A stretch of 30,371 bases of DNA, from the IMG/VR virus record IMGVR_UViG_2870879507_000003; one strand, 5' to 3'. Shown in pieces: positions 1 through 30,371 of the stretch; the first letter of the stretch is position 1; every line of letters begins with the position of its first letter. The translations under genes were made by a program, and so were the position numbers. The DNA comes from a virus. The notes beneath the pieces are model-generated. The model was not told where the DNA came from. It searched no databases and was given only the letters and a program-made list of their open reading frames with translations.

Positions 1-387
1 ATGACCGACCTCACGACGTACGATCCCGACCCCGAAATCAAGCGGCTCATTGCACAGCGACGCAAAGCACTCGCGTCCCACACGGTCCAGATGGACGCGG
101 CGAACACCCATCGCAACGACGACGGCGAGTTGGTCCAGGAGCGGACGATCCGCTCCCAGCAGGGCCACAGCTCGACGGTCGAGACCAACCTCTCGGAGCT
201 GTACCGGCCGGCCCCTTCGACGACGACGGACGTCGAGACCCTCGTTATCGAAGCGGAGCTCGCGGCCGACGAGGATATTGAGACGCCGGCCAACCCGCAC
301 GTCCCGAAGTCCGAGGACGTGCTCGACCGCGCTCGCGAGCGCCTGGACGAGCTGGACCTCGACCCCGCCTGGGAGGTGGACGGATGA
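1..387 (+). CDS. Hypothetical acidic protein
   Basis: ORF with D/E-rich halophile composition; stop overlaps next ATG (ATGA 384-387). Confidence 0.6.
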   Translation: MTDLTTYDPDPEIKRLIAQRRKALASHTVQMDAANTHRNDDGELVQERTIRSQQGHSSTVETNLSELYRPAPSTTTDVETLVIEAELAADEDIETPANPHVPKSEDVLDRARERLDELDLDPAWEVDG

Positions 388-701
388 GCCACAGTGCCGA
401 CAAGCACCCCAACGACCCGACTCGGGGCCCGCGCCTGGATATCGACGAGGCTCGCGAACAGATCCTCGAGGCGGTCGAGCAGGCCATCGCGGCCGGCGAT
501 ACGGATGCGGGCAACGGCGGGGTGCGGGGCGAGCACGTTGCCAAATACCTCGATACCGAGCACGAACCGGCCACGGTCGACGACCACCTCAATGCGCTCG
601 CGAAGGCCGGCAAGCTCAGACGTGTCTGGGGCGTCCCGGAAGGCGGCCGGCCGCGACACTCGTACCGCCCGACTGACGGTACGGAGGGCGATGACTCATG
701 A
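384..701 (+). CDS. Winged helix-turn-helix DNA-binding protein
   Basis: REQILEAV...GEHVAKYL...TVDDHLNALAKAGKLRRVWGV...SY pattern of a wHTH with beta wing; ATGA overlaps both sides. Confidence 0.62.
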   Translation: MSHSADKHPNDPTRGPRLDIDEAREQILEAVEQAIAAGDTDAGNGGVRGEHVAKYLDTEHEPATVDDHLNALAKAGKLRRVWGVPEGGRPRHSYRPTDGTEGDDS

Positions 702-2125
702 GTGATAGCTCTACAGACGATAGTGAACGATCGTGGGTTAACGACATCCACCAAGGCGACGCTGCCGAGACACTGGCTGATATGCCCGAGTCGTCGGTCC
801 ACATGGCGATGTGCTCGCCCCCGTACTTCGGTCTCCGAGACTACGGCGTCGACGGACAGATCGGACTGGAAGACTCCCTCGACGAGTTCATCGGCGAACT
901 TCTCGGCGTCGCGAGCGAGCTACGGCGCGTCCTTCGCGAGGACGGTTCTTGGTGGCTCAATCTCGGCGACTCGTTCGCCGGATCGTGGGGCGCCCAGTCG
1001 AAGGACGATGAGGCGAACCACCGCGACCGGGACGCCTACCCTGGAAAGAACCCGGCACGAAGCGGGACGCTCCGCCGGAAGTCGAAGATGCTCGTCCCGC
1101 ACCGCGTCGCGATCGCTCTCGAGGACGCCGGCTGGATTGTCCGGTCGGACGCGGTGTGGTCGAAGCCAAACCCGATGCCGCACCCGGTGAAGGACCGGCT
1201 CCACGAACACAAGGAGTTTCTGTTCCACCTGACGCCGGAGCCGGACTACTGGTTCGACCTTGACGCCATCCGAGAGCCGCACAAGGAGTCGTCGCTGCAG
1301 CGCCGCGAGCGCCACGACTTCAACGATTCCGGGACCGACGCCGATGCGTATCCAGGGAACGAGGATGACGAGTACATCGGCACCGAGCCCGAGGACGCGC
1401 TCCAACCGAACGGGAAGAACCCCGGCGACGTGCTGGAGATTCCGGTCAAGGCGTTTCCCGAAGCCCACTTCGCCGTCTACCCGCCGGAGCTGTGCGAGGC
1501 GCCGATTAAGTCCTCGTGCCCAGATCAGGTTTGCGCCGAGTGCGGGACACCCTACGAGCGTATCGTCGAGGTCATCCGGCCCTGGGAGGTCGAAGATCCA
1601 GACCGGGACCAGCTTCGGCGCGCGCAGGAGCTTGCTGAGCAGGCTGGTTTGACGCCCGACCACTACGACGCAATCCAGTCGGTCGGGATCAACGACGAGG
1701 AGTACGGCCAATTGACGATCGGCGGAGGAGACAACACTCCAGAGACGGTCAAGCTCGCAGCCGAGGCGAAAGATGCTCTCGGCGCGTATTTCCGGGAGTT
1801 CCTCACGAATCAGTACGAACCGACTGCGGAGTTCGAGCAAGCCTGCGACTGCGAGACCGACGAGACCAAGGCCGGCATCGTCCTCGATCCGTTCGCCGGC
1901 GCCGGAACGACTTGCATGGTCGCGAAGGACCTCGGCCGCCGGTTCATCGGGATCGACCTGAACCCGGACTACGTCGCCCTCGCTCAGAAGCGCGTCGGCG
2001 TGACCGTCGACGAACCTGGGCGTCTAACCGAGGACGACGCCCAGACGACTTTGGTTCAGACCGACGGCGGGCGCAACGATCGCTCAGTAGACACGGAGAG
2101 TTCTCAATCCGGAGGTGGGTCGTGA
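698..2125 (+). CDS. DNA amino-methyltransferase (N4-C/N6-A, beta class) with about 107-aa inserted domain
   Basis: Catalytic SPPY near N-terminus (MCSPPYFGLRDY), WSKPNPMP..VKDR, HFAVYPPEL, and C-terminal SAM motif VLDPFAGAGTT...RRFIGIDLNPDY. Confidence 0.93.
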   Translation: MSDSSTDDSERSWVNDIHQGDAAETLADMPESSVHMAMCSPPYFGLRDYGVDGQIGLEDSLDEFIGELLGVASELRRVLREDGSWWLNLGDSFAGSWGAQSKDDEANHRDRDAYPGKNPARSGTLRRKSKMLVPHRVAIALEDAGWIVRSDAVWSKPNPMPHPVKDRLHEHKEFLFHLTPEPDYWFDLDAIREPHKESSLQRRERHDFNDSGTDADAYPGNEDDEYIGTEPEDALQPNGKNPGDVLEIPVKAFPEAHFAVYPPELCEAPIKSSCPDQVCAECGTPYERIVEVIRPWEVEDPDRDQLRRAQELAEQAGLTPDHYDAIQSVGINDEEYGQLTIGGGDNTPETVKLAAEAKDALGAYFREFLTNQYEPTAEFEQACDCETDETKAGIVLDPFAGAGTTCMVAKDLGRRFIGIDLNPDYVALAQKRVGVTVDEPGRLTEDDAQTTLVQTDGGRNDRSVDTESSQSGGGS

Positions 2126-2304
2126 TGCCGGACCAGGACGTCTACGCCGGCGCGACCAACGACGACGGCATCATCGAGCACGTGTGCGAGCGTGTTGATC
2201 GGCAGTACACCGATCGAGATCTCCGGATTGTCGAGGCGTTGATGGGCCGCGGGAGTGGTCGCCAGCACGCACTCGGCGATTTTGGCGGAGGTGACGGGCA
2301 GTGA
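2125..2304 (+). CDS. Small hypothetical protein (59 aa, MPDQDVYAGATNDDG...)
   Basis: ATG at 2125 overlaps MTase stop (TGATG) with GGAGGT upstream; in frame with track ORF 1912-2304. Confidence 0.55.
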   Translation: MPDQDVYAGATNDDGIIEHVCERVDRQYTDRDLRIVEALMGRGSGRQHALGDFGGGDGQ

Positions 2305-2522
2305 TCCACGATCCCGACACCTGCCAGGACTGTGGGCGCGATCTCCGCGTTCGCAGCCACGCGCCCGACTGTCCCCAGTTGGTCGTGCGGTGTGAGGGCT
2401 GTGGGCGGCGCGTTCCCCAGGGTGTGGCCGACCAGATCGACATCTCGCCGGAAGACGAGTATTACCCGGAGTTCGTACATGTGTGCCCTGGATGCGGGGG
2501 CGACGGGGGTGCGTCGGCATGA
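2301..2522 (+). CDS. Zinc-finger micro-protein (CPxCG-like)
   Basis: CQDCG, CEGCG, CPGCG motifs in 73 aa; GGAGGTGA upstream; GTGA overlap. Confidence 0.7.
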   Translation: MIHDPDTCQDCGRDLRVRSHAPDCPQLVVRCEGCGRRVPQGVADQIDISPEDEYYPEFVHVCPGCGGDGGASA

Positions 2523-2866
2523 GCACGGACCGCCAGCAGCGCAAGCGCCGCTACGAACGCGTCCTCTCAACGATCGCCCACAACACCACTGAAAAGCAAC
2601 CGCCGGGCATCCGGCCCGGACAGATCGCGACACATCTTGTCAGCTACGGGCCGCTTTCCCGCGAGGGCGTGGATACGGTCCTGCAGGCCGCCCACGAGAA
2701 CGACGACATCGTCCGCTGGCGAGACAGTGAGGGCCAGACACGCGTCACGCTGGCGACCGAGCCCGACCTCGAGCGGTTGGCTGTCCACCTCGCCGAGGAG
2801 GTCCAGGATTCCGAGCAGGTCGGGCGGGTCAACACGCGACTGCAGGAGGTGCGCGCGGATGAGTAA
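2519..2866 (+). CDS. Hypothetical protein (MSTDRQQRKRRYERVL...), possibly wHTH-like
   Basis: ATG at 2519 overlapping previous stop; helical pattern followed by beta hairpin (DIVRW...TRVTL). Confidence 0.65.
   Translation: MSTDRQQRKRRYERVLSTIAHNTTEKQPPGIRPGQIATHLVSYGPLSREGVDTVLQAAHENDDIVRWRDSEGQTRVTLATEPDLERLAVHLAEEVQDSEQVGRVNTRLQEVRADE
2843..2861 (+). repeat. 19-bp direct repeat CAGGAGGTGCGCGCGGATG, copy 1 (gene junction)
   Basis: Identical to 3198-3216; contains SD GGAGGT and the next start codon. Confidence 0.9.
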
Positions 2867-3221
2867 CCTCGGCGACTTCGGCGCTGGCGTCCCGCCGGAA
2901 AAGCAAGCTGACAAGCAACCCGCTCCGGACGATCGTAGCGAGCGCGCCAAGCAGCGCCGCCGACTCTACCGCATCGGCCGCTGTCGAGCCATATCCAAAT
3001 CGAAGGGGACGCGCTGCGGGGCTGGTATTCTCGACAGCACAGACGGCCCCTTCTGTTACTACCACGGCCTCGAAGCCGATTCCCCGGTCGAAAACGCCCC
3101 GACGACGATCGACGACGCACCGGATGTCCTTGCTCGGTGGTGTGGGGTACGGCGCACGGCAAAAGAGGAGATCCCGGCCCGTGTCTGGGCTGCAGTCCAG
3201 GAGGTGCGCGCGGATGCCTGA
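2859..3221 (+). CDS. Hypothetical protein with Cys/His motif (GRCRA...RC...FCYYHG)
   Basis: ATG at 2859 after GGAGGT; in frame with track ORF 2637-3221. Confidence 0.68.
   Translation: MSNLGDFGAGVPPEKQADKQPAPDDRSERAKQRRRLYRIGRCRAISKSKGTRCGAGILDSTDGPFCYYHGLEADSPVENAPTTIDDAPDVLARWCGVRRTAKEEIPARVWAAVQEVRADA
3198..3216 (+). repeat. 19-bp direct repeat CAGGAGGTGCGCGCGGATG, copy 2
   Basis: Identical to 2843-2861. Confidence 0.9.
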
Positions 3222-3435
3222 CTCTTGGAAAGACCGCTGGCGCGACCACAAGCAGGAGACAGGTTTGACGTGGGACGAGTACCACAGAAAATACTTTCAG
3301 CACGAGCGGGAGACCGAGGACCTCCGCGACAGCGTCGCACGACTCGACGAGCACGTCCAGGCCGTCACCGAGGCCTACGACGAGTTGCGCCAGGAGCTGT
3401 GGGAGGTCCGGACGCTCATGGAGGGGAATAAATGA
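3214..3435 (+). CDS. Small coiled-coil protein (MPDSWKDRW...)
   Basis: ATG at 3214 after GGAGGT; heptad pattern LRDSVARLDEHVQAVTEAYDELRQEL. Confidence 0.62.
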   Translation: MPDSWKDRWRDHKQETGLTWDEYHRKYFQHERETEDLRDSVARLDEHVQAVTEAYDELRQELWEVRTLMEGNK

Positions 3436-3749
3436 TTAAAACCCACACTGGAATAGCGGAACTGTCGGTCCATAAAGACGGCCCCAAAACCGCCGTCGTA
3501 TATCGGACTGTGAACGACGACGTGATAGTTGCGAAAGGAGGCGGGATGTGCGAAGCGCTTGCGATGATGGCAAATGAAGTGGGCGCTTTCCCCCTCCAAT
3601 TTGACTATCCTGACGAACTGAACTTGGAGCCGGCAGTAGCTGAGAAAGGCAGCACGTCGATCGAGCGTTTCGAGGAACCCGCCAGTCCCGAATTGGACTT
3701 TGATGCGCCAGCAACACCGCCGTTCAAAAATGGTGGTGATGACGAATGA
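3432..3749 (+). CDS. Hypothetical protein, AT-richer than neighbours; weak HicB-like pattern
   Basis: ATGA overlaps both ends; VAKGGGMCEALAMMANEV loosely resembles the HicB G.T.EEAL.n..eA helix. Confidence 0.5.
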   Translation: MIKTHTGIAELSVHKDGPKTAVVYRTVNDDVIVAKGGGMCEALAMMANEVGAFPLQFDYPDELNLEPAVAEKGSTSIERFEEPASPELDFDAPATPPFKNGGDDE

Positions 3750-3955
3750 CGCCAAAACATACCAGTTCTGGCCCGTCGCGCCAGCTCTCAATCGGCGATG
3801 GCTGCCCGGAGTGTGGTCGCACCGTCACCGAGATCACGGCTGGCGGTCTCCTGGCGTACTGTTGGTGGTGTAACGACCGGACGACAAAGGTAGGGCGGGA
3901 ACACACGCGGGTGTCCACTGCCGAGACGCCGGGCGACGGAGGCGGTGGCGCATGA
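3746..3955 (+). CDS. Zinc-finger micro-protein
   Basis: CPECG and CWWC pairs; ATGA overlaps. Confidence 0.55.
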   Translation: MTPKHTSSGPSRQLSIGDGCPECGRTVTEITAGGLLAYCWWCNDRTTKVGREHTRVSTAETPGDGGGGA

Positions 3956-4053
3956 CCTGCCCGAACTGCCAGAGCGACCACGTCCATCCCGAGGGCGGGT
4001 GTCCATACTGTCCCGAGTGCGGGTGGAGCAAGTGCGGGGGTGGGCGGGCGTGA
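3952..4053 (+). CDS. 33-aa zinc-ribbon micro-protein MTCPNCQSDHVHPEGGCPYCPECGWSKCGGGRA (not in ORF track)
   Basis: ATG 3952 overlaps previous TGA, GGAGG upstream, TGA 4051-4053; five Cys in CPxC..GC..CPECG.SKC. Confidence 0.55.
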   Translation: MTCPNCQSDHVHPEGGCPYCPECGWSKCGGGRA

Positions 4054-4243
4054 GCACCCCCAGCCACATGACCACACCTTCTGGAGCGCCCCCTGCCGCT
4101 GCGGGCACAGTGTCCTGCAGCCCGTCAAGCGGACCCGCATGGAGGGCCGGGGTGTCTGGATCCGGTGCATCGAGTGCGACCAGATCAACTGGGCGACCGA
4201 CATCGCGGGCCAGCGCAAGGACATCCGGGAGGACTGGCGATGA
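4040..4243 (+). CDS. Small Cys-motif protein (CRCG...CIEC)
   Basis: GTG start uncertain; stop overlaps ATG of GNAT gene. Confidence 0.45.
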   Translation: MGGREHPQPHDHTFWSAPCRCGHSVLQPVKRTRMEGRGVWIRCIECDQINWATDIAGQRKDIREDWR

Positions 4244-4893
4244 GCATGGCCGCCACGACTGACACATCGCGGACGACAGATCCGATCACTGTCCAGGCCG
4301 CCACCGACCTCTCCGACCTCCGCGATGTCGCCCGGCAGTGGCATCATTGGTTCGGCGCAGAGTACACTCACAACAGCCTACCCCGCCCACTCGCGAGGAT
4401 CGCCGGCTGGCTCGACGAAGACGAACCGCCACTCGACGCTCTGGCCGTCGTCGCCAAACACGGCCCTGTCTCGGTAGGCTGGGGCCTCGTCATCTACGAC
4501 AGCCGCGAGGAGACGATCGACGAACTCCCACCTGGGTCATACGATGCTGAGGCGCTCGTGACTGGTCCCTCGGGTTGGCTCGTGCTGGGCGTCGTCGATC
4601 GAGCCTGGCGCGGGCGCGGGATCGGCCGCCGGCTGTTCGAGCACCGTCTCGCGTGGCTCGCCGACAAAGACCCCGCGGTCGTCGTCGGGATGAGCTGGGA
4701 TCGCGACGGCCCCACGTCCCGGCCGCTATTCGAGAGCAACGGATTCCACCCAATCCAATCTTACCCGGGCTTCTACGGGACGGAGATGTCTAACCGCACG
4801 GCCTGCCCGGACTGTGGGGCGACGCCGAGTAACGATGTGTCGTGTGGCTGTGACGCGACGCTGTGGGCGATCGACGGCGGTGATTTGACATGA
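4240..4893 (+). CDS. GNAT family N-acetyltransferase with C-terminal Cys motif
   Basis: Acetyl-CoA motif A VVDRAWRGRGIGRRL, motif B SRPLFESNGF; CPDCG...CGC tail; ATG at 4240. Confidence 0.85.
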   Translation: MSMAATTDTSRTTDPITVQAATDLSDLRDVARQWHHWFGAEYTHNSLPRPLARIAGWLDEDEPPLDALAVVAKHGPVSVGWGLVIYDSREETIDELPPGSYDAEALVTGPSGWLVLGVVDRAWRGRGIGRRLFEHRLAWLADKDPAVVVGMSWDRDGPTSRPLFESNGFHPIQSYPGFYGTEMSNRTACPDCGATPSNDVSCGCDATLWAIDGGDLT

Positions 4894-5135
4894 GCAACAC
4901 CGAGCCGTTCCCGATCGAGGACGATCGCGTCGAAGCACTCCCACACTCGGACAAGCTGGTCTACCTCGCGCTGCAACACCAGGGCCCGGCGACCCGCTCG
5001 GAACTCGTCCACGCGACGGGCGTCTCCCCGCGGACGGTCTCGGACGCGCTGGACCGTCTCGCCGAGGCTGGCGTCGTCGAGTGTCGCCCCCACACCGACG
5101 ATGGGCGCAAGCACTGCTACGGCCTGGCCGATTGA
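4890..5135 (+). CDS. Archaeal HTH transcriptional regulator (TrmB/MarR-like wHTH)
   Basis: LPHSDKLVYLAL..GPATRSEL...TGVSPRTVSDALDRLAEAGVV...DGRKHCY matches the common haloarchaeal small wHTH pattern. Confidence 0.85.
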   Translation: MSNTEPFPIEDDRVEALPHSDKLVYLALQHQGPATRSELVHATGVSPRTVSDALDRLAEAGVVECRPHTDDGRKHCYGLAD

Positions 5136-5142
5136 TGCGAGA

Positions 5143-5165
5143 TCCGCACGAACGCGGAGGTTTTT
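5143..5165 (+). terminator. Putative terminator of the early gene chain
   Basis: TCCGC-ACGAAC-GCGGA hairpin then TTTTT right after the HTH stop. Confidence 0.4.
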
Positions 5166-5176
5166 GGGTCGTTGGG

Positions 5177-5190
5177 CCAACCTTTAACAC
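5177..5190 (+). promoter_or_regulatory. Putative archaeal BRE/TATA promoter for downstream (late) transcription
   Basis: CCAACCTTTAACAC: AT-rich TTTAAC box in the 5136-5259 non-coding gap. Confidence 0.4.
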
Positions 5191-5259
5191 AGAGCACTCT
5201 ACCCCAGCGTCCGCCGAACCGTCTCGAAACCGAGGCGATCCCGTAGTTGACCGTTTCTC

Positions 5260-5847
5260 ATGAGCGTCACCGTCGTCCCAAAGCCGACAGCACAGGAGCC
5301 GACCAGCCACGAGCCCGCCCACCGCAGAGCGCTCGCGCGCTTCGACGAGCTGCTGTTCGCGAACCCGGAGATCTGCAGTCACTGCTTCTCGCGGATCCGG
5401 GACGAACAGACGACCGACTCCGATTCGTGGGGCTCCGGCCGGCAACCCGATTCCGTCATGGAGCGCGCTGGCCAGGGCACGCTCGGCCAGGATGTCGAGT
5501 TCAAAAACGAGTACGGGAGCAAGCGCCACTACCGGGCGCGGACCTACTGCGATCACTGTGGGAGTCCTGGCGGGGCGGCGATCGGCACGCACGACCACAG
5601 CCATCAGTCGGCGATGGACTGCGTCTACAACATCGCTCGCCGCTTGCACGAGATGGGCTATTACCCCGACCTGCAGACACTGTGGGGCGTCGTCGCGTCG
5701 TTCAAACAGGACCCGGACAAGCAGGGCCGGGATCGCCAACTGTTCGCGACCGCCGTCCACCTGGCGCTGGAGCGCGGTAGCAAAGCCCCGGACACGCCGC
5801 TGAACCTACGCTACGAGACGCCCCCCGAACTCCGGAGGCCTCCATGA
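5260..5847 (+). CDS. Hypothetical protein with two CxxC motifs (possible Zn-binding regulator)
   Basis: CSHC and CDHCG; typical codon usage; ATGA overlap with next gene. Confidence 0.72.
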   Translation: MSVTVVPKPTAQEPTSHEPAHRRALARFDELLFANPEICSHCFSRIRDEQTTDSDSWGSGRQPDSVMERAGQGTLGQDVEFKNEYGSKRHYRARTYCDHCGSPGGAAIGTHDHSHQSAMDCVYNIARRLHEMGYYPDLQTLWGVVASFKQDPDKQGRDRQLFATAVHLALERGSKAPDTPLNLRYETPPELRRPP

Positions 5848-6041
5848 GCATCCAACCCGCCCCGCGACTGTCCCACCAACCGCTCGCCCAGATCGGCGAG
5901 CGCGTCGAAGCGGAGACCCAGCTCGGGACGGTCACGGGCACGGTCACCGCGATCCGCCAGACTTGCGACGCGATCCAGGGGCCCCGACACGTCTATGTGA
6001 TCGACGAGGCTCTGCAGGTCTACGGTGACGCACTGCGCTGA
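5844..6041 (+). CDS. Small hypothetical beta-rich protein
   Basis: ATGA overlap; IGERVEAET..GTVTGTVTAI is suggestive of an SH3-like barrel. Confidence 0.5.
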   Translation: MSIQPAPRLSHQPLAQIGERVEAETQLGTVTGTVTAIRQTCDAIQGPRHVYVIDEALQVYGDALR

Positions 6042-6045
6042 GTCC

Positions 6046-6118
6046 GGACTCGTAGCGCAACCGGGAGCGCACCCGCCTGAAGACGGGGCAATCGGCGGTT
6101 CGAATCCGTCCGGGTCCA
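6046..6118 (+). tRNA. tRNA-Phe(GAA), virus-encoded, with atypical anticodon stem
   Basis: Acceptor GGACTCG/CGGGTCC+A; D arm GCGC-AACCGGGA-GCGC; anticodon loop CT-GAA-GA; T arm GGCGG-TTCGAAT-CCGTC; 73 nt; G30.G40 and C31.C39 mismatches. Confidence 0.75.
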
Positions 6119-6120
6119 CT

Positions 6121-6137
6121 GCGGCCACGGTGGCCGC
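6121..6137. repeat. Perfect inverted repeat GCGGCCAC-G-GTGGCCGC just 3' of the tRNA
   Basis: 8-bp arms, 1-nt spacer, read directly. Confidence 0.75.
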
Positions 6138-6245
6138 GCGCATCGCACGCCAACCAGCGATCCCATCCTCCCGACTCAGGACCGCGCACAATCGTATCGC
6201 CAGCGTAGCGACCTCGCGTACTCCATCCACATCGTCGGGTCCCTT

Positions 6246-6315
6246 GCGGGTCGTTCCTGTCGTAGCACGGACGCAGGCTTCCCACGGCCTGGCGGGGTTC
6301 GATCCCCCGCCTGCG
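6246..6315 (+). ncRNA. Degenerate tRNA-like element (Gly CCC-like)
   Basis: T arm CGGGG-TTCGATC-CCCCG; arm CAGGC-TTCCCACG-GCCTG with CCC in an 8-nt loop; only a 5-bp GCGGG/CCTGC acceptor and an irregular D arm. Confidence 0.35.
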
Positions 6316-6348
6316 ACCTTTCCATGACTGCTGGAGGCACCACCACCG

Positions 6349-6621
6349 ATGAGTGAGTTGACCGACCTGTTCATCCAACTGGCCGAGGCATGGGGGTGGG
6401 GCTTGCTTATCTTCGGCTTCCTGCTGTATCAGTTCTACTGGCCGCGATGGCTGCACCCCTCGCAAACGAAACTCCAATCGGCGTTCGCGAAGTTCCACGT
6501 CCTCGGTGTCGTCGTCGAGGCGATCGCCGAGGAGATCGAGGACATCGACGAGGACCAAGTCCACGACGTCTTTGAAGACAACGGCTACGGCCCTGACGAT
6601 TTCAAACATCCAGGAGATTAA
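6349..6621 (+). CDS. Small membrane protein, holin-like by size and topology
   Basis: Hydrophobic WGWGLLIFGFLLYQFYW segment, acidic C-terminus; GGAGG upstream. Confidence 0.65.
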   Translation: MSELTDLFIQLAEAWGWGLLIFGFLLYQFYWPRWLHPSQTKLQSAFAKFHVLGVVVEAIAEEIEDIDEDQVHDVFEDNGYGPDDFKHPGD

Positions 6622-6622
6622 C

Positions 6623-6787
6623 ATGAACGACATCAACCTACTCCTGCTTGGCGTGGCGCTGGGTGCGATCCCGAGTGCCACGCTCGGCCGGATCATGGTC
6701 GCCGCGCTCGCCAAGTGGGCCGGCGTCAAGCCCCGCGAGATCGCCGAGTACAGCGACGCGACAGACGGCGACGCGGAGGGGTCGTAA
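6623..6787 (+). CDS. Small membrane protein (MNDINLLLLGVALG..., 54 aa)
   Basis: ATG 6623 after GGAGA; hydrophobic N-terminal half. Confidence 0.62.
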   Translation: MNDINLLLLGVALGAIPSATLGRIMVAALAKWAGVKPREIAEYSDATDGDAEGS

Positions 6788-7243
6788 ATGGCCCGCTGGT
6801 CTGCGTACGTCGAGCCGCCGTGGCGACACCTCCGTCGGGCCTACCGCTGGTTCCGCCGGACGTTCTTCACCACGAGCAAACCCGACGGGCCGTTCCTGGT
6901 TGTCGACGCGGACATCGAGGACCTTGAGCGCGCACTCGGCCAGCAGTCCTGGGCTCCCAACTGGGAGTTCTCCTACAACTACAAGGGCGAAGTTCTGAAC
7001 CTGGCCCGCGTCGTCCACCGCGAAGACGACGACATCGAGTGGTGGCAGTTTCACGTCCGGGGCTGGGCACGCGAGGACGGCCGCGTTGAGCTGCGCTGTC
7101 ACTGGGAGCCCGAACCCACGGAGCACCCGGACGCCCACCTGGACGGCGTCGGGTACGATCTCGCTCAGGGAATGCGCCGGCTACGGAACGTCCTCGATGA
7201 TGCTGGCGTCGAGATCGTCGGGGAACACCATGACGGTTCGTGA
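6788..7243 (+). CDS. Hypothetical protein (Trp/Tyr/His-rich)
   Basis: Abuts previous stop (TAAATG); typical codon usage; QFHVRGW...HWEPEP..HP.AHL motifs. Confidence 0.72.
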   Translation: MARWSAYVEPPWRHLRRAYRWFRRTFFTTSKPDGPFLVVDADIEDLERALGQQSWAPNWEFSYNYKGEVLNLARVVHREDDDIEWWQFHVRGWAREDGRVELRCHWEPEPTEHPDAHLDGVGYDLAQGMRRLRNVLDDAGVEIVGEHHDGS

Positions 7244-7256
7244 CTGAAAAGCGCAC

Positions 7257-7481
7257 ATGTCTCGGACCACGATCTCCGTCCCCGATTCGCTGTTCGACCG
7301 CCTTGAGGGCTGCAAGCGCGAGGACGAGTCGTGGCCGGAATCGCTCGAACGGGCGGCTGACGCCCTGGAATCGGCAGACGGCGATAGTGAACGCACAATG
7401 GACGCACTTACCACCGACCACATCGACGACATCGCCCGTGCGACGGCCGACGAGGTCGAAAATCGCATGGCGCGACGGTGA
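7257..7481 (+). CDS. Ribbon-helix-helix (CopG/VapB-like) DNA-binding protein
   Basis: MSRTTISVPDSLFDRLEGCKREDESW..SLER matches haloarchaeal RHH pattern. Confidence 0.75.
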   Translation: MSRTTISVPDSLFDRLEGCKREDESWPESLERAADALESADGDSERTMDALTTDHIDDIARATADEVENRMARR

Positions 7482-7497
7482 ACGCATAGTGAACGCA
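7387..7497 (+). repeat. GTGAACGCA direct repeats in two 11-bp-spaced pairs
   Basis: GTGAACGCA 7387-7395, ATGGACGCA 7398-7406, GTGAACGCA 7478-7486 and 7489-7497. Confidence 0.8.
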
Positions 7498-7508
7498 TTT
7501 TCAGACAT

Positions 7509-7904
7509 ATGGCTGAGATCTTCGTCGAGCCGAATGCCACGGCCCGGCGACTCCGGAAGTACGTTCGTGACCACCCGGACGTCCGGAAAGACGAGTACGA
7601 CCACTATGACGACCCCGTCGAGGGCGCGTGCTACGTCCTCGCCGAGGCGTACTTCCACGCCCGCGGTGGCGAAGACAGCGGTCTCGAGGTTTACCGCCTC
7701 GACTGGAGCGATATCTACAACGAGGCGACTGGCGCGCACTGGTTTCTCCGCGAGGACGGCACAATCGTCGACCTGTCGCTCCCGACGCCCGATCACGGCG
7801 ATGGCGTCCCCTGGGAGCAGGCCCGCCATCGGGCGTTCATCACTGGCTACGAGCCGTCAAATCGGACACAGCGCGTCCTGCAGGCGCTGGATCTCACCCC
7901 ATAG
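7509..7904 (+). CDS. Hypothetical protein with possible Cys-His-Asp (papain/transglutaminase-like) triad
   Basis: GACYVLAEAY ... AHWFL ... IVDLS order of C, H, D. Confidence 0.6.
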   Translation: MAEIFVEPNATARRLRKYVRDHPDVRKDEYDHYDDPVEGACYVLAEAYFHARGGEDSGLEVYRLDWSDIYNEATGAHWFLREDGTIVDLSLPTPDHGDGVPWEQARHRAFITGYEPSNRTQRVLQALDLTP

Positions 7905-7919
7905 AAACAACACAAAGCC

Positions 7920-8684
7920 ATGAACGTTGACGAAGACGACCTCGTTGGCACCCCTCTCGAGGAGGTACCGAAGCGGGATCCGACCGACGAGAGCTGCATG
8001 GGGCGGCGCTGGGAGAAGCGCGACAGTGAGACGATCTTCGTCGGGTACTGCCGGGCCTGGCCGGGGAAGGGGACTGACCACGTCGGCGAGGGGCGCTGCA
8101 GTAAGCACGCCGGCAGCGCCACCGCGCCGGAGGGGAACGACAACGCCGAAGGCAACGACGGCGGCGCACCCGAGGACAACCGCAACGCCTCGACACACGA
8201 TCTCTACACGGAATCCAACAAGTTCTATCAGGAGGTCGCGACGGACGCACTCAGGGAGCTCTGCGACAACATCTACGACGGGTACGTCGAGAAGTTCCGC
8301 GAGGTGAACGGCGAGCCGATCGCCGGCGACGAGGCGCGACTGTCGCAGATCGCCATCAACCACATCAAGATCATCCATGGCGACAACTGGGCGGTCGATC
8401 GGCCGGACACGCTCGACACCGGGAACGCCCTCGTCGACCGGGAGACGCGGATCAAAACCACAGAGCACGAGCGCTACGAAGAGCACCGCTACTCCGAGAC
8501 GGCCGTCGCCAAAGCCCAGCACCACCTCAGAAAAGAGGACCGCAAGTGGCTGAAAGAGATGGGACTGCTCGGGGCTGACATCGACGTCAACGTCGACGGA
8601 CAGGTCGATCACGAGCACGACCACGGCCTTGAGGAGGCGACGCGGGAGTTCATCGACACCATCGCCGGCAGTGTGGAGGACTGA
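7920..8684 (+). CDS. terS: Putative terminase small subunit
   Basis: N-terminal C...C..PGKGTDHVGEGRCSKHAG (HGGxSTG-like) and GGAPEDNRNASTHDLY (GAPxGNxNAxxHG-like); upstream of TerL. Confidence 0.65.
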   Translation: MNVDEDDLVGTPLEEVPKRDPTDESCMGRRWEKRDSETIFVGYCRAWPGKGTDHVGEGRCSKHAGSATAPEGNDNAEGNDGGAPEDNRNASTHDLYTESNKFYQEVATDALRELCDNIYDGYVEKFREVNGEPIAGDEARLSQIAINHIKIIHGDNWAVDRPDTLDTGNALVDRETRIKTTEHERYEEHRYSETAVAKAQHHLRKEDRKWLKEMGLLGADIDVNVDGQVDHEHDHGLEEATREFIDTIAGSVED

Positions 8685-8688
8685 CACG

Positions 8689-9303
8689 ATGACGGCACCG
8701 CTCGCGTACCACATCCTGGCCCGCCTCGAGCCGACGCCGGCGGGACTGGACCAGAAGGCCGCCTTCGGCAAGTACGTCAACGAGCAGGCGGCGTTCGCCC
8801 ACTCGTCGGACCTGCCACACCTCGCCCGCGAGCACCTGCCGGACGTCGTCCGCTACGAGTTCGCGATCGACGCACCGGAGACGCCCGACGATGCCGACCC
8901 GATCCCGAAGAGCGCCTACCAGGATTTCTGGCTCGCACAGGTCACGGACGAGCCGTGGGACATCTACGACATCGCCGAGGACATGGCCGCCCGCTTCGAC
9001 ATCAACGAGGGCTGGGCGTTCAAGACCGCGCGCCAGCACCTCAACCAGCTCGTCCTCCAGGCGCGGATGCGCGGCTACCGCGACGACGGCCCGATCGTCG
9101 CCAAGCGTTTCACGTGGGCCGGCCCGGACCCCGATCATCCGGCCTGTGTGTGGCTCATGGACCAGGTCCCCGAGGAGGGCCTGCCGCTGAACGACCTCGT
9201 CGAGCTCATGCAGGAGGCCAAGCACCGCTTCGTCGAGGATCCGCCTTCGAGCCCGCACGTCGTCCACGAGTGGTGTCGCCACGAGATGCGAGAGGTTCGA
9301 TAA
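8689..9303 (+). CDS. Putative minor head/head morphogenesis protein (SPP1 gp7/Mu gpF-like C-terminus)
   Basis: KRFTWAGPD..HPAC...PHVVHEWCRH resembles the W...C...HPNCRC end of gp7/gpF; ATG 8689 after GGAGG. Confidence 0.5.
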   Translation: MTAPLAYHILARLEPTPAGLDQKAAFGKYVNEQAAFAHSSDLPHLAREHLPDVVRYEFAIDAPETPDDADPIPKSAYQDFWLAQVTDEPWDIYDIAEDMAARFDINEGWAFKTARQHLNQLVLQARMRGYRDDGPIVAKRFTWAGPDPDHPACVWLMDQVPEEGLPLNDLVELMQEAKHRFVEDPPSSPHVVHEWCRHEMREVR

Positions 9304-9518
9304 TGCATCGGTGCCGGTGGGGTGGATGCACAACCACTGTCGGAGCAGAGCACGATTACTGCTCAGACCATCGGGGAAATGTCGCAACAACACCAGACTA
9401 CGACCCCAGATTCGACTGTGCTCAGTCGGTTGACGGCGCAAAGGCACGATACGTCGAACACGACAACGGATACGGAATCGAATCACTCGAAACTGATCTG
9501 AGCCGGCTACTCGGCTGA
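9303..9518 (+). CDS. Small Cys/His protein (MHRCRWGGC...YCSDH)
   Basis: ATG overlaps previous TAA; AT-richer segment. Confidence 0.45.
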   Translation: MHRCRWGGCTTTVGAEHDYCSDHRGNVATTPDYDPRFDCAQSVDGAKARYVEHDNGYGIESLETDLSRLLG

Positions 9519-9535
9519 AAGAGGTGCAGTAACTC

Positions 9536-11251
9536 GTGAGCACGACCACGCCGCCAGGGGCCCAATCGTCACGACCAGTCGCGGCGCCGCTGGATAGCAT
9601 CGGCGGCCCCGACGTCGCCGAGATGGTCCGGACGCACCTCGAGGAGGGCACGGAGCGCGTCCATCCGCTCCCGTTTTCGATCGCCCATTTGGACTCTCGG
9701 ACCGCGCTCGCCCCACCGCCACACCTCATCGACTGGTACAACCAAATTGCGGCAGCCGTCTTCGACGAGACAGCACCCAAGAACCTGGCCCTGTTCGGCC
9801 CGCGCAACTACGGGAAGACGGTTTCGACGATCGACATCACGCCGGCGTGGCTGGCGACGCGCTTCCCAGAGATCCGGATGGCGATCGTCTCCCACAAGAA
9901 AAAGCACGCCAACAAGCGGGCGAAGACGGCGGTCGCGTCGATCGAAGAGGCCTGCGACCGGTACAACATTCCGGTCTACGACTCTTCGAAGACGACGATC
10001 CAGCTCGAGGCTGGCCGGCAGAACATCGAGCCGACGCTCGAGCCGCTGTCGATCCGGACGTCCGATACGGGCTCGCACTACGACGTCATCATCTACGACG
10101 ACATCGCGACGCTGACCAACCAGACGACGGCGCTCCGAGACACCATCTCGGAGAACTTCGAGGAGTTCACCGACAACGTCGCGGCCAAGCGCGGGGCGAC
10201 CTGCCTCCCCCACAAGAGCGTCAACATCGTCATCGGGACGCGCAAGACACCCGAGGACGTCTACCGCGAGCACATCCTCGCGACGAACACGCCGGAGTGG
10301 GACGGCCACATTGCCCGCGGGACGTCGCAGCCGGGCTGGGCAGCGCGCGTCTGGCGGGCGACGCCGGACTGGCACGTCATCGAGAACGAGGAGTACGTCG
10401 TTCACGGGACCGACGGCAACGTCTACGAGACGTTGCGGGATGTCCCCGACGATGTCGACGTGATCGACGACGGCATCCGCCCGGCCGAGGGGATCGACTT
10501 CCGGACGCTCTGGCCGGCCTTCGAGCGCCCGGAAACGCTGTTGACGAAGGTCGTCGCGAAGTCGGGCTCAGCGGGGCTCTGGCGGGCGGAGAACCAGCAG
10601 AACCCTGAGGCAGCCGTCGGGCGCGTCCTCAATCTTGACTGGCTCCGATTCGTCGACCCGATCCCCCGAAAGGACTGGGATGCCTACGAGTGGTACGCGG
10701 GTCTGGACTTCGCGAACCCCGACAACCTGGCGGCCGCGGAGCGCGGCGAGTCGGACTACTGGGCCCTGGCCGTCTACGCCTACGATCGCGATCTCGACCA
10801 GGAGTACGCGGTCGACGTCTGGCGCGACCGCGGTTACATGTGGAGCGAAGCCGCGACGGACTTCGTCGCGGTCCACCTGGCGGACTACCCGGTTGGGGAG
10901 CTCCTCGTCGAGTCCAACTTCGAGGGTGGCGAGATCGCAGAGACAATCGCCGACGCGGCGACCTACGAGGACGCCGACGTTACAGTACCGGACTTCACCG
11001 TGACACCGACGGACTCGGATGGTGAGAAGGAACAGCGCTTGCACCGCCTGGCCAACCGCTTCCAGCAGGGCAAAGTCAAGATCGCGAGCGAGGAGAACGA
11101 GCGCTGGGAGTCGTTCATCCGCGAGGAGTGGCTGCCGTTCCCCGATGCGGCTCACGACGACCGCTTCGACGCCCTCGAGATCGCTTCGCGTGGCCCGGCC
11201 CAGGCGGTCGATCGTGCGTCGGGCGACGACTTCGAACACGTCGACTGGTAA
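9536..11251 (+). CDS. terL: Terminase large subunit
   Basis: Walker A LFGPRNYGKT, Walker B YDVIIYDD, coupling IVIGTRK, RNase H-like YAGLDFA / LLVESN / HDDRFDA. Confidence 0.93.
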   Translation: MSTTTPPGAQSSRPVAAPLDSIGGPDVAEMVRTHLEEGTERVHPLPFSIAHLDSRTALAPPPHLIDWYNQIAAAVFDETAPKNLALFGPRNYGKTVSTIDITPAWLATRFPEIRMAIVSHKKKHANKRAKTAVASIEEACDRYNIPVYDSSKTTIQLEAGRQNIEPTLEPLSIRTSDTGSHYDVIIYDDIATLTNQTTALRDTISENFEEFTDNVAAKRGATCLPHKSVNIVIGTRKTPEDVYREHILATNTPEWDGHIARGTSQPGWAARVWRATPDWHVIENEEYVVHGTDGNVYETLRDVPDDVDVIDDGIRPAEGIDFRTLWPAFERPETLLTKVVAKSGSAGLWRAENQQNPEAAVGRVLNLDWLRFVDPIPRKDWDAYEWYAGLDFANPDNLAAAERGESDYWALAVYAYDRDLDQEYAVDVWRDRGYMWSEAATDFVAVHLADYPVGELLVESNFEGGEIAETIADAATYEDADVTVPDFTVTPTDSDGEKEQRLHRLANRFQQGKVKIASEENERWESFIREEWLPFPDAAHDDRFDALEIASRGPAQAVDRASGDDFEHVDW

Positions 11252-11257
11252 CTATCT

Positions 11258-12955
11258 ATGAGTGAGACAGATTCAGACCCATACGTGACGAAACTCGGCG
11301 AGGACGAGGGTGGCGAACTGGTCGCGATCGACTGGCCCGACGGGAACGTCGAGCAGTCACTCCGGGCACAGATCGCGTCGACGCCACAGTCCGAGAAGGG
11401 GCACGGCGATCGCCACACTGACGAAACCGGCCCCGTCCCACGCATGTCCACCGAGTCGGGTGTGTTCGGGAGTATCGACCTGCGGACGTTCTCACTCAAC
11501 TCGACAGAGCTGTCGACGACACTCAAACGCTTCCGTGACGAGATGTATCGGAACCAGTTTCCGGCCCTCGTCCCGTCGTTCACGGACCGCTGCACCAACT
11601 GCGGAACGGAGTACGACGAGGAACGCGACACCTGTGCCGTCTGTGGACACGACGAGTTCGAAGGCCCGTCGCGCGAGCAGAAACACTGGCTGTCGTCGTT
11701 TATCGAGGCGGTCAACGACGATGGCCAGTCGTTGCGGGATCTTTTCAAATACGAAGAGGACTACCAGTCGTGGCGCGGTGTCTCGACCGTCCTCGCCCGA
11801 CTCAAATACCAGCAGGTTACCGAGGAGACGACGGTCGCCGGCCGCGAGGTGACGTCGGCGACGCGCTGGGAACCCACCGAGATCAAAGAGCTCGTCCACG
11901 CCGATCCGACGCGCATCCAGCCCGTCCTCGACGACTACAACCGCCATGGCGGGTGGTGGACGTGTCCTGCCCATCGCGAAGAGTACTGGCCGGCGGACGC
12001 ACTCACCTTCGAGGACGACGCTGACTACCCCGAAGAGGTTTGCCCGGAGTGTCACGCCCAGCTCGCCGAGGTCGGCTACGTCGAGAGGAAACAGGGGTCG
12101 GGAGACGCGTTCCGGACGCTGTACCTCAAGCACGAGGTGATCGACTGGGCGCGACACTTCCCGATCCGGAACGGCCTCGACGGCCGGTCGCCGATCCGCC
12201 CGCTGGTCAAACTCCAGGCTATCCTGCAGTGGTCGCGCAATTACGACCTCCAGTACCTCTCGCCACAGAACGACCAGCAACTCCCGGACAAGTTCCTCGT
12301 CGCCTACGGCAAGAACATCACCGAGAGCCTGCGGGTGTCACTCGAGGACGAGGAGACCAAGAACCCATGGGAGGAGGGTCGTCTCACGTACGAGGGCCAC
12401 CCGGACGACGTCGAGATCGAGCTGCTGGATCTCTCGACGTCCTCGGGGATCAACGGCCGCCAGCCGATGGTCGAGCGCCTGATGTCCCAGATCCGGGCGA
12501 TGTTCGGCATCACGGACGCCTTCGAGAACGAACTCTCGGACACGGGCGGGCTCAACGCCGAGGGCACTCAGGTCGAGATCACCAACGCGGCGATCGCCGC
12601 CGCCCACCAGGATACGAAGGACAAGGCGCTGGACACGCTCTGCCGGTTGGTCGCCATGGTCCAGGGCCACTGCGACTGGGAGTTGGCCTACGTCGATCCC
12701 GAAAGCGAGGAAAAGTCACTGTCTCCGCTGGATATCCTCGAGGGCGTCCGCCTCGCCCAGGAGACCGGGACGCGCGTCATGATCGAGGATGGCTCACTCC
12801 GCGTCCCCGATCAGGAGATCGACCCGACCGAGGCCGGCGCCGCTGCAGAGCCACCTGGCAACGCGCCGGCGGACGAACCGCCACCCGAGAGTCAGCCCAG
12901 CGAGGCACCGCCTACTGACACCGATCAGCCGACTGACCCATCCACCAACACATGA
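11258..12955 (+). CDS. Portal protein with Cys-rich insertions
   Basis: Directly after TerL, 565 aa; GRSPIRPL, IRAMFGITD, acidic/Pro-rich C-terminus typical of portals. Confidence 0.85.
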   Translation: MSETDSDPYVTKLGEDEGGELVAIDWPDGNVEQSLRAQIASTPQSEKGHGDRHTDETGPVPRMSTESGVFGSIDLRTFSLNSTELSTTLKRFRDEMYRNQFPALVPSFTDRCTNCGTEYDEERDTCAVCGHDEFEGPSREQKHWLSSFIEAVNDDGQSLRDLFKYEEDYQSWRGVSTVLARLKYQQVTEETTVAGREVTSATRWEPTEIKELVHADPTRIQPVLDDYNRHGGWWTCPAHREEYWPADALTFEDDADYPEEVCPECHAQLAEVGYVERKQGSGDAFRTLYLKHEVIDWARHFPIRNGLDGRSPIRPLVKLQAILQWSRNYDLQYLSPQNDQQLPDKFLVAYGKNITESLRVSLEDEETKNPWEEGRLTYEGHPDDVEIELLDLSTSSGINGRQPMVERLMSQIRAMFGITDAFENELSDTGGLNAEGTQVEITNAAIAAAHQDTKDKALDTLCRLVAMVQGHCDWELAYVDPESEEKSLSPLDILEGVRLAQETGTRVMIEDGSLRVPDQEIDPTEAGAAAEPPGNAPADEPPPESQPSEAPPTDTDQPTDPSTNT

Positions 12956-13368
12956 CACCAGACACCATCAGCCCGATCGACAACGACTACATCCCGCTCG
13001 CGACGCTCGTCCGCACGCTGGTAGACGACGTCGAGATCGTATCGGACACGGACGACCTCCAGGAGCGCGCGCCCACCGAGGGTCGCGTCGCGATCGTGGC
13101 CAGCGGCACTCGCCCGTACGACGTGTTCGTCGGCACCGGCGACGCGTGGCTCGACGCCAGCGCCGCGCTGGGTCTCTCTGTGCCGCTCCGACGCACCCAC
13201 CCCCAGGACCTCACGGCGGCCGATGCTCCGGCCCCGGTCGAGAACGGCGTCGAAGCCGTCCACGACGGAAGCGGCACGCCGCCGGCGGGATCGTACGTCT
13301 CCGATCCGCCGAACAACCAGTGGGTCGGCGCGGACGATCTCACCAGCGGCTCGACGATCGCCTACTGA
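12952..13368 (+). CDS. Hypothetical virion-associated protein
   Basis: ATGA overlap with portal; position in head module. Confidence 0.62.
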   Translation: MTPDTISPIDNDYIPLATLVRTLVDDVEIVSDTDDLQERAPTEGRVAIVASGTRPYDVFVGTGDAWLDASAALGLSVPLRRTHPQDLTAADAPAPVENGVEAVHDGSGTPPAGSYVSDPPNNQWVGADDLTSGSTIAY

Positions 13369-13374
13369 TCTGAA

Positions 13375-14268
13375 ATGCCCATTCAAGTAGTCAACCAGAA
13401 CGTTGCGAGTGGCCACTCGGCGGTCGGCGAACACGTCGACCCCAGCGGCCCGGTCAAGGACCGCCGCGTCACGCGCGAGGACGTCCCCGACGCGTGGGAG
13501 GAGCCGGTCTTCGAGGCTGAGAACTTCATCATCGAGGGGCCGGCCAGCGTCGAGATCGTCGACCGGTCGGGTCAGCAGATCCAGATGGATGCCGTCGCGG
13601 ACGCCCTCGAGCGCTTCCTCGAGAGTGATCGTGAGCCGGGCATCATCTCCGTCAAGCACGAGGATGTCCCCGTGGGCGTCCCGGTCTGGGAATGGGAGAC
13701 TGACGAGGGGCACTGGTACGAAACGACCGTCGGCGACGACGAGTTCACGCTGGTCGCCAACCTCGGCAACGAGACGACGAAGTCCAAGCTGGCGCGGATG
13801 CGCTGTCTCAACGGCGACTACGACGGCTACTCCGTGACGGTCTACTCGAATCAGGAACACCAGCAGCCCGACGGAACCCGTGTCACGGTCGACTGCGACC
13901 TCCACGCCGTCACGCTGGGCAACGAGGAGATGCTGATGAACCCTGAGGCCGACGACGTCTCCGTCGTGGACTTCAAGGCTGGCGGGCCGCTCGCCGCGGC
14001 GATCCAGCGCCGACTGCGACGGCGTAACTCCGTGGTCGGCCGAATCGAGCAGAAGCTGTCCGAGACCGGTATCGACCGGAAGCAGTACCCCGACGAGTTC
14101 CCCTTCGAGGGCGTCACCGAGTGCAAGCGCCACGTCGAGCAGGACGACGACTTCGACGTCGACGATCCGGGTGCGTTCTGTGCCGAGTGGGTCCGCGAAG
14201 TCAAGGGCGAGGAGCCGGCCGCCGATCAGAACACCCTCGAAAGCAAAGTTCTCGAACACCTCGACTGA
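13375..14268 (+). CDS. Putative prohead maturation protease
   Basis: IIEGPASVEIVDRSGQQI...ISVKHEDVPVG...YDGYSV pattern of HK97/XkdF-like capsid proteases; between portal and scaffold. Confidence 0.75.
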   Translation: MPIQVVNQNVASGHSAVGEHVDPSGPVKDRRVTREDVPDAWEEPVFEAENFIIEGPASVEIVDRSGQQIQMDAVADALERFLESDREPGIISVKHEDVPVGVPVWEWETDEGHWYETTVGDDEFTLVANLGNETTKSKLARMRCLNGDYDGYSVTVYSNQEHQQPDGTRVTVDCDLHAVTLGNEEMLMNPEADDVSVVDFKAGGPLAAAIQRRLRRRNSVVGRIEQKLSETGIDRKQYPDEFPFEGVTECKRHVEQDDDFDVDDPGAFCAEWVREVKGEEPAADQNTLESKVLEHLD

Positions 14269-14276
14269 CGACACTC

Positions 14277-14313
14277 CCCGATGACGGGACGGCAGGCCAC
14301 CGTCGCCAGAGGG
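14277..14313 (+). ncRNA. Putative kink-turn RNA motif upstream of scaffold/capsid genes
   Basis: CCC(14277-79)-GAT bulge-GA(14283-84) ... GACGG/CCGTC hairpin ... GA(14309-10)-GGG(14311-13). Confidence 0.5.
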
Positions 14314-14335
14314 ACCATGGCCGTGGGACCCATGT

Positions 14336-15442
14336 ATGGGATTCTTTAGTTCGACTGACACCGTTGACGGGAGAGCCCGCGCTGCGCTGGGCGACCTGCC
14401 GGAGGACCCCGCACCGTTCGAGATCCTCCGTGCGGTCGACCAGAAGGCGGGCGACGCCGTCGACCGAGACGACGTCGTAGCGACGATGCGCGATCTGGAC
14501 GACGAGATCGACGCGAAGCTGGCGGCCGTCGAGGATACCACCGTCGACCAGAAGGACATGCGCGACGCGGCGAACACGATCGCCGATCGCACGCCGCTGG
14601 CCTATCCTGGCGCGGTGGAGCTGCTCTCGGCGGTCGTCGAGAGCGTCGAGGCAATGGATCCGACGGTCTTCGTCGACGCGTTCGACAGCGCGACCGCTGG
14701 CGAGCATCTCGACGAAGACGCCGTCGATCAGAACGCCGGCGGCGATGGCGCTGCCGGCCCCGACGATGACGATGTCGACCAGAACGCGCAGCCAGACACC
14801 ACCGATTCAACCATGAGCGACGACACTCCGAACGACACCGAGAGTACCGACCCCGACGCGTCCGGCGGCGATCCCGGCGACGTCGACCAGAAGCAGGAGA
14901 CCGGAGACGGCGGCGAAGAGATGGCCCCGATCGACCTCGTCGAAGAGGTCGGCGGGTCCGACGCCGCCGACACCGTCGAGAACTACGCCGAGTCCGTGGG
15001 CAAGGACGTCCAGGACGCAGCCGCCGAGTGGATCGCCGAAAACGTCCCCGGCGTCACCGTCGAGGGCTACGGCGAGGGCGGCGGTGGCGACACCGCGCCC
15101 GGTGGCGGCGAGCCCGGGCAGGCGGACATGAACGCCGGCGCCGAACACGACCGGACCGCGCCCGAGGCGGACCAGATGGCCAATGCCGACCAGAAGCTCG
15201 CCAACGTCGACCTCAACGAGCGGGTGGCCGAGGCGGTCACCAGCGACGAGGTCATCGACGAGATGGCCGGCGCGGTCGCCCAGAAGATGGCCACCAACGA
15301 CGAACTCGCTGACGAGCTCGTCGAGACGGTCGACCAGAAGGGCGACTTCGCGACGACCGACGACACCGTCGTGACGGCGCCGGGTACCGAATCGAAGACC
15401 GTCGACGAAGCGGGCGCGATCACGGGAGGTGACGACGAATGA
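14336..15442 (+). CDS. Putative capsid scaffolding protein
   Basis: Very acidic, low-complexity, between protease and MCP; repeated VDQK/VDQN motifs; start codon uncertain. Confidence 0.7.
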   Translation: MGFFSSTDTVDGRARAALGDLPEDPAPFEILRAVDQKAGDAVDRDDVVATMRDLDDEIDAKLAAVEDTTVDQKDMRDAANTIADRTPLAYPGAVELLSAVVESVEAMDPTVFVDAFDSATAGEHLDEDAVDQNAGGDGAAGPDDDDVDQNAQPDTTDSTMSDDTPNDTESTDPDASGGDPGDVDQKQETGDGGEEMAPIDLVEEVGGSDAADTVENYAESVGKDVQDAAAEWIAENVPGVTVEGYGEGGGGDTAPGGGEPGQADMNAGAEHDRTAPEADQMANADQKLANVDLNERVAEAVTSDEVIDEMAGAVAQKMATNDELADELVETVDQKGDFATTDDTVVTAPGTESKTVDEAGAITGGDDE

Positions 15443-16668
15443 GCGCCCACCCGATGCACGGCTACGCCGGCGGCAACAGTCCCGAGCGGTTCCTCGAGTC
15501 GAACGTCGTCGACGGCGTCCCGATGGACTGGGACGACGGCCTGCTCCAGCGAGCGCAGTACGACACGACGACCGACGCCCACGTCAACGCCATCTACACG
15601 GCGACGCTGTACGCCCAGTACAACGGCGAACACGAGTGGTACAACGCGCTGACGCAGGTCGATCGCTTCAACGCCTCGCTCGAGGGGCCGGTCACGGCGA
15701 AGGCCTTCCGCGCGGCGACGAACCCCGTCGACCTGCAGACTCACCCGGAGGGCGGCCAGGTCCCCGACGGCCAGACGATGGGCGTCGAAGACGTCGAGTA
15801 CGACCCCAAGCGGTCGGACTCCGTCATCGAAGTGTCCGACCTGCAGCAGATCTACGCGGCGATCGAGGACGCCGTCGGCTTCGAGGAGTTCTGGGAGCTG
15901 CAGCAGGACCAGCTCGACCTGGCGATCGACCGCGACGGTATCGCCGGCGCGATCTATCAGGGCGACCCCGCCTACTCGGCCACCGACGAGATCACGCCGC
16001 TGGACCGGGCGATCGCCGCCAGCGACGAGGAGGACAACGCGACCGACCCCAACGGCAACGCCTACAACGCCGGTGATCTCGACTACGGGACCGTCGAGCG
16101 GGCGACCGACACCTGGGCCGACTCCTACGTCGACCACAACGGCGCGTCGGGTCCGCGGCAGCTGACGAACGACCTCTTTACGTCGTTCCTGAACTCGTTC
16201 AACGAGTTCGCCGACGTCGACGTCTACAACGACACGGCGATCCTGACGGGCCACGACACCGCGGGCGTCCTCTCGGATCTGGCGGCCGACCGGAACAACG
16301 TTCGCAACCAGGCCGCGATGGCGGACTACGTCCAGGAAGAGGTCGGCGACGGGTCGACGATTCGCGGCCTCTCCGGGACGGCCCGGTACCGCGATTACGA
16401 CGGCATCCCGATCATCGGGAACCAGCACGCCGTCAAGCACGGCGACATCTCGTCGGTCTTCTTGATCCCGACGGACACCATCCGCGGCCAGCCCCGCATC
16501 GCCATCGAGCAGTACGCCGAGCCGTACACGGAGACGGCCGGGCGCGGCCAGACCCAGGGGTACCTCGCGACGGGCAACTACCGCGACGAGGCGCTGATGG
16601 TCCTCAACCATGAGACCGTGGTCCGCGACTTCGCCAGCTGTGGCAAACTCCGGGACCTGAGCGAGTAA
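15439..16668 (+). CDS. Major capsid protein (HK97 fold expected)
   Basis: 409 aa, position after scaffold, strongest C/G-ending codon bias; NAIYTATLYAQYN, YDGIPII, C-terminal GKLRDL. Confidence 0.85.
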   Translation: MSAHPMHGYAGGNSPERFLESNVVDGVPMDWDDGLLQRAQYDTTTDAHVNAIYTATLYAQYNGEHEWYNALTQVDRFNASLEGPVTAKAFRAATNPVDLQTHPEGGQVPDGQTMGVEDVEYDPKRSDSVIEVSDLQQIYAAIEDAVGFEEFWELQQDQLDLAIDRDGIAGAIYQGDPAYSATDEITPLDRAIAASDEEDNATDPNGNAYNAGDLDYGTVERATDTWADSYVDHNGASGPRQLTNDLFTSFLNSFNEFADVDVYNDTAILTGHDTAGVLSDLAADRNNVRNQAAMADYVQEEVGDGSTIRGLSGTARYRDYDGIPIIGNQHAVKHGDISSVFLIPTDTIRGQPRIAIEQYAEPYTETAGRGQTQGYLATGNYRDEALMVLNHETVVRDFASCGKLRDLSE

Positions 16669-16674
16669 CGCTCC

Positions 16675-16998
16675 ATGACTGACGACACCACCACCATCAC
16701 TGTTAGTATCGCATTCGACGATCACGTCTACGTCCGGCAGGTCACGGGCACGCACTGGGCCCGCGACGACGACGATCGACTGTACGTCTACGACGACGAC
16801 CGAACCGTCCTCGAGGTCGGCCCCAGTGCCGACGTCCTCGAAGTGATGCGCGAGGACGAGATCGACACCGCCGCGATCATCGACCGCCACACGCTGCCGG
16901 ACACACCCGACGACCAGTCCGCTGACGAAGACACTGACAGCGACAACGACGCCGGCAACGGTCAGGAGCCGGTCGACACCACCGCCACCACTACGTAA
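16675..16998 (+). CDS. Hypothetical protein
   Basis: Typical codon usage; acidic tail. Confidence 0.62.
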   Translation: MTDDTTTITVSIAFDDHVYVRQVTGTHWARDDDDRLYVYDDDRTVLEVGPSADVLEVMREDEIDTAAIIDRHTLPDTPDDQSADEDTDSDNDAGNGQEPVDTTATTT

Positions 16999-17000
16999 TC

Positions 17001-17873
17001 ATGCCAGTCATCACACTCCCCAGCGCCGAAGAGTTCGAAGAGAAGGATCACGCCGAAGTCGAGTTCGTCGGCTTTCGATACACCGGAGACCGATCGATCC
17101 GTACCGATCACGACCTTCGCGAGCGGGCGGGATACAACGGCCCTGGAAAGTTCCAACAGGGCCGGACCTACCTCGCCCTCTTACCGACGTATCTCGATCC
17201 GGATCACGTCGAGAACTCCAACATGGGCGTCCACGCCCTCGAAGCACGCAACGACTTCGAGGTGATCTACGACCCGTCAGAACTCGCCGCGGCGCTCCTC
17301 GAGCGCAACTACCTCCCGCCGGAGGTCTTCTACGAGGGGTTCGACCGCTGGAAGCGCCAGAAGGTCTTCGACAAGCTGGACCTCGAGGACGCCGGCCGCG
17401 TCCACGAGAAGGACGACGAGACGCCGTTCCGTGAGCAACTCCGCAAACTCGCCGGCATCGAGCGCGACGACAGCGAGTCGGCCTCGAAGCAGCGCACTGA
17501 CGAGTACATCTCCCGGTTCTCGCGCTCGGAAGCCACGGCGGTCGTCCAGGACCTGCGCCAGCAGGCGCTCCCCGAGCCGCCGTTCGACCCCAGCGAGCAC
17601 ACGATCGGCAGCCTCGAGGACACACTCGAGACTGGTGCAGATGAAAAGTGGGACATTGAGACGCTCCGAGCGCTGCTCGTGGCCGAGCGTGCCGGTGACG
17701 ATCGCAAAGGAGCTCGCGAGGCGATCAGAGCCATCGCCAGCGACGATCTCGAATCGGGTGACGACTGGATCGACGTCGAGTCGGCCGGCCTCACGGACAT
17801 GGCCGAGTACATGACGCGCTTCGACCCCGCGACGGTCGAGGACGCCGTCGACGCCGCGCTCGACGAGGAGTGA
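17001..17873 (+). CDS. Hypothetical protein with C-terminal HeH/Rho-N-like helical motif
   Basis: SEHTIGSLEDTL...LRALLVAERAGDDRKGAREAI pattern seen in phage head-region proteins. Confidence 0.68.
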   Translation: MPVITLPSAEEFEEKDHAEVEFVGFRYTGDRSIRTDHDLRERAGYNGPGKFQQGRTYLALLPTYLDPDHVENSNMGVHALEARNDFEVIYDPSELAAALLERNYLPPEVFYEGFDRWKRQKVFDKLDLEDAGRVHEKDDETPFREQLRKLAGIERDDSESASKQRTDEYISRFSRSEATAVVQDLRQQALPEPPFDPSEHTIGSLEDTLETGADEKWDIETLRALLVAERAGDDRKGAREAIRAIASDDLESGDDWIDVESAGLTDMAEYMTRFDPATVEDAVDAALDEE

Positions 17874-17878
17874 TCGCG

Positions 17879-17971
17879 ATGGATCGTGCCGGCCGAGTCT
17901 GGAAAACCGTGTTCCTGCTGTTCGTCCTGTGGTACCTCGTCGCTGCCATATGCGTGGTGATCGGGCTGTGA
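17879..17971 (+). CDS. 30-aa single-TM peptide MDRAGRVWKTVFLLFVLWYLVAAICVVIGL (not in ORF track)
   Basis: GAGGAGTGA upstream; stop overlaps next ATG (TGATG). Confidence 0.5.
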   Translation: MDRAGRVWKTVFLLFVLWYLVAAICVVIGL

Positions 17972-18126
17972 TGTTGGCTGAGCATGAACTCAAGATGCGC
18001 CGACGAGGGGCCGACCACACTGCCGAACTCGTGGACCTCGCCGCCCAGGACGCCAGCGGTGTAAAAGCCACGTCAATGTACCGTGAGGAAAAGCAACGCC
18101 GCCTCGACCAGCTGGAGGTCGACTAA
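17971..18126 (+). CDS. Small hypothetical protein (MLAEHELKMRRRG...)
   Basis: ATG overlapping previous stop; fills gap to adaptor gene. Confidence 0.45.
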   Translation: MLAEHELKMRRRGADHTAELVDLAAQDASGVKATSMYREEKQRRLDQLEVD

Positions 18127-18129
18127 CCC

Positions 18130-19053
18130 ATGCCCGTCCCGTACTGTCTCCCGATCGACGTTCTGCGGCGGTTCGACCCGTCTCTGACCGTCCAGGATCT
18201 GGGCTCGCCCATCTTCGGTCTGGACGACATGCAGCAGATCGAGGCGCGGATTCGGGCCACCTCCCAGGAGTTCGACCGCGAGACGACCACCCAGCTCCGG
18301 CAACTTCGGACTGGCTCGCCGGGCTCGCCGCCGACCTACGAGCACCAGGACGCCCGCCGCCAGCCCGGCCGGTTTCCACTCGAGATCTCGCTCGACAACT
18401 CCGACATCGTCCCGATCGACCCCGACGCCGGCGACGTGCTGGAAGTGCGGACCGGTCGCGACGACTGGGACGATGTCACCGACCGGCGCGGTGACGAGTG
18501 GATCCTCCGTAACGACGTGGGCGCGCTGAAGATCTTCCGCTTGCTCATCCGCCGGATCTACTGGGAAGCGCCCGACGAACGGTACCTCCGGACGACCTAC
18601 CGGTATGGGGCGCTGGGCGGCGGGCAGGATCGTGGCGGGCAGACCACGCTCGCCAGCGACGTCGACGACACTACGGAGACGCTCACCGTCGCCGACGCAT
18701 CGCGCTTGCCGGCTGACGGTGGCGTCGTCCTCCTCGCCGAGCCGGAGATCGCAGACAACGAGTACGTCCTGGTAACCGACGTCGATCACGAGACGGACAC
18801 GCTGACGGTCCTCCGTGGCGATCGCGGGACGGCATCCGCGAGCCACACCGAAGGTGCGACCGTCCACTACTGCCCGCTGAACGTTCGCGACGCCGTTGCC
18901 GGGCAGGTCGCGGTCGAACTGACGCGCTCGGACCTCTCCATGGAGCGTCAGGATGGCACCAACGCCAAGGTCGACCCAGGGCAGAAGATCGATGACTGGG
19001 AGGCGGAGTTCGAGGACACGAAAGCCACCTACAGCGGCTTTTCGAATGGGTAA
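18130..19053 (+). CDS. Putative head-tail adaptor with appended beta-rich domain
   Basis: N-terminal YCLPIDV and later VRDAVAGQVA resemble gp15/gp6 adaptors; TTLASDV...LRGDRGTASASHTEGATV insert. Confidence 0.62.
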   Translation: MPVPYCLPIDVLRRFDPSLTVQDLGSPIFGLDDMQQIEARIRATSQEFDRETTTQLRQLRTGSPGSPPTYEHQDARRQPGRFPLEISLDNSDIVPIDPDAGDVLEVRTGRDDWDDVTDRRGDEWILRNDVGALKIFRLLIRRIYWEAPDERYLRTTYRYGALGGGQDRGGQTTLASDVDDTTETLTVADASRLPADGGVVLLAEPEIADNEYVLVTDVDHETDTLTVLRGDRGTASASHTEGATVHYCPLNVRDAVAGQVAVELTRSDLSMERQDGTNAKVDPGQKIDDWEAEFEDTKATYSGFSNG

Positions 19054-19056
19054 CCC

Positions 19057-19524
19057 ATGGAACTCGATGCAAGCTTCGAGGACGCTGCCCGCGAGGCGAT
19101 CCTCGACGACGTCGAAGCCAAACTCGCCGGCGAGGCGGACAACCTTCTCTTCCAGGCGATTTCGGTCGCGCACGGCCGCCTGGATCGCTACGGTCGCGAG
19201 CTGGACTACAACGTCGAGCCGATCAAAGAGTCGCTGGTCGTCGAGGACGTCCAGCGGGACGACAATTCGGTCACTGTCCGCTTCGGCTGGGAACACGAGG
19301 CCAGCGTCTACCTCGAGTACGGAACCTCAGACCACGAAATAAGTGGAGATCCGATTCTCAGCTTCATATGGGAGGACGATGTCCCGGACTGGGTCGCCGA
19401 AGAGTTCGAGGAAGAGGGCGACGGCTACCGCGTCTTCCTGCCAGAGGTCGAAGTCGCCGGCATCGAGGAGGTTCGCTACGCCCGCGAAGCACTCCGCTGG
19501 CTCCGCCAGCAACTGGAGGACTGA
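19057..19524 (+). CDS. Putative neck protein (HK97 gp10-like)
   Basis: VRFGWEHEASVYLEYGT...V.GIEEVRYAREAL resembles YA.yvEyGT...pf...a; position. Confidence 0.6.
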   Translation: MELDASFEDAAREAILDDVEAKLAGEADNLLFQAISVAHGRLDRYGRELDYNVEPIKESLVVEDVQRDDNSVTVRFGWEHEASVYLEYGTSDHEISGDPILSFIWEDDVPDWVAEEFEEEGDGYRVFLPEVEVAGIEEVRYAREALRWLRQQLED

Positions 19525-19527
19525 TCC

Positions 19528-19647
19528 ATGACTGATATACCCACATTCGCCGTCACCGTTACTCTCAGCGTCGTCGCCAGCACAATCGCCAGCTACTACG
19601 TCACTCGCTGGTACGCTGCGTGGCGACTCTCCAGCCTGGAGGGCTAA
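19528..19647 (+). CDS. 39-aa single-TM peptide MTDIPTFAVTVTLSVVASTIASYYVTRWYAAWRLSSLEG (not in ORF track)
   Basis: GGAGG upstream, fills gap exactly between neck genes, hydrophobic stretch. Confidence 0.5.
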   Translation: MTDIPTFAVTVTLSVVASTIASYYVTRWYAAWRLSSLEG

Positions 19648-19650
19648 CCC

Positions 19651-20172
19651 ATGGCTGACTACGCACTCGTCGAGTGGACGCTGGATACGATCGCCGCCAA
19701 CTACGACCCGAGCGTCGTCGACACGACGCTGCCCGTCCTCGAGGACGACGTCGACGGCACGGTCTACGAGATCGACACGTCGACGGGCGACCGCTCCGAG
19801 GTCGGGCGGCGATACAAACCCGACTGGACGGACACGAACGTCGTGACGATCGACGCCAACCCCGAGCGCCAGCAAGAGCCCAGCGGCACCGAGTACGATC
19901 TCAAAGCGACCGATGCCGTCGGCGTCCGGATCATGGGGGCCCACGCTGCGCAGGGCGGGGAACTCGACGGTCCAGGGGCGTTCCGGACACTCCGGCGCGA
20001 GGTCGAGCGGGCGCTGCTGGCCGAGCGGACGTCGTTCCCGACGGCGGGCGGGATCACCTACCACTCGGCCGTGCCACAATCCGCCGGCCGGCCGCCGACG
20101 GCCCAGGACCAGACCAACATCTCCGGCTGGGACTACGATCTGGAGTTCCGCTGCTTCGAGGATCTACCTTGA
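19651..20172 (+). CDS. Putative tail completion/terminator protein
   Basis: 173 aa, last neck gene before tail tube; typical codon usage. Confidence 0.58.
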   Translation: MADYALVEWTLDTIAANYDPSVVDTTLPVLEDDVDGTVYEIDTSTGDRSEVGRRYKPDWTDTNVVTIDANPERQQEPSGTEYDLKATDAVGVRIMGAHAAQGGELDGPGAFRTLRREVERALLAERTSFPTAGGITYHSAVPQSAGRPPTAQDQTNISGWDYDLEFRCFEDLP

Positions 20173-20190
20173 CGCTCTTTTGCGGCCGTT

Positions 20191-20496
20191 TCAGGACGGC
20201 AGGGTAGAAGAATCGCCGACAAACCGATCGTAATGGTCTTCGCACAGGAACAGGTGCTCAATCTGCCGAATACTTTCGGTGGGGAATGTAGACCCTGCCT
20301 CACGCATCTCTTCGAGAGTTTGGGTGCCATATTCAGCAATCTGGTCACATTCGCCACACCGGTTTCCAGTGCTTTGGGCTTCGATGAGGCGCATTTTGCA
20401 TCGGCGACAGATGATTCCGACCGAGTCTGACGGGTCGTCTTTATGTACCAACATTTCTGTTTCTTTCCGATCGGATTGGCAGACTGAGCACTCCAT
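20191..20496 (-). CDS. Accessory double zinc-finger protein, opposite strand
   Basis: CSVC, CRRC, CGEC, CEDH; AT-richer than flanks; AT-rich upstream region. Confidence 0.62.
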   Translation of the reverse strand: MECSVCQSDRKETEMLVHKDDPSDSVGIICRRCKMRLIEAQSTGNRCGECDQIAEYGTQTLEEMREAGSTFPTESIRQIEHLFLCEDHYDRFVGDSSTLPS

Positions 20497-20552
20497 ACCT
20501 GAAAATTCATTCTCTTGTTAGAAATGCGTTACCCATGCGAGAGACGAAACAG

Positions 20553-20585
20553 CCCGATGACGCCCCGAAGTCCTGGGGTCGAGGG
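20553..20585 (+). ncRNA. Putative kink-turn RNA motif upstream of tail-tube gene
   Basis: CCC(20553-55)-GAT bulge-GA(20559-60)-C-G-CCCC/GGGG hairpin-T-C-GA(20581-82)-GGG(20583-85). Confidence 0.55.
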
Positions 20586-20617
20586 ATAGGCACCGAGCGA
20601 TTTTGGAGGTAATCACC

Positions 20618-20680
20618 ATGGTGAGAGTAACGTACGACAAGAGTACAGACAGCAATACGAACAGAGGTGGTGAGCGGTGA
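20618..20680 (+). CDS. Putative 20-aa leader peptide MVRVTYDKSTDSNTNRGGER coupled to tail tube
   Basis: SD GGAGGT 20605-20610 correctly spaced; stop overlaps tail-tube GTG (GTGA). Confidence 0.38.
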   Translation: MVRVTYDKSTDSNTNRGGER

Positions 20681-21597
20681 GCGGAGCAGGCGCGGCCACC
20701 GTCGCGTTCGCCCTTGAGCAGGACTGGCGCGGCAGTCTCGCCGACAGCGACAGCGACGGCAACACGGACTACTACCTGCCGGGCAAGGACGTCGAGGTGA
20801 CGGACGGCCCCACCTACGAGAACAACCTCGAAGACGTCGACCTACCCGGGCAAGTCGAAAGCGACGAGTCGATCGCCGGCCACGCCCAGGGCTCGTTCAC
20901 GGTCGAGTGGGCGATGAGCCTCGAGCGCAAGATCGAGGAACTCATCTTCAACAGCGGCGGGACGACATGGACCAGCGGTCAGGTCCAGTCCTCGAAGTGG
21001 TTTTTCGGGCTGGATTACCTGTCAGGAACAGCAGAGCGCGCCGTGGACGGCGTCAAGCCCGACAGTTATACCGTCTCCTACGACGACGAGACGAACACGA
21101 TTCGGGAATCGCTGACGTGCAGCTACGCATCCGAGGAGTTCAACACCACGATCACACCGTCGAGCATCCAGATGCCGGCGAGTGGCGAGACGGTCCCGTT
21201 CCACGGTGCAAGCCTCGACATCAATGCTGTCCCGCAGGCCAAGCTCTCGACCGCGGAACTATCGATCAACGACATCTCACAGTTCGTCTGGGACACCGAG
21301 CGGCCGCCAGTCAACGCCGTCATGAGCAAGCCCGACGTCGAGCTATCGCTGGAGGCGGTCTTCAGCGAACCCGACCAGTACGAACTCGCGCTCGGCGGGG
21401 CTGACGCGACGACCACGCAAGACCAGCTCGAGGCCGTCCAGGCGGTGCTGGCCTTTGCGGTCGCTGGCACGCCCGCGACGGAGTTTACACTCTCGTCGAC
21501 GAAGGTCGGCCAGTACGACTGGGGCAGTCTCGTCGCGAGTGAAAATACAACCGAGTCGCTCACGCTCGACGTCAACGGGACGGAGGTGACGGCCTGA
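20677..21597 (+). CDS. Major tail (tail tube) protein
   Basis: 306 aa beta-rich; YYLPGKDVEV, GSFTVEW, VELSLEAVF; position before chaperone and tape measure. Confidence 0.82.
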   Translation: MSGAGAATVAFALEQDWRGSLADSDSDGNTDYYLPGKDVEVTDGPTYENNLEDVDLPGQVESDESIAGHAQGSFTVEWAMSLERKIEELIFNSGGTTWTSGQVQSSKWFFGLDYLSGTAERAVDGVKPDSYTVSYDDETNTIRESLTCSYASEEFNTTITPSSIQMPASGETVPFHGASLDINAVPQAKLSTAELSINDISQFVWDTERPPVNAVMSKPDVELSLEAVFSEPDQYELALGGADATTTQDQLEAVQAVLAFAVAGTPATEFTLSSTKVGQYDWGSLVASENTTESLTLDVNGTEVTA

Positions 21598-22127
21598 TGC
21601 CGCTTCGTGAGGAGACGATCGTCTTCGAACAGGAACTCGATCGCCTCGAAGAGCGTCGCGAAGAGTTGGCCGAAGCAGTCGCCACGATGGACGAAGACAA
21701 TCCCAAGCTCCCACAGAAAGCCCAGGAGGGCCGGAACATCGACGCCTACCTTGACGGCGTCGAGTGGGCAATGACAGCCCACGAGGACGACGACGTCCCG
21801 GTGTGGGATAAAGACGTCAACGCGATCACGCTGGCCGGGCTCACAGGCGGCGAGTTCGGCGGCCTGGAGAAGGAGGTCGCCGAAGCAGGCGAGGAAAGCA
21901 ACGCTGGCCCCACTGGCGTTCAGCGCGTCTATCAAGTTCGTGCGGGGACGGTCGATGCGCCGTATCTGGACGATGGGATGTCCGAGACCGAGGAGATCGT
22001 CGCCGTCGCGAGCCTCCCGATCGGCTTTTTAAAGTGGGGGGAGTACAAAGTCGATCACCTCTCGTCGGTGGGAAACGGCGAGCGGGGGAGCTTCGGCGAA
22101 TTGGTCGCGGAGAAGCAGAGCACGTAG
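21597..22127 (+). CDS. Tail assembly chaperone (lambda gpG analogue)
   Basis: Follows tail tube (TGATG overlap); in-frame slippery heptamers near the 3' end. Confidence 0.72.
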   Translation: MPLREETIVFEQELDRLEERREELAEAVATMDEDNPKLPQKAQEGRNIDAYLDGVEWAMTAHEDDDVPVWDKDVNAITLAGLTGGEFGGLEKEVAEAGEESNAGPTGVQRVYQVRAGTVDAPYLDDGMSETEEIVAVASLPIGFLKWGEYKVDHLSSVGNGERGSFGELVAEKQST

Positions 22128-22291
22128 CCAAGGCCGCACTCCGCGACTATGCGATCGGCTCACTCCTCTACCGCGGCCACTCCCCCGAGGCGATCAAAGA
22201 CTACGCCTGGCGAGACATCCAGCTGTATCTCGAACTCGAGCACACGCTCGACGTACGATCCTCGCTCGGCGGCTTCCCCGACGGGGATTGA
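22034..22291 (+). CDS. Frameshift extension of chaperone (gpGT-like T portion)
   Basis: -1 frame overlapping chaperone end; LRDYAIGSLLYRGHSPEAIKDYAWRDIQLYL fits T-like helical extension. Confidence 0.62.
   Translation: MGGVQSRSPLVGGKRRAGELRRIGRGEAEHVAKAALRDYAIGSLLYRGHSPEAIKDYAWRDIQLYLELEHTLDVRSSLGGFPDGD
22070..22076 (+). promoter_or_regulatory. Programmed -1 frameshift site G GGA AAC
   Basis: X XXY YYZ in chaperone frame (GGA codon starts 22071); -1 frame open to 22291. Confidence 0.65.
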
Positions 22292-22327
22292 CCCAACAGC
22301 AAAGTAGCCACCCATACACTTACCCAT

Positions 22328-23089
22328 ATGAACCGTCGAACGTACCTCGCGGCGCTGTCCACGGCCGCCGTGGGCGTAGTCGCGGGGTGTGGGACGGGTG
22401 TTGCACCTGGCGGCGAAGAAACACGGACAGTGACAGAAACTGCAACCCCCACTCACACATCTACACGGACTGCAACGACGACAACAGCGGCCCCTGTCGT
22501 TGACGCAACGGTACGGAACTCCGATCTCGTGGTTCGGGAGACTGATTATCGCACCAATGCGTTTGCAACCGGCGTGGTCGAAAACGGCGACGCTCCGCTC
22601 CTCTCGCTCTCTGTGCTGGCGAAATTCTATGACGACGACGGTTCGTTACTGAACTCGGGGTATGCCCAAGCGATGGCTGTGTTGTCCAACGAGGTATGGG
22701 CGCCGTGGATCCGGTACGGCGGCGATGGAGCCGACGTCAACGAGATCGGACTATCCATCGATAGTGCCTCACCATTCTCAGGCGAGTCGCTATCGAGTGG
22801 AGGCAACGCATTCATTATCGAATCCCAACAACTCGAGATCGCATCAGACGAAAACGCGCCACCAGTGTTTTCGGGAAAGGTCCGGAAAACGAGCGAGACA
22901 ACAACACCCCGGGTCCGAATTATCGGGAAGTTCTACGATGGGAGTGACAGACTCCTCACAACGGCAACGGACGTCGTGTCGGACATGGCAGTCGGCGAAA
23001 CGTGGTCGTTCAGTACGCCAGTTTTGATGACACCCCGCAGCCGGGCCGACGAGATCACGCAGTACGGCGGGTTGTTATACTATCGGTAA
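22328..23089 (+). CDS. Tat-exported lipoprotein with two FxLYD-like domains (accessory insert)
   Basis: MNRRTYL twin-arginine, lipobox VAGC, Thr-rich linker, AKFYDDDG and GKFYDGSD repeats; AT-richer codons. Confidence 0.85.
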   Translation: MNRRTYLAALSTAAVGVVAGCGTGVAPGGEETRTVTETATPTHTSTRTATTTTAAPVVDATVRNSDLVVRETDYRTNAFATGVVENGDAPLLSLSVLAKFYDDDGSLLNSGYAQAMAVLSNEVWAPWIRYGGDGADVNEIGLSIDSASPFSGESLSSGGNAFIIESQQLEIASDENAPPVFSGKVRKTSETTTPRVRIIGKFYDGSDRLLTTATDVVSDMAVGETWSFSTPVLMTPRSRADEITQYGGLLYYR

Positions 23090-23120
23090 CTGCGGGACAG
23101 CGGTTTAGGTGATAGCACTC

Positions 23121-24323
23121 ATGAGTGACTTCAACACCTCGGCAGAGCTTACTGTCGAACTCGACCAGAACAGTGTCACGAGTATCGAACGCGAACTCGA
23201 GTCGATCGGTCCCGTCTCGGTTGCGGCCGACGGGGGTAACGTCTCGACGCAGGTCTCCTCGGCGACGAGTGGGAGTGCCCTCGGGTCGGGACTCGTCGAG
23301 ACGGCGTCCGAGATCCTCGAAGTCAACGAAGACATCCTCGACGAAGTCCGTGGGATGGAAGGTGGCGGTGGCGGGGCCGGCGGCGTCGGCCTCTTCGGTG
23401 GTGTTCTAGCCGGCGGAAAGATATCCAACCTCATCAAAGGCGCGTCACTGTCGGCACTCGTCAGCAAGGTGCCGCTGAAGACACTCCTCAAGCGGACCCC
23501 GGCATTTGCAACGATCGTCACGGCAGCCACCCTCTCAGACGATCTCGTCAAAGGAGAACTCGGTCCAGACGATCTTGTCAGCTCTGCGATCTCGATCGGC
23601 GAACTCCTGACGTTCGACCTGGTCCCGGAGGATCTCTTCGGCAACAAAATCGAGGGGGCGATCGGGGCCGGCGTCCTCATCGGCGGAACTATCCAGATCG
23701 GATCACTTGTCGGCGGGTATCTCGGCGGGACGGCGCTGGGCTCGTATTTCGGCTCGATCGGGATCGGCTCGCTCCTGTCGAGCCTCTCCGGGAGTGTGAG
23801 TGCGTATCTCGGGACGACGAGTATCGGTGCGCTGTTGGCCGGGTTGGCGACATCGCCGGTGACGCTGACGGGCTTGCTCGGCGCGGTCTCGATCGGTGCG
23901 CTCGTGCACGGCGAGCTGCAGCTGCTCGATTACATTACGACGAGCGAAGCCGAAAGCCTGACGCAAACCCAGGAGACGACCAAGCCAAACGAACCGGATG
24001 CCGTGCCCGGACAGACTGTCACGACGACCGACGGAAACACGTATACCGTTGCTGATCCGGCTGATGTACCTGGTCCAAAAGAACTCCCTGGTCCGGGGGA
24101 ATCGAAAGAGTGGGCTGAAGGGCTCCCAAACGACGAGGTATCCAGCAGCCGGACGAACCGCGCTCGCGACCAGCGAGGACAAAACCGCGAGCGGATCGAT
24201 GTCAACGTCGACGGGCAGGTCAAAGTTGACGACCGACGCCAGACCGACGATCAGGTCGCCAGTCAAACAGCCGATGAAATCGAACGCCGTCTCAAGCGTG
24301 AATTGCGGAAACGGAGGCGATAA
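23121..24323 (+). CDS. Putative tape measure protein (short, about 400 aa)
   Basis: Gly/Ser/Leu-rich repeats (SIGELL, IGSLV, IGSLL, SIGALL); C-terminal IDVNVDGQVKVD...IERRL; AGGTGA upstream of ATG 23121. Confidence 0.7.
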   Translation: MSDFNTSAELTVELDQNSVTSIERELESIGPVSVAADGGNVSTQVSSATSGSALGSGLVETASEILEVNEDILDEVRGMEGGGGGAGGVGLFGGVLAGGKISNLIKGASLSALVSKVPLKTLLKRTPAFATIVTAATLSDDLVKGELGPDDLVSSAISIGELLTFDLVPEDLFGNKIEGAIGAGVLIGGTIQIGSLVGGYLGGTALGSYFGSIGIGSLLSSLSGSVSAYLGTTSIGALLAGLATSPVTLTGLLGAVSIGALVHGELQLLDYITTSEAESLTQTQETTKPNEPDAVPGQTVTTTDGNTYTVADPADVPGPKELPGPGESKEWAEGLPNDEVSSSRTNRARDQRGQNRERIDVNVDGQVKVDDRRQTDDQVASQTADEIERRLKRELRKRRR

Positions 24324-24326
24324 ATC

Positions 24327-24902
24327 ATGCTCAAGGGCGCTCGCCTCACGCTCGAGGCGCCGGTCTACGATGATGACAGTCTCAACCCCGCGACTGGCGT
24401 CTTCAGTCTCTCTGACAACCTCCGCATCGGCCCCGGTATTCGTACCGGCGAGTTGATCGGTCCCACTGGATCACAAGTCAGCGCGCTGGTGGACCTCGTC
24501 ACAGGCGGCGACGGCGGACGAGCGGGCTGGCGACTCGATGCCGGCGGCGGCGCTCTCATCGTCGAGTGCGATTTCAGAACGTTCAGTGGGGCTAACGGCC
24601 AATTCGGAGACGGGTCGGGCAACCCACAGGGCGACGCCACCGGCGACGATCTTTTCCGCCAGATCTCAGTGTTCGTTCGCTATCTGAACCGGGGCGTCTA
24701 CGACTCGCGCGGGGGCGCTGTGCTGGAGTTCCTCAAGTGGTCGGAGTCTGGGGTCTACGATCCGATCACGGTCGCGCTCGAAGATCCCCAGACGGTCTAC
24801 GACAGCGAAGACGAGTCGAGCATGTACGACGGGAGCGTGACGTTTGTCTCGACTCGCTCGATCGGCCAAGCAGCGATTTCAAAAAAGCAGGACACCAGAT
24901 AA
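24327..24902 (+). CDS. Putative distal tail (Dit-like) protein
   Basis: Directly after tape measure; 191 aa beta-rich. Confidence 0.5.
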   Translation: MLKGARLTLEAPVYDDDSLNPATGVFSLSDNLRIGPGIRTGELIGPTGSQVSALVDLVTGGDGGRAGWRLDAGGGALIVECDFRTFSGANGQFGDGSGNPQGDATGDDLFRQISVFVRYLNRGVYDSRGGAVLEFLKWSESGVYDPITVALEDPQTVYDSEDESSMYDGSVTFVSTRSIGQAAISKKQDTR

Positions 24903-26051
24903 ATGCCTGATAAACGCCTCTACGCGCTGACGATCCCCGCGGGCAGCCAAACCAGCGCCGGCCTCGAAACCTCGAGCGCCCAGGCGCTTCAGGGGTTGAT
25001 CGACTCCGATATCGGCAACGTTGAGTCGATCGCGACCGAACCGGGCGAGTTCCCGCTCACGGTGGAGTTTCCGGATTCGTACGCCGCCGTCCGCGCCGCC
25101 GAGCTCGCCGAGATGGCCCAGGGGCTGAACGATCCGCTGCCGTACTACGGGATCACCGAGCCGACGACCGACGACGGCTACTACTCGGTCAGTCAAGCGG
25201 ATGTCTCGCCGATCGACCCGCGCTCGCAGGAGTTTCAACGGGCGACGGTCAGATTGCAGCGTGCCGGCACCCGCGATACCCACTGGCGGGCGGCTCGGAC
25301 TCAGGCCAGTCAGGTCGAGACGGACTTCGGCAACGACACCACCAGCGAGATCGGGATCCCCGCGAACGCGACCAAACTCCGGTGGTACAATCCCGAGACA
25401 GCCGCCCGCGCCGCACCGACGATCCAGACCACCCGGACCGGCGAGCACGGGGATATCGACATCATCGATCCCACACAGGGCCCCTATTACGGCGAGGACC
25501 CACTGCTCATCTACGATCTGCCCTACAGTGAGGAGGGGTGGCTGGACCTGCGCGTCTGGGACGATCGCGGGCTGGCCGACAGAACGGACGACAGCGGCGC
25601 ACTCCAGCACCAGAAGGTCTTTTCAACCGCCCACGTCTTCGAGGGCGACGCGATCATCGAGACCGGACTCCTGAAGCTGACGCTCGACGAGGCAACTAAC
25701 ACCCTTGAGGCCGCCCGCTGGGATGATAGCAGCGGCGCCTACAGTGTTGTCAGTCTCGGCAGTAGCGACTGGGAACTGTTCGACGTCGACCTCACCAACA
25801 TCGGCCTGGCGCGGGTCGAAGCCCAGCTCGAGTTCCGCGATCCCACCCAGAGTCCGACAGCCTACTTCTCGCTGGACATGCTCCTCGACCGCGGGTGGAC
25901 CGATGCGTTGTGGATCGTCCCGGAAAATGAGGCTGGCCCGACGCCCCAGGGCCTGCAGGACCTGCTCGATCCGATCGCCCGAAGCGAGCTCATCGACCCG
26001 TTGCATCCCGATGGGAAGACCCTCCAGTCCCGCTCGGAGGTCCGGTTATAG
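24903..26051 (+). CDS. Putative tail tip/baseplate protein
   Basis: Abuts previous gene; position in tail tip module. Confidence 0.58.
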   Translation: MPDKRLYALTIPAGSQTSAGLETSSAQALQGLIDSDIGNVESIATEPGEFPLTVEFPDSYAAVRAAELAEMAQGLNDPLPYYGITEPTTDDGYYSVSQADVSPIDPRSQEFQRATVRLQRAGTRDTHWRAARTQASQVETDFGNDTTSEIGIPANATKLRWYNPETAARAAPTIQTTRTGEHGDIDIIDPTQGPYYGEDPLLIYDLPYSEEGWLDLRVWDDRGLADRTDDSGALQHQKVFSTAHVFEGDAIIETGLLKLTLDEATNTLEAARWDDSSGAYSVVSLGSSDWELFDVDLTNIGLARVEAQLEFRDPTQSPTAYFSLDMLLDRGWTDALWIVPENEAGPTPQGLQDLLDPIARSELIDPLHPDGKTLQSRSEVRL

Positions 26052-27152
26052 ATGCCGACGTTCAGCGACGACTTTGCGGACGGGAGCTTGGATCCGGCCT
26101 GGACAGTCCGCTCTGGCGCGGTCGTCGAGTCGGGATCGACGCTCGCGGGCGACAATTCGGGGACGGTCGCCCGCCAATTCTTTGGTGGAGTGGGCTCGTG
26201 GACGGTCACCGCCACTGACGGCGCGACCGACAGCGATGACATCCGGTACTGGCTCCTCCGGCCGTTTGGAGGCACCGAAGCGACGGGCTACCGACTTGTC
26301 TGCGACAATCAGGTCGAAGCCACGACACCATATCCGATCTGGTGGTTCGAGCGCGTCGATCAGGGGACGGTCGCGTCATCCTCTACGCTGCCATACGACA
26401 CCGGCTGGGAGCTGCCACAGACTGTCATTGCCGATCGCGACACCGCCGGCAAGTGGTCGTTTGAGATCCAGGATGGCACCGGATCGACACTTGCGACCGA
26501 CTCTGTAACTGATAGTACGTACTGGACGTCGGATCGCATCCGACTGGCGCTTAGCGGGGACACCACCGGGACGACAGCCGTCGATCTCGTCAGTGCGGAC
26601 ACAGAGACGATCGGCGCGCCCGCCGGATTAAGCGCCACGCGCAGCGATGCCAACGAGATCACGCTGGACTGGACCGCGCCCTCGGATCGCTCGCCCGATG
26701 GGTATGTCATCTACCGCGCGCAGGCCAGCGGGACGTTCACCACGGACTACTCACAGGTCGCGACGACCGCCAGCGGGACGACCACCTACAGCGATCCCGG
26801 GTTGCTGGATGGCGAGCGGTACTACTACCGGATCACGTCGGACCTGGGGAGTGAGGAGAGCGCACCGAGCAACGAGGCCGCCGCGACGACGGGCCTCCCG
26901 GCGCCGACGGGGTTGACTGTCGACAGCGTCGGCGATGCGACCATTAGTCTGAGTTGGACCAGCAACCACGACAACGGCGACACGCGCGTCGAGTACCGAC
27001 GGAGTGGGGTAACGACTGCGTGGACGACCTACAGCACGGTCAGCCGGACGACCACTTCGGAGACGATCGACGGGCTGCTGAACGGCGAGCGGTACGACCT
27101 CCAGGTCGTCGCGCAGACACCACACGCCGAGGCGTTGGACAGCAGTAGCTAA
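26052..27152 (+). CDS. Tail-associated protein with N-terminal beta-sandwich and two fibronectin type III domains
   Basis: APAGLSAT...ITLDWTAP...GYVIYRA...YSDPGLLDGERYYYRI...PSNE; APTGLTV...ISLSW...DGLLNGERYDLQV. Confidence 0.85.
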   Translation: MPTFSDDFADGSLDPAWTVRSGAVVESGSTLAGDNSGTVARQFFGGVGSWTVTATDGATDSDDIRYWLLRPFGGTEATGYRLVCDNQVEATTPYPIWWFERVDQGTVASSSTLPYDTGWELPQTVIADRDTAGKWSFEIQDGTGSTLATDSVTDSTYWTSDRIRLALSGDTTGTTAVDLVSADTETIGAPAGLSATRSDANEITLDWTAPSDRSPDGYVIYRAQASGTFTTDYSQVATTASGTTTYSDPGLLDGERYYYRITSDLGSEESAPSNEAAATTGLPAPTGLTVDSVGDATISLSWTSNHDNGDTRVEYRRSGVTTAWTTYSTVSRTTTSETIDGLLNGERYDLQVVAQTPHAEALDSSS

Positions 27153-27272
27153 GCGGGAACGGACTAACGGACGTTTCGTAGCGGATTTGGTGAAAAGAAG
27201 AACCTACCGATGAGCGTCCCGGATCCCGCGCTCTATCATCCCACGGTTTCGAGTCAATTAGGTGTTACCCAC

Positions 27273-30200
27273 ATGCCCATCCAAGCAACCACAACCCTGC
27301 CGGACGCCCAGCAACCAACCCTCGGTAACGGCGTCGGGGACGAGATCGCTGTCGACTGGACGGACGTCATCAACTACGGCAGTTACAAACTCCAGTACCG
27401 CGAGGCCGGCGCGACAACCTGGCTCCCTGTCGAGGACAACCAGTTTGGCGTTGTCGGGGGGTTCGCGACCGATGTCACTGAGGTAGGCCCAACGGACGAT
27501 TACGATACTGTCGGCGAGATTTCGACAGATGGTGACTACAACGACATTTTCACGAACCAATACACCGTCTCGGACTTTCCCGATTTCGCCGGATCGGGAC
27601 AGTATGTATATCTGACGTTTTACGCGAAATGGCCGGAGTTGCCGGACTGGGAGGTTTCGGGAACGTGGGTTATTCAGCCGAGTCCGGATCCGGATCGCTA
27701 CCAGCGGTATGTCCTTCGGAGCGACGCGCAGAACCAGCGCGACGAGTACTTCCGGATCTATTTTAACACAAACCAGTCCGGATTTACGGCCCGTCTCGCC
27801 GCTCCGACCGTCTACCGAGATACGGTGTCTGTCGACGATACAACGTCCTCGGACATCATTCCACGACTGGAGGATGGCGAGGAGTACGAGGTCCGTGCCA
27901 GGACCGAGACCGAACACCGGACAGGGGCCTGGACCACCGCCGAGACGATCGTCACCAAGTTCCCGGGCGCCGATCAACTCAGTGCAACCGCGACGAGCGC
28001 AACCAGCGTCGACCTCTCGTGGATTGATAACGCCGACAACGAGGATGGGTTTATCGTCGAGCGCAGACGGGAGTACGATTACGGCTGGGGGCCGTGGCTC
28101 ACGCAGGCGGATCTCGCACCCAACACAGAGAGCTACACAGATGGGACGGTCCAGCCAGGGATCACCTACGAGTACCGCGTCGAGGCCTATACCGAGCATA
28201 CGAGTGCAACCTCCCCGGCGTCGAGCGAGTCCACCCCGGCGTTGAGCATCCAGCGCGGGCGGGTCGGCACCGGCTGGTACGTCGAGATCGACAAGTCAGC
28301 AACCACGACGTATACACCGGAGATCGCCGCCGACGCTGTCGACTATAGCCAGCCCGTCAACGGCCGTCCGGAGGTCCGGATTGCCGTGCCGCAGAGCCCG
28401 CGTTGGGAGGATGGCCTGCTGGAGTCGGACATGCGCGTCTGGCAAAACGGCCAACGGCTCCCGATCGAGGAGTTGCAGGATATTGAGGAGCAGGATGGTA
28501 AAGCGATCCTCGTCGGACGGGGGGGCATCCAGCTCGATCGCGACCTGCAACGGGAGATCTCGCAAGCCCCCGTCTACAGCGAGGTTGCTGATGTCATCGC
28601 GACAAAGACGGACTATGCAACGGCCGTCGACAACCCTGATAGCGAGACGACAACGGACGCGCTCGTCCAGCATGGCGAGACAACTGAGTGGGAGGATATC
28701 GTTGTCGACCCGTCGGAGTACGGAGCCGGGGGGGCAGGCGTCCCGCTCCCCAACGACGCGTTAGAGCTCCTCCAGATCTGCAAATTCGCAACAGTCTATA
28801 ACAACCAAACCGACACTGACGGCTCGGTCATGATAGCTGACGGGACCGAGAGCTTTTATCCGATCGATGGAGTCTATGCCAAGTTGGATGGGCAAGCCTC
28901 GATTGCGGCGACCTGGACGCCGGGCTATACGATCCCGGCCGATCGAGCGGGGGTCGCGATCCATGTCCTCGATGTCAACGCAACGGATGCAGCGACACTC
29001 GACGACTCCGAGCTCGTCCTTGATGCGCCCGGCAACACCGAGACGCTCGACGAGATCGTCGGGACATCTGGCTGGAACCGCTACGAAAACCTCTCGTCTG
29101 AGTTTGCTAAAGGGCTCCCGACGACGCTCGAGCTCTCGTCGACGAGCGAGATTACCTACTGGATCGACGCGATCGTCCTCTACGATACGCAATACGGCGT
29201 CCAACTGAGCGAGCCCTCAAGCCACAGCGAGTACCAAGTCGCCGATCCGGATCTCTACCCGACGCTGTCCATCCAGTTTGCGGATGTGACACTCGATCAA
29301 AGTGTGACCGGCGCGACCTTTGAGGGCGACTTCGACAACGTGAGTAACGAGCAGCAAATCGAGTTGTCGAACGATGGCGGGTCGTCCTGGCTCTCAGCAA
29401 CCAATAGTCACACGTTCAGCACCCAATTTGGGAGTCTCGGGCCATCTTTGACCGCCCGCGTCACCCTCTCGGCCTACGGACAACGGTCCGATAGATCACC
29501 CACGACCGGGTATCTGGGTCAGACACTCGAGACGATGGATCTGTTTGCCGATCTCGACGACACCGCGCTCATCATCGACGATGTCGTCGAGTCGACGGTT
29601 GGGGAGTTTTTGGCAGCAAAAGCAGAGTACTCAAACTCTCTCTGGGAGCTGCAGTGGGATGACACGCAGCAAACGATCGAGTTTAATTGGACCAAACCCG
29701 GCCAGCGCACGAGCGAGTCAGCGATCGCTGTCAGCGCCTACCGCAAGCAGTCCTCGATCCAAGACAATTACGACCAGATCCGCGTCAAGGGCTCGGCGGT
29801 AGAGGATAGCGAGTTGCTCGGCGTCACGTCCTCTACGATCGACTTGACGCGGGCCCATCTCGAGCCCGGCAGTGTGCGGGTGGTCGATGCCGATACAGAC
29901 ACGGTCTACGAGCGTGGCGTGGACTATACGATTGCGTATATTCCCGGCACGTTGCACATCCTCTCCGGGGGACGGATCGCAACCGACGGCAGCGACAGCC
30001 TCGACGTGAGCTATCAGTATCGCAACGTCGCGACGGCGACCGTCGGCTCACCCCCACAACCGTATCAAACGCGGACGGTCACTGTCCCCGGGCTCCTCTC
30101 CGAGCGTGAGTGTGGCATCGAGGCGCGTCGCATCGCCGAGCAAATGGCCGATCCCCGCGTCGAGGGTTCGGTGACGATTCCCCCGGTGCCCGCTGACTTC

Positions 30201-30371
30201 AGCGCGATCGACGAACTTGATCTGGCCGGATTGCCCGGAGAGAGCGTCCAGGTGATGGACATCAACGCAACAACTGAGGGGACGACCGTGCGAATCGGAT
30301 CCAGACAGGGGCTCGGCGAGATCATCTCGCAACTACAGGACCGTATCGAGCGCGTCTCCGAGCACGTCTGA
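27273..30371 (+). CDS. Large central tail/hub protein with N-terminal FN3 domains (receptor-binding candidate)
   Basis: LEDGEEYEVRA, VDLSWIDNADNEDGFIVERR...YTDGTVQPGITYEYRVEAY; C-terminal hub-like YDQIRVKG...EGSVTIP; ATG 27273 preferred over 27210; TGA at window end. Confidence 0.8.
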   Translation: MPIQATTTLPDAQQPTLGNGVGDEIAVDWTDVINYGSYKLQYREAGATTWLPVEDNQFGVVGGFATDVTEVGPTDDYDTVGEISTDGDYNDIFTNQYTVSDFPDFAGSGQYVYLTFYAKWPELPDWEVSGTWVIQPSPDPDRYQRYVLRSDAQNQRDEYFRIYFNTNQSGFTARLAAPTVYRDTVSVDDTTSSDIIPRLEDGEEYEVRARTETEHRTGAWTTAETIVTKFPGADQLSATATSATSVDLSWIDNADNEDGFIVERRREYDYGWGPWLTQADLAPNTESYTDGTVQPGITYEYRVEAYTEHTSATSPASSESTPALSIQRGRVGTGWYVEIDKSATTTYTPEIAADAVDYSQPVNGRPEVRIAVPQSPRWEDGLLESDMRVWQNGQRLPIEELQDIEEQDGKAILVGRGGIQLDRDLQREISQAPVYSEVADVIATKTDYATAVDNPDSETTTDALVQHGETTEWEDIVVDPSEYGAGGAGVPLPNDALELLQICKFATVYNNQTDTDGSVMIADGTESFYPIDGVYAKLDGQASIAATWTPGYTIPADRAGVAIHVLDVNATDAATLDDSELVLDAPGNTETLDEIVGTSGWNRYENLSSEFAKGLPTTLELSSTSEITYWIDAIVLYDTQYGVQLSEPSSHSEYQVADPDLYPTLSIQFADVTLDQSVTGATFEGDFDNVSNEQQIELSNDGGSSWLSATNSHTFSTQFGSLGPSLTARVTLSAYGQRSDRSPTTGYLGQTLETMDLFADLDDTALIIDDVVESTVGEFLAAKAEYSNSLWELQWDDTQQTIEFNWTKPGQRTSESAIAVSAYRKQSSIQDNYDQIRVKGSAVEDSELLGVTSSTIDLTRAHLEPGSVRVVDADTDTVYERGVDYTIAYIPGTLHILSGGRIATDGSDSLDVSYQYRNVATATVGSPPQPYQTRTVTVPGLLSERECGIEARRIAEQMADPRVEGSVTIPPVPADFSAIDELDLAGLPGESVQVMDINATTEGTTVRIGSRQGLGEIISQLQDRIERVSEHV

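Follow-up and report, generated by a model that had tools for sequence, protein, structure and literature searches.

The stretch of DNA analysed here (30,371 nt, IMG/VR record IMGVR_UViG_2870879507_000003; referred to as the window) comes from a haloarchaeal tailed (pro)virus, and its + strand carries every predicted gene. Within the head module (Table 1), neighbouring genes overlap or lie 2-6 nt apart, except that 67 nt (14269-14335) separate the prohead protease gene from a scaffold-like gene; this is the sole gap of more than 60 nt in the module. The start assigned to the scaffold gene is supported by tblastn alignments, which begin at residue 1 in all relatives, and by an N-terminus, MGFF(S/G)STD, that is conserved among them. 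The next gene is presumed to encode the major capsid protein (MCP), given the gene order and an ESM-Atlas lead to SU10_MCP clusters; a search of PDB sequences with the MCP profile and the protease gave no match, the AlphaFold model of the MCP has a pLDDT of 29, and neither the DNA nor the MCP protein matched anything among INPHARED phages. (Elsewhere in the window, the sole Rfam match at gathering score is a tRNA gene at 6046-6118 (47.5 bits), which sits among the early genes and not at a window end. Early-region genes recognized by Pfam, at 698-2125, 4165-4893, 4890-5135 and 7257-7481, are of the N6/N4 DNA methylase (4.6e-41), GNAT acetyltransferase, small MarR/TrmB-type winged-helix and VapB/RHH-like types.)

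Table 1. Head-module genes, parts of the leader element, and corresponding leaders in the sister clade. Positions are those of the window unless a relative is named.
Feature	Position	Strand	Remarks
Terminase large subunit	9536-11251	+	
Portal	11258-12955	+	
138-aa protein	between portal and prohead protease	+	
Prohead protease gene	13375-14268	+	PHROG: phrog_32381, 1.9e-109; head maturation protease phrog_23555, 1.2e-7
Protease stop codon UGA	14266-14268	+	from the ORF list
P1 5' strand (C helix), CCC	14277-14279	+	pairs with GGG 14311-14313
Bulge GAU (L1-L3)	14280-14282	+	invariant in 20 distinct relatives
G1b, A2b of the tandem sheared G.A/A.G	14283-14284	+	invariant, 20/20
3b (C14285) and 5' strand of NC helix/P2	14285-14292	+	3b=C in 19/20; P2 covaries
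P2 terminal loop CAGGCCA (GGCC at 14295-98)	14293-14299	+	GGCC invariant in the GAUGA type; GACC in the sister clade
P2/NC helix 3' strand (G14305 bulged) and 3n (A14308)	14300-14308	+	
G2n, A1n	14309-14310	+	A1n 20/20; G2n 15/20
P1 3' strand, GGG	14311-14313	+	pairs with CCC
P3 hairpin, CCAU/GGCC loop (14319-22)/GUGG	14315-14326	+	stem covariation
Scaffold-like gene, 368 aa	14336-15442	+	
Scaffold AUG	14336-14338	+	9 nt past P3; tblastn alignments and conserved N-terminus
Presumed MCP	15439-16668	+	gene order and ESM-Atlas lead
Sister-clade leaders	L005:2889-2975; L006:2899-2987; L018:397-487; L029:1663-1751; L017:368-457		

A preliminary description of this DNA had placed a kink-turn (k-turn) in the gap RNA at 14277-14313, and every pairing that it listed is found base for base in the sequence. 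Beyond P1 and the three-nucleotide bulge lie the tandem pairs G14283.A14310 and A14284.G14309, then C14285.A14308 at position 3b.3n, and then the NC helix, which runs through G14286-C14307 and G14287-C14306 into GACGG (14288-92) paired with CCGUC (14300-04). The coordinates thus enclosed a real pairing, but they covered only part of the element, which reaches about 14326; the P3 hairpin and a complementarity between two loops had been missed. (P1 has an alternative register, U14275-C14278 with a 4-nt bulge, and such a register is available in some of the related sequences.) Taken by itself, the single sequence gives no statistical reason to single out this site: the MFE z-score of the gap is +0.66, folding being no better than that of shuffles, and a generic k-turn descriptor matches at 9 sites of the window, compared with 7.9 ± 3.0 matches in a set of 100 dinucleotide shuffles, so the k-turn pattern is not above chance. 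(The descriptor demands five consecutive NC-stem pairs, and the reported site itself is therefore not picked up.) It is conservation across relatives, rather than single-sequence statistics, that makes the element real, and on a comparison of sequences this conservation is far above chance.

Homologous head modules were collected by querying IMG/VR, GTDB genomes and JGI metagenomes with the MCP, and contigs carrying homologues of the scaffold protein were added; the hosts named in the records are Haloferax, Halorubrum, Halobellus, Natrarchaeobius and Halomicroarcula. The protease-scaffold intergenic DNA of these modules comprises about 26 distinct sequences, 20 of the type seen in the window (the GAUGA type) and 6 of a sister clade, and in all of them the element occupies the same gene junction. 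The 20 sequences of GAUGA type all have a C-run, then the invariant GAUGA with C next to it (U in one), a hairpin whose loop holds GGCC, and an invariant A that leads into a G-run; another GGCC lies downstream in 19 of the 20. Consequently, the pattern CCCGAUGA...(G)A-GGG, whose conservation in related viruses the preliminary description had made decisive, is retained in these 20 distinct homologous regions. Identity to the window is 63-91% over the element, compared with 52-61% over the final 120 nt of the protease gene. P1 lies 6 to 42 nt past the protease stop codon, depending on the relative, which weakens a strict model of coupling.

Thermodynamic folding yields P1 enclosing an asymmetric internal loop and P2 in 8 of 11 sequences when folding is free, and in 10 of 11 when GAUGA is kept unpaired. 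A covariance model, built from four sequences and rebuilt from ten, recovers 18 distinct relatives at E <= 1e-7. (With the first model a second copy appeared at 7794-7837 on the - strand, at 20.4 bits and E about 0.004-0.007; it has GAUGG for GAUGA, lacks the GGCC loops, was lost with the ten-sequence model and was judged to be a chance match. An H/ACA-like RNA was likewise rejected, as an ACA follows P1 in some relatives only.) Covariation across homologous regions, the first check that had been proposed for the k-turn, is pronounced in P2, where both partners change in 5 of 6 pairs and pairing is kept in 99% of cells, a result reached by 0 of 500 shuffles; controls in which the partner strand is slid give 34-47% pairing. 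(The alignment was fitted to the model and hence leans toward the structure, but the same helices also come from unconstrained folding of single sequences.) P1 is C-G throughout the 18 model-aligned relatives and does not vary among close relatives. Its partners do change in step in L173 (GCC/GGC), L025 (CUCC/GGAG) and L177 (UCC/GGA). The first of these, whose scaffold protein is 42% identical, retains the whole layout with its covarying P1; L174, with a scaffold protein 40% identical, retains the k-turn part with a different loop. In L180 (1513-1545) an extra hairpin, GUGCUC-UUCG-GAGCAC, is inserted in the P2 loop just 5' of GGCC, a variable expansion of the sort known in bona fide structured RNAs.

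Immediately downstream of P1, the P3 stem (14315-18 with 14323-26) varies in a compensatory manner as well: among 17 relatives, 4 of 4 pairs change on both sides, which 0 of 500 shuffles reach, and 75% of cells are paired, compared with 16-47% when the partner is slid. Its variants include ACAU/AUGU, ACAC/GUGU and UGU/ACA, with G.U intermediates in the window and in L003. In nearly all sequences P3 starts 0-1 nt after the 3' strand of P1, so that the two helices can stack, and we infer from the sequences that they do. The GGCC in the loop of P2 is complementary to the GGCC in the loop of P3. Within the GAUGA-type clade this GGCC/GGCC combination is invariant; in the sister clade GACC stands in the loop and, at the corresponding position downstream, GGUC, which amounts to one compensatory switch. 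A complement of 4-5 nt is not significant in any single sequence, and because the argument consists of one clade switch together with conservation, the contact between the P2 and P3 loops is best regarded as probable. The pairing may be a kissing contact, or a pseudoknot formed when P3 opens; a kiss of all 4 bp is sterically unfavourable for a GGCC tetraloop, and therefore P3 and the loop pairing may be alternative states.

The same sequences could in principle act as DNA. In most relatives the DNA of the P3 region reads as a palindrome, perfect or nearly so, and the virus encodes winged-helix and RHH-type DNA binders, so that palindromes of up to 12 bp (of the ACATGGCCATGT type) together with the second TGGCCA might bind a dimeric DNA-binding protein, the RNA folds being incidental. 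This explanation is highly implausible. Fourteen cells of P2 are G.U, which would be A.C on the opposite strand, and therefore the sense-strand RNA is the selected object; two further G.U pairs in P3 are strand-specific in the same way. The P2 stem also varies freely in sequence while its pairing is retained, no palindromic partner exists for the invariant GAUGA or for the asymmetric loop, and a promoter-like element is absent nearby.

The k-turn layout that had been noticed in the scaffold leader is conserved: none of the 20 sequences departs from G1b, A2b, A1n or the GAU bulge. P1, the C helix, consists of 3-5 C-G pairs adjoining the three-nucleotide bulge; position 3b.3n is non-Watson-Crick (C.A, C.C or U.G) in 19 of 20, L173 being the one sequence with U at 3b, together with G at 3n; and the adjoining 4b-4n pair covaries (G-C, U.G, A-U). 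The standard tandem G.A/A.G is present in 15 of 20. In the other five (L011, L024, L025, L178 and L180) 2n is A or C, and these same relatives carry an insertion of 3-4 nt on the n (non-bulged) strand, which is not standard for k-turns. Variation at 2n is known in non-standard k-turns of the Kt-23 type, and a k-turn with the G2nA substitution still folds within the SAM-I riboswitch, held by tertiary contacts (PMC4316175). The arrangement found here, with a three-nucleotide bulge after the C helix, tandem G.A/A.G pairs and an NC helix beyond a non-Watson-Crick 3b.3n, is that of a simple k-turn. It is quite likely that the element holds a genuine k-turn, and its kinked geometry is a prediction from the sequence signature.

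A second hairpin, CCCG/AUGA/CGGG (14277-88), had been put forward as a competitor that could act as a switch. The hairpin exists and is used by the unconstrained MFE fold; it is possible in 15 of 20 relatives and absent or weak in the remaining 5, and changes at 4b (U in L023, A in L179) retain the NC-helix pair yet break the CCCG/CGGG stem.

Insight into the way in which such a k-turn would fold comes from rules laid down for other k-turns. According to PMC4382518 and PMC6298567, either C at 3b or G at 3n, but not both, permits folding in metal ions alone, and C:G at -1b:-1n favours it; riboswitch k-turns are of this ion-folding class, and the k-turns of U4, box C/D and l7ae leaders need protein. 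By these rules all 15 standard viral k-turns fall into the self-folding class, and so would 4 of the 5 non-standard ones if the rules extend to k-turns without G2n. (As parsed, L178 has both C at 3b and G at 3n, which would form a Watson-Crick pair.) The viral k-turn is accordingly predicted to fold in metal ions without protein. Together, the rule positions and the loop-loop complementarity suggest an architectural k-turn, one that would bend P2 toward the arm formed by P1 and P3, and an architectural role of this kind, as in riboswitches, fits the sequences better than an L7Ae-dependent switch.

The L7Ae-dependent switch nevertheless deserves attention. It had been proposed at the outset that the virus may recruit host L7Ae to stabilise or tune the mRNA for scaffold and capsid. 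On this view L7Ae would bind the k-turn and thereby repress, activate or stabilise the message, and capsid output would depend on the pool of free L7Ae. The factor would have to come from the host, as Pfam detects no L7Ae-like protein encoded by the virus. Such binding is chemically plausible because the GAU bulge and GA of the b strand are the same as in the bulged strand of the k-turns in archaeal l7ae 5'-UTRs (PMC6298567). In addition, L7Ae folds and binds essentially every k-turn tested in PMC6298567, and it binds k-turns in several mRNAs and represses reporters (PMC5539422). However, C at 3b and C:G at -1b:-1n predict protein-independent folding of the viral k-turn, no Shine-Dalgarno sequence lies inside or beside the k-turn stem where it could be occluded, G2n is missing from five relatives, and the sister clade retains the rest of the element without a k-turn. 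Regulation through L7Ae is therefore rather unlikely.

The archaeal l7ae leaders themselves (Daume et al. 2017, PMC5539422; Huang, Ashraf and Lilley 2019, PMC6298567) are among the known systems closest to the viral element. Both are mRNA leader elements of archaea, and half of the l7ae leaders have a terminal loop on the NC helix, as the viral element does. In contrast to the viral element, with its C at 3b, C:G at -1b:-1n and no Shine-Dalgarno site, the l7ae-leader k-turns have unfavourable 3b:3n and -1b:-1n, fold only with L7Ae and overlap the Shine-Dalgarno sequence; folding without L7Ae is predicted not to occur for l7ae leaders and was shown not to occur for that of A. fulgidus. Neither of these two traits, protein-dependent folding and a Shine-Dalgarno sequence overlapped by the k-turn stem-loop, was found for the viral element, which also differs in its added hairpin with loop-loop complementarity, in being viral and in lying between two genes of an operon.

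The SAM-I riboswitch offers a parallel in architecture. It shares with the viral element the ion-folding class of k-turn, and its k-turn bends a hairpin so that the terminal loop pairs with a remote strand (PMC4316175), the same arrangement that the viral sequences suggest. The tertiary contact of SAM-I tolerates substitution of G2n (same paper), which parallels the five viral relatives with A or C at 2n. The resemblance is one of architecture only. The viral element, of about 50 nt, has no Rfam riboswitch match, no multi-helix junction and no conserved ligand pocket; its conserved unpaired positions are confined to the k-turn and the GGCC loops, and the interacting loop is on the NC helix, whereas in SAM-I it is on the C helix.

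A likeness to box C/D sRNAs (box C RUGAUGA, box D CUGA), whose k-turns are L7Ae-binding motifs, is also apparent. The viral GAUGA, which is CUGAUGA in L001 and L003, resembles box C, and the (C/A)GA of the n strand resembles box D minus its U. In box C/D k-turns the 3b.3n position is U.U, unlike the viral C.A or C.C, and -1b:-1n is G:C rather than C:G. Moreover, the viral element has a hairpin between the boxes and lacks C'/D' boxes and guide regions; no Rfam C/D family matches at the site, and an arrangement of boxes C, D', C' and D with guides of 10-12 nt was not found.

The sister clade, in which GAUGA is missing (L005, L006, L007, L017, L018 and L029), has a fold of its own, with a closing helix CAGAA/UUCUG, a covarying hairpin A, and a hairpin B whose GACC loop faces the downstream GGUC. 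No consistent k-turn was found when this clade was examined for one, and the topology differs. Two invariant strands, AAAGAC and CGAUU, might there give rise to tandem G.A pairs. In L017 (355-457) the protease frame reads through the entire element to a conserved UGA. More distant relatives, with MCPs 35-39% identical, have the protease gene directly before the MCP gene, with neither a separate scaffold gene nor a gap. Two of their proteases (L020:68-1429 and L022:2806-4215, - strand) are 36% identical over about 200 aa and carry an acidic C-terminal extension of roughly 220 aa; each looks like a protease-scaffold fusion, and comparison of the acidic tail with the scaffold protein of the window gave no detectable similarity.

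Several simpler accounts of the gap were considered and rejected. Fusion of protease and scaffold by read-through or frameshifting is contradicted by gaps of 61-107 nt with all three remainders modulo 3. A conserved upstream ORF beginning at the AUG within GAUGA is contradicted by frames and peptides that differ among relatives, and by compensatory stem changes that alter its peptide. For an internal promoter, no conserved A/T-rich box was found upstream of the element in the relatives.

Taken together, the helices and the signature, compared among relatives, point to a folded RNA domain in the gap, about 50 nt long (14276-14326), as a cis-acting part of the scaffold leader. The translational context bears on what this domain might do. 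No Shine-Dalgarno motif is present upstream of the scaffold AUG, nor upstream of the portal, protease and 138-aa genes. The MCP gene, which overlaps the scaffold gene as AUGA, has a perfect one (GGAGGUGA, 15425-15432), 6 nt before its AUG and within the 3' end of the scaffold gene; GGAGG-type motifs (GGAGG(UGA)) are also carried by many other genes of the window. According to PMC3986360, Shine-Dalgarno sequences are not used at the 5'-UTRs of H. volcanii and are proposed to serve distal operon genes; given this usage, it is unusual for an internal gene to combine a structured leader of 67 nt with the lack of a Shine-Dalgarno sequence. Across the GAUGA-type clade the scaffold AUG lies 3-9 nt after P3. 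Since the mRNA would enter and leave the domain at one point with the AUG close by and no Shine-Dalgarno sequence, control of translation initiation of the scaffold gene is the most likely role, and the structured leader without a Shine-Dalgarno sequence, together with the distant relatives that have no gap, favours a role in translation of scaffold versus protease.

The mechanism can be pictured as follows. P3 would stack on P1 as one arm, with P2 as the other, and the k-turn would kink the two together so that their loops pair, as in the SAM-I riboswitch. If the k-turn folds in metal ions alone, the domain would always be folded in the haloarchaeal cytoplasm without L7Ae, with the mRNA entering and exiting at one point and the scaffold AUG 3-9 nt beyond. 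By positioning, shielding or coupling, the domain would then determine how often translation of the scaffold gene is initiated, and scaffold output would be tuned relative to the upstream protease gene. A folded domain that sets scaffold translation is the best explanation, to which we would give an even chance; against it stand the five relatives with A or C at 2n and an insertion, and the sister clade without the k-turn signature. In a bolder version, the self-folding k-turn would close a triangular RNA (P1/P3 arm, P2 arm and GGCC-GGCC) that serves as a protein-independent initiation device where protease stop meets scaffold start, ribosomes either shunting past the fold after terminating or joining de novo, like at an IRES. 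This version is distinctly unlikely. If true, this would be the first time that a structured translation-initiation element is described in an archaeal virus, and it would give a handle on the unexplained Shine-Dalgarno-independent initiation of haloarchaea.

The domain might instead act on mRNA stability. It lies at the boundary between low-copy (terminase, portal, protease) and high-copy (scaffold, MCP) genes, and a compact knotted fold directly upstream of the scaffold gene might block a 5'-3' exonuclease of the RNase J type, so that, on a transcript cut in the gap or decaying from its 5' side, the scaffold-MCP message would outlive the terminase-portal-protease part. A processed 5' end would also explain the missing motif, as H. 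volcanii 5'-UTRs need no Shine-Dalgarno sequence (PMC3986360). Such end protection is quite improbable: a stabiliser does not require the narrow spacing of 3-9 nt between domain and AUG, and neither a conserved cleavage motif nor a promoter-like A/T-rich box lies upstream.

Another possibility is an operator for a virus-encoded protein, with free scaffold or capsid protein, for example, binding the domain and repressing its own synthesis. The element is limited to this viral lineage and junction: among 151 haloarchaeal genomes the covariance model has two matches, both known proviruses. RNA type (GAUGA or sister) tracks viral clade, and the invariant single-stranded positions could be protein contacts. 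However, common descent alone would already link RNA type to clade, and Pfam detects no RNA-binding domain in the protease, scaffold or MCP, which leaves an operator very unlikely. Leader control of assembly genes is known in phages, and as in P22 scaffolding-protein autoregulation and T4 gene 32, a structured leader here lies upstream of a dose-matched assembly gene. Autoregulation by the P22 scaffolding protein reportedly acts after transcription, and the T4 gene 32 mRNA leader contains a pseudoknot. Sequences and hosts are unrelated to those of the viral element.

The lineage that carries the element is rare, with about 10 matches among the roughly 1,200 sampled genomes; a further 660 or so haloarchaeal genomes yielded one more provirus, with an intergenic sequence already known. 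Rfam 15 has no family at 14269-14335 even at E up to 10, and among the matches listed (at least 120) from an IMG/VR pattern scan for other contexts, the covariance model rates chance matches only. In the literature searched, no k-turn element or cis-regulatory RNA structure is described for archaeal viruses. The k-turn motif class and the presence of k-turns in archaeal leaders are already known; the viral setting, the self-folding class and the architecture of P3 and the complementary loops are new.

Very few cis-regulatory RNA structures are known in archaea, and this one is compact, with comparative support for a k-turn signature and loop-loop complementarity and no Rfam family. Its position in a tailed virus is at the switch from low-copy (protease) to high-copy (scaffold, capsid) genes. 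It provides a testable case of how a haloarchaeal ribosome starts at an internal gene without a Shine-Dalgarno sequence, and a test of whether a virus uses or merely tolerates L7Ae, the k-turn binder of its host. Cultured lysogens are available in Haloferax mucosum ATCC BAA-1512, Haloferax elongans ATCC BAA-1513 and Halobellus rufus CBA1103. The element is also a pitfall for annotation: in L176 (1501-1551) and L180 (1501-1575) gene callers take the AUG within GAUGA for the scaffold start, and the true N-terminus of the protein (MGFF.. or MNLF..) lies downstream of the called start.

Follow-up and report, generated by a model that had tools for sequence, protein, structure and literature searches.

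A conserved putative k-turn pseudoknot element ahead of late structural genes in tailed haloarchaeal viruses

The window analysed here, the whole of the 30,371-nt stretch of the IMG/VR record IMGVR_UViG_2870879507_000003, comes from a haloarchaeal virus or provirus of the tailed, siphovirus-like kind. The late genes begin with a terminase-like gene (9536-11251), followed by a 565-aa ORF in the portal position of related loci (11258-12955), for which Pfam gave weak zinc-ribbon matches only, a protease-like gene (13375-14268), a scaffold-like gene of 368 aa (14336-15442, plus strand; phrog_33912) and, after it, a capsid-like gene (15439-16668). The tail tube gene (20677-21597, plus strand; 306 aa; phrog_18409), whose homologs carry PF18906, starts at a GTG (20677) that aligns with the N-termini of homologous tube proteins. 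An ORF of 101 aa on the minus strand (20191-20496), with three CxxC pairs, zinc-ribbon-like and without a Pfam match, separates, in antisense orientation, the head-tail genes from the tube leader. Next to it, 20497-20552 forms a divergent intergenic region and a probable promoter, which would place the motif described below near the 5' end of the tube mRNA.

The motif is a k-turn hairpin on the plus strand (20553-20585), homologous elements of which lie upstream of other tube genes. It consists of a C-stem, CCC/GGG (20553-55 with 20583-85), a 3-nt GAU bulge (20556-58), tandem G.A/A.G pairs made by GA opposite GA (20559-60 with 20581-82), a C:C pair at 3b:3n (20561 and 20580), an NC stem of five pairs, one G.U and then a 4-bp GC stretch (20562-66 with 20575-79), and a hairpin loop of 8 nt (20567-74). 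Downstream, on the same strand, are a conserved U-tract (20601-04), the Shine-Dalgarno-like (SD) site of a mini-ORF (20605-20610) and the mini-ORF itself (20618-20680), a uORF of 20 codons that contains the tube SD (20664-73) and whose TGA overlaps the tube GTG. A perfect 12-nt palindrome (20613-20624, plus strand) is centred on the mini-ORF start codon. The hairpin, the SD, the 20-codon ORF and the overlap of its stop with the tube GTG had been located in the initial annotation of this DNA, and on re-reading of the sequence both their coordinates and their anatomy proved right. A further k-turn-like hairpin with box C- and box D-like ends, located at 20405-20432 (plus strand) inside the antisense ORF region, is probably a product of chance.

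A sister copy begins 8 nt past the stop of the protease-like gene and comprises, on the plus strand, a k-turn hairpin (14277-14313), a linker (14314-17) and a pseudoknot strand (14318-22) that pairs with the loop (14295-99). A 10-codon ORF (14317-14349) begins in this pseudoknot strand and overlaps the scaffold-like start (14336); it is not conserved in the relatives. The initial annotation had placed the shared core at 14277 and 20553 alone. Both copies stand, but the exact 10-mer occurs a third time on the minus strand (10228-10237), in a coding region and without a matching hairpin; three copies on the two strands compare with 0.30 expected from shuffles, and the third is a coding-region accident. 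A start of a conserved ORF at the AUG within the GAUGA core was considered and rejected, the frames and lengths, as read from the sequences, varying among the loci and the AUG being lacking in L009 and L023.

Within the window, the fold energy of the tube-leader site is unremarkable (z = 0.49), and the within-genome enrichment over shuffled controls by which the initial annotation had proposed to judge the motif did not materialise, a generic k-turn descriptor being found 11 times against 8.0 +/- 2.8 in shuffles. Since the window alone shows no enrichment, the support comes from other loci, in the form of conservation at homologous positions and covariation.

Homologous tube loci were obtained by identity look-ups and alignment-based scans. 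Proteins about 80% identical to the capsid-like protein occur in proviruses of Halobellus, Haloferax, Halorubrum and Natrarchaeobius genomes. In DNA and protein searches of a phage collection, the tube gene gave remote matches to BJ1 and CGphi46 only and the scaffold and capsid genes gave none; single-protein locus scans with the tube gene found nothing. In one of the loci, L003, a 50-kb viral contig, genes for an IS200/IS605-type Y1 transposase and a Cas12f/TnpB-like protein (11820-13465) are inserted directly after the tube and chaperone-like genes.

The tube-type element was found upstream of homologous tube genes in nine distinct loci, which besides the window are L001, L002, L006, L009 (= L026), L010 (= L027), L022, L023 and L041. 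It is kept at homologous positions down to about 35% identity of the tube proteins. The sister form occupies the junction of the protease-like and scaffold-like genes in six to seven loci including the window copy at 14277 (the others being L028/L029, L030/L036, L031 and L035, the last a Haloferax mucosum provirus), with a weakened version in L038. Two proviruses carry further copies ahead of distal tail genes. The distant provirus L004, found in a Halopenitus MAG, lacks a copy at the tube gene and carries three elsewhere: one follows the portal gene, one precedes a mini-ORF and the 684-aa gene behind it, and one stands ahead of a 278-aa gene. In a complete Haloferax elongans provirus an extra copy lies 8 nt after a stop and before a 67-aa and then a 636-aa ORF. 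A search of 151 Halobacteria genomes with the tube-type model R1 added L041 as a clear new member and L044 as a doubtful one; the other matches seemed to fall inside coding sequence. The copies occupy intercistronic regions or 5' leaders at a distance of 9-27 nt from the start codon that follows, and often begin 8-12 nt past a stop codon or else behind a probable promoter. Both copies of the window are members of a single family, met with repeatedly in front of late structural genes, and 'regulon' is a fair word for its distribution. The earlier description of the targets as the highest-copy virion proteins is too narrow, since copies of the relatives also precede distal tail genes.

Across these loci the core is nearly invariant while the stems covary, which upholds the earlier argument for selection on structure. 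In 15 tabulated copies the 3-nt bulge always ends in U, and the GA that gives the tandem pairs of a standard k-turn is invariant on both strands; the C-stem has two to three pairs (Watson-Crick or G.U), mostly CC(C)/GG(G), in 14 of them and one pair in L002. Position -1b:-1n is C:G in 10 of the 15 and U:G in four, and 3b is C in 13. L004b has U:U at 3b:3n, and L038 carries AA instead of GA on the non-bulged strand. A model-based alignment gives 98% pairing in the hairpin, and six of the seven pairs have changed in a compensatory way; none of 500 shuffles reached the observed score. The G.U pairs in L022 and L035 make the structure strand-specific, which argues for RNA rather than DNA. A refined descriptor matched 12 times in 206 kb of loci, nearly always in intergenic sequence and on the coding strand, against 0.9 +/- 0.8 in shuffles, a comparison that is not an independent test as the descriptor was partly derived from the family. 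The reported motif is, as judged from comparative sequence analysis, one copy of a conserved folded RNA element ahead of haloviral late structural genes.

The feature that defines the family, overlooked in the initial annotation, is a predicted pseudoknot between the hairpin loop and a strand on its 3' side. RNAalifold, applied to the aligned tube leaders, chose this loop-to-downstream helix unprompted and with compensatory changes. In 14 of 15 tabulated copies the loop can form at least five contiguous Watson-Crick pairs with the 18 nt downstream, where 1.2 copies were expected by shuffling, and only one of the 15 passes the same test with the 18 nt upstream. The linker is short and frequently ends in CCA, the partner strand lying 4-11 nt 3' of the C-stem. 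The paired sequences of loop and 3' strand differ by site type and occur in six forms, so that a k-turn-dependent pseudoknot is indicated; the alignments thus indicate an H-type pseudoknot hung on a k-turn, and a short linker with such a pseudoknot would, on geometric grounds, fit a kink. The one exception among the 15 is the window's own tube copy, in which the canonical strand is degenerate and, compared with the closest relative L001, both the loop and the 3' strand are altered. Its sole candidate partner is a weaker one, 20599-20604 (plus strand), which could form four Watson-Crick and two G.U pairs with 20567-72, lies 13 nt past the C-stem and abuts the SD.

Exactly 9 nt separate the end of the pseudoknot strand from the start codon in four scaffold-type copies by script count, and the same spacing was read by eye in L030; in the tube leaders the distance to the mini-ORF start is about 15-21 nt, and the SD falls within it. 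At the scaffold junction of the close relatives L032, L033, L034 and L037 a different hairpin replaces the k-turn, and its loop, as read from the sequences, is again complementary to a downstream strand, which suggests that selection keeps a compact fold and not the k-turn as such. A covarying hairpin was observed in L032 (1880-1972), L033 (1890-1984) and L034 (4360-4451) together with a second hairpin, the 5-nt loop of which is complementary to a strand about 15 nt downstream and looks like another pseudoknot. As many tube loci have no k-turn and some scaffold junctions have a substitute, the element is dispensable or replaceable.

The mini-ORF has a wider distribution. Of 18 tube loci, 17 have an ATG-initiated mini-ORF that overlaps the tube start with its stop, where shuffling gave 2.2 +/- 1.4; the 20-codon leader ORF noticed earlier is thereby real and conserved. 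Its length is 10-20 codons (24 in L003, counted from the first in-frame ATG), the overlaps with the tube start are GTGA, ATGA, TAGTG or TAATG, and the peptide shows no conservation apart from the part in which the tube SD is embedded. Being short and unconserved in sequence, it looks like a delivery device and not a protein. It is found with or without the k-turn, which where present lies upstream of it; since relatives without a k-turn possess it, the two are separable modules, and the mini-ORF is the separate, older one. Its start always lies in a perfect palindrome of 10-16 nt, self-complementary through its centre and varying in sequence (about 2484-2499 in L001, and at the same position in L002, L006, L009, L010, L022 and L023), which could act in RNA as a hairpin over the AUG or in DNA as a dyad-symmetric operator. 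On either side of the tube-type element stands a U-rich, TTTTCAG-like motif, as in L002 (1078-1090), L009 (about 1380-1392) and L023 (about 455-466). Loci without the element have a single copy directly before the mini-ORF (L003, 9945-9958), for which reason the 55-nt module looks like an insertion into the motif.

L7Ae is the universal binder of k-turns in archaea. No virus-encoded L7Ae homolog was found, and the two host genomes searched gave one L7Ae-family match each, which makes host L7Ae the obvious candidate partner of the element; a role in virion protein stoichiometry, as suggested in the initial annotation, is hypothetical. A protein may be unneeded, since C:G at -1b:-1n and C at 3b, as found in most copies, predict folding in Mg2+ without protein under published k-turn rules (PMC6298567). 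All k-turns analysed in that work nevertheless fold on addition of L7Ae.

The reading favoured here, to which we give somewhat less than an even chance, is a gate, formed by an RNP or by the structure itself, that acts on translation initiation at the downstream cistron and is relayed to the tube gene via the mini-ORF. The element would act in cis as a structure in the mRNA leader, where a consensus k-turn (a C:G pair, then a bulge of 3 nt with U at its end, then tandem G.A/A.G pairs, with C at 3b in most cases) would kink a GC-rich hairpin, allowing the loop to pair with the strand 3' of the C-stem in a compact pseudoknot. Host L7Ae, the virus encoding none, would most likely clamp this fold, and the clamped fold would gate initiation at the downstream cistron, presumably as either a boost or a brake. 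In the tube leader it is the mini-ORF that would be gated, and because the mini-ORF stop overlaps the tube start, ribosomes would be passed to the tube gene by termination-reinitiation. The broader proposal of a dispersed late-gene k-turn pseudoknot regulon that recruits host L7Ae, with capsid, tube and tail output tied to free L7Ae, is, in our judgement, rather unlikely. If true, late-protein output would follow the state of host ribosome biogenesis, and the L7Ae/k-turn switch, already exploited in synthetic biology, would have its first natural use in a virus.

The predicted ion-induced folding is also what favours a protein-free architectural fold, in which the pseudoknot would be a stable 5' or intercistronic cap, insulating the message segment behind it or shielding that segment from 5'-to-3' decay, so that the yield of scaffold/capsid and tube would rise relative to the upstream genes. 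The haloarchaeal cytoplasm is rich in Mg2+ and K+, the SAM-I riboswitch's k-turn makes a long-range loop contact without protein, and the frequent start of copies shortly after a stop codon or a probable promoter region would suit such a cap. However, L7Ae binds essentially any k-turn, which makes exclusive protein independence in vivo improbable, and a spacing fixed at 9 nt from the start codon speaks for translation and against decay; we regard this explanation as unlikely, while giving it some weight. A further alternative is transcription attenuation, in which a GC-rich pseudoknot with a U-tract would promote or modulate termination by archaeal RNA polymerase between gene blocks. In tube-type copies a run of 3-5 U does follow the pseudoknot strand at 0-9 nt (within 4 nt except in the doubtful L010), and in L002, L009 and L023 another U5 tract lies ahead of the element. 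Most of the runs have just 3-4 U, short for an archaeal terminator, that of the scaffold-type copies falls inside the coding start, and a scan with a terminator consensus gave no match at the 14277 or the 20553 site; the presence of the U-rich motif before the mini-ORF in element-less loci moreover suggests that it belongs to the ribosome-binding context. Attenuation is accordingly held to be improbable.

The combination of a k-turn with a pseudoknot is a recurrent architecture among riboswitches, and a small-molecule riboswitch scaffolded by the two could be envisaged. Almost no conserved unpaired nucleotides exist outside the k-turn core to line a pocket, however, the sequences of pseudoknot and arms vary freely between sites, and the associated genes encode virion proteins and not metabolic ones, all of which renders a riboswitch very improbable. 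Least probable of all is a chance resemblance, or a DNA-level signal without RNA function: generic k-turn descriptors are indeed common in this GC-rich DNA and the fold energy is not exceptional, but the cross-locus conservation, the compensatory changes, the strand-specific G.U pairs and the pseudoknot statistics speak against it.

The element is previously undescribed as far as Rfam and a literature search go: no Rfam family describes the element at the 14277 and 20553 sites, the tRNA at 6046-6118 being the only Rfam match in the window in scans at gathering score and at E <= 10, and no paper describing it was found. Cis-regulatory RNAs of archaeal viruses are, to our knowledge, almost unknown. 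A 50-nt module that unites two well-understood components, a k-turn and a loop-to-tail pseudoknot (the latter putative here), is placed ahead of genes whose dosage decides virion assembly, and the conserved mini-ORF offers a natural candidate case of uORF-mediated coupling in an archaeal virus. The element is small, yields clear mutational predictions and is carried by proviruses of strains that can be cultivated, Haloferax mucosum and Haloferax elongans, so that the proposed L7Ae-dependent or structure-dependent control of late genes is directly testable.

Among known systems, the translational gate through the mini-ORF finds its closest parallel in overlapping gene pairs of Haloferax, where ATGA-type stop/start overlaps couple translation by termination-reinitiation (PMC6728339). 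The likeness lies in the overlap of the mini-ORF stop with the tube start, and by analogy the tube gene would depend on the mini-ORF in the same way; the mini-ORF differs in that the upstream partner has only 10-20 codons and an unconserved sequence. The core of a box C/D k-turn, in which box C (RUGAUGA) meets box D (CUGA), is similar to that of the element, some copies of which read UGAUGA, and a pyrimidine-pyrimidine mismatch occupies 3b:3n. Unlike a box C/D sRNA, the element has a single k-turn and lacks C'/D' boxes, a guide region and the typical terminal stem, and the element sites had no match to snoRNA or sRNA families of Rfam even at E <= 10. Readings as box C/D or H/ACA guide RNA were therefore rejected, there being no second k-turn and no pocket.

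The archaeal l7ae leaders (Daume 2017, PMC5539422; Huang, Ashraf and Lilley 2019, PMC6298567) match in their core, the six analysed all having a GAU bulge followed by G:A and A:G pairs (PMC6298567). In those leaders the SD is inside the k-turn stem-loop, whereas here it is downstream of the element, and RNAalifold of the aligned tube leaders gave no conserved helix sequestering it, so that occlusion of the l7ae type is not seen. The inability to fold without protein that marks the l7ae type is likewise not a property of the element, which is predicted to fold by itself, has a pseudoknot in addition and precedes viral structural genes; the host l7ae leaders of Haloferax mucosum and Haloferax elongans, conversely, contain no element of the viral type. 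The SAM-I riboswitch follows the same logic, its k-turn letting the terminal loop reach a long-range partner without protein (PMC3651934; Heppell and Lafontaine 2008), much as the loop of the kinked helix is predicted to pair with a distant strand in 14 of 15 copies here. Its tertiary contacts tolerate a weakened G.A pair, the G2nA variant (PMC3651934), and the same variant is found in L038. The element differs from SAM-I in being without a four-way junction and a conserved ligand pocket, and presents the shared principle in about 50 nt of viral, archaeal RNA.
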